NCBI GenBank assembly: GCA_010093605.1
Contig: MU004182.1
Coordinates: 1,907,195-1,971,194 of the forward strand
Source: Lophium mytilinum
Taxonomy: Eukaryota
DNA: 64,000 nucleotides
Direction: 5' to 3'
The notes under the pieces: model-generated
Told to the model about the DNA's origin: nothing
Database searches by the model: none
The model's input: only the letters and a program-made list of their open reading frames with translations
Made by a program: the position numbers and the translations under genes
Part shown: positions 1-64,000 of the stretch, piece after piece
Layout of the letters: each line of letters begins with the position of its first letter
Numbering within the stretch: position 1 is the first letter of the stretch

Positions 1-3000
1 AATTTTTAGCCTAATACTAAACTATCTAGATCTTACACTAATAACTTAATAAATGCTAGGTTACTATTAATATAAAGGGGCTTTAGTTTCTTCTTAAGAA
101 AAGAGGCAGTATAGGTATCCTATTAATTACTATAAAATAGTTACCGCTAAAGTAGCTAATTTAGTTATATAGACGCAATAAGAGTCTAGTCTTAGTACTC
201 TATTATCTAAATACGTATATAAACTAATTCTAACTTTACCTTTTCTACCTCTTCTATATCCTAAGAATTGTTAAACTATTATATTATTAGATAAATAAGG
301 CTAGTCTCTAATACCTAATAACCTTAAGCTAGACTCTAGAAGTAAGCTTATATAGGGCCTTAATATTAGCGCCTATAAATATAATACGCTATATACCGCA
401 ATAGAGACTAAAATAAGGTTAGTAGACCTACTAGGCGGATTTCTCCGCTTAAAGATAATTAGGGGGATAGTATAATCTATAATAATAGATATTATAAAGA
501 AGTTCTCTAAGATACTTTTACGCGTTCTACTTAAAGAAGAATATAAGTAGATATTAAAACTTATATAGTAATATAACTATAATAAAAAAAGATAAGATTA
601 TATTAATGTATCTTATTATTCTAATTCTATAGATACTCCGCCTGCTAAATAAAATAGAACTTTACTATACTCTAAATGCTACTGCAGTTTAGTATATATA
701 GAAATAAAGTTAATATTAGTAAAGTAGCTAGGTAGTAAGGCCGCCCGCATTATACTAGTATATAAACTTGCACTATCTATACTACTAAAGAGTGTGCTAG
801 TAATACCGGCCCCTAAATTTAGTATACTTATTACTAGGTTAAATATAATATTTAGTCTTAATATAGAACGTAAAACTATATATTACTATATTATAGATAA
901 TCTTAAGTTTCTAGTTAAGAATAAGGTAGACTAGTATATAGTAATAGTGTATTAGAGTTTATTAAGAGAACTAGACTATATTACCCTAATTATTAAGCCT
1001 TAGCTAAATAGTATATTAGATATATGCGATAATTTTAATTAATATAGCTAACGTAGATAGATAATACCCCCGCACCTATCTACTCTAGCTAGTACTATAC
1101 TATTCTTCTACCTATACCTATATTAGCCTCTACTAGTTATAAATGCCTGCATAATAAGATAAATAAGTAAGAAATTAGAGCTATAGAAAAAGTTAAAAAG
1201 AATATAAGAGTTATATAAGAAATAAGAGTATAGAACTATAAAAGGTAGAGAACTTAAATAGTATAAGAGTCTATATACCTAGCTAATCTAATTTATAATT
1301 AGACTATTCTATAGCCCGCCTTACTAAGGGAACTAGACTAGGACTATACTACCCTAAGGCGGGGCCTTATTATAACCTTATACTATCTTACTAGACTAGA
1401 ATATAGATAGCTTAATATTTCTATATATAGGTAGTATAGAGTTATCTAAACTATAGCTATTATTAAAACTAGAAGTATAGCTATACAGCTAAATATTCTA
1501 ACCGGGTATATAGATCCTATAGGGGGGGAATTCGCTACTAGTAGACTACCCTTCTATTCTTCTATCTAGAAACCTCTCTACTATAGAGAAGTACCCTATA
1601 ATATAGTATATAACCGCTTATAGCATAGTAACTAATAAAGGGCTAGAATTATAGAAAGAAGGCCTAAATAGTAGTAAAGAGGGTGTTTTAGGCTAAGAGA
1701 GAGAAGAATATAATAGCTTAAGATTGCGTAATTTAGTTAGTAAAGGTAGAGGCGTTTATTATAGATAATATAGAAGAGGGATATATACTATAGCTAGAGA
1801 AGATAGCTAGCGGGTTATTTGCGCCTAAGTAGGTTATCTAACCGGGGATAAAGTTAGTAATAAGGGGACGGCTGCGTATTATAATATTAATACCTCTATT
1901 AGGGCCTCTAACTTAGCTAGCTATCTATCTAATAATATAGAATATAAAGTCTATAATCTCTTAACTAACTACTATTCTAATAGTGTAGAAGATGCTATTT
2001 AGGAATAATAGCGGGAGGTAGTAGCGCGCGTGCAGTAATTAGTAGAAGTTAATATAAGTGCATAAGTATAAGCTCTAGTCTAAGGTAATATAATAGAAAA
2101 GATAATTACGTAGATAGAAGTATTTAATTATATAGAATAATAGGGCTTTATTAAGGGGGGGATAGAGAAGAGGTATATAACTAGCTAAAGACGCTAAGTT
2201 AATATATATAGACTATATCCGGCTAGCTCTATTATATTCTATTATAATAAACGCGCAACTTACTCCCCTTTTATTTTCTTCTCTCTACGCTACTTAATTA
2301 TAATCTACTTTACTTCTCTTTATAGTTATTATTCTTGCACTCTACCTTAAGAAATAGAATATTCTTTTACTATACGCCCCCTATCTATTATTTAGTAAGG
2401 CTTAATATTACCTACTTAAATATAGTAAAAGGTAATATAGAACTATCTCTCTTTACCCTAAATAGGGACTTACTATATAACTTAAATATACTATACTATA
2501 TACTCTATCTATAGTATACATTAATATATATATAGCTAAGGTATATAACTATAAATAGTAAAGAAGTAAAAATACGCTGCCTTAAAACTAATTAACACGG
2601 TAACGCGCCTAGCTCCCTTAACTCTAACGCCTGCTAACTAATAATAAATATATAGAACTTAATAAGTAAAAGAGAATATACTACTAGAATATTCTAAGAT
2701 AGTAATACTATATTATCTCGGCCGTCTAGCCGCACCTTATCTCTTACTAGAAAGAGAAAACGCGGTATAGAGAATAAGGATAGGCACGCGCCTATTTCTT
2801 AATCTAGTAATACTAACTTCCGCGTGTAAATAGACTTTAAGCGTAAGATTAGCTTATATATATATTATAGCTACTCTACTAAGTAGTGCATGCTAATAAA
2901 TATCTATTAGGGTGCCGCCGTAGTCTAAGATAAGATAGCGGCTAGAATAGAAGCCCGCAGGGCTATTAACTAAATAACTAGGTCTAATACCTTTATATTA

Positions 3001-6000
3001 AGTAGTCTACTATTCTTCTCTTCTACTAGCCGCTTCTTAGGCACGGGTAGAGGCATACCTGTTTATAACTATATTAGCTCCCTTAGTATAAAATAACGCA
3101 GTAAAATAATTTAGATATAGAATAGTATAGATAGGTATACTAAAGTACTAACTATAGAGGTAAAATATATAGTAGTAGAAAAATAAATAAAATACTAGAT
3201 ACTTAAAAGTATAGTATTAGGTACTAATATAATTAGGAAATATAGTAATAACCTTATAGCCTAGACTAAGAGTATTAGGCTAGATATATTTTAGTAAGTA
3301 CTAATATAAATATAGGTAGATATCTATAAAGACTAACTATTCTATATTTATACTAATATCCCTACTACTCTAGACCCTTTTTACGCGTAGAAGGTGCGTT
3401 ACCCTCTCTCTACTTCTATAACCTTATATAATAGCTAATTATAATATATAACCTAGATTTATAATACTTTTAGTTATTTCTATAATACTATAATAAAGGT
3501 TACTTATAATATTATATAAGAATACTATAGTCTTAGTTCTATAACTCTAGATATTGCCGGCACTACATTAACGCTAATAAAGAATTAGAACTATCTCTTT
3601 AGGGTAGATAAAGACTAAGCTAAGGTTAGTTACTAACCTAGTATTAGATAGTATTCTAATAGATTATAGGGGCCACCGGCAATCTTTATAGCTAAGGCTA
3701 TCTAGATAGTAGTTATAAATCTACTCTTTATAGAATAGTCTATAAACGCCTTAGAAATATAAAGATACTTAAAAGAGTTTTTTAACCCCTTCTTAGGCAA
3801 TACTATTATATATATATATACTTGCCTCTACTACACTATTAGTAAATATACCTTAGGCTAGAAGCGCATAAACCTAATTTACGGGGTTACCGCTACTAGT
3901 ATTAACTACCGCCCCCCTTATATAAGACTATGCTAACTATAAGCTAGGGTAGTAAATTATAATAAATATCTCGCCTAATAGCGGGTACTTAGCTTATGCT
4001 ATAAGCACTAACTATTATTCTACTAGCAAGAATTTATTATAAAATAGGTAGGTTAGTATATAAACTATAAAGAAGATAATAATAAGAATATATATAATAA
4101 CCCTAACCGCTATAATATATTAGATTTAACTAAAGATATAACACTAGAATAATAATAGGCCTTTACTATAAGGGTGGCGAGAATAGAAGTAAAGAAGCAG
4201 AATTAGCAGTAGAACCTTATTAACTAATATAAGAAGATATATGCGCTAATAAAGCGTATTAAGAGTAAAGTATAACTATTTAACTCTAGGTACTTATTCT
4301 TACTATATTTAATTCTATCTAGCCCCCCTTTTAGGGATACTTTATTAGATATTATAGATAGTATAGGTAATTATATAAGGTAGAGAGCTAAAGTATAATA
4401 TACTAATTATATTAACTATAGAATAATAAGATTAATAATATAGAGCCCCTTACTAACAACAACTTATACTACTTAGCTCTAATTTATAGGGAGGCTAAGA
4501 AGAGTATTAAGATAAAGGACTGCTAGAAGCGGTGCCCTCTTAATCTCTTATTTATATAATTTAGGCAGCGGTTCTATATAAAGAAAGATAAATATAGCTA
4601 GTATAAAAATAATACTATAATTATGTCTAATAAGGACTAATATTAAAAGTTTATAGCTGCCTGCGTTAAGGCACAGGATTCTAGAGAAGAAAGCCTGCGG
4701 CTAGTTATTAAGTTGCTTAAGAGTATTAGGGATAAGGAATAGTAGTATAGAATTAGTAAATAGAGTATAAGTAGACTCTATCTTATACTTAGTATTATCT
4801 TTCTATTTTATAATATATATACCGCAATTAGATGTATTTTAAATTACTATATAGTCTACTATTTAATACGCAACGTATATATTATATACTATTTCCTAGC
4901 CTAGATATCTAGCGCACGTGTTACTAGCTCTAATAGTCTACTAGGATATTAAAATTATTAAGGTTAGTAATAGTTACGTAATTCTTAGAAATATATATAG
5001 GTATTACTATCTATATAATATATAAAGTCTATAATATATATAAAGTTGCTATAGACTATAAAGCCCTAGCAGAGGTAGTAAAAAGAAATAACTAGATATA
5101 CTAGTGCAACTTTAAATTTCCTACTATATGCGATAATTATGTATTTAGTATATAAGGCCCTATCTACGTTATTATCTATCTATCTATAATCTAGGCGGAT
5201 TAGGCGGTTTTAGAAGGTTAGATAGAGAAGATAGATAGCTATATTTATAAAAACTATAAAGTAGTTATTAACTATAATAATTGCCTATAATACTAGATTA
5301 TCTATAATTAAGAATTATCTACGCAGCCTGCGCGCAAATTTTATATAAGAAGTAGGTAAACTTTTATAGAGTAGCGTAAAGCCCGCAGAGCGGTAAAATA
5401 TATAGTCTTCTAGAAGGTTATATAAGTAACTAGTATTCTCTACGCGTTTCTTAATTTAGAAATTCCTAATAATAGCGCCTTAGTTCTAGTATAATCTTTT
5501 ATATATATAGCTCTTAATCTTTCTAACTACTATACGCAACTATATATCTATATTCTCTACTAGCTTTTAACTCTATTCTAACTACTACTTCTCTAGCTCT
5601 ACTTTCCTTAGAAAATAAGCGGGCGGATAGAATATATACTCTATTACCGGCGCTAGATATACTTTAATCTAGTATTATAGGGATAATCTAGCCCTTATAT
5701 ATACTAGTAATAGACAACTATCTACTATATAATAACGCGGTAGAGAGAGGGAAAATAAAGCTACCTCTACTTTAATATCTCTAACTCTCCTTATAGCACT
5801 ATGCAAGATTATCTAGAATTATATAAGATTATCTATAATTATTATAGCATGCCCCCTATATTCTTGTATTTTAAAAGAGACTCTAGCCTATTTCTTTAAG
5901 TATATTTTAGGTTCTATAACTGCCCCGCTAGATAGAGAGTATATATTTTTATTACCTTTTAGTATATAAGTATACTATAGGCTAGGTTATAAAATAATAG

Positions 6001-6893
6001 TATTCTAACTCTTAAGGTTAAAAGTGCAATAGAAGAGACTATAAATAGAGAAGCAGCAATCTAAAATATAGGTAGAAGGAGTAAAGCGTACTAATATAGA
6101 GGGAAACAAGAGATATAAAAGAAGTAAATAGAAAGAAAAAGCTATAGAGGCGGTGGCGTTATAGCTATAATACTAGAGGCTATTCTATAATATAAATATA
6201 AGAGACTACTACTAGAGCTTATATTAGTAGTAAAATAGTTATATACTTTTTATTATTTATAGATAGTTATATACTACGGCCTAACTCTTAAATAATAGGT
6301 CTTAGTAGTAATATAGTAAGAGTCTACCTAAGAATATATTAAGTATTCTAATTATAATTTATAAGCTAGACCTAGCGCTAAATTATAGAATAGATAGATT
6401 ATATCTTTTCTACCTATTCTCTATATATCTATTAAATCCACTTTTTAACTACTATAGCTCTAACTTTACTATACTAACTATTTATAGAATAAAGATTAGA
6501 CGTTCTAGCCTAAGTACTTACTATCTCTACTTACTTCTACCCCCGCCTTATACTACTATAGAGAGAGAAGAGCGGTAAATAGAATTATTTTATAGTAGAA
6601 TATAGGCGGCATTATATACGGGGCACGTATATATTAGCTCTAGTACCGCTAAGGCTAATTAGGTAAAAGACACTATAGAACTAAATTATTAATAGTTTAA
6701 AATAATAGATAATAATTAAGTATTATTAGGCTGCATAGTATATAGGTAAACTACTACTAGTCTATATAGTAATATTACCTGCGCTAGTAGTTTATATAGA
6801 CGTTGCGTAATTTACGCGGTTTGCTGGAAGTTTACGCCGTTTACTGCCGAGCACTAATAGCCCTAACTTTTACAGTTTTAGGTTTTTCTAATA
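1..6893. mobile_element. RIP-degraded repeat block, unclassified (probably a large mobile element or duplicated segment), right end at about 6893
   Basis: Extreme TpA excess and CpA/TpG depletion, no long ORFs. No RT, integrase or transposase motif could be read with confidence. Homology to the Gypsy gag region begins abruptly at 6894. Confidence 0.55.
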
Positions 6894-9800
6894 TTCTAAT
6901 ATAATAACTCTAATAAAATTAGAACTACTAAAAATAAGCTTTATAAGCTTATCTAGACTAATAGTATAATACCTAATTATATATAGAAGCTAATAAAGTT
7001 ATATATAATCTATCTTCTAGGCTATAAAGGCTATAATAATATCTATAACCTTAAGTAGAAACTCTATCTAGATATTATTACCGGCGCTATTTTAGGTAAA
7101 GGCTTTACTACTAGCCTATAGTATATTAACGCTGCGCGTAAATAGCTCTATAATAATAGTATTAATAAGAACGCGCAACCTACTAACTATAGCTTTAGAA
7201 ACTTTAACTATAACTAGCCCTAAGACTTTAATTATAATAGTTATAACTATAATAACTATAACTACTATAATAGTAATTACTATAACTATAACTATAATTA
7301 TAACTATATCTATACTCTACACCCCTTAACTATAGCTACTATCTCTATAGCCTAAGAAGATATTAAGATTACCCCTTCTTTTAACTAGGTACCCCCTAAT
7401 AAGCTCTATAAAGGCGATAGAGAAGCACTTATAAAAGATAGTAAATACTTCTACTACTATCTTTCTAAGTACTTTATGTAAAACCTATACTATTCTATAA
7501 ACTAACTTAATAAACTAGGCTTTACTACTTATTAGATAGATTTATCCTTAGTACCCCGCCTTAATAACCGTGCCGCCTGCGTTAAAGAACTCTTAGATAA
7601 TAATAATAATAGTTTTAATAACTATAAAACCCTTAATAATAAATATAGCTCTAATTACTCTAAAGGTAAAAGTTTTAAGGGAAAAGTAAAATTATAGACT
7701 ATAGTTGCGGTCTATAATATAATAAGAACTTAGTTATATAGAATCTTTAATATAGATAGCTTATTATTTTAGTAGCCTCTCTTAGTAAAACTTAATAGAA
7801 ACTATTTTAAAATAAAGATAGAGGATTTAATATTAAGTAGGTAAATAATATAGTTCTTTTAGTAATAGTATAAACCTATAAGAAAGAATAACCCGTAGAA
7901 ATAATAAAAATTAATTCTTATCTTAATTATAGAGCTACTAATTTATTTACTAGTACTAAGTTTACGCACCTAGTAAATCTACCTCTAAAACCCCTTAAAA
8001 AAGCCTAAGTTCTTAAACTAGCTAATAGATTAGCTATTATCTAAAAAGTAATATATAAAGCCCTCCTTAATATAGATATAAATAGCTATTAGAGCTATTA
8101 CTAGGCTTATATTACTAACCTAGAAGACTATAATATTATTATAGAACTTAACTAGCTCTAAGAATATAACCTAGCTATTAATTAGAAAGCTAGACGCTTA
8201 GATTTTATATATTCTTACTATAAGCCCTATAAGAACTATATATATTATTTTAACTATAACTCTATTACTATCTAGGTAAATAGTATGCATTCTTATAATA
8301 TACCTAATAATTACTATAACCTAATAGATTAGAAATCTATTAGCGTAGACGCCTACCTATAAATAGCCTCTATTACTAAGTATAAAGAATAGAAACTTAA
8401 GTAGATTTCTTGCTATATTCTAGAGACTCTAGAAAATAAGAATAAGAATTTTATTATAGCTTATAATAGCTTATAAGTTCTTGCCTTCTATATAGGTAAT
8501 AATATTCCGCTTAAAGTATATAAAATATTAGCTAAAGATATTAATAAGTTTATATATACTAAGAAGTACCTCTTTTAAGAAGAGATAGAATAATAGCTTC
8601 TAAAATGCCTACACCGCTATATTTATATATTTAACTAAGTTAAGGCTAATATACTATCTCTATACTAACCCGGAATTAATTACAAGATTAATCTAATAGA
8701 AGGAGCCGGTAAACTACCTAAGGCTAGGCTATATACTATATTAAAAGAAGAACTTAAAGTTATAAAGAAATAGATTAATAATAACCTAGATAAAGAATTT
8801 ATCTATAAGTTATAATTCTCTATATTCTCCCCTATACTTCTTATCTAAAAGCTAGAAGAGGGTGTTTATTTCTATATTAACTATAGAGCTATTAATACTA
8901 TAATAGTTAAGATAAGATATCTACTACTATTTATTTAAGAAATACTCTAAAAGCTTAGTAATGCTAAATAGTATTCTAAACTAGATATTATTTCCGCATT
9001 TAATTAAATTTAAATATAGAAGAAAGATATAGGTCTTACGGCCTTCTCTATATAATAGAGATAATATAAATCTATTATTATACCCTTTAGCGTTATAGAA
9101 GGCTCTAGATAATTCTAATTCTTTATTAATTAGATACTATATAACTATCTAGATAATTTCTATTTAGCCTATATAGATAATATTCTAGTCTATATAAATA
9201 GTACTAAAAAAGAATATAAAAAGTATATTATAAAGGTACTAAAAAGGCTTAATAAAGCTAGCCTTAACTATAACTTTACTAAATATAAATTTAATAAGAC
9301 TAAGATTAAATACTTAGGCCTTATTATTATAATAGAGGGCGTCTATATAGATATAGATAAGGTTACTACTATTATTAACTAGAAAACTTCTATATACCTA
9401 CGCGATATATAAGCCTTTATAGAATTTACTAATTTCTACTAATACTTTATATACGCATTCTTCTATATAGTCTTACTACTTACGTCTATAATAAAGATAA
9501 CTAACGGGAAGAAGATAAAGCTTAAAGCTTAATTTATCTAGAATAAAGAATATAAATAAGTGTTTTAGGCGCTAAAAGCGGTATTTACTACTATACCTAT
9601 CCTCTACTATTTCTAATATAGTAAAAAGGTCTATATTAAGACTAACACTTTAAACTATATTATTACTAGTATTATATTATAAAAAGGCAAAGATAGCCTA
9701 CTTTATTCTATTACCTTCTTCTTCTCTAAAATAAACCTCTAAAAGTGTAATTATAAGATCTATAATAAAGAATTACTTACTATTATTAAAGCCTTTAAAG

Positions 9801-11483
9801 AATAGAGGCCTAAATTAGCTAGTACTAATCTAGATAACTCTACTAATATACTTATAAATTATTATAACCTAGAATACTTTATATCTATAAAACACCTTAA
9901 CCGCCGCTAGGCCCGCTAGGCCGGTTTCCTTACTAGTTTTAACTTTAAAATTATCTACTAACTAGGTATCTTAGAAGGAAAGCTAGATAGCCTTACTAGA
10001 TAATTATAAGATCTTTCTATAGACCTAAATAACCTATAATATTAATTCTAATATTAAATAGTTCTTAAATTATAAAACCTAGGCCCGGGCGTTATACTAA
10101 CCTATTTACTAAAAAACATTAAATTAAGCTTATCTAATAATAGCCTAGGCCGCATACTAAATCTAATTAGGCTACTTCCCTACTATAAAGAGTTAGACCC
10201 GTTAATAACTATAGAGTTACTACTATTAAAAATATACTTTTAATTTCTTCTTGCACCTATACGGCTGCGCAGTTACGCGTATAATAATAACGATATTAAC
10301 TCTAACCCTAACTCTAACTCTAATTCTTCTCTTGCGGCTAATTCTTTTAAGAATAATAATAATCTTTATATAGAACCTAATCTAGTTTAGTAATATATAC
10401 TTACTAATCTATTTAATAAAGGCTACTCTAGCTAGCTATCTAAACTACTCTTTAACTCTATACTCTATAAACTTATTACCCTTATATATAATAATAAGCG
10501 CGTACTTTCTTAATCTCTATATAATATTATTAGTAATCTAGATATCTTAGAATTTAAAATCTGCTATAACTAATTATACTATTACGGCTAGTTATATATA
10601 TCTGCGTATAATAATTTACGCCTTAAGCTTCTATAGCTTACCTATAATACTACTATTAGTAGATACTTAGAAAAGCATAGTATATATAAACTTATCTAAT
10701 ATTACTACTTCTAGCTAGGTATATATAATTTAGTTAAAAACTATACTAGCGCCTACTATAGTTATAAATAATTAAAGGCCTTCTATAATAAGAAATAAGA
10801 TCTCCTATATTCTCTTAATATACTAGAATAGCGCTAGACTAATATTATAATAGACTTTATTATAGAGCTCCCTTTCTATAAGTATAATAGCTAAGTCTAT
10901 ACTAAGATTCTTATTATTATCTACTACGTAAGTAAAGAATATTACTATATTTCTATAAGCGGCACCTCTATTTATAATATTATTAATATCTTTCTCTATA
11001 AGATCTACCGCCTTTATAGCCTCCCCTATACTATTATTAGTAATTATAATCTATAATTTATTTTAGATATTTAGAAATATATTTATAAGTATATTAGTAT
11101 CTATTAGAATATTTCTATAGTAGCCTACCTAGAAACTAATAGATAAATAGAAAATATAAACGCTATTATAAAGGCCTATCTTAGGTAATTTATTAATTAC
11201 TACTAGAATAACTAGGTTAACTACTTACCTATTAGTAAGTTCTTAGTAAATAACTAAGTTAATACTTCTACTATAATAATACTATTCTTTATTAATAAGG
11301 GTTTTTACCTATATTCTAGGCTTAAGCCTCTACTAGGCGTAATAAATAATATTATACTAGACTCTCTACCTACACCTACTCTTAGTATTAATACTACTAT
11401 CTATTACTATTAGCTTAAAGGTAATATATATATTAACTAGATAAAGAATATTCTAAATAAATATAAGGCTATAATAACTTAGA

Positions 11484-11725
11484 TATAATAGATTATACTC
11501 TACCCTCTAGTTATATATTTATCTATTACCGGCCTTCTATCTCTATATCTATTATATTACCTAGCGCTATCTATATACTAGCCCGCCTAGCGCCTACGCG
11601 CCTCTCTTCTCTATATATATAGTTTCTACCTAGAAGCCTCTCTTTCTACTTCTTATATAACCTCTTAAAATTAATCTATCTAGTTACCTTATACTACTAA
11701 GCTCCTCTATACTATAACTATAATA
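11484..11725 (+). repeat. 5' LTR of inner Gypsy
   Basis: Matches 19310-19551 and 20566-20814 mainly with transition differences. RIP'd TG...CA termini read TATAAT...TAATA. Confidence 0.9.
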
Positions 11726-14700
11726 TTAAATTATATTTAATACTCTAACTAGCACTAATTCTTTTTTACTATTACTACTTTAACTCTTAAACCTTAATTC
11801 TTATTTACTAAGCTATCTAATAGCTTAGTAAGTATACCTATATAACTATATATATAATACTAAAGAGTATATAGCTATAATATTTTACCTTACTAAGTAC
11901 TATTACTATATTCTTTATAATAAGTAATCTACCGCCTCTACTAGGCGCTAGAATAGAATCTAGATACTCTAGGCGTAGTAGCTTATAACTAGCCTTCTAC
12001 TTTCTACTACTATCTTATTTATAGTCTTGCGCGCTCTCTAAGTCTTCTTATAAGACTCTAAAGAGCGCACCCCTCTAAAAGCTAGCTAAAGAAGATACCT
12101 AGTAGTCTATCTAAGAAGATACCTAGTAGCCTACTTAAGAAGATACCTAGTAGTCTACCTAAATAGTGCGCATAGACACTTAGCTAACCTAAGAGAAAGA
12201 GAATTAGCTTACCTAGAATAAAGATACTACTAAAGATAATTATAACTCTATATATACTCTAGACCTAATAGTCTATAGCTCTATTATTAAGTACTATACT
12301 CCTAGCTATAGCTATAACCTAGGCACGTTTCTTAACTCTATTAATAATGTTACTAAGTTCTTAGACTATTTACTTCTGCCTGGTAATAAATAGTTTAACA
12401 GCCTAATTAAGATTATAGATTCTTAGGACTTTCTTATACAAGTTTAAGCTAATTTTATCTACTTTTTCTATATTCTTAGAAGCTATTAAGCTATAACTAA
12501 GATTCTTTAGTAAATATATAAGGATAACTAGAAAGCGTAGTATAAACTCTAAGATAAAATTAGAGTTCTTAAAGATAAATATAATAAAAAGAATAATAAG
12601 TTAGAAGCTATATATAAGAAACTTAAGCGCCTACTTAATATTAAAACTAAACTAGAAGAATATAAGAATAAACTTTATATCTATAAAGATAAAATTGCCT
12701 CTCTCTAATTAGATATTAAGGCCTAATAAAAGAACTATATTTAAGCTAATAAATAGTCTATAGAATAAGGAAAGATTATTAAGCGCCTTATAGCTAACCT
12801 TACTTAAGCTACTAAGAATAAGTATAAGTATAACACGCGTCTTACTACTTTAGAAGATAAAATTAGAATACTATATATACTCTAGCGCACTTCTATACCT
12901 ATGCTAACTATATAAGCTGCTTCTATAATAGCTATAGTAAACTATTAAAGCTATTCTATTATACTATAACTACCTATTAACTCTATTACTATAGTAGTAG
13001 AAGATCTGCTCGCCTCCCTTAATAGAGTAATTAAATTAAAAGAAGCATAAGCTAATAATAGCTTTTTAGTAGGTTATAACTATAATACTAATTAACTTTA
13101 TTACACTATAGAGCACGTAAGTAATAAAAATTAAGCTTACCGCACTATAGAATATGTACGCGGTTACTATAACTCTAGCCCGCTCTTATCTAATAATAGA
13201 AGCCCCCCTTATTACTGCAATTATATATATAGCCTATCTTATTATTATAACTACTTCTATAAGTATTACTTTTATTAATACTTATACTTACGCTTATACT
13301 TACACTTATATTTATAAAATGTAAGCTATCTATATTACTATTACTAAGACCCCTATATTAAAATATCTAAAGATTATTAGAACCTTAGTATTACTCTAAA
13401 TAGGGTCCCTTATATAGAAGATAAGTTCTAGCCCTATCTAGATAAGTTTAGAGGTAATAAAGATAAGTACCCTAAGTTTTATTATAGATTCCTAAATAAA
13501 GTTAACTATAGTAGCTATACTATAAGATCTAGTAAACCCTTATACCTTATCTACCTTAGTAAGTAACTTATAGGTATACCCTTTAAAGGCTTCCGCGCCT
13601 AGTAAGATAGCTACTAGCCCTTTCTTACTATCTAAGAAGCTATTATATTCTTAGACTTCTAATATAATAACTTTAATAAGATTAGAACTACTAAGAATAA
13701 GCTTTATAAGCTTATCTAAACTAGTAGTATAATATTTAATTATATATAGAAGCTAATAAAGTTATATATAATCTACCTTCTAGACTATAGGGGCTATAAT
13801 AATATCTATAACCTTAAGTAGAAACTCTACCTAGATATTATTACTAGAGCTATTTTAGGTAAAGGCTTTACTACTAGCCTATAGTATATTAACGCTGCAC
13901 GCAAATAGCTCTATAATAATAGTATTAATAAGAACGCGCAGCCTACTAACTATAGCTTTAGAAACTTTAACTGTAACTAACTCTAAGGCTTTAATCGCGA
14001 TAGTTATAACTATAATAACTGCAACTGTAATAACTATAATTACTATAATAGTAATTACTATAACTATAATTATAATTATAACTATAACTATACTCTACGC
14101 CTTTTAACTATAGCTACCGCCTCTATAACTTAAGAAGATATTAAGATTACTCTACCTTCTAACTAGATTCCTTCTAATAAACTCTATAAAGGTAATAGAG
14201 AAGCGCTTATAAAAGATAGTAAGTATTTCTACTACTATCTTTCTAAGTACTTTACCTAAAACCTATACTACTCTATAAATTAACTTAATAAACTAGACTT
14301 TACTACTTATTAGATAGATTTACCCTTAATACCCCGCCTTAATAATCGCGCCGCCTATATTAAAGAACTCTTAGATAATAATAATAATAGCTTTAATAAC
14401 TATAAAACCCTTAATAATAAGCGCGGTTCTAGTTACTCTAAAGGTAAGAGTAAGGGAAAAGTAAGGTTATAGACTATAGTTGCGGTTTATAATATAATAA
14501 GAACTTAGTTATAGAGAATTTTTAATACTAAAGGCTTATTATTTTAGCAGCCTCTCTTAGTAAAGCTTAATAGAAACTATTTTAAAATAAAGATAGAGAA
14601 TTTAATATTAAGTAGGTAAATAATATAGTTCTTTTAGTAATAGTATAAACCTATAAGAAAGGATAATCTATAGAAATAATAAAAATTAATTCTTATTTTA

Positions 14701-17700
14701 ATTATAGAGCTACTAATTTATTTACTAGTACTAAGTTTATGCACCTAGTAAATTTACCTTTAAAACCCCTTAAGAAAGCCTAAGTTCTTAAACTAGCTAA
14801 TAGATTAGCTATTGCCTAAAAAGTAATATATAAAGCCCTTCTTAGTATAGATATAAATAGCTATTAAAGCTATTACTAGGCCTATATTACTAACCTAGAA
14901 GACTATAATATTATTATTAGCCTTAACTAGCTCTAAGAATATAATCTAGCTATTAACTAGAAAGCGGGACGCCTAGACTTTATATAATCTTACTATAAGC
15001 CTTACTAGAATTATATATACTATTTTAACCGTAATTCTATTACTATATAGGCTAATAGTATGCGCCCTAAAAATATACTAAATAAATACACTAATTATAA
15101 CGCTACTAATTAGAGACCTATTAGTATAGACGCCTATATACGCATAGCGTCTATCTTTAAATAAAAAGAATAGAAACTTAAATAAATTCTATAATATATC
15201 CTTAAAGCATTAGAAAATAAAAATAAAGACTTTATTATTACCTATAATAGACTCTAGGTTATTGCCTTCTATATAGGTAATAACGTTCTACTTAAAGTAT
15301 ATAAAATATTAGCTAAAGATATTAATAAGTTTATATATATAAAAAAGCACCTCTTCTAAAAAGAGATAGAATAATAGCTTTCTAAATGTCTATATTACTA
15401 TATCTATATATTTAACTAAGTTAAAGCTAATATACTACCTCTATACTAACCTAGAATTAATTATAAAATTAATCTAATAGAGGAAGCTAGTAAACTATCT
15501 AAGGCCTGTCTATATACTATATTAAAGAAAGAACTTAAAGTTATTAAGAAATAGATTAATAATAACCTTAATAAAGGATTTATCTATAAGTTATAATCCT
15601 CTATATCCTTCCCTATACTTCTTATCTAGAAGCCTAAAGGGGGCGTTTATTTCTATATTAACTATAGAGCTATTAATACTATAATAGTTAAAATAAGATA
15701 CCTACTACTACTTATTTAAGAAATACTCTAAAAACTTAGTAACGCTAAATAGTATTCTAAACTAGATATTATTTCTATATTTAATTAAATTTAAATACAG
15801 GAAGAAGATATAGGTCTTATAGCCTTCTCTATATAATAGGGATAGTATAAATCTATTATTATGCCTTTTAGCGTTATAGAAGGCCCTAGGCAATTCTAAT
15901 TCTTTATTAATTAAATATTATATAACTACCTAGATAATTTCTATTTAGCCTATATAGATAACGTTCTAGTCTATATAAATAGCACTAAGAAAGAATATAA
16001 AGAGCACGTTGTAAAAGTACTAGAGAGGCTTAATAAAGCTAGCCTTAATTATAACTTTACTAAATATAAATTTAATAAAATAGAAATTAAGTATCTAGGT
16101 CTTATTATTATAATAGGAGGCGTCTAGATAGACTCTAAGAAAGTAGCTACTATTATTAATTAGAAGACCCCTATATGCCTATATAATATATAAGCCTTTA
16201 TAGAATTTACTAATTTCTACTAATATTTTATATATATATTCTTCTATATAGTCTTACTACTTACATCTATAATAAAGATAACTAATAGAAAGAAGATAAA
16301 GCTTAAAGCTTAATTTATCTAGAATAAAAAATATAAATAAGCGTTTTAGGCGCTAAAAGCAGCATTTACTACTGTACCTATCCTCTACTATTTTTAGTAT
16401 AGTAAAAAGGTCTATATTAAGACTAACACTTTAAACTATATTATTACTAGTATTATATTATAAAAAGGTAAAGACGGCTTACTCTATTCTATTGCCTTCT
16501 TCTCTTCTAAGATAAACCCCTAGGAATATAACTACAAGATCTATAATAAGAAATTACTTACTATTATTAAGGCTTTTAAAGAATAGAGACTAGAACTAGC
16601 TAGCGCTAACCTAGAGAACCCTACTAATATACTTATAGATTATTATAATCTAGAATACTTTATATTAATAAAATACCTAAACTAACGCTAGGCCTATTAG
16701 GCCGGCTTTCTTACTAGTTTTAACTTTAAAATTATCTATTAACTAGGCATCCTAGAGGGGAAACTAGATAGCCTTACTAGATATTTATAGGACCTTTCTA
16801 TAGACCTAAATAATTCTTATTATTAATTTTAATACTAAACTATCCTAAAATCTTATAACCTAGAGAATAGAGTAGTATCTTATTTACTAGATATTTAAAT
16901 AAGCTTACCTAATAATAGCCTAGCCCGCATACTAAATCTAATTAGGCTACTTTCTTACTATAAAGAGTTAGACCCGTTAATAACTATAGAGTTGCAACTA
17001 TTAAAAATATACTCTTAATTTCTTCTTATACCTATATAGCTGCGCAGCTACACGCATAATAATAATAATATTAACTCTAACCCTAACTCTAACTCTAACC
17101 CTAACTCTAACTCTAACTCTAACTCTAATTCTTTTCTTATAGCTAATTCTTCTAAAAATAATAATAATCTTTATATAGAACCTAATCTAGTTTATTAATA
17201 TATACTTACTAATCTATTTAATAAAGGCTACTCTAGCTAGCCGCCTAAACTACTCTTTAACTCTATACTCTATAAACTTATAGCCCTTATATATAATAGT
17301 AAGCGTGCACTCCCTTAATCTCTATGTAATATTATTAGTAATCTTAATATCTTAGAATTTAAAATCCGCCGCAACTAATTATACTATTACGGCCGGTTAT
17401 ATATATCTATGCATAATAATTTATATCTTAAGCTATTATAGCTTACCTATAATACTACTATTAGTAGATATCTAGAAAAGTATAGTATATATAAACTTAT
17501 CTAGCGCTACTACTTCTAGCTAGGTATATGTAATTTAGTTAAAAACTATACTAGCGCCTACTATAGTTATAAATAGTTAAAGGCCTTCTATAATAAGAAG
17601 TAAGGTCTCCTACATTTACTTAATATACTAGAATAGCGCTAGACTAATATTACTATAGACTTTATTATAGAGCTTCCTCTCTATAAGTATAATAGCTAGA

Positions 17701-19309
17701 TCTATACTAAGATTCTTATTATTATCTACTATATAAGTAAAAAATATTACTATATTTCTATAAGCGGCACCTCTATCTATAATATTATTAACGCCTTTCT
17801 CTATAAGATCTACCGCCTCTATAGCCTCCCCTATATTATTATTAGTAATTATAATCTATAATTTATTTTAGATATTTAGAAACGTGTTTATAAGTATATT
17901 AGCGTCTATTAGAATATTTCTATAGTAGCCTACCTAGAAACTAATAGATAAATAGAGAACGTAAACGCTGTTATAAAGGCCTACCTTAGATAATTTATTA
18001 ATTACTGCTAGAATAACTAGGTTAACTACTTATCTATTAGTAAGTTCTTAGTAAATAACTAAGTTAATACTTCTACTATAATAATGCTATTCTTTATTAA
18101 TAAGGGTTTTTACCTACGTTCCGGGCTTAAGCCTCTACCGGGCGTAATAAATAACGTACTAGACCCTCTACCTACGCCCGCTCTTAGTACTAACGCTACT
18201 ATCTATTACTATTAGCTTAAAGAAGATATATATATTAACTAGATAAAAGATATTCTAAATAAATATAAGGCTATAATAACTTAGATATAAACTAAATAAG
18301 TAGATTATATAAATTAGTACTATAATCCTCCCCTAAAGCTCTAAGTTAATAACTAGGTATAGCTTAACGCATGTAATATAAAGACTACCTAACTAAATAA
18401 ATTACTTAATTATAAGAACCTTAGTCCCTTCTATATTACTAAAGTTATTAATAATAGTTATACCTTCTAGCTTAACTTTATAAATATAAGCCTTAAAGGC
18501 TTTTAAACGCACCCCGTCTTCTATCTATACCTTCTCTACCTAGATAGGTTCTATCCGCTGCTAGGCTAACGCTAGCCACCGCTACCTTCTATTTAGGTAA
18601 TTAACCCTATTATATCTAAATCTATTAAATAATACACAATTACACGCATTATTAATAGCCGCTAGCGCGGCCGCGGACTAAAAGAATACTACTACCTTAA
18701 ATATAAAGAACTTTATAAAGAGTATACTATACTATAGAAATAGTAACTATAGAAATAGTTTATACCTAAAGCCGCGGATCTAATTAGTAAATTCTATAAT
18801 CTTAACTCTAATGCTAACGGTTCTTATCTAGACTTTAAATCTAATAATAACTAGCGCGCGCGCCTTACTAATAATAATAACCTCTCTACTAACTATCTAT
18901 AATTATAATTACTCTATATTAAGTTATATTCTTATCTTTATATAATTACCTCGCTGCACCTCTATACCGTAATTAATAGCCTTATATAGTTTATTATAAC
19001 TTTATATATAATAACTATAATAAGATTAGAATTCTTAGCCGCATAAAGTGGGCTAAGCTATTATAATAGGAAAGCCCTTATAAGTAACGCCTTAAGTACG
19101 CTAGCTTCTTATATATTAGTATATAATTAATAATTAGTAAACTACGCTATATAATTTACTATACTAGATAACTATTTACGCCCTTATATTTAAACCTAAT
19201 AGCTAATTACACCCTTATATTTAAACCCTATAGGGCCTATAATACTATTTCTTTTTCCTTTTTCTTATTCTTTTTATTTTTCTTCTAGCGTTCTTAAATA
19301 GGGGGGTAG

Positions 19310-19551
19310 TATAATAGATTACGCTCTACCCTCTAGTTATATATTTACCTATTACTAGCCTTCTACCTCTATATCTATTATATTACCTAGCGCCGCCTAT
19401 ATACTAGCCCGCCTAGTACCTACGCGCCTCTCTTCTCTATATATATAGTTTCTACCTAAAAGCCTCTCTTTCTACTTCTTATATAACCTCTTAAAATTAA
19501 CCTATCTAGTTATCTTATACTACTAAGCTTCTCTATACTATAACTATAATA
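19310..19551 (+). repeat. 3' LTR of inner Gypsy
   Basis: Preceded by polypurine tract GGGGGGTAG. Same length as the 5' LTR. Confidence 0.9.
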
Positions 19552-20565
19552 TTAGGTATAAACTAAATAAGTAGATTATATAAATTAGTACTATAATTCT
19601 CTACTAAAGCTTTAAATTAATAACTAGGTATAGCTTAATATATATAATATAAAGACTACCTAACTAAATAAATTACTTAATTATAAAAACCTTAGTTCTT
19701 TCCGCATTACTAAGGTTATTAATAATAGTTACGCCTTCTAGCTTAACTTTATAAATATAAGCCTTAAAGGCTCTTAAACGCACTCTATCTTCTACCTATA
19801 TCTTCTCTACCTAGATAGGTTCTATCTACTGCTAGGCTAATACTAGCTACTACTACCTTTTATCTAGATAATTAACTCTATTACCTTTAAATCTATTAAA
19901 TAATACCTAATTATATAAATTATTAATAGCCGCTAGCGCAGCTACAGACTAAAAGAACGCCGCTATCTTAAATATAAAGAACTTTATAAAGGTTATACTA
20001 TACTATAGAAATAGTAACTATAGAAATAGTTTATACCTAAAGCCGCGGATTTAATTAGTAAATTCTATAATCTTAACTCTAATGCTAATAGTTTTTATCT
20101 AGACTTTAAATCTAATAATAACTAGCGCGCGTGCCTTACTAATAATAATAACCTCTCTACTAACTATCTATAATTATAATTACTCTATAATAAGCTATAT
20201 TCTTATTTTTATATAATTACCTTACTATACCTCTATACTATAATTAATAGCCTTATATAGTTTATTATAACTTTATATATAATAACTATAATAAGATTAG
20301 AATTCTTAGCTATATAAAGTAGGCTAAGCTATTATAATAGAAAAGCCCTTATAAGTAATACCTTAAGTATACTAGCTTCTTATATATTAGTATATAATTA
20401 ATAATTAGCTAAACTATACTATATAATTTTATCTTCTAACCGGCCTAATAATTTAATAACTATTTACGCCTTTATATTTAAACCCGGTATAACTTAGATA
20501 CTCTTTTCTTTTTTCTTTTATTTTTACTTTATTTTTACTTCTAGCGTTCTTAAACGGGGGGGTAG

Positions 20566-20814
20566 TATAATAGATTACGCCCCGCCCTCTAGTTATATAT
20601 TTACCTATTACTAGCTACTAGCCTTCTACTTCTATATCTATTATATTACCTAGCACTATCTATATGCTAGCCTACCTAGCGCCTATACGCCTCTCTTCTC
20701 TATATATATAGCTTCTTTCTAGAGGCCTCTCTTTCTACTTCTTATATAACCTTTTAAAATTAACCTATCTAGTTACTTTATACTACTAAGCTTCTCTATA
20801 CTATAACTATAATA
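20566..20814 (+). repeat. 3' LTR of outer Gypsy
   Basis: Preceded by the PPT. Same LTR family with a 7-bp internal duplication (ctagcta ctagc). Confidence 0.88.
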
Positions 20815-21312
20815 TATATACCTTTTAGTATATATCTACTTTTTTAGAATTATAAATATATTATAGAATAGCTAGACTTAGTATTAAATATAGAAAATAA
20901 AGTAGAAGATAGGCTAGTACTTTATAGTTATAGTAGGTAGTTTAGAGTTATATTAAGGGTTAAGATATAGCATTAAAAGCCCTCTATAAGAATTTCTTAG
21001 TATACCTATATACCTTTTAGTATATATCTACTTTCTTAGAATTATAGCCGCGTTATAGTATAGCTAAACTTAGTATTAGATAGAGGAGATAGAGTAGAAG
21101 ATAGGCTAATACCTTATAGTTATAGTAGGTTATTTAGTATTATATTAAGGGTTAAGATATAGCGTTAAAAGTTAGCTATTTTAGCTATTTATTCCTTATA
21201 AACCGTGCCTAAATGTCCTTAGACCCTCTATAAGGAATGCCGTTATCACGTGCCGTAATAACGGGCCTTCCTTGGTAGAGGGTTTGAGGGCAACTAAGAT
21301 AAGGATGCGACA
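20815..21312 (-). repeat. Fragment of a different LTR-like repeat containing two tandem ~165-bp units; marks the edge of the AT-rich block
   Basis: 20815-20980 and 21007-21171 are near copies. The reverse complement of the right end reads TGTCGCATCCTTATC..., an LTR-like TGT start. RIP fades toward 21312. Confidence 0.55.
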
Positions 21313-21566
21313 CCCTAGCGCAATGCATAAACACATGACTGGATGGCAGTATGGCTATCTAAATCATGAACGATATCGGCAGTATCTGCGGTACTTACTG
21401 CAAACTTAATTCGCCATGGTAAACATTATAAAGTCAATGGGTGAGTTCAAGCATTAAAGACACGTGCATACCGTAAGACTGACTTCTTTGGAGTATATCG
21501 CATATTCAAGAGGTCCAAGCAGAGAATAATGCTAATCGATCAGATTGTGGGTATATCTAGTGGTCT

Positions 21567-22616
21567 TCATACCTCGTCTTCACTTCTAGGATCCTGAACC
21601 TTCAAGCCCATTTCAATTTGCCTCTCAACGCTCACTTGCCTCAATCTCTCGCTCTCCTTTGGCGTCAAACTGAGATAGACTTCCACGCCTATCGCATGGA
21701 TAGCTAGCGCCAGCCATAATGCCATCCCAAAGCTCATCCGTAGACTCGCGCCAATCTCCTCGGGCCGGTTCTGGAAAGACGCATGCACAGCAACGTACTG
21801 ATTGACTTTGGCATTGGAAATGCTGCATAGCGGATAGCGGCCGCCGTAAGAACCGCCAGACCTTGCGTAAATGGAATTGATCTCGCCACAGGACATTACT
21901 GTGTTGAAAGAGTCCACCTTGGTGATGATCTGCGCGGATATTATCATGATAATGCGCAGCGTTATGATAGTGCCTAAATAGAACACGGCTCTCAACATCC
22001 ACGCGCGGTGTTGGTCGATCTGGAGTTGCTTGACATTGTAGTATGCATGACATATGCTGGTAGTTGACAAGATGGCAAGGACGCCTAGCCCGGCTTGAGT
22101 TTCGAGTGATCCTCCGAAGGCATGTCGAGCGATCATTAGAGCGCCCACGTTGCTTATGAAGACGAGAAAGATAACAAGGTAGCCATTGATGCGGTGGAAT
22201 AGGAGGAACTTGTAGCGGATGATGGGGACAAATTGCCAGACCATAAGGAACCCTGCGGGCAAGATGGCCGCGAGATGGATCGTTATGCCGATGCGATAGA
22301 AGCCGGACTTAAACCAGTACCACTCTCCAGGCGAACTTCCGTTGCGGTAGCTGCTTTGCGCAGAGCCTCCGACGTTCAGATAGGGGAGGCGCGCGAGGGT
22401 GAAGCCCATCATGGCACCAGCAAAGACAATGACTGCCTAGGTAAGCGGATTGAAATAAAGATGTCGCCTTTCACACTTACAGAGCGCGAGATTGTAGCCT
22501 TTCTTGAAGCCAACAGACTGATGTGTCTTTTGCCAAAACGTTACGGTCTTGTTTGGGGCCTTGTGGTCCTCCACTTTTCCAGAGTCTACACACAAAGCCG
22601 AAGCTGAGGATGACAT
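21567..22616 (-). CDS. DUF2306-like multi-pass membrane protein
   Basis: ATG at 22616 and intron 22433-22480 give GFKKGYNLALFIVFAGAMMGF. Conserved His motifs: HLAAILPAG, FHRINGY, ARHAFGG, DQHRAWMLR. Confidence 0.8.
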
Positions 22617-23217
22617 CTCGTCGGTAGTAATGGGATTCGTTCTTTTGCCAGAAAGACTAGTATATTAAGAGTGGGACGGAGTGTTTAGCCGATATGGCTT
22701 TACAAATGCGGAGGTCTTTGAGATGTAACATTGTGAAAAGAGGTCGTAGAACGAGGAATATATACCAATCTTAGAGTTCGCGTCATGGCATCTCCGCTGT
22801 CCTTAAGTAGAACTAGGCGACAAGACCCAGTTAGGACAGGATGATGGGGTGTATCGATCGTGATAGCCGGAGAGATCTTAGAGAGGGGAAGGTTACGTCT
22901 AATCCCCTTCAGGTCGAGCCTACGACGCTAGCATTGGCCTGCCAGCTAGTCCTCTTCGGGTCGAGCTCGCGAGATCTTGGCACATCTTAGGGGTCTCACA
23001 CGTCACTACCAGCCACAGTGTGTTACTCGGACACTCCAACAATGTAACCTTTTTCTCTCTGTCTTACTCACATCGCGGTGCTAGTCAGGATTTGGCTTGC
23101 GTGGATGTACTGGTAGAATACCACCAGAATATGGCAATACCCGAGTGACTGGCCGGGTCTCCATCATAGCGATTCGTTACTTTCACCGTCGGCAACCAGC
23201 GAGCACGTCCCTGAACA

Positions 23218-24782
23218 ATGGGTTTCACAGGAAAGCCAAGCCGGGGCTGTGAAGTGTGCCGCAGACGTCGTATCAAGGTAAGCCTGATCGAAATAGCCGT
23301 GGAGTGGTCGAATGATTGACTACTGACGAGGTCCAGTGCGATGAAGCCTTGCCTGGCTGCTCTCACTGCGCTAAGAGGCAAATCGTATGCCCTGGATATC
23401 GTTCCCAATTTGACGTTGCTTGGCGAAATCAAAACTTCGTAGCGGAGCATGCAGTCCTCCGCAGAAAGAAGGCCATCGACAAGGCTGATCGTGATGGTGC
23501 CGCAAGAACTCAAGTGGAACGTCATGCCTACTCTAAAATCCCGAAGTCTTTACCCCAAGACTATGAGCAATATGCCATAAATTTCTTTCTCTCTTCATAC
23601 ATCCTGCTGCCGAAGGATCCCGGCGTACGTCGAGGCTTGCTAGACTGTTTGTATCCAGTTTGGACTCAGATTTATTCTACGTCACCTCTGAAACCGGCTC
23701 TTACAGCAGTGGCTTCATGCATGCTGGAGGGATGGTCCCGACTTAGGCCAGATATATCTGTATCACTTTCACGAAAGCACTACGTGAAAGGTGTAGCAGC
23801 ACTAAGGGAAGCCCTAGAAGAAAACAAAGACATTGGGGACGACGTGCTTTTGGCATCACTCATGCTAGACATGTATGAAGAGGTGGTTTCATTCATGACC
23901 GGGACCCGCTCGTTTAGTCCTCATGTTCACGGGACCGCCTCGTTGATTGCTCAACGACGGCGGCAGCCCGTCAACAACAAGACGTCCCAAAGAGTTCTGC
24001 TTGGCGCACGAAGCCAAGTCGTGACAAGGGTATTAGCCAATGCCCAACCTTCTCCGTTTGATCCGTCCGAGTGGAGCGATGTAACGCATTATGTCTTAGA
24101 AACACCGGCACTCATACTGGATGACCTTAACATTGACGTAGCAAATATCCACGCTGCTGCTTCATGCCTCAACTCAAAGATTACGCAGAGGGACCTCGCG
24201 TGGGAGATACTACAGACGACAATTGAGCTCGACCAAAGATTGCTAGCCTGGGCAAGCTCCACAGCTCCAGTGGAATGGATGCCCGTCCGAGTCGCCGGTC
24301 CAGAATGCATCCCACAGGGCGTGCGCGACGCGGGCCTATATCACGAATATTGCCATGTGCACAAGAGCATTTTCGTTACCGGCACGCTCAACATATACTC
24401 TACTTCACGCATCAAACTTCAGTTAGCAATTCTCGCCTGTCTAGACCATTTGGGGATCGCCAGTTCCGATGCCGCACGAGTGACAGCTTTGGAGATTATC
24501 CAAGACTTAGCGGACAACGTGTGTGCTAGCGTGCCATTTCACCTAGGGAATAGAACGGAGCCTAGTCGCATCGACGACAAGTCTGTTCAATACCCTCATA
24601 TTGCAGGAATCCGGGTTCCCGATCACCATTACGCAGCGGCGGCTGCGTTTGGCGGATATCTGCTCACAAGACCACTGGTAGAGGTTCTCACGGCTCGCTG
24701 TCCCTTAAGGACTGGACAGCGAGAATGGATTGGGGGACAAATGCAGAGACTCAAGCAGATTTATGCCATTCGACCGATATAA
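23218..24782 (+). CDS. Zn(II)2Cys6 transcription factor
   Basis: MGFTGKPSRGCEVCRRRRIK, intron at about 23278-23336, then CDEALPGCSHCAKRQIVCPGY and a C-terminal fungal TF domain. Confidence 0.9.
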
Positions 24783-25756
24783 ACCAACTCTCAACTTTAC
24801 TTCGAGTTTCTCCAGAGTAATTACGTTTGGCAGACGAGACTCTGTGCGTGATCGCCACTGCGTTCATTCTAGTACACGTTCGAAAATGCAATGAAAGCCT
24901 CCAGAAGTAGCCTCTTCGAACTTTGAAAGCTTTACTTCTGTTTTGCCTAGAGCTTTAATATGGCATCAAAGAATATCAGACATCGCAAGACAGATGCACG
25001 CAAACTTCCGTCTCGGAGCTATGTGGAGGAACTACGAGGAGACTAGAATGACTACCTGATAGCGACAGGTTAGATGCCTCTACAGATTGCTATGAGCTTC
25101 AGGAATGTGCAGCAAGTTGACATGTCTCTCGATTCGAAAGGTTCTTTGACTTCAACCTTTGACGGGAGCACCATCTTGGAAAAGCATCAGCTCCAACAGA
25201 TGGTTGAGGCGTGCCCTCGAGAGACGATTTTGATGGTAACGGTAGTGTTGAGTAAATCAACCGCAGGAGCGGCGTCTGGAGGCAGGTAACTTTGATGCAG
25301 CTGATGTAGCCCTAGTGGTGCGACAACAACGAGAGACTTTTGATGGTGACTTGAGATTGGGGAGATAACGGCTGCACGACTTCCGCCGCTAAATCCATAC
25401 TCTTCTGTGCTAGTATGGTTCATGACGCCAGGGTCTCGGTATGGGATAGCGCCGCGGAGCTCTACATAACTCGTATCTTATCGCGGTCCTTTCTCTGCCT
25501 GTTCCCTTGCTATGCATTACTTGAGAAAATAGCTTGATACTAAACCTGGACTCCTCCACTGAAACCTCCAAGGTGCGATACCACTAATACGGCATTTAAG
25601 AAAGCAGCATCGCGTCGGTTCGCTCCGCTCCGACTGCAAGTCCCACTTCTACACTATCCGAAACCATAACACCCAAGCGCACGTGAAGTTTTCTCGGCTG
25701 CAAGTGTGTCCATCGGGTCCGAAGAACCTTGACGGTTTGTTCAATCGAAAAACGGT

Positions 25757-28284
25757 ATGCAGCAGTCCAGCACCGCACCCGCCATCTCGGGAGCGAGCAA
25801 CCCGTCGCCAGGGACTCGGAGGGCCAGGGTAGCACTGGCATGTCAGCGCTGCAAAGGGAGGAAGCAAAAAGTGAGATGTACTCCATCGGATCTGAATCAT
25901 CTCTGACACTAGCAGTGTGATGGTCAGCGGCCCACGTGTAAGTCATGCCGCAAGGTGAGCGTGACTTGCATCTATGAGCAAGCTATTCGACCGCGCTATC
26001 CAGGGGGAAAAATGCTGTACTTCACCCACCTCAAACTATGTGACGTCGTTGTTGATTCACGTCTAGCTATATCAATGCCCTCGAAGAGCGAATTGCTTTC
26101 CTTGAGGCTCGGCTGCCCGAGTATGGGAGAGATCACTTAAGCAGTAGTCTCCCGTCGAAGGAAACGCACTTCGACACGGATCGTCGACTCTCTCCAACCA
26201 TGGATGATTCGCCTTCAGAAGAAGACGCATCCCTTGTGGATGGTGTGGCATATCTTTCCTTATGTGCTTCAGGCACTGCCGACGACTCTGCCAACGATCC
26301 ATTCTACTTTGGATCCAGTTCCGGAGCAAGTATAGCACGTATGATACAGTCGTCAATTTTCATTACCAAAAAGCCTCAGGTTGGTGGGACAGCTCCAAAG
26401 CATAATAAAGCAGCTCGAAACGCTTCCATCTCTTCCCTAAGCTCAGCCTTTCCAATTGATTCTGCTCTTGAATTTCCTCCTCCACATGAAGCGGAGCCCC
26501 TCTTTCGTGTGTTCTTCGACCGCTTGCACAGTCGATGGCCAGCTCTAGATAGAGCGCTGTACACGTCTTTCTTCCAGAGACAGTACGAAACAGGAGCGAT
26601 ACCTATTGTGGAGCGGAGTATTATGCACCTTATATATGCAATATCCGCGAGGTATATGCAGCTGACCAAAATGGCCTGCGAAATAGGCCCCGAGGTACGT
26701 TCGCCACCTCCATTACAAGGCAGCTCTTGACTTCAAAAGGTTCACTTCGGCGCAGCAGTGGAGCCTATGGAATACATACTGGACCAGCACAACATCTCAA
26801 CCGTCCAATTCCTAACCCTGCTTGCCGTGTTCGGACAAAGAAGCCCGTATGGCGCTGGCGTCTGGTCCCAAGTTCGATATGCCATAACTCTCTGCATTGA
26901 GTTAGGCCTACACAGAAAGCCAAGTGCGAGTACACCTGTCAAGAACTCACGCGAATTGGAGATCCGCAAACGCACCTTCTGGTCCTGCTACGGTCTCGAC
27001 CGACTTACCAGCTTGCTCTTGGGAAGAACCTTTGCAATAGCAGATAGGGATATCAATGCCGAGGTGAGTGATTGTTCTACCTTTTGTTTTGTCCATGGAG
27101 ACACCTCGCTGACCATCGAAAAAGCTACCAAGTGTTGCACTAGAGTTCTGGGATCTATCAGCGGCGCAAAGCCCTTCAGAAGGCCCGACGACATGGAGCA
27201 ACTTAATGCCATTCAACCACATCATCAGACTTCGTCAAATTCAGTCCAAGATCCACCGAATAGTTTTTCGAGTAGACGTGACTCCAGCTCCAAATGACCG
27301 AGGTCGTCTAGACGCAAAGATGGCAGATATACACGCAGAGCTGGATGAGTGGGTTAAAGCAATACCCTTTCCTCCAAAAAACGCTCAGGAGCCAGCTTGG
27401 ATGTATATGCCTGACAAGACTTACCACGATTCTAGTGAATACTTCACATTGCAATATCACAAGACCGTGCTTTCCTTGTACACCTCTTTGCTTCCAGTAA
27501 TACCTTCGACGGATCCCCGTTTCATCTCTTGTGGCAATTCCTCAGCCCAAATCTGCCTTACGTACAGGCGACTTCATCAACAAAAGATCTTGTCTTTCAC
27601 AGTCATCGCTCTTCACTCCTGTTTCATAGCAGGACTAACATTAATCTACTGTCTGTGGAGAGATCGGTCTTTGTTCTCCTATGATGTTCTTGATGCTACG
27701 CGGGCATGCAGCCAAACGTTGACTCTATTTGGAGAGAAATGGACGGGATCAACGAAATATGGAGATATATTCGAAGCATTATCCGGCAGTGTTCTACGCG
27801 TCGTGATGAATCCCGGCCAACACAACTCAGATGTCCGGCAATCCAAGGTTATACTAGAACCGATTGAGGAGACTTCCCAAGGCCAAGCCAGCGCTACAAA
27901 TCCACCCCAGGCGCCCAATCCTCTCTTTGGTGCAGTCAAAGAAGTTTTCATGGAAGCAGAAGAGGAAGTACCAGGGGGCTGGCAGTAAGGACCCCGTTGC
28001 CCAATATTCGTTACGAGGGCTAATCAAAAATTAGGGGCTGGAAGATGTTCAACGAAATGGTGCAGTCGCCTCCCCCGACCACAGAGTTTCCGCAAGCAAT
28101 CCCATCGAACCATGGTGATTTGTTTTCGACCCTGGGTGAGACGATTACTGAGGGAACTGCCGATTGGGATGGTACCAACGGCCTCTACGACGCCGATAGT
28201 ATGAATGGATTTCTACAAATGGACTCTTCGGCATTCCCCAACGGAAACGGATGGGATCACGGTTTTCTTGGAGTCTACGAGTGA
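25757..28284 (+). CDS. Zn(II)2Cys6 transcription factor with Fungal_trans domain (resembles the Ppr1/UaY type)
   Basis: Spliced exons give ACQRCKGRKQK|CDGQRPTCKSC..C. Also YFGSSSGASIARMI, LCIELGLHR and KRTFWSCYGLDRLTSLLLGRTFAI. Several GT-AG introns and an acidic C-terminal tail. Confidence 0.88.
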
Positions 28285-28365
28285 TACACGCTCTAGCGCA
28301 CATGGAAAAGGATGAAATGTGGATCACCTTTTGAATATCTCTTTTCGACGACAATAAGCTACCGC

Positions 28366-29432
28366 TTACGCTAATTTTCCCCTCTTATACGGATACTCTT
28401 TCTTAAACGCCTCAGCGATTTCTGTTCTTGTAGCAACCCAGACTCCCTCCTTTTTACTGATATATTCTACGAATTGCTTTAGCGCGCCGAACCTCCCTGG
28501 CCTGCCAGCTATTCTGCAATGCAATCCCACCGTCATCATCTTGGGCATCCCGTTCTCGCCCTCTTCGTATAGCACATCAAATGCATTCTTGAGATGCGCA
28601 AAGAAGCCATCCGGATCCGCAAATCCAGAGCCTATCACATGGAACTTGAAGTCATTGCAATCATAGCTGTACGGAACCATCAAACACCCTTTTGCCTCCT
28701 CGTCGGATTTGGAGGCTTCAGTCGGAAGATCAATCCAATAAGGCACGTCGTCTGCGTAGGTGTCGGAAGCCCAAACGAGTTCCTCGCCCATTTCCTCGTA
28801 GACTTGGGGAACGAGGGTACGGGAATGGGGCGAGTTACGCCCGTAGTACCATCCGCGAGGAGCGTAGCCTGTGAGGCCTTTCAGGGACTCGATACCCTTC
28901 TTGATGTATTCCTTCTCCTTCTCGATGCTGAAGTCGTGGTACTCGATCCAACGATAGGCACTACAATCAACACATACATCAGCTACCTTATCCTCTGATC
29001 TCTCCAAAGTTTCGAAAACCTTGAATCGACTCACTGCGACGCAACATCATGCCCCATCTCCACACACCTCCTCGCAACCTCCGGCTGCTTCTCCACCGCC
29101 TGAGCCACCGCATATAACGTAAACTTCATCTTATACTCATTGAACATCCTGAACATCCTCCAAAATCCCGCTCGCGAGCCATACTCATACTCACTCTCCA
29201 CATTGAGGTTGCGCTCGTTGATCCTGGGTGGTCCAGCCGGGTTCTCGCGCAGATTCTGCTCCGCCATGCCGTCGCCAGACATCACGGAGCGCTCGCCGCC
29301 TTCCTCATAGTTGATGACGAATGAGACGGCGATTTTGGCTTTGTTGGGCCATTTGGGGTCGAGGCCGGCTTCGCCGTAGCCGCTGAAGTCGCGGGGGTAG
29401 TCGTAGAGAGGGTCGCAGGTGTAGGCTGTCAT
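28366..29432 (-). CDS. Polysaccharide-deacetylase-fold, PuuE-type allantoinase-like hydrolase
   Basis: Motifs YPRDFSGYG, SFVINYEEGGE, ESEYEYGSRAGFWR, GHDVASH|AYRW across intron 28961-29034, PYSYDCNDFKF, MMTVGLHCRIAGRPGR and VWVATRTEIA, all characteristic of PuuE. Confidence 0.88.
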
Positions 29433-30228
29433 GGCGGATTGGATGGATACTTTCTTTAGACAATATTATATATAAACGGCAATGCGAATAGAGAGATTAA
29501 TTGCGAGACCAAGCAGTTGTGCGATAGTGCTTTAGAGGCCTTGAAGCTTGCAGTGAAATAATTTGAGCATGGGTTTCTACAAGCTGCCCCTCTCCACCTA
29601 CCCCTCCGCATAGCTTTATCTCCTTATCGGCTCTGTCATGCCGTTCCTGCATGAACCCTGGAACCTTCGGCGTGATGGTGCTTTAGCGGCATGCACGTCG
29701 TCGGGAGGGCGTCGTTTGAGCCGATGGGCGGCCGGCAGTTCGGCCCTGATGCTGAGAATGGGGCCGAGACCTTTGATACGGAAAACGTCTAACAATTTCG
29801 TTGTGCCAGGAATGAGCCGCTAAGAAAGATTGTATGAAAGTAAGAGTGAGATATTGAAAGGTGAGCAGTGGGAGAACGTTGAGGTCACGTGATCCACCAT
29901 ACTATTTCCTTCACCACTCGGGATGGGCGCCGCCTGATGTGATTTTACAAGCTTAGGGTTTTATTCAAACCACTCTGATTGAAGCAACCGCAGACGAATG
30001 TACAAATGTCTATGAGACAATGTGTATAATACCAATCTCCCTTGTAGGGAGACGAATTCGCATGCAATATAAACACTAGCTCTTTGCGACTCCGTAAATG
30101 CTTACCGGCCTCCAAATGCTCAACTGCTTTTTCTACTCCGCTTGAAACAGTATGCCGAAGAAATCTATTGATGCAAAAGTCTCCCGAAGTCACGATGTTG
30201 CTTCATGCTTTATGCTCTTCTCATCCTT

Positions 30229-32379
30229 TCACTTGGCCTGCGTGGTCTTTTTATTGATAGCTGCATCGCCAGGACCAATTGGGCTCTCTTCAGCTTTCTC
30301 TGAGTCTTCACCTTCATGATCATTTGGAGCGTTGACCGGTTTAGGCTTCGCTTTCAGATCCGTATTGCCGATTCCCGCACACATCAGGAAGTTGGCACCC
30401 GCGCTGGCGCAGTACATGATGAAAATGTACTTCAGTCCGTTCATATATGCACTCAACACTAGATCCGTCTCGTCTTTCGTTAGATTTAGCTCCTTGAGTC
30501 CGTATGTTGAGGAAGTAAGACTTTCAAGCAGCTCGTGCGACATGAATGGAAGACCAGATAGACGCGTGCGCAAAGTGTTCGAGAGGATCGCGCCGGATAC
30601 TGGAGTTTATAAGTTCGGTTCCCTTTGCAAAATCTCCAATGGAATGGGTACACACCGATCAACCCGAACGCGCCCCCAACGGTTCGAAGAAAGTTTCGGA
30701 GACCGGTCGAGACGGCGCGGTCTTCAGCCCGAGAATTTGCAAGAATTGCGACAAGCGCTGGGTGTCATTAGCAAAGTATGTTTTCACACGATAGGTACTC
30801 ACTTGGCTGTAATGTGAAACCTATGCCACATCCTTCAACGATAAGGACGACGATGATATTCCATAACCTCGTAGATCGAGAGAATGCACATTTCAGCCCA
30901 GTGCCGATCGTCCATACGGTAAATCCGGTGACGACTAGCGGCATGTATCGGCCTTTGCGGGACATGAATTGGCCTGAGAGAATGGAGGTGATGGAGGTAA
31001 GGATGATAAGTGGTAGCATCAGGGCGCCAGACTCGAGTGGAGAGAATGATAATACTGATTGAAAGTAGATACTTGAAGTTGATCAGTGACAGGACGGAGT
31101 CCAGAAGTAAGCTCAACGTACGGTACTGCATCCAATTAGTATACTGAAGAAACTAGCAAACTACAAAAGGACTTACGATAGAAGAAATTGCCGAAAAAAC
31201 AAATCCCGGTAAAGAAATTTTGAAGATAGAGCATGGGACAATGCGGGTAGCGAACCAAGTGTACTTGTCCGAGTCAGAATGCTAAGTTTTTGGCTCCATA
31301 GGAGTCGCTCACCAGGCATTATTGGAATAGGCGCTATTTTCCACTCATAGAGAACGAACGATATCGCGAGGCACAAGCCAACGGTGAGCATGGCAATCAC
31401 GAATGCAGAGTCCCATGCATATGTCGCACCGGCTCCAGAAAGAGGAATCTTGTCAAAGTAAGTACACGAATAGTCGTAATAAATAGGTAAACTGACGAGG
31501 ATCAATAACACGGATGCCAGATTCAACACCACTCCACCGAAATCGATTTTCTTGACTTTTGCAGCATATTGACCGGAGTCGTGCCTGAGCGGAAGAAAGA
31601 ACAAGATTACAAGAGCAGCGGGAATGGCAAGCATTGGAACGATCCAGAAGACCCATCTCCAAGTCGTTTTCTCGACGAGTGCGCCGCCGACAAAAGGACC
31701 AGTCCCATTCGCAAGAGCTATGATGGCTCCAAGTATACCTGCATATGCATTTTAGCTGTGGAAATCCGGAAACTGAACGATTTAGCTCACCTTGAAACTT
31801 CCCTCGGTTCTCCAGAGTAGTGATATCACTGACGATGATCATCGCAACACTATTCACCCCTCCAGCTCCGATACCAGCAATTGCTCGGAATGCGAACAAC
31901 GCCTCTTTGCTCTTTGCGAATCCACATAGCAGATCGCCAATTCCTAATAATGCTAAACATAGTAGCAAGCAGTTCTTGCGGCCAAATATATCACTCAAGC
32001 GTCCGTTAATGAGCTGAAATGCAGTCGAGGAGATCAGAAATGACCCGCCAATCCATGATGTCGCAGTTCCGGTGTTCAAATCCGCAGATATGGCTGGTAT
32101 GGAAGTTGAGACGCTGGTCTGATCAATGAAAGACACGAAAAGGGCGATTGAAAGTGTCGGAAATGCTACGAGAAGCCGTCTGCTGGACAGGACATTGGTT
32201 TGGTTGCCGATGCTGTGCACGCTGTGTCCATCGACTTCGGATTCGGCATCAGAGGAGACGGTGGCTTGGCTCGATTCCTTCTCTTCATGAGAGGTTCCAT
32301 CGCCAATAGCTTTTTCTAGGTCAAGTTTCTCGTCGTCTTGAACCGGTTGTGAGATGGTATCAGCATCTCGTGATGCCAT
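30229..32379 (-). CDS. MFS transporter (14-TM DHA2-like)
   Basis: FIDQTSVSTSIPAI, GRLSDIFGRK, IIVSDITTLENRGKFQG, IDFGGVVL, AYMNGLKYIF. Multiple introns, ATG at 32379. Confidence 0.88.
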
Positions 32380-33126
32380 GAAGTCTTGATAGGTAATCTG
32401 AAAGGACAGGTTTTGGCAAAGAAAAGCGACGAAACTTGTAGTTTGGTTCAACTGCAGGCAAAGACAATGGAGAATCTCATAAGAAGAAGTTGATGCTTCG
32501 GATCTGGATCCTTGCTGACGCGAAAACTTCCTTGCCTACAGTTATTCCCGACTCTCCCGCATCTTCCCCACACGTCACCCGGTTCCTAGAGCCAGAGATG
32601 GCCATACGCTTGCTAGGAGGTACAAACCGGCGCCAAATGATTGACGTTGTCGGCGCCATGAGCCATCGGGAGCTTTCAGCCGACGCCTCGCACCAACGCG
32701 GGCTCGACGGCACGATAAGTTCGGTATTGCTAGTAAACACCGTCGACACAGGACTGAGGCCAATTTGAAGCGGGCCAGCTGCCGACTATCTGTCTTTCAG
32801 ATACAGTACTTGACTCCGACAGATCGGTGTTGTGTCGAAGATGTCCTGGGCAGGGGAAGGTTTCGGAAGACCCGACGGTAGCCCTAGCACCCTGCTATCG
32901 ATTACGAGTCATAGAGCCAATGGCACACCATAGTGGGGTGGTGGGGTGGTGAAGCTTCGAGCTACCTACACCAAATAATTCCATACTTCATTCTCTTCTC
33001 TCATTTCTTGAACATATGTTCCACGAGTAATCACAGTTTCTACATCCATCGTTCAAACGGGCAATACTCCAGCACTCACAGATAAATTGCTTCCTCAATA
33101 GTCGTTCTAGCACTTAGATTGCTATC

Positions 33127-34617
33127 ATGGCCCCTACCATCGAGCCCTACAGCTTGACAGCTACAGAAGCAGTCGCTGAAATCAAGTCTGGTCGCTTGAC
33201 CGTGGAGAAATATGCTCAATCACTTCTATCTCGCTTCGAAAGTAGAGATTCTACAGTCCATGCTTGGGCATACTTGAACCCTGAACTGGTTCTTCAAGAA
33301 GCAAGGAAGCTTGACGCAATACCGCCAGCGGAACGCGGCCCCCTTCATGGTGTAGCTATTGGCGTGAAAGACGTCATACTCACGAAAGGTGCGAGACGGG
33401 CGCGATCCTAAGGTATTAGACATCCTACTAACTGCGATCTTAGATATGCCAACGCAGTACAACTCACCCATCTATAAAGACGACCACCCCCAGCTGGATG
33501 CAGGCTCGGTCATAGTCCTGCGGAAGAATGGAGCTCTCATATATGGTAAGTTCCCCATTGTATCTCTAGTATGCCAATTATCAACGCCGTAATCTCAACT
33601 AGGAAAAACCCACACCACCGAATTCGCTGCTACATCCGTCGGACCCGCCGCACGTAATCCCCACGATACAACCCGCACCCCCGGTGGCTCTTCCTCAGGA
33701 TCTGGTGCCGCTGTGGGAGACTTGCAGGTGCCGATCGGATTGGGCACGCAGACGATCGGGAGCACGATCCGCCCAGGTTCATTCAATGGCATCTATGCCT
33801 TGAAGCCAACGTGGAACAGCATATCACGAGAAGGCCAGAAGCTGTACTCGCTGATCTTCGATACGCTGGGGCTGTACTCCCGCAGTGTGGAGGATCTCCA
33901 ACTGCTCATCGACGTATTCCAGCTGCAGGACGATGAACCTGGCGAGCACTTTTCCGTGAAAGGGGCCAAATTCGCGGTCTTGAAGTTGAAAACTCCGAAC
34001 TGGCCTGAAGCTGGGCAAGGCACGAAAGACGCTTTGGATCTAGGCGTGAAGTTACTCAAGGACCAAGGCGCTGAAGTCGAGGAACTGGTATTGCCGGACG
34101 AGTTCGATGACCTGACGGAATGGCACCGGCAGGTTCTTAGCGGAGATGGTCGGATCGCGTTCTTGCCTGATTACTACTACGCGAAGGAGAAACTTCACGA
34201 GTCTTTGATAGATCACGTGGAAAATAGTGAACGGTATTCGAGAAAAGACCAGCTCAAGGCTTTCGATGGGCTCTCGGCGCTGCGGCCAAAAATGGATGCA
34301 ATCCTGGAGAAGTATGCGGCGATAATTGCACCCAGTGCACTGGATGAGGCGCCGGTGGGGAACAATACTGGAAATGCAACGTTCTGTGGCATATGGACCG
34401 TCAGTATACCGTTGCCTTCTTTAGGGAACCCCAACTAATCGTTTTCCAGGCTTTGCACCAACCTGTCGTCAACATACCCGGCTTCAAGGGTGCGAATGGA
34501 ATGCCCATCGGCTTATCAGTGGTAGCTCCGAGGTACCGAGATCAACACCTGTTGAGGGTGTGCAAGGAAATTGGAAAGATCTTTGAAGCGGAAGGTGGTT
34601 GGAAGAGAAGCTTGTAG
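33127..34617 (+). CDS. Amidase signature family enzyme
   Basis: GPLHGVAIGVKD (catalytic Lys), GKTHTTEFA, TPGGSSSGSGAAVG, GTQTIGSTIRPGSFNG, GMPIGLSVV. Three introns. Confidence 0.92.
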
Positions 34618-34701
34618 TTTGGTATTTTCAATAATACTAGCCTTGCAGATTTATCGAAAGGCTAGACCCAAAATATACTGTCACCAATGCGGGAGTTCAC
34701 T

Positions 34702-35654
34702 TCAATTGATCACATAACCACCATCCACGACCATCGCCGCGCCTTGGACGAAACTCGCTTTCGTGCTGCAGAGGAATATCGCACAGTCTGCAATCTCTTG
34801 GGGTAGGCCCATCCGCTTCATGGGTGCAATGTCAATTGACGGCTTCAGCCTCTCCCGTAACTCTTCAGTGATCGTGGTCATGGGTGTGTCGATAATACCG
34901 GGGCAAATGCAGTTGATTCGGATGCCATCTTTGGAGTAGTCTATTGCGTCTGCTCTCGTCAACGCGATGACGGCAGCTTTGCTTGCAGAATAGGCCGCTA
35001 CATTAAACGTACATCAGTACGGGATCTTACTTGCTCAGATTAAAGTAAACGAACCGCATTCCGGTCGCCCCACGATGCCTAGCTGGCTCGCTATGTTGAC
35101 AATGCTGCCTCTTTGGGCTGGTCTAGCTGGATCATGGCTCGGAAGTGGCTCTTGCTTCAACATTGCCTTCAATTCGGCACGTGATGAGAGCCAGCATCCA
35201 CGGTAGTTGACGGCGTTGATCTTGTCGAAGGCGTCGAGGGAAGTTTCAGTTGAAGACATGTTGTTGCCCATGATGCCAGCGCTATTAACGCAGTAATCCA
35301 GTCTTCCGAATTGCTCAATCGCCTTTTCAACGAGCTCTTCGGCGAAGGCTTCGGACGAGATGTCTCCGTCAACAGCCAGAATCGTAAGACCTGGTCGACG
35401 GTATCGCTCCTCTAGAGAGTCTTGAGTCTTTGCGAGCGTTTCGTGGTTGATATCGGTGATAACGAGGCGTTGGCAGCCGGCCTCGAGGAATGCTCTGGCC
35501 ACCGCAGCTCCAATTCCTATTCAAGAATTATGATCCCACTATACCATCATGGAGGTATCAAATTCGTACCCGTTCCAGCGGCTCCTGTGACGAGAGCAAC
35601 CCCTTTTTCAAAGGGAGCATCGTAGGGAATTGGATGGGATGGAAATAGGGACAT
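34702..35654 (-). CDS. Short-chain dehydrogenase/reductase
   Basis: ALVTGAAGTG|IG, FGRLDYCVNSAG, IVNIASQLG, YSASKAA (YxxxK), GIRINCICPGIIDTPM, VDGGY. Confidence 0.92.
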
Positions 35655-36409
35655 CTTTGGTTAAGTAGAAATGGCTAGAATTTCTTCAACCGAAGTTGAA
35701 AGAATCATACACTTATGGTATGAACAGATAATCAATACCGAAGGAATAAACGGAAATAAGAACTACATCAATGATCGAAATGAAGTGACAATGATAAGAG
35801 AGTGATGGAGTGGGGGAAGGTGGAGGAGTTTGGAAAGGCGGTCTCAAAGGTACGGCGCGTGATTGAAACTTCGCTGCTACCTAGTGGTCAAGTCGTCCAG
35901 AATCTATTTTTATATCTCCTCGACCACGTTACTCATCAAACAAACTTTGTTACCATCCTCTTCGTCATCGGGACTGATACAAATCACAAGCAAAGCACCA
36001 CAAGATATCGTCGCAAGGCCAGCAGAATGCGGCATGCCGAGGCAGGACACGATTATCCCAGCCTCAATGTGGCTGCCCTTGGCCAGGGGGCTGAGTTCTA
36101 CGTGGCGTGCTCCTCCAGGCATCATCGCAGGGCACAACACAGCAACATCCAGATAGACGATATTAAAACAGAGGAAGCCCGTTTCTGGACTGACTCTTAT
36201 CAAGGCTGTGCTGAGTCGGCTACAAGCACGGTACCACGAGTTGTTGTTTTCGAATTATACCACTTTTGCAGCTTGCTTTGGTGGCTGAGATCTGCGCCCG
36301 TTCACCGGACGCGCCCAGGTGCTGTGCATAAAGTCATCGCCAGCTGCCGTTGGTAGGCTTCATTTTCAACATCAAATTTCCTATCACTGCTCAAATATTT
36401 TTGGAAGAG

Positions 36410-37975
36410 ATGGGTAAATCTGAGAACGAGTACCACCCAGAGGAGGCAGATCACGCGTCTCCCTCCATTCCCTCAGATCCAGCGGCTTCAACAAGTCCTG
36501 CACCAGACGATTCTTTACAGAATGATCCCGACAGAATTGACCCTTATTACAACCCACATGAACTGGATGAGACTGGTCTCCCGGATTATTCCAAAAATGA
36601 CCCCCACGGCATCCAATCCATCATCCATTCCGCCTCAACCGGCTCCCTTAATATACCTATAATCGCCTACCCCACGGCCAAGCTCCACGACCATGACCTG
36701 GACCAATTCAAACTCTGCCGCGACATCGTAAACTCTTTTTTCTCTGCCATCACCAGCAAGAAAGACGAAGCTGTCGCCATGATGATCGAATCAAACCTCG
36801 TGACCGCCAACACGACCTCCATCAGGGGCGAAACGCCCCTCCTCGCCGCCGTACGCGTCGGAAATGTCCGTATGGTGCAAGAACTCCTCGACTTTGAAGC
36901 TGATGTTGATGCGTTCGGGACCACGCCGTATGAGGCTGGCGAGTCAGTAATATGGGATCAAGCGGACCAGTATCCAGGACTCATTCCTACCAACATACGC
37001 AAACGTACGCCACTCATGCTAGCAGCTGAGAAGGGAAACATCAACCTCGTTAAGCTCCTTGTGGATGTGTATCACGCCAACGATGCGCTGATCGCACCGG
37101 ATGGTGAACTCGCTCTACGGTTGGCCTCTGACAACGGGCATCGCGATATCGTTGAGTTTCTGCCGGGCCGTCGGGGCGGTGGGTGGCGGCGGTGGAAAGC
37201 GAAGCATGCGACAACGATGAATCGCGCGAAAAAGGCTATCAAGAATATAGCCTATTTCTTCAGAGTGGTGCTGTACAGTATCCCGAGATTTTTCATATGG
37301 AGCTGTCCGAAGCACCTGATCGTCCTTCCATTGAAAAACTCAGTAGTGTATTGCTGGAAGCATCGCGGAGAGTTCGGTGGTTGGTGTAAGCGACAGGCAA
37401 AAGCGATGCCCGAGCGCATTGCCCGAGGAGCCGCGAAAGTATGGAGAGGAATCAAGAAGGTTCCAGTAACGCTTTGGAAGATTGCGAAGGAGATCCCTGG
37501 AATCGTCAAGGACATTGCGAAGTGGGTGTGGGGCATTATCACAGGAATCCCAAAAGCACTCAAGGTGGCCACACTCTGGCTTTGGGATGGGGTGAAAAGT
37601 ATTGCTCATGGCATTGGATCCATACTTGGCCGTCTGGCCTCATTCCTCCACACGATTCTTTCTGGTATCGTGTCCTTCTTCCGTGATATTACGCTTAAAG
37701 ACATCTGGAATGGGTTTTGCTCCTTCCTCCATGCTGTCTTCATCGAGCTACCAGGAAAGATGGCGAAGTGGGTGGTGCGGTTTGGGGAAGTCTCATATAA
37801 GGTAATGAAAGCTTTATTTGGGTTTTGGGGTAAAGTGATTTGGTGGATTATTGTGGCATTGGGCGAAGTGGTGGTGTACGTCCCGACGAAGATCTGGGTC
37901 GTTCTTGCGAGTTGTGGGGAATCCCTCAAGAAGGCAATGATCGAACTACTCATATGGATCAACCCGAAGAGATAG
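36410..37975 (+). CDS. Ankyrin-repeat protein with a long Trp-rich amphipathic C-terminal region
   Basis: Ankyrin repeats GETPLLAAVRVGN, RTPLMLAAEKGN and ELALRLASDNGH. Single long ORF, first ATG at 36410. Confidence 0.85.
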   Translation: MGKSENEYHPEEADHASPSIPSDPAASTSPAPDDSLQNDPDRIDPYYNPHELDETGLPDYSKNDPHGIQSIIHSASTGSLNIPIIAYPTAKLHDHDLDQFKLCRDIVNSFFSAITSKKDEAVAMMIESNLVTANTTSIRGETPLLAAVRVGNVRMVQELLDFEADVDAFGTTPYEAGESVIWDQADQYPGLIPTNIRKRTPLMLAAEKGNINLVKLLVDVYHANDALIAPDGELALRLASDNGHRDIVEFLPGRRGGGWRRWKAKHATTMNRAKKAIKNIAYFFRVVLYSIPRFFIWSCPKHLIVLPLKNSVVYCWKHRGEFGGWCKRQAKAMPERIARGAAKVWRGIKKVPVTLWKIAKEIPGIVKDIAKWVWGIITGIPKALKVATLWLWDGVKSIAHGIGSILGRLASFLHTILSGIVSFFRDITLKDIWNGFCSFLHAVFIELPGKMAKWVVRFGEVSYKVMKALFGFWGKVIWWIIVALGEVVVYVPTKIWVVLASCGESLKKAMIELLIWINPKR

Positions 37976-38733
37976 GACGTCACCATAGACGTTTATACAC
38001 TCGGGCTGCCATTGCTCTGGAGTGCATCGATACAGTTCTCCGAACCTAGAAGAGATGAAATTTCATCGTTCTAAGCAACCGTAAAGCTGCTAGACCGTCT
38101 CAGAAAAAGGTTGGAGAGGGGGGAGGGGTACACTGACTGGAACTATCCTGCTTCACTACAACAGGAGTCGCAGTACCCCTTCCTTGACGGTTGCCAAAGG
38201 TGGCCCTGCAAGTTTCCTGATCAGGCAGACAAGAGTGTTGAGGCATCCCTGGACACGTGGAGCTTTCATTTCCATAGTGAGTGCGGTAAGCATACGACGG
38301 AGAGGCAGATAAGCGTGCGGGATAAAACAAGTAGCTCTGATTAATGCATTGCACGGCCTACATACTGTTCATCCTTCAATCCAACTCAAGCCCGTGGGGT
38401 TTGTAACATGAAACAATGGTGACCAACATCTTGGAAGACTTGGGCAGGATATTTTTGAAAAATTCTAGCTTGAGAGACTGAGACGGAGTTCGAAGACTAG
38501 AAACTGAAAAGCCTGATTATAAGTACGTCAGGCATTCACTTCTTAACTTTAGTAATATAGAGGCCTCGAAATATAGCTGACGTGAAGTCTTAAGTATGAC
38601 GTCCTAATCTAAGCTAGCAATTGAACGAGTCCAAGATTCAGTGCGGTCGGACTGGTGTGATCTCCCGCTGATTTCGAGCCCGCCTACATCAGCCTAGGCT
38701 ACATATGTACATTCATTTTTGGCAAATCGTAAA

Positions 38734-38894
38734 TCCGGTGTAGGCCAGTTGGTCAGACCGCGTCTTATAGCCTCAGCGACCATATTGTCGAGAGCCTGGC
38801 CACCTTGGAGTAGCGGCTCCAAGACGCCGGGTTAGCTGCAATGTGGTCGCTGACGTTATTAGACGAAACCCGTGTTCGATTCACGGCGCCGGAC
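38734..38894 (+). ncRNA. tRNA-like Pol III RNA with the anticodon loop replaced by a long hairpin
   Basis: Acceptor stem TCCGGTG/CGCCGGA. A-box-like TAGGCCAGTTGG and D arm. Stem CGTCT/AGACG, 4-nt variable loop AAAC, perfect T arm CCGTG-TTCGATT-CACGG (B box), then TTTTCTTTTT. Bases 38766-38860 fold as one long hairpin. Confidence 0.8.
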
Positions 38895-38896
38895 CA

Positions 38897-38906
38897 TTTT
38901 CTTTTT
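38897..38906 (+). terminator. Pol III oligo-dT terminator
   Basis: TTTTCTTTTT a few bases after the tRNA-like 3' end. Confidence 0.65.
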
Positions 38907-39609
38907 GCTATTTTCGACTCTGCTATGCCTAGTGTGAGTTTGAATAGGCCCGTGACCAAGATTGCGAAGACAGTATGTTAAAACGTGCATTCACTAGAAA
39001 TTTATCTGAAGACAGAATCGGAATACGAGGAAGGAAGAATGCTTGACCAGAAAAAGTGATACTTATATTACAGTTGAGAGCCGTGACGTTCGAAATGAAA
39101 GTAGAAGTGATATGAGGAAAAAGTTTGTCAACATTTGGGCTGCGGTCTTGCTCGGCAAAACTTTAACTGATTCCAGCGGAAAGCATGATGTCCCCGTGCA
39201 GATATGGAATGATTGACCTGGGGATAGATGATAGTTGAAAGCGTCTAGTGAAGATCCGCAAAGGGCAGAGTATCGTTCAGAAGACGTAGAGACGACGAAA
39301 CTCAGGTTGAGCTTTAAAAACACCCCATTGCCCATATATATGTAGGAAAGCCTTGTCCTACGGGTTGGAATAGAGTGGCTCCTCCTTAATAGACGCGCAT
39401 TGGAGTAGACCTCCGATACATAGCACGATGCTATAGTGCGGTGACAGATTGTCGTCGGCATAAGCTAGGAGGAAGTTCACCCCGCGGCTTTCCCGAGGTC
39501 TATAGCAACTTCATCAACTACATCTCAACTCAATCAAGCTCCTTTGCACCGCAACTATCGCGCAAGAATACCAATGGCGAGACGAAGACGATTTGAGATC
39601 TGAATCGCC

Positions 39610-40534
39610 ATGTCCAAACTATCTCCCATCCTCAAATCCCTCATCAACGCCGCCCACGCGCGTCCCGGTCCGATCCCAGCTCCACCGCAGATCAACTCCA
39701 TCTTCAAGCAGATCGAGAGGGAAGCTAGGGAACGACATGTTGGGCGTCCGTCATGGCTGGCTCTGGCAGTAAAAACTCCTTTCATCACTTCAAATGCGCA
39801 ATAGCCCCTCCAGTTGACTAACATGTTGACAGACAGCCACGACCATGACGCTGAACTCCCCCGGCTCCCTCAGTGCCCTCTATACCGTCGCGACAGCCTC
39901 CTCCTCGCCTTCTTCCGCCGTCCAAACTGCCGAATATATCCGTGAAGCTGGCCTGAAATGTGTCGGGTTCAATGGCCTTCCCAGAGTCATCAACATGCTC
40001 AACGCCTTCCATGCCTCTCTTCCCGCTTCCGTCGCATCGCAGCTCAATACCCAGCCCTCGCGAGTACTGAAGCCGGAGTCCGTGTCGGGAGTAGCAGAGA
40101 GGGGAAAGAAGCTATGGGACAGCATCTACCGTCCATTTGAGAACAAGCTGTACAATAAGTTGGCGACGTCACATCCGGATCTGCCGGTCCATATTCTGAA
40201 TTCCGAGTACGGGGCTCTCCTGGCTGACCCGCCTTCCAAATTCCAATCGCCGGCTACGGCTGTTGGGCGAGTGAATACTTCTATCATTGCTGTCGCTTGT
40301 CTACGAGCACAGCAGGGTGTCGGACCGCAGGTCCTGTCACACGTCTTTGGGCTGCGGAAGGCGGTTGAAGACGGGAGCTGGCGAGATGACGTTGCAGCCG
40401 TTGACGATGGAGGCGAGGAAGGCGTCAAGTGGCTCGCGAGTGACGAGGGCTGCGTATGGATATTGGAGAAGGTAGACAGCATCGTTGAAGCATTGGGAGG
40501 TGCAAACTTTGCACCGGCCAGGGCAAAGCTTTGA
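39610..40534 (+). CDS. AhpD/carboxymuconolactone-decarboxylase-like protein with peroxisomal PTS1
   Basis: Intron 39769-39832. [46 protein letters not shown]-terminal AKL. Confidence 0.75.
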
Positions 40535-40853
40535 GCATGCTATGCTTACATTTGCTTCGTATGAAAGCATACTGCCATCTTCAAAATCTTAATACCACAC
40601 TGTTAACACCATATTTCTGTTTTTCCGTCTCGTCTGTTTCCATGAGCGCTTCAAGGTGAGTCTCGGCATATCAATTCAGTGATGACAACTGTCAGATTCA
40701 GTAAAATCAGTGCATCAATCACATCGGCACCCTCGCTATGAAAACGCGACTATCCCAAATGACCAAACATGATAAGAGAGATCATCTCTCGCTACCATCT
40801 AATTTGGCACAAACCTCATGTGTCAGTTTACTCGTCGCCGCCTCCGATCTAAA

Positions 40854-41063
40854 TCTGGCGGAGTCCAGTGATTATAACGCAACTCAGATATGGTACCGAC
40901 TGCTCGATCTCATTTACCCAATTTGGCCACTGATGACTTACTGACCGGCATACAAGATGCTGGGTGTTCACGACATGGCGGCCGCCGAGTAGTCACTCCA
41001 GTTAATCCAGAGGCTCAGCAACTCGTCAAAACTGAAATACAAGTTCGATTCTCAGCGCCGGAG
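40854..41063 (+). ncRNA. Degenerate second tRNA-like/hairpin element (possibly a pseudogene)
   Basis: Acceptor stem TCTGGCG/CGCCGGA with the same TAAATC leader as 38734. GTTCGATTC B box in a T stem interrupted by about 7 nt. Internal stems GACTGCTCG/CGAGTAGTC and CCGGCAT/ATGCTGG. TTTTT at about 41073. Confidence 0.5.
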
Positions 41064-41276
41064 ACACAGCTATTTTTCCTTCTCGCCTCTTGTCCATTGG
41101 TGTTGATATGCAATGCTAGAAGATAGCCACAGAAATGACAAGAAATACAGATGGCAACTTAAGTCCGAAACGTAATCTCACATCATAAATTATCCCAATT
41201 TATTTCTTTTCGGCATCTGAGCTGCCATTTTTCGCTTCCCCCCTCCAACCCGAATCCAGTCCACCTTTCAACACTT

Positions 41277-42728
41277 TCAATACTGTCCATTACTCTTCAA
41301 CTTCGTAAATCCCGGATACTTACTAAACTGGCTCTGGCTAATACTTCCGAGCACCGGGCAGCCTAGCCCATTCGTCGCACTACTAACCGCCGCCCCCAAC
41401 TTATCCTTTGCAGGATCAATATCCTGATACAACCCACTCAAAATATCGGGCGCCTCCTGCAAACTCGCCTCCAGCCCAAAACAAATCAAATTATTCACCT
41501 CAAGCAGATTCTTCGCATTAAACACGCCCCCAGTTAGCATCTCCAAATCAACCCCCGTAAACGAGTTCGTCGTCCCCGTATTCCCGCCGACAGAAAGGAA
41601 CTCCGGATGCTCGAGCGCCATTGCCAGCGCGTCCTCAGCCAGGTAAGGGATAGAATAATAATCTACCGCGTTGCGCTTATACCAATTATCCGGGAACGTC
41701 TCGTGGCCGGGCGTGTACTTGAAATTCGGATAGTCGCCAGTTACGCTGTAAAATGCTTTGAGCGTCTCGCCGTCCAACAAACCCATCGGATGTTCCGCGG
41801 ACTTGTTACCCATGAAGCGGTAGATGAAGCTCCACGCCGCGGGGGAAGCGATGACGCCGCTGAAGGGCGCGTTGAAGAAGTAAGGGTTCTCGGACACGCT
41901 TTCCTGGAAGCGTGTTGCGCGGTAGGCGGTTAGCACGGAGAGGTCGACGGAGTCGCCGTTGGCGCGGCCGAGCTCGTAGAGGGCTTTGAACTGCGAGGGT
42001 TGGAGGAGGTAGTCGTTGCCGCTGAACCCCGTTAGCCAGAATACTCGGCGCTGTGGTAGGGCCGGCAGGTGAGTGAGGCAACGTACTACTGGTACAAATC
42101 ACCCCTTGTAGGCGACACATCCCCTTCGTACTTGTTATGCGAGCCGGATAGGCCTTGGGGTGAACCCAACAGCCCGCCTAAGTTCAGTAACGAAGGATAC
42201 GGCCCGCCGATGGAGTACTTCGTCAGATCCCCGTCGAAGATGGCGCCGTAGATGGCGAGGAAGGTCGCGAGGTCGACGCCCATCCCGAACGCTTCTTGCG
42301 TGCCGGTAATGAAGTCGGTGATGCTGCCGACGCCGCTGTGGGGCATGTAGCCGTGGTTGGCCATGGCGTTGAGCCCGGGGCCTTGAAAGCGTTAGTTATG
42401 CTTACAGTGACCGGGTAGAAGGGGAGAACGTACATGGTCCCCGCTGATCACTCCCGGATGGCGGGACGAACTTGTGCGCGCCAGTGTTACTGACATATTG
42501 CGATTTGGCGTCGAAGGGGGGCGTGACGCCGGCGAGTTGACGCTTTTGCTTGGAGAAGGGGCATTCCGGGGGAGCTTCAGAAGACGACCTCTCCTCTACA
42601 GCGGCGCGGGCTTCGTTGTGCGTTCGGATTTGGATCAGAGCCTCTGAGAGGTGGGATGGGAAGGCGAAGACATCCTGAGGTGTGAGAGAGAGTAATGCCA
42701 CAGCACTATATGAAATGAAAGCCTTCAT
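41277..42728 (-). CDS. Secreted heme-thiolate peroxidase / unspecific peroxygenase (long type)
   Basis: Signal peptide MKAFISYSAVALLSL. DQRGPC|PGLNAMANHGY (PCP heme ligand) and SHNKYEGDVSPTRGD (EGD motif). Two introns. Confidence 0.9.
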
Positions 42729-43299
42729 CTTTCTTTCTTAAGCCTCGGAAAGAATATAGAAATGAAAACAAAGAATATCAGAAAGATATGCAACGGTGGT
42801 AGGAGCTCAGTGTTCATTTATATATCGTGGTTATCCCCTGCTAACATCGTCACTATTGATTCGTGCTACTCCCATTCCAACACCCCCCAGATGAGCTCCA
42901 TCACGATCGACAGCGCGCGCCCAGCAAACGTAAAATGCAAGCTTAAATTGCATCCATGTCCCCACCCCCCTTCCACACCCGAATTCAGCCAACAACCTCC
43001 AAATCCTCATGTTGTACGAGGTCCATCCTGTGCTCCCGACCCTAAACGGCATTACCCCCGCCCATAGTGCCCAGCACGAACGCACGAGCGGCATCTCACC
43101 ACGGAGGCGGCATGGAGATGAAGCATGGTTAAATCGCTAGCGCTGCTCGTCCGTCGATCATTGCGGAGAAAGCGCCTCCTTTTAAAGTATGTGGCGCCCT
43201 CTCAGCCAATCACGGACCGGGGATCGACAAGATCCCGAGGATGATTCACTGGTTTCCCAGCTCGGCCGCTTGCTGGCCCGTTCCTAGCGTGGCTGGGAC

Positions 43300-46200
43300 G
43301 GGCTATAGTTTAGATTGCCTGTATCTTGGCGGCAAACATTTTACAATGCCTATAAACGCCTCCAGGACGCCAGATTAACACGCCTATACTAATTAAGGCC
43401 TAGTAACTAGTTCCTAGGCCTATTTAAGTATTAGCTCTATTATCTTATATTATAGAGGTATTTTTAGCTACTATATAACTCTATATAGGCCTTAGCTATA
43501 GTATTAAGGTGTAATTTCTTATATACTTTATATACCGCACACTACTATTATTATTATAATAGCTTTTAGGCCTCTATATAAGCTTATAAATTAAACTAGG
43601 CTTAATAGGTTTATTTTTAATAGATAGCCGCCTCTAAGGCCCTTCTAGAGGCGCTTAATAAGCGCTAAATTGCCTAAAATAGTAATAGATATATATATTA
43701 AGCTATAGAGAATATAGCTAAGCTACTATACTATAGAAAGCTATAGAGAAGTAGATTTAAAGGCTTTATAGGCCTTATCTAGTTAGAAGAGCTATAGACT
43801 AACTTTTACTATAGCTATACTAAGAATCTATCTACCTATATTTCTATACTATATTAGTAATAAAAAAGTAATAAAAATTAATAGATTTTAATACTATAAA
43901 GCCGTAAGAACTTACTATATAGAGGCCCTTTCTATACCTTTTTAAAGGCCTTAATTTATTCTTTCTATCTTATATAGCCTCTTATATAGCCTCTTATATA
44001 GCCTTACTATTATTATCTATAGCCCTGCTATTATCTATATACTTACTATTATCTATAGCCTTTAATTCTGCCCTAAATTAAGCTATTCCTAGCCTAAATT
44101 AACTACTTTTTATCGCCTGCCTTATTGCCGCGATGTAATTAGCTAGTGTTTCTAATATTAGTAATTAATTTAGCTATTAGAATAAAATCTAACTTCTTAT
44201 CTATAATATAGCTATTAAGGAATAATAGGCTTCTTATATGCATGCTAGTAAGAATAGCCGCCTAGACCTCCGCTACTATTTAATAGAGGATTATAACTAG
44301 CGTCTCTATACTATAAGAAAGAAGAATAAGAAGTTAATTACTATAGTAAAGGTTAATAACCTCTACTATTATATTAGGGCTCTACTAGTTGCCCGGGCGC
44401 CTTATACTTATATTAAGTACCTACTAGAGGTGCTACCTTAATTTCTATATATTAATAGAGTAACACTAATAGTAACTATCTAGTCTATAGTTGCAATATA
44501 CTATAAAGGGCCTATTAAGAAGGCGCAGGCTTAAAAGGTTTAGAAGATTCTTACTAGTAAGAAGATAGTTACTATATAAGAGGACTACTAGAGAATTTCT
44601 AAGTTCCTCTAGCGCCTTTATAAGGCTAACCTAGGTATTATAATAGACCTTATAATATAGGGTAATATCTTTCTACGCATCTTTATCTACTCTAAGGAGA
44701 GTAACCTCTTTTTTAGTAATAGTCTTAGATAGATAGAACTTAATAGAATATACTAGCGGAATAGCTATAAAGGCGTTATCCTAATAGCTATTAGGCGTAA
44801 CTAGAATAATAAGATCTATCCGCTAGTATAGAGTATTATAGAGAATAAAAGTAATAAGATATAGGCGTAGTTCTATATAAATATAATTAGGGCTATAGTA
44901 GTTCTAAGGGCTAGCTAGTAGACTATCTACTTATAAGTATTATTTTCTTTTTTAAGAATATCTATGTATTTATTTATTATAGAAAGAACGCGCTAAACGC
45001 GTTAATTTTAGTAAGAAATTACGTATTTATAAGCAAGTTCCTATTATAATAAATAAGTATAGATATTAATAAAAATTATAATAGCCCCCTTTTAATTTCT
45101 ATACGCCTATTTATAATAGTATCTATACCTCTTAATTTCCTTCTATATACTTCTTAACGCCGCAGTTAATTTCTATACCTATTTTTATAGTCTCTATTAA
45201 CTATACTATTCTCTATAGTAGATTATTTAAAAATCTATCTACTTATACTATTTTTTTTATAGTAATTATAATAAAGGCCTAATTAATACTATTACTATCT
45301 ACTTTCTAGCCTACTACGCTATATACTATTGCTAGCACCTTATAGAGAATATTAAGAAGGCCTATAGAGTTACTAGCTTACGCCTATTCTATATAGTTAC
45401 TTAATATACTAATAATATATTATTTTAGTAGAATATAGCTAAAATAGCTATTTATAGCCTAGGCGCTGTAGCCTATATACTTACCTAGAACTCTAGAAAG
45501 TAGCTATTAAAAGACTACCCTACTAGGCGCTTTAGGTCTATTACTAGCGGCGTAAGTAAGTTCTAGAATAAGGTTATCTATAATAAGCGCTTAAAGTTAA
45601 TACTCTTACTTATTAGCTTTATCTAGTACTAATATATTATAACTTATACTAAGTACTACGCTAAGATTATAAAGCTTAGTACCTCTATCTAGCGCCTTTA
45701 TAATTTTAATAGCTTTAAGTACTTTTTTTAGTATAGCTAGAAGCTCTATATATAGGTATAGAGGGAGGGCGCTATATACTACTACTATTTAAATATATTT
45801 ACTAACCTAGATAGCGCCTTTCTCTTAATATATATTCTCTACTACTATATAGTAAAGGTCTATATAGTATGCCTTAACCTATATAATTATATATATAAAG
45901 AATTCTAGAATTATAACTTTTCTTACTACTATACTATTACTATTATTAGCGCCCTTAGGTAGAAGATAGAGAGATAGGTATAATTCTTCTATTAAATTAC
46001 CTTATAGCTAAGGTTCTATAAGGCCGTACGCCTACCGCTAGTATACCTAGTTAAGCGCTATTCTTAGCCTATAAGAACTAAGGATATTATTTTATTAAAT
46101 ACCTGCCTAGCGCCGCCTAAGAAGATGCTTTAAGGTCTAGTGCAGCGCAATTAATAGCGTGTAGGTAATAGCTATAGCCCTGTAAGAGTAGAGGGCTAGG

Positions 46201-47157
46201 CGTACTTAGTATATAGCCTAAGGGGTTATAATAAATAGAATAAATAGAAGTATAGAGAATATATAATAATTTAATATATTTTAATACTTTTATATAGGAA
46301 TTAAGCCCTTTTTTATAGTCTCTAGGCCTATTTTCCCTTAGTTTAGTATATAGGCCTTTATTAGTTACTTCTTATATATTTTTAGTTAATTTTTAATTAA
46401 TTATATTAACTACTTCTACTAGTAGAACGCCGGCTATAATCTAAGCCTAATTTAAAGGCTATTACTAACTACCTAATTAGATTAGTTCTACTTAGCAAGC
46501 TAATTAGATTATATAGAAACTTAATACTACCCTACTTATTTATTCCCTAATTAAAATCTATTACCGCTAAGTATTCTTACTTACTATTTTTATACTTTTA
46601 TTTAAAAATTTATAACTTTATTAATTTCTATACTAAATTATACTAAATTCTAGCTTAATAATTCTTAGACTTAGCGCTATCCTTTACTAAAAGGTAAGAA
46701 GTAAAAAGAAAGCAACCTTACTAGAAATTAAACCTATAAAAAGGTCCCTTATCTATAGTAGAGCCGGGTTAGTGCCTATTATTATAACTATAGACGCAGT
46801 AGTAGATACTAACCTAATACCGCCCTACTAACTACTAAACTATACTAGAACTATTAAAGAATAGCTAAAATTATTAATTATATATACCCTAAAATAATAT
46901 TATAATAATAATAGGGGTGCAGCATATAAAGCATATAAGAAATTACACCTTAATACTATAGCTAAGGCCTATATAGAGTTATATAGTAGCTAAAAACACC
47001 TCTATAATATAAGATAATAGAGCTAATACTTAAATAGGCCTAGAAACTAGTTACTAGGCCTTAATTAGTATAGGCGTGTTAATCTAGCGTCCCGGAGGCG
47101 TTTATAGGTATTGTAAAACGTTTACTGCCAAGATACAGGCAATCTAAACTGTAGCCC
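43300..47157 (+). mobile_element. Mutator-like (MULE) DNA transposon, full length, RIP-inactivated
   Basis: 241-bp TIRs (43300-43540 and 46917-47157, starting GGGCTA.AGTTTAGATTGCC) and a perfect 9-bp TSD GGCTGGGAC (43291-43299, 47158-47166). De-RIP'd MULE motifs: AIGxDWNNEIYPLVW..VENES.ETWAWF at about 44785-44875, SDCDKGL...CCQHL.EN at about 45260-45350, SWIM-like CxC...PCCH at about 45880-45945. Confidence 0.93.
44932..45247. mobile_element. Probable solo LTR (316 bp) inserted in the MULE transposase
   Basis: Ends TATAAG...CTTATA (RIP'd TGTAAG...CTTACA), flanked by CTACT/CTATT 5-bp direct repeats. Lies between two normally adjacent MULE motifs. Confidence 0.6.
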
Positions 47158-48083
47158 GGCTGGGACGGGATGGCTGCAAGGGGTAGGGGCTTCATGCGGT
47201 GAAGCGCGGGTTTGCTGGGCTTCTGAGTGGTGGGATGTGCCTCGGTGTTTTGGGTTTGCGTCTGGTTTGGGAAGAGGGGAGAGGAGGTTGGGAGGGTGGT
47301 CATGGGGGATGTGACGTATCTGGTCGGCAGATGGTTCTGTGTGTGTTTGCGATAATGGGGTGTCTTTTGGTGTGGTTGTCTTATGGTTTGGGGTATGGGG
47401 TAAGTTAGGGGGTGAGTATGAGCAGATTGACTAGGTTCAAGCCCTTAAGTGGTAAGTGTGAGAACGAACATGGTCCTGGAATGAAGGTTGAATATAGTGA
47501 CAGATTTTGTATCTTAGCGGTAATCTGAGTGCCTGATGTTGGTACTGTGACTTGATAATACCTACTGTTGTGTCTCGTTTATGGACTTCTAATGTTTACC
47601 ACCCTAGCCAATCCGCCCGAAAAGCCCTTTATATTCGCAGTCTTTTCTTTCATCACCTTTATAGTATAATAGATCTAGTTGGAACTCAGGAAACATGACG
47701 CTACAGCTGAAAAGAAAGGGAGGTCCGAAGAAACACACAAACAAATAGCTCCAAGAAAGCACGAACAAGATCGAAAATCCTAGAAAACCTTAGCAAGTCA
47801 TTCACACCTATCCTCCTCATCTCTCTCCAAGAATCAAGTATAGCCGAGATGTCTCAAGAAACTCAAAGCGCTGCAAAGATCATTCTCCACCATCCCAGCA
47901 TCGCAAACAACACCCCTTCTCCACACTATGAGCTCCTCATCGAAAATTCCACCCACAAGCTCGTAGTTGTATATCTACACCACTACCGCTGCTGAGCGGA
48001 CCACATCCCGCGCACACTCACCTTCAACACGCTTCGACCACCAACTCAACACCTGAACCAAACCCACAACTCTGAAACCCAAC

Positions 48084-48257
48084 ATGTGCTCCACCCTCAG
48101 CGTCACCTACTGCTGCTACTGCGAAGCCGCACGGGATCGAGTTTTCCACTGTCCGGATTCCAACCCGCCATGTGTTTGCCACCGTCATATCACTCAAGTA
48201 TACCGGCTGTCGTGGTCGTGCGGAAGATGCTGGAGGGCGTGGATCAGGAGGAGATGA
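48084..48257 (+). CDS. Small Cys-rich protein (57 aa), absent from the ORF track
   Basis: MCSTLSVTYCCYCEAARDRVFHCPDSNPPCVCHRHITQVYRLSWSCGRCWRAWIRRR, 9 Cys, good CAACATG start context after an AC-rich leader. Confidence 0.5.
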   Translation: MCSTLSVTYCCYCEAARDRVFHCPDSNPPCVCHRHITQVYRLSWSCGRCWRAWIRRR

Positions 48258-48353
48258 ACACCGGGGTAGACGAAGCGGAGCCCGGAAGATGTTGGAGGGC
48301 GTGGATCAGGAGGGGCTGAACACGGGAATGGAGGGAGCGAAGTTCAGAAGATG
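48222..48353 (+). repeat. 62-bp tandem duplication (about 2.1 copies)
   Basis: GGAAGATGYTGGAGGGCGTGGATCAGGAGG.. at 48222 and 48284, with a partial third copy AGAAGATG. Confidence 0.85.
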
Positions 48354-48527
48354 TAACGGATGCGAGGGATAGACAAGGCAGAGACAGGAACACTTTGATG
48401 GATGGGTGTGTACAAAACCCACGAGGAGGTGGCGTGTCATGATATCTACAGTTGTGGTACACACATATGATACAAAGCCTTTCTACAAAATGTACATCTC
48501 GCCGCTATGCGATGCCCCCGATGTTAC

Positions 48528-50900
48528 TTACAGTGGTGTTTCAGGGTAGGGCTCAGACTGCTCAGCTAACCCTCGCCGACACCAGTCCCTCAAGCGTTTC
48601 CATTCAGCGTCCACAATACCGGGCTTTACCCCCTCGTCATCGACTAGTGGTTCCGCGATCCGTACACACTCGTACAATGCTCTCGCTACATCGCCAACGC
48701 ACTCCACCGGTGGCCGCTCCATGAGCATATCCGGCGTCATGGTCCTCAGTACCTCTTGCATCATGTCGCGATCCGCGGCCTTGGTGAGAGAGTCGAGAGC
48801 GGTGATGTAGTGTTCCGCCGACCGAGGAATCTGCAGCCGAGCTAGGAGACGCCAGATGTCACGGAAGCCAATCCAGTCTCGGATTGAGCCGTAGCTACGG
48901 AGGAGATCGAGATAGATGTCTGGGTCCATAGGTTCGAGATCGTAGATCGCGATGAAGTTGCGGAGATATGTTCTTTGAGCTTGTAATTGTGTGGCTGATG
49001 TTGGTAGTTTAACTTGTGCATCCGAGACTGAATCTACATCTGTTGGTTCAGAAGGCTCGACTAAGAGATGCTTGTGGAAGGAGAGCATGAGTTCGGGAGT
49101 AAGTATTTTGTAGTTTAGGGCCTCCATCTCTTGGAGGATTTGTATGCAGCGCTCTAGCTGAGGCAGGGAGGGCAGATTTTGTGAGTTTCGGACGCTGACT
49201 TCTTGAAGTCGCAGTTCAAGGACCGTCTTGTACATGTGTTCAGAGGGTGTGAGACCAGAGAAGGCCATTTCATCGAGAAGCGAATCACTGTACGCAATAT
49301 CATACCCGGGAACTTCGATCTCGACAGCGTGTATGAACATCTCCATCCAGGCCTCAAAATGATACAGTTGGCGACCAAAGTCTGGGATGAGCTCATGAAA
49401 GTCGTGTAGGAACGTTGAAGATATCCTGTCGCTGAAACCAGATCCAAGTGCCTCGTATGCAGAGTGAATGGGCATAGCTCTTAGTTCTTCGAGAAGAAAT
49501 CGTAACCCCTTGAGGTCATCTGGTCGAGCTTTGGTAGGTTCAATTAGAACCTCGGTAGCAGCGTCTGTGGATTGAGGTCTTCTTACAAATGCATGCGGTG
49601 GCTGAATCGAAGTCATCCCGAAGATCGAAAAGCCGTGGGCGGTCGAGAGGGGGCTGATGCCAACAGTGTGCAACCGCCGAACTTGTTGAGCTGATTGCGA
49701 ATTCGACACTCGGGGTAGTGAAGATCTGGACACAGTCTCCGAAAGTGCATCCACAATTTGTGACGGCGACGAGCCCTCTGACTCCTGTTCTGCCTCTTGC
49801 TCCAATTCACTCGCTTGATCCCTATCCGCTCGTCGCAGTATTCTTTCCCATAGACCTTCCAAGTCGGTCTCTTGTCTTTTCTCTTCCGTAAACATCTGTA
49901 CAACAATGTTGACGCCGTCTGTTCTCCGCCCGAACCCGATAAACCCTTCTCTTGGAGGCTCAGGCTCCTCAGCCTCCGCACCTTGCACTCTTCCCACAGT
50001 TACACAGACCCATCCAGTTCGTATTCCATCATCGATGTTTTTGTCATCCATCTCTTGTCCTCCGACATTAGCCAAGAGACGCATACGACGCGCCTTTCTC
50101 CTGAGTTTTAGCTTCAGCTCGTTCCTTCCTAGCAGTCCGGCAGCATGTGGCTTCAACTTGTGTGTACTTCTCAACCAACGGGAAAATCTGTCCGCGGAAA
50201 CGTGTAGATGCTTCTCGCTACGCGCCGTTCCAACAATCATTATAAGCTTGGAACCCAGAGCTGGTGGTGGATCGAGGTGGCGGAGATCGAGAAGATTAAG
50301 GTCATCGAGACCGAGGTCAACAGAGATGCGCTGCAGGATTTCTTCGAGTATAGGGGGAGGATTCTTGGGGAGCTCAGGAATGCGCTGTCGGTGTGCTAGA
50401 GGGTGGGATTCGTCGAATGCGTCGCGAGGCCGCTGAACTTGGAGATACCAGGGTACATTAGGATCCACCGGCTGGGTTGGTTTCGGACTCGCCTCCAAAA
50501 TCGAAGCTGGGTCCTCCTCTTTTAGAATTTCCCTCTTCTCCAGAGTATCCTTGCGTGGGTCTGCAGGCGACGATTGAAGTGTGCTCGGTGTCTCATGCAG
50601 ATGCCATGCAATTGGGACAGGCTCTTGTCCCTCGGGCGCAGGTCCGTTTGCGCCTTCGACTAACCCATCTTCTCCATCAAAGGGAACGTTCGATGCTGAC
50701 TTCCGGGTTTTGCGAGGGAAGTTATGGGACGGAGTGGTGCCAAAAGTCCTGCGCTGGCCTAAAGATGCCGTTGAGTTGGCCGACGTCGACTGTTCCCGGA
50801 ATGGCACATTGACACCCGAGATGGAGGCGAACGATCGAACGACTGCATAGCGGCAGCCCTTGCATCGCAGTCTGGATGCGACGGCGTGGTTCATGGACAT
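48528..50900 (-). CDS. ATP25: Mitochondrial ATPase synthesis protein 25
   Basis: Arg/Ser-rich presequence. VPWYLQ, LDLRHLDPPPALGSKLIMIVGTARSEKHLHVSADRFSRWLR, GLLGRNELKLKLRRKARR, DDGIRTGWVCV, VVQMFTEEKR (RsfS-like N domain). Confidence 0.9.
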   Translation of the reverse strand: MSMNHAVASRLRCKGCRYAVVRSFASISGVNVPFREQSTSANSTASLGQRRTFGTTPSHNFPRKTRKSASNVPFDGEDGLVEGANGPAPEGQEPVPIAWHLHETPSTLQSSPADPRKDTLEKREILKEEDPASILEASPKPTQPVDPNVPWYLQVQRPRDAFDESHPLAHRQRIPELPKNPPPILEEILQRISVDLGLDDLNLLDLRHLDPPPALGSKLIMIVGTARSEKHLHVSADRFSRWLRSTHKLKPHAAGLLGRNELKLKLRRKARRMRLLANVGGQEMDDKNIDDGIRTGWVCVTVGRVQGAEAEEPEPPREGFIGFGRRTDGVNIVVQMFTEEKRQETDLEGLWERILRRADRDQASELEQEAEQESEGSSPSQIVDALSETVSRSSLPRVSNSQSAQQVRRLHTVGISPLSTAHGFSIFGMTSIQPPHAFVRRPQSTDAATEVLIEPTKARPDDLKGLRFLLEELRAMPIHSAYEALGSGFSDRISSTFLHDFHELIPDFGRQLYHFEAWMEMFIHAVEIEVPGYDIAYSDSLLDEMAFSGLTPSEHMYKTVLELRLQEVSVRNSQNLPSLPQLERCIQILQEMEALNYKILTPELMLSFHKHLLVEPSEPTDVDSVSDAQVKLPTSATQLQAQRTYLRNFIAIYDLEPMDPDIYLDLLRSYGSIRDWIGFRDIWRLLARLQIPRSAEHYITALDSLTKAADRDMMQEVLRTMTPDMLMERPPVECVGDVARALYECVRIAEPLVDDEGVKPGIVDAEWKRLRDWCRRGLAEQSEPYPETPL

Positions 50901-51593
50901 GAGGGAGGCGTGAAAGGATGAGCAAGAAGAGCCTAAAATCTTTGGGATGAGGACGTTCGGAGATCAGTAGTTCCGCCCCGGTTTTGTTCCCTATAAGCCA
51001 ATCAGAGCGGTGCAGCCTGAATTAAACTGGCCAGTCATGTTCGTAATCTACCAGGACTAGCCCTCTATTTTCACCCTTTTCCTGCCCCATACAAAGGTAT
51101 AGAGGAGATTCTAAGCTCTTCCCGTTCAGCAAGTATCAAGACCGCCAAACATGACCGCTCCTCTAGCAGCCAAACTTCGAACGAAGCCTAAAAGTTTTTG
51201 GGGATAAAGGCTAATCCCTTGACTTGCCTCCTCTTTTGAAGGTTAAAGCACAAACAGCAGCCAGTATGGTTCTTCAGTCGGAGCACAAGTATGCGTCATG
51301 TACCCAAACTTGGAGTCTTCAGTATAAGCAGAGAGAAATTGCAAAGATGTGAAATGGAGAAGTAGTCACCCATTTAAATGAACTAGATACGCAACCCGTA
51401 GACCGCATCCCCACATTACGGATCATAATTAGCTTAGAGGCGCAGACATTACATCCGCCCCTAGGTGCTGAAAGGAAGAAAGAGACAGCCCTTATGCGGC
51501 ACTGTGACTACAAGAACGCCCGCTAGCTCCTACGCCCATCCCTGTATTCCCCATGCCTTCACCATATTGCCATGCTAACCCACCCCAACTCTC

Positions 51594-54500
51594 TCACCCT
51601 CGGATCGGAACATTATTCGGTTGATACTTTCGCAGCTAAAATCGAAGTCAGCATCGCTCCCTCCCACGCGTCCATCAAGAGAACTCACATCTAAGCTGAC
51701 AACCCTACTCGTCATCTTCGCCTGATCCCGCATTACGCCTACCAGCCCCTCACTCTCTTGGAACAGCGCCGCCTTCAAGCTAATCACAATGAACTGCATC
51801 CCGGGCCCTGCATGCTTCTGCACATACCGCGCCACACGCGCGATGTTCACATTATCCAGCGCCGCATCGATCTCGTCCAGCACGAAGAACGGGCTTGGCT
51901 GGAAACTATGGATCGCGAACAGCAGCGCCAGCGCCGCGATCGTCTTCTCACCTCCCGACAGCTCGTTCATCTCGCGGTAGCGCTTGAGCGGGGGCATGGC
52001 GTTGTACGTCAGACCGCCGAGGTAGGGCTCATCGGAGTCGGCCATGTCGATGTTGGCGCGGCCGCCGTCAGGCGCGAGGTGGTCGGTTGTGAGTTCTTTG
52101 TAGGTGACCTTGATCTGCTCCTGGATATGCGTCAAGGCCTTGTTGAAAAGCTCGAGGCGATGCTCCTGGACCTCCTCGAAGAGGGTTTTGGCGCGGAGAG
52201 CGGCGGATTTGGCGGACTCGTAGTCTTTCTCGGCGGTTTTGCCGGTGGAGGTTGTGGCTTCGAGGCGTTCGGCGGCCTTCATATCGACGTTCATCTTCTC
52301 AAGTTGGGAAGTCATGGTTTCGATTTTCTCTTTGAGCTGTTCGCCGCATTCGGGCGACTCGTTCTGTAAGGGTGGTTAGTTAGTAAGGAACTGGAAGTCG
52401 CGAGAAAGGCAATAATCATACCTCCTGCAGCTTCTCGTCAAGTTCGCTATAGTCTAGCTCAATGCCGTAGTCCGGCACTTCTGCCACTTGCATGGTTGCA
52501 TCAGGGTCTTGATCTTCATCGTCCACGTCCATTGCATCAGGGTCGTCCTCCTGTATATGATCATCTAAAGGTAGCGAGTTGAGATCTTTAGACCCGTCTT
52601 CCAGTGGCAAGTCGATCTCTTTGATCCTGCATTCGCGCAGCAGACTGTGCACAGCCCTAGATTCGGTCTTTACGACACCTTCTAGCTCTTTGACCTCTTT
52701 CATGATCCCTTCAACGGCCTTGTTGCGCTTGCGGAGTTGTTTTCGCTGTTCTTCCACAATTTCTACCTTTTCCGCCGACTTCTGTTTTTGAGTGTCGAGA
52801 GACTCCTGGAGTAACTCCAGCTCGGCTTTTGCTACATCAAGCCTCTCTTGGATGCTTTCCTTCTCAAGTTCAGCCTTTGCAATCTCGTCCTGATCCTTCT
52901 TGATTCGGGTCTCGAGACTTTTGATCCGATCGTTGTAGTGGCCCAGCTTCACTGTGTCGGCAGACAGATAGTTCTCGAGAGTCTGGAGCTGATTCTGAAA
53001 CTCCAATCTCTTTTCATCTGCCTTCCGATTGAGTGAGCCCTGCCGAGATTCATAGTCCCTGATGTTTTCGTAACCCAGACGCTGACACCAGGAACCAAAA
53101 AGCTCATCCTCCACTTCGGCGATGGCGTCTTGAAACGTCCTTAGGTTGCTCCTTAGCTCCTCCAAAGCCCGATTCTCTTGGTCATACTTCGGTTGGTTTT
53201 CGTGGAGCTGGTTCGCGAAGAATTTGAGGGCATTCCTGTTGCTTTGAATGTTTCGGTCTAGAGCGTTCGATTCGTCTTGTAACTCTCTGAGACGATTCGA
53301 TAACTGTGCGACCTCGCTCCTCGCTTTCGACCGTTGTGTCACTTCTTGGTCGAACTGGCTGTCCAGTTGCTTGATTCTTTCGAATAATCTCGCTATCTTG
53401 GCATCGATATTCGCGACACTATTGTCGTCCTCCCCCCATTTCTTGGACGCGTTCCTGTCGTCGACTTGTCCTCCTTCTAGGGTCTCTGCCCTGAATACGG
53501 TGCCTTCCAAATCTACGGCCTTTCCACCAACTTTGTGGACATATTGCATATCCTTGGCGATATTGCGGGTATCGCAAATAATGGAGTTACCACAAGCCCA
53601 TTGCATCGCTCGCTCATAAGCGGTATCGTATTCGATGGTATCAATCGCTAAGCGCACACCCTTATACTTGCCCTTGAGATTAGTATTGGCCGACGAGACC
53701 TGCACGGTGTCCAGAGGGATGAACGTGATCGCAGGATGTTGCTGGTCCTTGACGTAGTTGATGCATTCGTTGGCAATGCTGACGTTCTTGACTACCACGG
53801 CATCTACGTTTTTCCCGAAAACAACACCGATAGCTCGTTGGTACTTGGTTTCCTTGGGCTTGCATAGCAATTGGATCGTACCGTGTACGTCGCCACTATG
53901 CGTTTGCTTCAACTTCCTGACCATTTCTCGAAGGTTCTTTTCTTTCTGGGACTCTCTGCGGGTAGAATCAGCCCGATTTTTTTCCTCCAGTGACAGTCTT
54001 AACGAGTCTTCCGAAAGCCTTTTATTTTTTTTCATGTCTTCAATACTCGAGTCGAGCTTGGTGTTTGCAATGTCTTGTTTCTTCATCTCCACTTGTACCT
54101 GCTTCATCTCTGTCTTGATGGCTGTCTGGCGATCAACTAACTCTGCAATCTCCTCCTCGAGCTTTGTGACTTGGGACTGGGGGCTTTCAAGCTTGCTCTT
54201 TAGATTCTTGACAGTGTCCTCGGTAGTGTTGAGTCGTCGGGTGAGATCGTTCACCTGTCCCTTGTCTGCAGATGTCCGCTTCGTGACCTCGCCCTTCAGT
54301 CTGTTATACTCCTGGCGATCTGCTTCGGTCGGTTCTCGGCCCTCACGCTGATTTAGCTGCTTCCAATCAGCCTCCCACTTTTCCTGAGCCTTCTTAACTT
54401 TGCCAATTTCCTTCTTGTAGTGCTCGATAGTCCCTGTTTGTTTATCGCGATCGGCCTTGATCTTGAGAATCTGTGTCTGGAGGTCTTGTACCCTTTTGGA

Positions 54501-55615
54501 GGTATGTTCTATCTTCAAGCTGACAGGATATATGGTCTTCTTGGCCTCTTCGATGTCGTGCTCCTTGCCCCTGATTGCTCTCTCTGTCTTCGAAGCCTCG
54601 CGTGTAGCCTGTGCTTGCTCTCGCTTTGCTTCCTCGACTTTCTGGTGATACTTTTCCAAGCCGCGCCTATGCTCTTTGAGCTCGTCCTGGTGCTTTTGGA
54701 TCTCCTCGCCAGACTGCTGAATGACGCGCTCGTGATGGAATAGCCGCCACAAATAGTGGTCGACAACAGCCTGGTCGCGCTCGGCAGCTTTGCGCTCGTA
54801 CTCCTCGGCTATTTCCTTTTCCTGCCTCAGATGTCTGATGTCGGCATTGACCTGACGCCGTTGGCCGAGTTTGTCGTTCTGAGTCTCGAGTGCTTCCGCC
54901 GCCTCCCTCTTCAGCTTATCGTATTCACTCTTGTACTCCAGGCTGCCTGATATCTGCTCGATTAGGGTGGTTAGGGCTGTGGGGGACTGCGAGGCCACGG
55001 CTTCGACGTCCCCCTGGAAGACAAGGAAGTTTCGAGCTTTGATCAAGATGGCTTCTTCCTCGAGGGCTTGATTGTACTCCTTGGCAGTGACGATGCGATT
55101 GTTGATGCGGTATTCGCTTGTGCCAGCGGTGGTGACGGTCCGTTTCCACTTCTGCTCATCGCCAGCCTCGTCCTCGTAGACGGCCATGACCCATGCCGAC
55201 TGCGGAGTGTTCCGCTGGCTGCTTGTCTGCGACCCTGCTTCGCCGCCATCCCCGTTTGTAGCTTCGGTAGCAGTGCCGTCGGCGTTGATTTTGGAGGCGC
55301 TAAGAACATGAGGGCGGTAGATGAGTTCGCGAAGATGCGTAGAGCGTAGATGGCTTGACTTGATACCTAGGACGAAGGAAATTGCATCCATGCTGCATGC
55401 GCCAGTAAGAATAGCTCTGTGCGTGTGTGGTAGGGTACTCACGAGTTTGACTTGCCAGAGCCATTGGGACCGATGATGGAGGTGAAGTACGAGTCGCCAA
55501 AGAGCAAGACATGGTGGCCGCGATAGGACTTGAAGTCTGTGGGTTGTGAGCGGAGGCTTCATATCGGAGTGGGGTGCGACATACCCTTGACTTCAAGACG
55601 GACGAGTTTGCCCAT
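51594..55615 (-). CDS. SMC1: Cohesin subunit SMC1
   Basis: MGKLVRLEVK|DFKSYRG, IIGPNGSGKSN (Walker A), MDAISFVLGIKSSHLRS, ARNFLVFQGDVE, coiled coils and hinge, LSGGEKT signature, PFFVLDEIDAALD. Several introns. Confidence 0.97.
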
Positions 55616-55759
55616 GACGGAGGTGCTGTCGCGTTACTAAGCCGTCGTTTGAATGCAGTCGCACAGCTGCAAGTGGTTGGAAGGTGGAGTTGAGGGCTGT
55701 CAATTCCGAAGGATCATGGCGGTTTGCGAGGTGTTGATGGCTATTCACAATGGCCGCTT

Positions 55760-55808
55760 GTCGCGAGCGCGTCGGTGCTCCGCCATAGTTTAGCAGTCAC
55801 GTGACGTC
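55760..55808. promoter_or_regulatory. CGCG (MCB-like) motifs and GTCACGTGAC E-box palindrome in the SMC1/GPC1 divergent promoter
   Basis: TCGCGAGCGCGTC at about 55761-55773 and GTCACGTGAC at 55796-55805. Motif match only. Confidence 0.35.
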
Positions 55809-56298
55809 TAAACTCCTGTCTTACTTTCACCGCAAGAGTCAGTCAAGTAGGTTCCTATACTAGAGCTTGAGTGGCTGTTCTCCTCCTCGACTCCTCGTGC
55901 ATTATAATAGTTCTAAAGGCAGCAGCAGCAGAGACCAGCATCTGCGTCCAGAACTCGAACAGAAGTCTAAGATAATACAGCGGATTAGGCGGATATCGAC
56001 CTATGACGCGGTATCCCGCCCAACTCCCAATCAACTCTTTCTTTGCCAGCACGCTTCAGCATCAACAACAACCCACAACCACTTCACGCCTTTACGACCC
56101 CTCCTATATCACACCCACCTGCCGCTAAGAAGGTCCTGCAGATAGGTCTGGGCTGTCATGAAGACCATGTTCTTCTGCTCGTAGACACAAAAGTGCGCCG
56201 CTCCGTCCCCCAGCTCCCACATTTCCACCTCCCTTGCAAAGGGATGGAAGAAGCTAGCGAAGTGTATTCTTCGACTACAACCTTACTAACCACCTGCC

Positions 56299-58076
56299 AT
56301 GGCCATAGTCTCCCCGCCGCGCGTGTACACGCGCACCTCTCACTCCCGTAACACCTCCATCACCAGCCTGCACTCCGTCCCCGAGGACACTCCCCTAGCA
56401 CCCACCATGCCTTCTCCAACTCTTGACCCGAAGTCTCGCTCGCAACCTGAGATAGGTGCTTCTTCTACGCTCTCGACGGCGCCCCTTCCGGGAGACTCTA
56501 CACACGCGGGAACCGCCCTCTTGGGTGAGGATTCAGGCCCTAAGTCGCCCAGCACCCCATATTCCACGACTACGACCCCAGGGCTCTCCCGTAACCCATC
56601 TTTCTCGAACAGCAGCACCTACCGCGATGATGCCTCAGATGACGGCTCTTTCTTCCCTCCAGTGGATCGGCTCACAATGTTCGACTTCCTCGAGAACCTC
56701 GCTCTACCGCAGCGGCTCGAGAAGCTACAAACAAGCATCCAACAGCAAACTGAGAAGGTTCGGCGCCAGCAAGCACGCCTGAAGTCTACCGGACAATCTG
56801 CAAAAGATAGAGTAGTGGACGAATGGCGGCGGAGGCTCCCAACACCAGACGAACAGCTGGACAAATACAAGAAGCGAATGAAGGAAAGCGTGGAAAAGCT
56901 TGGTACGAGATGGAATGATAACAAGGCTGTTACGATGCGCGAGAAGCTGTCCTTCATTTCCGGTGTCATGAACATCTTCGTCTCGGGCTACCTGATCGGT
57001 GCACACCCGGAGTGGTTTCATTACTGGTACACAGTACAGCTCTTGTACTTCATGCCCATCCGATACTACACCTACCATAAGAAAGGATATCACTATTTCC
57101 TCGCCGACCTCTGCTACTTCGTAAACCTCCTTGCTCTGTTGAGCATCTGGATATTCCCCAACTCAAAACGGCTCTTTATAAGCACCTATTGCCTTGCCAT
57201 GGGAAACAACGCCGTAGCTATAGCTATGTGGCGCAACTCACTCGTCTTCCACTCCCTCGACAAAGTCACCAGGTACGTCCTTTCCTATCTACTCCCTATC
57301 CACTCTCAGAGCCCGCTAACATTACCAGCCTTTTCATCCACATCATGCCTTGCGTTACCCTCCACTGCCTCGTGCACCTCCTACCCCCTACCCTCCAAGC
57401 AACCCGGTTCCCTGCCATCTACACGATCAAAACCTCCCCGCCCACATCCCCTGAACACTATACCCTGCCGCAAATGCTCCTCTGGGCCACCTGCCCCTAC
57501 GCCATCTGGCAGCTCTCCTACCACCTTCTCATCACCGTCCGCCGGCGCGAGAAAATCCGTGCCGGCAGGCCTACCTCGTTTACCTGGATGCGGAAATCAT
57601 ACGCCCCGACACTCCTCGGCAAACTCGTGCTCTCGCTCCCAGACTCGCTCCAAGAACCGGCGTTCATGCTGATCCAGTATAGTTACGCGTGCGTGACGAT
57701 GCTCCCTTGCCCAATCTGGTTCTGGTACAGATGGGCGAGTGGCGGATTTCTCGCTGCCGTATTCATCTGGAGCGTGTACAACGGCGCCACGTACTATATC
57801 GATGTGTTTGGGAATCGGTGGCAGAAGGAGCTAGAGGCGTTGAGGCGGGATGTGGCCAAGTGGCAGGGGAGTCCGGAGGGGATAAGTGGGGCGGTGACGC
57901 CTGGAATCACTCCTCGCAGCAACACTGAGGGAGGGAAGGAGGCGAAGCAAGAGAAGGACGAAGATGAGAGGCGGTCGTCGTTAGATCGTATTCCACCGCT
58001 TGACGGCGGAAGTGCGACGGGGGTAAAGGTAGAAGGCCAAGGGGAGAGCGATGGGAATTTGAGAGAGAGGAAGTGA
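56299..58076 (+). CDS. GPC1: Glycerophosphocholine acyltransferase (DUF2838 family)
   Basis: GYHYFLADLCYFVN, AIAMWRNSLVFHSLDKVT|SLFIHIMP across an intron at about 57273-57328, GRPTSFTWMRKSY, WSVYNGATYYIDVFG. Confidence 0.9.
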
Positions 58077-58694
58077 TAGGTCTTCGCAGTTCACGTCAGA
58101 TTCTGGGTACTCCTCTCAAATCATTCAGCAGTTTCAGCTTACACGACGATGCATGATCTTGGTGCTGGGATATCAGTTTAATTTGGTAGCGCTTTCTGTT
58201 CACCTGTAATCCGTTTCGCGCATTCAATTTGTTTAACGATGACACTTTGGCAAGAGAATGGATCTACTTAGGTCGGATATACCCCTTTTCATTAAGTCGA
58301 AACCTGCTTTGCAGTTGAGATGGTTGGGCTAGATCAAAGTAATAGGAATGATTTCTACATCCAGTGAGGTTTGGCCGCTTGAGCATCATTTTCACTCTGT
58401 CTTGTCAAATCTGGGATACTACATTGTATGTTCTCCGGTAATCCGGACTCTTATCTCGTCTCGGAACAACAATCCTCTTGCTCACCGCTTATTGAGGGTC
58501 CTTAGACCTCACTTTGCCGTCTGACACGATCACGTGCCTAACGCCTTTCGGCCAACACTTCACTTTATACATCAACTAACCTCTAGATCTTTTCTCCCTC
58601 CAAAATCTTTTCTTCTATCCTCAATCTCTATAGAGAATTTGATGAGGGCAAATCCGTTTGCAGATTGGAATCTTCGGACCCGGCATACTTTACC

Positions 58695-60358
58695 ATGTCA
58701 TTCTCTTTCATCCCCGGCGTCGAGGCTGATTCGACCAAGATCCACGGCAGCGTTGAGGTAGTATGGAAGGATGCGGCTGGTAACAAAATATTGGCCACGG
58801 AACTCTTCCCTGTTAATAGTATGGGAGATAGCGGTATACTAACCATCCTTCTCACAGGTTCTGATATTGACTGCTGACCATGTGTTCACAGATGGGACCG
58901 CGGTCCAGCAGAGGGAATTTGCCACCACGCAACACCTCAAATTCGCCATTCCCGGAGCGGAGCTTGACTTGGAGAAGATACAGGGCTCTGTACAGATCAT
59001 CTGGAAGAACGAAGCTGGAACACAGGTCCTGGACACCGAGCTCCTTTCGGTAGCAGTTAAAGTGACCAACTGTATGTCTACAGGCTTTCTGAACATGCTA
59101 ATGCAGCGCACTAACATGATTTCAAAGGCGAAACATCAACTGGACAGCAAGGCCCACCAAGCACTCCACGTCCCACCATCACCATTCCCGGCATAGAAGT
59201 CGACGTAGCCAAAATCCAAGGGAGCGTACAGATCATCTGGAAGCATGCAGCCGGTACCGAGATACTGTCCACGGAACTCTTCTCTGTTAATGGCGTGGCG
59301 GATAGCGGTATGCACATACATCGCCTCTTATATTCTCGTTGAGACCATTTCCTAACTTGTCTCGCAGATACAGCATCAGTTTCCCAAAGGGAATCTTCCG
59401 GCGTACACCAGTCTGTCACTACTCCAGATGATCCTTCGGATCCGGCCACGGTCCAATCACTGATCATCAAATTGGGACCAATTGGAAGGAAGCGCAGTGC
59501 GCCTACATCGTCTTCAAGTGGGACATTAAAGCCCGCATTCAAGAAAAAGAAGAAAGAGAGGGTGAAAGGTACAGGCATTTCTTCTCGACGTGTTGAGATC
59601 TTGTACTCACATACCTCATAGGAACACCATCAATCGCCTCTGCGGATTCTTCCAGGAATTCAAGTTCCCTCATCACGTCCAATGAGCCATCGATGCCGGT
59701 CACATCTACCCCTAAAACGGTTGCCCGAACTGAACTAACTCAAACTGAATCCGGGCACGGGATCTTGGGGCAGACTTCGATGGGGTCCATCAAAGATCAT
59801 TCCTTGCAAGATAGAATCGCGGCTCTTCGTTCGGAATACGCAACAGCCCGACCCTCAGGCCCTAGCGACAGCTCCGTGGTCACCCCTGTCACTACGGGTA
59901 CTAAAACAAGCCCCAGTACTGCTCTCAACTGCGAAAGCGCGGATACAATCAATGACCGGGGAATCTTCATCTTCGCTAGTCGAAGAAGTGGGCGGAATGA
60001 CTCGGAGATTCATCAAGGCTTCGTTTACATGAATCTCGAAAATTTGACCATAGTGGTGTGCCATCACGACAGAGTAGACGCTATCCCAGCTGCATACTTC
60101 TGTAAGTCAGACTCTCAATTACTCCCAAATACTGGACCTAATTCAGACCTAGTTAAAGCAGATCACGTCCCCTGTAGATCTAGCACTTACCATATGATCA
60201 CGTTCCGCGGCTTTCTGGCGAGCGAAGACGACCGGCTCTTCTGGCTCCGTATGCCTCCGAAGACGCAGCCTGAAAATTACTGGTACAAGAACGAGGCAAC
60301 CCACAATAGCAAACACTTGCAGCTTTTCCTGGATGATGTTGCAAAAGCCTTAAGATAG
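58695..60358 (+). CDS. Orphan protein: three exon-encoded repeats, low-complexity linker with basic NLS-like motif, C-terminal globular domain
   Basis: Introns 58834-58891, 59072-59127, 59308-59367, 59569-59621 and probably 60102-60152 join one open frame. Repeats read IPG(V/A/I)E.D..KI.GSV.(V/I)(V/I)WK..AG..(I/V)L.TEL. KKKKKERVK follows. Confidence 0.8.
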
Positions 60359-62057
60359 GACTTAAGGTTCTAGTACACCTCCAAAATTTCTGCGGACCTT
60401 ATCAATGCCCGAGTCACTTTCTTTAGCGTTGGAAAAATTTACTTACATTTCTCCCCACTCCTTAGTAATCAAGACATTGGGGCTTGAAAAAGCCTCCTTT
60501 TTTGAGGATATCTGCCTAGAGAGACATCAGATCAGCGTGCTAGGTCGACCTCTTTATATTTTCTAGATAGCTCTCAAGTCCAATCTGATCTTGTCTTTTC
60601 AATCTGTGTCGTACGATTCAATGTCTCGCTCTCTTCACTTTCAGGGTAAAGCAATGGCACGGTGGCAGTACCTGGAATATAATCTATGAGGTACTGCATG
60701 CTACTGTCTGAGATACCTTTAGAAATTATGCGATGTACAATCCTAAGCAGCGCGAATTGGATTGGGGTTGAAAGCTCTCAATCAACCTAGCTTTCCGTTG
60801 CCGAGGGTAGACTCGCATGCGAGAAGAAATCTCAAAGAGAGAGCAGACAGACTTGTATTCTAGTACTGCATTCGACCCACATTGGATGCTAACAGGATAT
60901 TGAAGGTCCGATGGCTATGGCGAAGAGGGAACTTGCTGGATTATTGGTGGAGTTTCGGGGGATCCAATTGGCGGACATCTGAAGGGCCAGACGGAGGTAA
61001 CAGTCCGGGAGTCTGCGCTTTTGACTGCATTGTCACTGACCAGACCTTCAAACAAAAGCATGAGGTAGGTCCTGAAAAAAGCCTACAGTGGCTTATCATT
61101 GCTAGAAATTAGTCTGACGAGAGGTGCTTGTGTGAATACCTGTAAGAACAACTTCACTTAAGGCTTGAGATTCACATGGCTGACGACTAGGCTGGCTATA
61201 TCAGTCAAGATGGCCATCAGAGACATAGTGCTTTACCATGACCTTGACTGTATCAAAGCTTTTGGCATCGTCGGCTACGAACCCGGTTATGGGATCACCG
61301 GTGGTTCTGTTTCACTGGTATTGGACATCGGGTGCGCTATAAGGAACAGAAGTCATAAGAAGGGAACTGGAAGGACTTTTCGGTACCGCAGACTATCAAT
61401 TCAGTTCTGTGACGCTCACTGAAGATGCATTCCAAGACATCCAGGAAAATCACAGGTAAGCAGGTCATCGGACCTAACAAGTCTATCCTAAAACAACATC
61501 AGCATCTCTGTGGCACACTCGTACCCTCTTCTCCAACAGCCTCTTCCCGGTTCATTTTACTTCTACCGCCATTCAACGTAGGTACACACCGCAGAGTCCT
61601 GCACTTGGCATTGGCTTGCTTGGCCTTCGCTCTTCCGAGCAACTTCTATCCGGTTCATCTCACCTCTACCTTGATTCAACTTGCACGCTGCTGATTCCTT
61701 CTCAAATTACATGTCGTTGCTCAACAACGTAACCTGGAGCCAGCTCACCAACTACTCTAAGGATCTTCCAACTTAATGGCTTTTCGGCTATCACCTCCGA
61801 GTTAACTTCCGACCGCAACAGCCCAGCCGGCAGATATCACGGAGATTTCTCCGTCGTAGTCTGCTTGATATTTCACTTTTCATTGCTAGTCTCGACTTCT
61901 CGTAGACACGAAGCGCATCTCCTCTTCGCAGCGGGCGCGCGCAAATAGCTGGACAGCTTCTCACTTTCCATTCCTACCAGGCATTTCGTTTCCGCGCCAG
62001 CTCCGCACGCCTCGGCCGTATCATGCATCGCAATAGCTGTATCTAAAAGCAACAATC

Positions 62058-63991
62058 ATGGCACGCCGCGTCACCTTCCCCGGTCTCGACCTCTACATTG
62101 GTCAGCTCCATGGCAAATTGTCCATGTCTTTGGCATCGAAGACATACCCTAGCTTCTCATTGGAGCTATATGGCACTACGCAAAGCAGTTCTATTGAGTA
62201 TCATCAAAGCCCTCCCCCTAGCGGACTCAGCTCCCCAATCGCCAGGCGAATCATGTTGCCTGGGCTGAATCTGGACGTCTTAAGACTGGGAGGCATTCTG
62301 AAGTTGTGCTTTGAAGGGCTTGAAGGTGCGAGACTCGTATACGAGCTGGCTGGATGTGACGAGCAACTTAACCCAGCTACTATCACAACACCGTTCAGCC
62401 ATCAGGCAGACCCTGAGAAGTCGCCCAACCCAACGAAAAGCTCCTCTGAATCTCCGGTGGCGCAGTCTTCCCCTATAAAGCCTTCCGCTACAAAGTCTTC
62501 CGCTGCGCAGTCTCCCGCAAACGCAAACGGGAATAGCAACCAACAGAAACACTTACCAGCATCGAAAGAGAACGTAGCCAAGCCACGTTTGAAGGTACCA
62601 TCATCCAGTCCCCAGGACCCCGAGTCAGTCCTCAACAATAGCATAACTCAGCAGTCAATCAGCACACCTCAAACGTCCTCGACGGAGAGTCTTCCATCCC
62701 TTAGTACCCCCAGGTCTACCATTCCCACTAAATCTCCGCAAACATCCTCTACATCGCCAGTAAGCTTAGACGCCGGGCACCCCGTCCAAAAACCGACTGT
62801 TGCTGTTGCTGTCGTTACGAAGGCCGCCTCACTCAACCCCACCTCGGCCATATCGACACCCGCTAAGGCAGCATGGCCTCGTAGTCCACAGGTCCCAGCC
62901 ATCACGGACAAAAGGCCATGCAACGCTCCGACATCAGCACCAGCAGCAAAGAAGATTAAGATAAAGGTTGAAGGGCATACGGTGTCTAACGTGACAGCAC
63001 CCGACAAGCGTTATGGCTTGCTGGGGTATCTCGAAGAGACCCCCATCATCAAAGCCGAAAATCCAGCCACTACAGAAGTCGGATCTGGTAATTCTGAGCT
63101 GAAGACATCTACTGTCACTCAAGCCCAGCCTGCAGGTATCAACACAGTACCCAACTCTGGGGCAACTTCTGGTCTCCAAGCACCAGCTGGTCAGGCTAGC
63201 ACAGTCAACGTGGCAATTTCCGAGCCCTCGCCAGATTCCGCCATACAAATTCAACTACTGGAAACCAAGGTTTTGCTTGCGGTGAGAAGTTTGGAATGGC
63301 TGAAGGGCAAACGGTCTTTCGACGAAGTGGAACTCCCGCAGCGGCGTGAAGCATGGAAGTCTTATCTAATGGCATTCCAAGAACTAGCCAGCTTCAAGGC
63401 GAAGCAAACTGATACCAGGCGAGCGCAAGATCGATTGATCTTTCAAGCGGCTGGAGAGGCTATAAAAGCGGTGGCCAAGGAGAAAGAAGAGGCTCTAAGA
63501 GACATGGATGTCATTTATGTCTATGGCTACAATACTACCCCAAGATTAGGCTTCAGAACATACGGGAAGCTCCGCATTGATCTGAAAGCTCGGTCACTGC
63601 ACTGGGAATACGTCGATGTATCGCGCGCTGAAGACGTCAGCCTCTACGCAAGTAGTAAGTACTCTAATTTGTGCTTGTTTGTTCCGCAAGAAAAGAACCT
63701 AATATCATGATAGCGAGCGTGTCATTGACCCGCGCCAGTCCTGGAATTCTGCTGCTGGAACTGCGCGCTGGCCGGATGGGGATTGGAACGTACTTTTCCA
63801 TAAAGGTCTCTGACAGCCACAAGATCCATGGCGTGACTCCCAAGAGCTACGAATGGAGGAAGTCACATACGGAGAACAATATTTGGGTTTACCCGGGTGT
63901 GGTTGACATCATAAAATCCCTTCGACCACTCAGTAAAGCGAAGAGCATGATCGCTAACTCCAGCGCTACGGCTAGCTCTACAGTAGCTTAA
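62058..63991 (+). CDS. Orphan protein: two N-terminal repeats, long S/T/P-rich region, NLS-like motif, helical segment, C-terminal domain
   Basis: 550-aa ORF joined through intron 63655-63713 (GTAAGT..CTAAT..TAG) to the 63714-63991 frame. Repeats ARRVTFPGLDLYIGQLHGKL and ARRIMLPGLNLDVLRLGGIL. KRP...AKKIKIK. Confidence 0.8.
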
Positions 63992-64000
63992 GCCATAATG

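What the first reader, a model, noticed from the sequence alone, without database searches (positions are those of the whole stretch)
38734..38906. tRNA scaffold carrying a ~50-bp pre-miRNA-like hairpin in place of the anticodon loop
Seen in sequence: a nearly intact tRNA body (7-bp acceptor stem, D arm with one mismatch, 5-bp CGTCT/AGACG stem, 4-nt variable loop, perfect T arm, oligo-dT terminator). The anticodon stem continues in register as one long helix: 38766-38788 pairs with 38838-38860 with only U.U and C.C mismatches, 38793-38800 pairs with 38826-38833, and 38804-38811 pairs with 38816-38823, closing an AGCG loop. Several pairs are G.U, which favours a functional RNA structure over a DNA palindrome. 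Canonical splicing at 37/38 would give an aberrant loop (A33, TAG, C37) on a short-variable-arm body, which is not a plausible decoding tRNA-Leu. Established: A/B boxes drive Pol III, RNase P/Z trim tRNA-shaped ends, and some Neurospora milRNAs are Pol III or tRNA-precursor derived. Inference: a non-decoding tRNA-like RNA that uses the tRNA fold as promoter and processing scaffold to deliver a long hairpin, either a Dicer substrate or a structured ncRNA.
Basis: partly seen in the sequence, partly recalled or inferred. Interest (0 to 1): 0.88.

Follow-up and report, generated by a model that had tools for sequence, protein, structure and literature searches.

The report
tRNA-shaped gene carrying long hairpin
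A fungal gene looks like a normal tRNA gene, except that the part that should read the genetic code is replaced by a long RNA hairpin marked like a tRNA intron; it cannot act as a normal tRNA and may be either a carrier for that hairpin or a disabled tRNA gene.

Summary
At 38734-38896 (+) there is a tRNA-shaped gene. It has a 7-bp acceptor stem, a D arm with one C.A mismatch, a 5-bp anticodon stem, a 4-nt variable loop, a perfect T arm, the invariant bases and a T4/T5 run. Between the anticodon-stem strands, 95 nt extend the stem into a 43-bp hairpin (z -9 to -11.6). No excision leaves a normal anticodon loop (0 of 8). Rfam and default ARAGORN find nothing.

New here: the only two mismatches in rungs 6-28 lie beside the canonical 37/38 splice junctions. 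The insert therefore reads best as an 88-nt tRNA intron. A transposon is less likely, because there is no target duplication and no second copy.

Neutral decay of a palindrome reaches the observed stability in 5-26% of simulations.

I could obtain no relatives and no RNA data, so function is untested.

- **Best reading (0.40):** a non-decoding tRNA-derived Pol III gene whose hairpin intron is the product.
- **Close rival (0.35):** a disabled tRNA gene.
- **Closest known:** Drosophila tric31905.

The parts
38700..38719 (+). AT-rich stretch 15-34 nt upstream of the tRNA 5' end; a possible TATA-like upstream element
   Evidence: Read directly (tacatatgtacattcatttt). A promoter role is inference only. 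It is not a consensus TATA box.
38734..38740 (+). Acceptor stem, 5' strand (tRNA positions 1-7)
   Evidence: Pairs with 38887-38893, 7 bp including one U.G.
38741..38752 (+). A-box-like segment (positions 8-19: U8, A14, G18, G19 present)
   Evidence: Read. The A-box consensus is recalled, not tested by a tool.
38743..38759 (+). D arm: stem GGCC/GACC with a C.A mismatch at positions 12/23, and a 9-nt loop
   Evidence: ARAGORN draws the same arm. The MFE fold prefers an alternative 4-bp D hairpin.
38761..38765 (+). Anticodon stem, 5' strand (positions 27-31)
   Evidence: Pairs with 38861-38865, 5 Watson-Crick pairs.
38766..38771 (+). What would be anticodon-loop positions 32-37 (T, A, T, A, G, C). 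Positions 33-37 are paired with the 3' end of the insert.
   Evidence: Pairs 38767-38771 with 38855-38859. P(unpaired) is 0.001-0.137 for these and 0.999 for 38766.
38772..38859 (+). The 88-nt insert read as a canonical 37/38 intron. It forms a hairpin of 16 + 1 + 8 + 8 pairs plus a 5-nt 3' segment paired to the loop.
   Evidence: The junction nucleotides 38772 and 38860 are the only unpaired positions in rungs 6-28.
38812..38815 (+). Apical tetraloop AGCG
   Evidence: P(unpaired) is 1.000 for all four bases.
38860..38860 (+). Position 38, unpaired (U.U with 38766), directly 3' of the canonical 3' splice junction
   Evidence: P(unpaired) 0.999.
38861..38865 (+). Anticodon stem, 3' strand (positions 39-43)
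38866..38869 (+). 4-nt variable loop AAAC
38870..38886 (+). T arm (CCGTG / TTCGATT / CACGG); it includes the B-box-like segment 38873-38883
   Evidence: The B-box consensus is recalled.
38887..38894 (+). Acceptor stem 3' strand (38887-38893) and discriminator C (38894)
38897..38906 (+). Oligo-T runs (TTTT, C, TTTTT); candidate Pol III terminator
   Evidence: The terminator role is inferred from established Pol III biology.

Best explanation
This is a single-copy gene derived from a nuclear tRNA gene of a dothideomycete fungus. It no longer encodes a decoding tRNA.

Shown:
- The tRNA body is complete.
- An 88-nt insert sits at the canonical intron position (after position 37) and extends the anticodon stem into a 43-bp hairpin.
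- Two single-nucleotide mismatches expose exactly the two canonical splice junctions.
- No excision of the insert leaves a usable anticodon loop.

Inferred course:
1. RNA polymerase III starts from the internal A and B boxes and stops at the T-runs. The transcript is about 165-170 nt.
2. RNase P and RNase Z trim the ends, because the acceptor/T-arm domain is intact.
3. The tRNA splicing endonuclease measures from the body and cuts at 38771|38772 and 38859|38860.
4. This releases an 88-nt hairpin with about 33 pairs, a 1-nt 5' end and a 6-nt 3' tail.
5. That hairpin, not the joined exons, is the product that matters. It could be a substrate for RNase III-type enzymes giving small RNAs, or a stable structured RNA.

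On this reading the tRNA part serves as promoter and processing handle. That the hairpin is the selected product is the weakest step. It rests only on anatomy.
For: - The body is intact. Three stems are perfect and the D stem has one mismatch. U8, A14, G18, G19, A21, T54, T55, C56 and A58 are present, as is the G15/C48 pair.
- ARAGORN scores the locus 108.7-112.6, against at most 98.6 for the 49 background calls in the window.
- The hairpin is very stable: z -11.57, 0 of 200 shuffles as good. It folds 16.3 kcal/mol better on the tRNA strand than on the opposite strand.
- The only two mismatches in rungs 6-28 lie directly 3' of the canonical junctions, each with P(unpaired) 0.999. The chance of that placement is 1/253, or 1/22 if the 32/38 mismatch is taken as given.
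- Eukaryotic splice sites are expected in single-stranded spots next to helices at a fixed distance from the body (PMC4090602 section 5; PMC10485636 passages).
- Positions 33 and 37 are A and C, which is abnormal for a decoder. Both are Watson-Crick paired to the insert, so the helix is kept at the cost of the loop.
- If the hairpin began as a perfect palindrome, the body has changed far less than the hairpin arms (joint p about 0.009).
- The insert length of 88 nt is within the reported eukaryotic range of 6-133 nt.
- There are precedents for a long, paired tRNA intron or tRNA-borne hairpin that yields small RNAs. Drosophila tric31905 has a 113-nt conserved double-stranded intron with a miRNA-like small-RNA pattern (PMC4536317 passages). 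Engineered tRNA/pre-miRNA chimeras are processed in human cells (PMC4402540 passages).
Against: - There is no evidence of transcription, of splicing or of small RNAs. No run on record as RNA was listed.
- No relative could be examined, so there is no covariation and no sign of conservation.
- The stability and strand bias of the hairpin are within what neutral decay of a DNA palindrome gives: 5-26% and 5-13% of simulations.
- G.U against A.C is 6:0 only if the 3x2 loop is set aside. It is 6:2 (p 0.145) otherwise.
- The 3' junction lacks the usual 3-nt bulge, and position 32 does not pair with the third-last insert nucleotide. Known rules therefore do not predict efficient cleavage.
- The D stem has a C.A mismatch, as a decaying copy might.
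- No target-like complementarity was found in the 64-kb window beyond chance.
- The locus is a single copy in one species, and most such oddities are not functional.
Confidence: 0.4

Rival explanations
1. It is a disabled tRNA gene with no selected function. On this view an intron-bearing tRNA gene lost its anticodon loop when the intron and loop were made more self-complementary at the DNA level. Possible routes are template switching at the imperfect inverted repeat, or stepwise drift. Other copies of the tRNA cover decoding. Because the promoter is internal, the gene may still give an RNA, which would be degraded as an aberrant tRNA.
For: - No canonical loop is recoverable (0 of 8).
- The D stem has a C.A mismatch.
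- Rfam's tRNA model does not match the locus or its halves.
- Neutral decay of a palindrome reproduces the stability and strand bias in 5-26% and 5-13% of simulations.
- There are no conservation or expression data.
- Base rate: most tRNA-like loci with broken anticodon loops are pseudogenes (general knowledge, not tested here).
Against: - If the hairpin arms have diverged 15% per site since a perfect palindrome, an unconstrained body should show more damage. P is 0.039 for the stems and 0.009 jointly with the invariant bases.
- The two lower-helix mismatches coincide with the splice junctions (1/253 to 1/22). Random decay does not predict that.
- Both arguments fail if the hairpin was never perfect, or if gene conversion from sister tRNA genes keeps the body intact. 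Neither could be tested.
Confidence: 0.35
2. It is a real decoding tRNA gene with an unusually long (88-nt) canonical intron. After splicing, the tRNA would be charged and used in translation despite its odd loop.
For: - The insert is at the canonical place, and its length is within the known eukaryotic range of 6-133 nt.
- The junctions are exposed.
- ARAGORN accepts the in-silico spliced form as tRNA-Leu(tag) with score 112.6.
Against: - The spliced loop has A at 33 and C at 37. Decoding tRNAs have U33 and a purine at 37 (established knowledge).
- A UAG anticodon would mean leucine, but the body has a 4-nt variable loop instead of the long variable arm of leucine tRNAs (established knowledge).
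- ARAGORN's own intron-mode solution, Tyr(ata), needs a U.U pair in the stem, no position 26 and a 19-nt unstructured variable region.
Confidence: 0.07
3. It is a small foldback or MITE-type transposon inserted into the anticodon loop of a tRNA gene.
For: The insert is a long imperfect inverted repeat (40-nt arms, 75% complementary at the DNA level). That is the usual shape of such elements.
Against: - There is no target-site duplication. The 7 nt on either side (38766-38772 and 38854-38860) are inverted complements, not direct repeats. Removing candidate TA or TTA duplications leaves loops of only 4-6 nt (read).
- There is no other copy in the window.
- Only one contig per run lies on 38300-39300 at 80% likeness or more in X1 and X2, with none laid only partly.
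- The palindrome is in register with the anticodon stem and pairs with the loop nucleotides.
Confidence: 0.08
4. It is a tRNA-like processing signal inside a Pol II transcript of the upstream ankyrin gene. RNase P or RNase Z would cut there, in the manner of the mascRNA element of MALAT1 (recalled).
For: - The locus lies 759 nt downstream of the ankyrin ORF, on the same strand.
- One contig of run X3 runs colinearly from upstream through 38300-38878. Whether X3 is RNA is only the tool's guess.
Against: - Nothing shows that X3 is RNA.
- The gene has its own internal promoter-like boxes and T-runs.
- A 3' UTR of about 900 nt would be long for a fungus (general knowledge).
Confidence: 0.04

Closest known systems
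Drosophila tRNA-Tyr gene CR31905 and its 113-nt intron tric31905 (Lu et al. 2015, PMC4536317; passages read)
   Same: Both have an unusually long tRNA intron at the canonical site, predicted to be largely double-stranded. The intron, not only the tRNA, is a product. Small RNAs from tric31905 show a miRNA-like pattern.
   Different: - CR31905 has a normal anticodon loop and makes tRNA-Tyr. Here the joined exons cannot decode.
- tric31905 is circularised by the RtcB pathway. Fungi are reported to lack RtcB homologues and to use Trl1 (PMC4090602 passage).
- The structure of tric31905 is supported by covariation among Drosophila species. Here no relatives could be examined.
Canonical eukaryotic intron-containing pre-tRNA (PMC4090602 section 5; PMC10485636 passages)
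   Same: The insert sits between positions 37 and 38. An anticodon-intron helix stacks on the anticodon stem. The junctions lie at unpaired nucleotides. The length is within 6-133 nt.
   Different: - There is no 3-nt bulge at the 3' junction, and no pair between position 32 and the third-last intron nucleotide.
- The helix is 43 bp long and almost uninterrupted.
- The spliced loop has A33 and C37.
Neurospora crassa milR-4 (Yang et al. 2013, PMC3547838; passages read)
   Same: A fungal small-RNA precursor that uses tRNA genes, Pol III and a tRNA-processing enzyme (RNase Z).
   Different: milR-4 lies between two complete tRNA-Ala genes and is freed by RNase Z at a tRNA 3' end. Here the hairpin is inside one tRNA body, at the anticodon.
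Murine gammaherpesvirus 68 tRNA-miRNA units (known to me only through the discussion passage of PMC3547838)
   Same: A tRNA-like Pol III unit serves as promoter and processing handle for pre-miRNA hairpins.
   Different: The hairpins follow the tRNA-like part and are released by RNase Z. It is a viral system, not a cellular one.
miR-1983 from pre-tRNA-Ile (review PMC6912820, passage read)
   Same: A tRNA precursor is diverted to Dicer and Argonaute.
   Different: There a normal tRNA gene makes the miRNA as a side product. According to the review, the precursor has low affinity for La and is exported by XPO-5. That it refolds into an alternative hairpin is my recollection, not from the passage. 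Here the hairpin coexists with the cloverleaf, and decoding is lost.
Engineered tRNA/pre-miRNA chimeras on the 'tRNA scaffold' (Chen et al. 2015, PMC4402540; passages read)
   Same: A tRNA body carries a pre-miRNA hairpin. In human cells the small RNA is released and the scaffold is degraded to fragments.
   Different: These are man-made and produced in E. coli. That the insert replaces the anticodon arm is my recollection of the scaffold design; the passages read do not state it. The authors say the nucleases involved are undefined.
[quoted passage not shown]
   Same: Excised fungal tRNA introns act as regulators of mRNAs by complementarity.
   Different: Those come from normal decoding tRNA genes with short introns. 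No long hairpin is involved.

Membership tests
Decoding eukaryotic tRNA gene with canonical intron | Cloverleaf body with invariant and semi-invariant bases | tested here: met
   Three stems are perfect and the D stem has one mismatch. U8, A14, G18, G19, A21, T54, T55, C56 and A58 are present. ARAGORN scores 108.7-112.6 against a background of at most 98.6.
Decoding eukaryotic tRNA gene with canonical intron | Match to the Rfam tRNA covariance model | tested here: not met
   There was no hit at gathering score or at E <= 10 on 38600-39050. There was also none on the separate halves. The 95-nt insert may itself prevent a match, so this is weak evidence.
Decoding eukaryotic tRNA gene with canonical intron | After excision, a 7-nt anticodon loop with U33 and a purine at 37 | tested here: not met
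   0 of 8 possible 7-nt loops qualify. Canonical excision gives A33 and C37.
Decoding eukaryotic tRNA gene with canonical intron | 3' splice site in a bulge, closed by the conserved pair between position 32 and the intron (A-I pair) | tested here: not met
   In the MFE and ensemble folds only one nucleotide (38860) is unpaired at the 3' junction. Position 32 (38766) faces position 38 and pairs with nothing. The rule comes from PMC10485636.
Decoding eukaryotic tRNA gene with canonical intron | Body consistent with the isotype named by the anticodon (UAG = leucine needs a long variable arm) | tested here: not met
   The variable loop is 4 nt. The class II rule for leucine tRNAs is established knowledge, recalled.
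Archaeal-type bulge-helix-bulge intron | A 4-bp helix flanked by two 3-nt bulges | tested here: not met
   A 5-bp helix is flanked by two 1x1 mismatches, with no bulges.
MITE / foldback transposon insertion | Target-site duplication flanking the element | tested here: not met
   The flanks are inverted complements, not direct repeats.
MITE / foldback transposon insertion | Several copies in the genome | tested here: not met
   There is no second copy in the window. One contig per run was laid for X1 and X2 at 80% likeness or more, with none laid only partly. Copies under 80% alike, or too short for the aligner, would be missed.
tRNA-derived SINE | High copy number; a tRNA-related head followed by an unrelated body and tail | tested here: not met
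   The locus is single copy. The tRNA 3' half follows the insert, and the unit ends in T-runs.
Fungal microRNA-like RNA (milRNA) precursor | Stable stem-loop precursor | tested here: met
   43 pairs, -66.5 kcal/mol, z -11.57.
Fungal microRNA-like RNA (milRNA) precursor | Discrete 19-25-nt reads from one arm; dependence on Dicer, QDE-2 or Argonaute | not testable with these tools
   No run on record as RNA was listed.
tricRNA-type long structured tRNA intron | Intron at 37/38 in a gene with an intact tRNA body, with a long double-stranded intron | tested here: met
tricRNA-type long structured tRNA intron | Structure conserved with compensatory changes; intron RNA detected (circular junction reads) | not testable with these tools
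   No relatives' DNA and no RNA reads could be obtained.

The most novel reading that the evidence does not exclude
This is a cellular tRNA gene that has given up decoding. It is kept only as a Pol III promoter and RNase P / RNase Z / splicing-endonuclease handle that delivers an 88-nt pre-miRNA-like hairpin intron. It would be a fungal 'tRNA-intron mirtron', and the natural counterpart of the engineered tRNA/pre-miRNA carriers.
Probability: 0.3. Interest if true: 0.8.

Novelty: new variant of a known kind. Interest (0 to 1): 0.45.

Why it matters
Known tRNA-linked small-RNA sources fall into two groups. In one, the hairpin sits beside a tRNA (Neurospora milR-4, the herpesvirus tRNA-miRNA units). 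In the other, it comes as a side product of a working tRNA gene (Drosophila tric31905, miR-1983, yeast free introns). If the hairpin here is made and released, this locus would be the end point of that series: a gene in which the tRNA function has been sacrificed and only the carrier role remains.

It would also show that the tRNA splicing endonuclease of a filamentous fungus can release a pre-miRNA-like hairpin without Drosha-type processing.

If the locus is instead a dead tRNA gene, it is still a clear example of how an intron and an anticodon loop can collapse into one long helix. In that case it deserves no more than a note in a tRNA annotation.

Tried and rejected
- **Own genome:** not held. 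Paralogous tRNA genes, other long-intron tRNAs and further copies of the hairpin could not be searched directly.
- **Earlier notes of the scan:** none on this genome and no look-alike stretch. Word searches returned only archaeal, phage, bacterial, protist and yeast cases that do not bear on this locus.
- **Sequencing runs:** no RNA holder was listed. Three runs were laid.
  - X1 and X2 come from the same sample and may be the source. They are identical to the window.
  - X3 is identical over what it covers: 38300-38878 and 38950-39300.
  - No variants were seen, so there is no covariation to use.
  - X3 has no cover over 38879-38949, and its two contigs have mean depths of 128 and 625. I considered whether this means X3 is RNA ending near the T-runs. 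X3's RNA status is only the tool's guess and contig depth is a flat mean, so I draw nothing from it.
- **Metagenome scan:** the 20-mer spanning the T loop to the acceptor 3' strand gave 3 of 3 hits inside GC-rich sequence with no tRNA shape. I judged this by eye, and they are apparently bacterial.
- **Rfam on the separate halves** (38715-38771 and 38860-38915): nothing at E <= 10.
- **ARAGORN's own solution:** tRNA-Tyr(ata) with a 74-nt intron. Rejected because it needs a U.U pair in the anticodon stem, omits position 26 and leaves a 19-nt unstructured variable region.
- **Registers shifted by 1 or 2 nt:** these would give loops resembling Ile(UAU) or Tyr(AUA). I worked them by hand and rejected them, because they break the D stem or shorten the variable loop to 3 nt.
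- **Bulge-helix-bulge refolding around the junctions:** rejected. The required 4-bp helix would have two mismatches (by hand).
- **C/D-box snoRNA in the intron:** a CUGA is present (38850-38853) but there is no C box (by eye).
- **Target search:** 21-mers of the hairpin against the rest of the window, both strands, up to 4 mismatches. There was 1 hit with 4 mismatches, against 0-6 hits in each of 10 shuffles.
- **Literature for a described equivalent:** searches found no report of a fungal tRNA-like gene with a hairpin at the anticodon. These are word searches of an open-access subset only.
Full report
**What is there**

The window is fungal nuclear DNA. Blocks of 25-30% G+C (1-21 kb and 44-47.5 kb) alternate with about 50% G+C gene-bearing DNA. 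The ankyrin-repeat gene 759 nt upstream of the finding (36410-37972) has its best named relative in Mytilinidion resinicola, at 78% identity. That species is a dothideomycete of the order Mytilinidiales. The finding lies in an intergenic stretch of about 1.85 kb between two + strand genes.

The sequence contains a complete tRNA body on the + strand:
- Acceptor stem: 38734-38740 with 38887-38893, 7 bp including one U.G.
- U8 and A9.
- D stem GGCC/GACC, with a C.A mismatch at positions 12/23.
- D loop with A14, G15, G18, G19 and A21.
- G26.
- Anticodon stem CGTCT/AGACG.
- Variable loop AAAC, whose last base can pair with G15.
- T arm CCGTG/TTCGATT/CACGG.
- Discriminator C.
- After two more bases, TTTT, C, TTTTT.

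The segments 38741-38752 and 38873-38883 resemble the A and B boxes. Those consensus sequences are recalled, not tested by a tool.

Between the two strands of the anticodon stem lie 95 nt instead of 7.

Yes.
- RNA folding of 38734-38896 gives the acceptor and T arms plus one long arm, at -89.5 kcal/mol. Shuffles give -53.2 +/- 4.0, z is -9.07, and 0 of 200 shuffles fold as well.
- The arm alone (38761-38865) folds at -66.5 kcal/mol, with z -11.57 and 0 of 200 shuffles as good.
- The arm has 43 pairs, 6 of them G.U, and closes on the tetraloop AGCG.
- Default ARAGORN finds no tRNA in the window.
- Rfam finds nothing at gathering score or at E <= 10 around the locus. It also finds nothing on the two halves given separately.
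- With introns allowed, ARAGORN reports one gene in 64 kb, this one. Its solution is a forced tRNA-Tyr(ata), with a U.U pair in the stem, no position 26 and a 19-nt unstructured variable region. I do not accept that solution.
- As a control, relaxing ARAGORN's threshold gives 50 calls. The other 49 score 85.2-98.6 and this locus scores 108.7.
- Deleting 38772-38859 in silico gives 112.6.

So the body is clearly tRNA-like, and the locus is unique in the window.

**It cannot decode**

I enumerated the eight ways of leaving a 7-nt loop between the stem strands. None has U at 33 and a purine at 37 (0 of 8). Canonical excision after position 37 leaves U-A-U-A-G-C-U. A UAG anticodon would mean leucine, but the variable loop is 4 nt and not the long arm of leucine tRNAs (established knowledge). 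I tried registers shifted by one or two bases by hand. They break the D stem or the variable loop.

**The insert is laid out like a tRNA intron**

This is the main new point.
- Counting rungs from the base of the anticodon stem, rungs 1-5 are the stem.
- Rung 6 is a U.U mismatch (38766/38860, which are positions 32 and 38).
- Rungs 7-11 are five pairs between loop positions 33-37 and the last five insert bases.
- Rung 12 is a C.C mismatch (38772/38854).
- Rungs 13-28 are sixteen uninterrupted pairs.

The canonical junctions are 38771|38772 and 38859|38860. The nucleotide directly 3' of each junction is one of these mismatched bases, with P(unpaired) 0.999. Their neighbours are paired, with P(unpaired) 0.001-0.138. 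These are the only two mismatches in rungs 6-28. The chance that two mismatches fall on just these rungs is 1/253. It is 1/22 if the 32/38 mismatch is taken as given.

Reviews describe eukaryotic splice sites as lying in single-stranded spots next to helices, at a fixed distance from the tRNA body. They describe the anticodon-intron helix as stacking on the anticodon stem (PMC4090602 section 5; PMC10485636 passages). The reported length range of eukaryotic tRNA introns is 6-133 nt, and 88 nt fits within it.

Two things do not fit the known rules. There is no 3-nt bulge at the 3' junction. There is also no pair between position 32 and the third-last intron base. It is not a bulge-helix-bulge motif either.

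**It is not a transposon and not a repeat**
- The seven bases on either side of the perfect 16-bp core are inverted complements of each other, not direct repeats. Removing candidate TA or TTA duplications leaves loops of 4-6 nt (read).
- BLAST of the locus against the window finds no second copy.
- In the two runs of the probable source sample, only one contig each (of 129,617 and 76,484 records) lies on 38300-39300 at 80% likeness or more, and none is laid only partly. Copies less than 80% alike, or very short matches, would be missed.

**RNA structure or DNA palindrome?**

The + strand does fold 16.3 kcal/mol better than the - strand. There are 6 G.U pairs, against 0 A.C mismatches if the 3x2 internal loop is left out. 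If that loop is aligned as there are 2 A.C mismatches. The p value is 0.016 or 0.145.

To test the argument I simulated perfect palindromes built from either arm. I gave them 13 arm differences at three transition shares, with 400 runs for each setting.
- 5-26% reach the observed + strand energy.
- 5-13% reach the observed strand asymmetry.

The argument is therefore weak on its own.

A second argument cuts the other way. If the hairpin began perfect, its arms have diverged by about 0.153 per site. At that rate the body should have changed more. P(no more than 2 of 21 stem columns altered) is 0.039. P(9 unpaired invariant bases kept) is 0.224. The joint value is 0.009. This argument fails if the hairpin was never perfect, or if gene conversion from sister tRNA genes repairs the body. 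Neither could be tested.

A third point: A33 and C37, the very bases that spoil the loop, are Watson-Crick paired with the insert. The helix has been favoured over the loop, whether by selection or by DNA-level correction of an imperfect inverted repeat.

**What could not be obtained**
- No genome is held for the window.
- The scan's earlier notes have nothing on this genome or on similar sequence.
All are identical to the window where they cover it, so they give neither variation nor expression.
- The one metagenome scan, for the 3' 20-mer, returned 3 of 3 hits in GC-rich sequence with no tRNA shape. I judged this by eye, and they are apparently bacterial.
- No 21-mer of the hairpin has a target-like match elsewhere in the window beyond chance.

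Conservation, transcription, splicing and dicing are therefore all untested.

**Best explanation and rivals**

| Reading | Probability | Comment |
|---|---|---|
| tRNA-derived, non-decoding Pol III gene whose splice-marked 88-nt hairpin intron is the product, with the tRNA part serving as promoter and processing handle | 0.40 | The anatomy is shown. Transcription, end trimming, endonuclease cutting and the use of the hairpin are inferred. |
| Disabled tRNA gene with no selected function | 0.35 | Needs no new biology. It is compatible with the simulation, but it does not predict the placement of the mismatches or the clean body. |
| Genuine decoding tRNA | 0.07 | Unlikely because of A33, C37 and the short variable loop. 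|
| Foldback transposon | 0.08 | Unlikely because there is no target duplication and no second copy. |
| Processing signal in the upstream gene's transcript | 0.04 | Rests only on a contig of a run whose RNA nature is a guess. |

**Comparison with what is known**

The closest case is the Drosophila tRNA-Tyr gene CR31905. Its 113-nt intron is highly conserved and predicted to be double-stranded. It is released as a stable RNA (tric31905) and gives small RNAs in a miRNA-like pattern (PMC4536317, passages). That gene still makes a working tRNA, and its intron is circularised by a ligase that fungi are reported to lack.

Other relatives in kind:
- Neurospora milR-4 lies between two tRNA-Ala genes and is freed by RNase Z (PMC3547838).
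- The herpesvirus tRNA-miRNA units are known to me only as cited in that paper.
- miR-1983 comes from pre-tRNA-Ile (PMC6912820).
- Yeast free tRNA introns act as regulators (only the listing seen).
- Engineered tRNA/pre-miRNA chimeras are processed to small RNAs in human cells (PMC4402540).

My nine word searches of the open-access library found no report of a fungal tRNA-like gene that has lost its anticodon loop to a hairpin. That is a limited search and does not prove absence.

**Verdict**

If the hairpin is used, this is a new variant of a known kind: a long structured tRNA intron, or a tRNA-linked hairpin precursor. If it is not used, it is a tidy pseudogene. Interest is 0.45. The anatomy is unusual and gives a clear, cheap experiment, but nothing yet shows that the RNA exists or is conserved.

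Noticed in passing
window 1-21000 and 44000-47500: These are long blocks of 25-30% G+C with strong local GC skew (down to -0.33), set against about 50% G+C elsewhere. They look like the AT-rich, repeat-derived isochores of fungi with repeat-induced point mutation. At a relaxed threshold ARAGORN makes many spurious tRNA calls there.
   Followed up: no
window 52416-55592 (- strand): This is a 1058-aa open frame rich in Lys/Glu coiled-coil sequence. A further 266-aa frame at 51575-52375 ends in an ABC-ATPase-like tail, so together they look like an SMC-type protein gene. It explains the AT skew of -0.27 over 52-56 kb. The naming is by eye only.
   Followed up: partly
window 38300-39300, run X3: Run X3 is labelled as a different organism (B) from the probable source (A), yet it is identical to the window over 38300-38878 and 38950-39300. 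Its two contigs have mean depths of 128 and 625. Such uneven depth would be odd for genomic DNA and might mean the run is RNA.
   Followed up: no
window 36410-37972 (+ strand): This ankyrin-repeat gene has a C-terminal half rich in W, K, I and G that looks like repeated amphipathic or membrane segments. It has 139 relatives at E <= 0.001 among the 8000 candidates scored. The named ones are from Ascomycota and some Agaricomycetes. The window's own catalogued protein (P0001) covers only 80% of my reading frame, so the gene model differs at one end.
   Followed up: no
window 38630-38690: Just upstream of the tRNA-like gene there is a short inverted repeat (GTCC...GGAC) and a 'GATTTCGAGCCCGCC' stretch faintly reminiscent of a T arm. 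ARAGORN at a very relaxed threshold gives only low-scoring calls there, at most 79.0. I see no second tRNA.
   Followed up: partly
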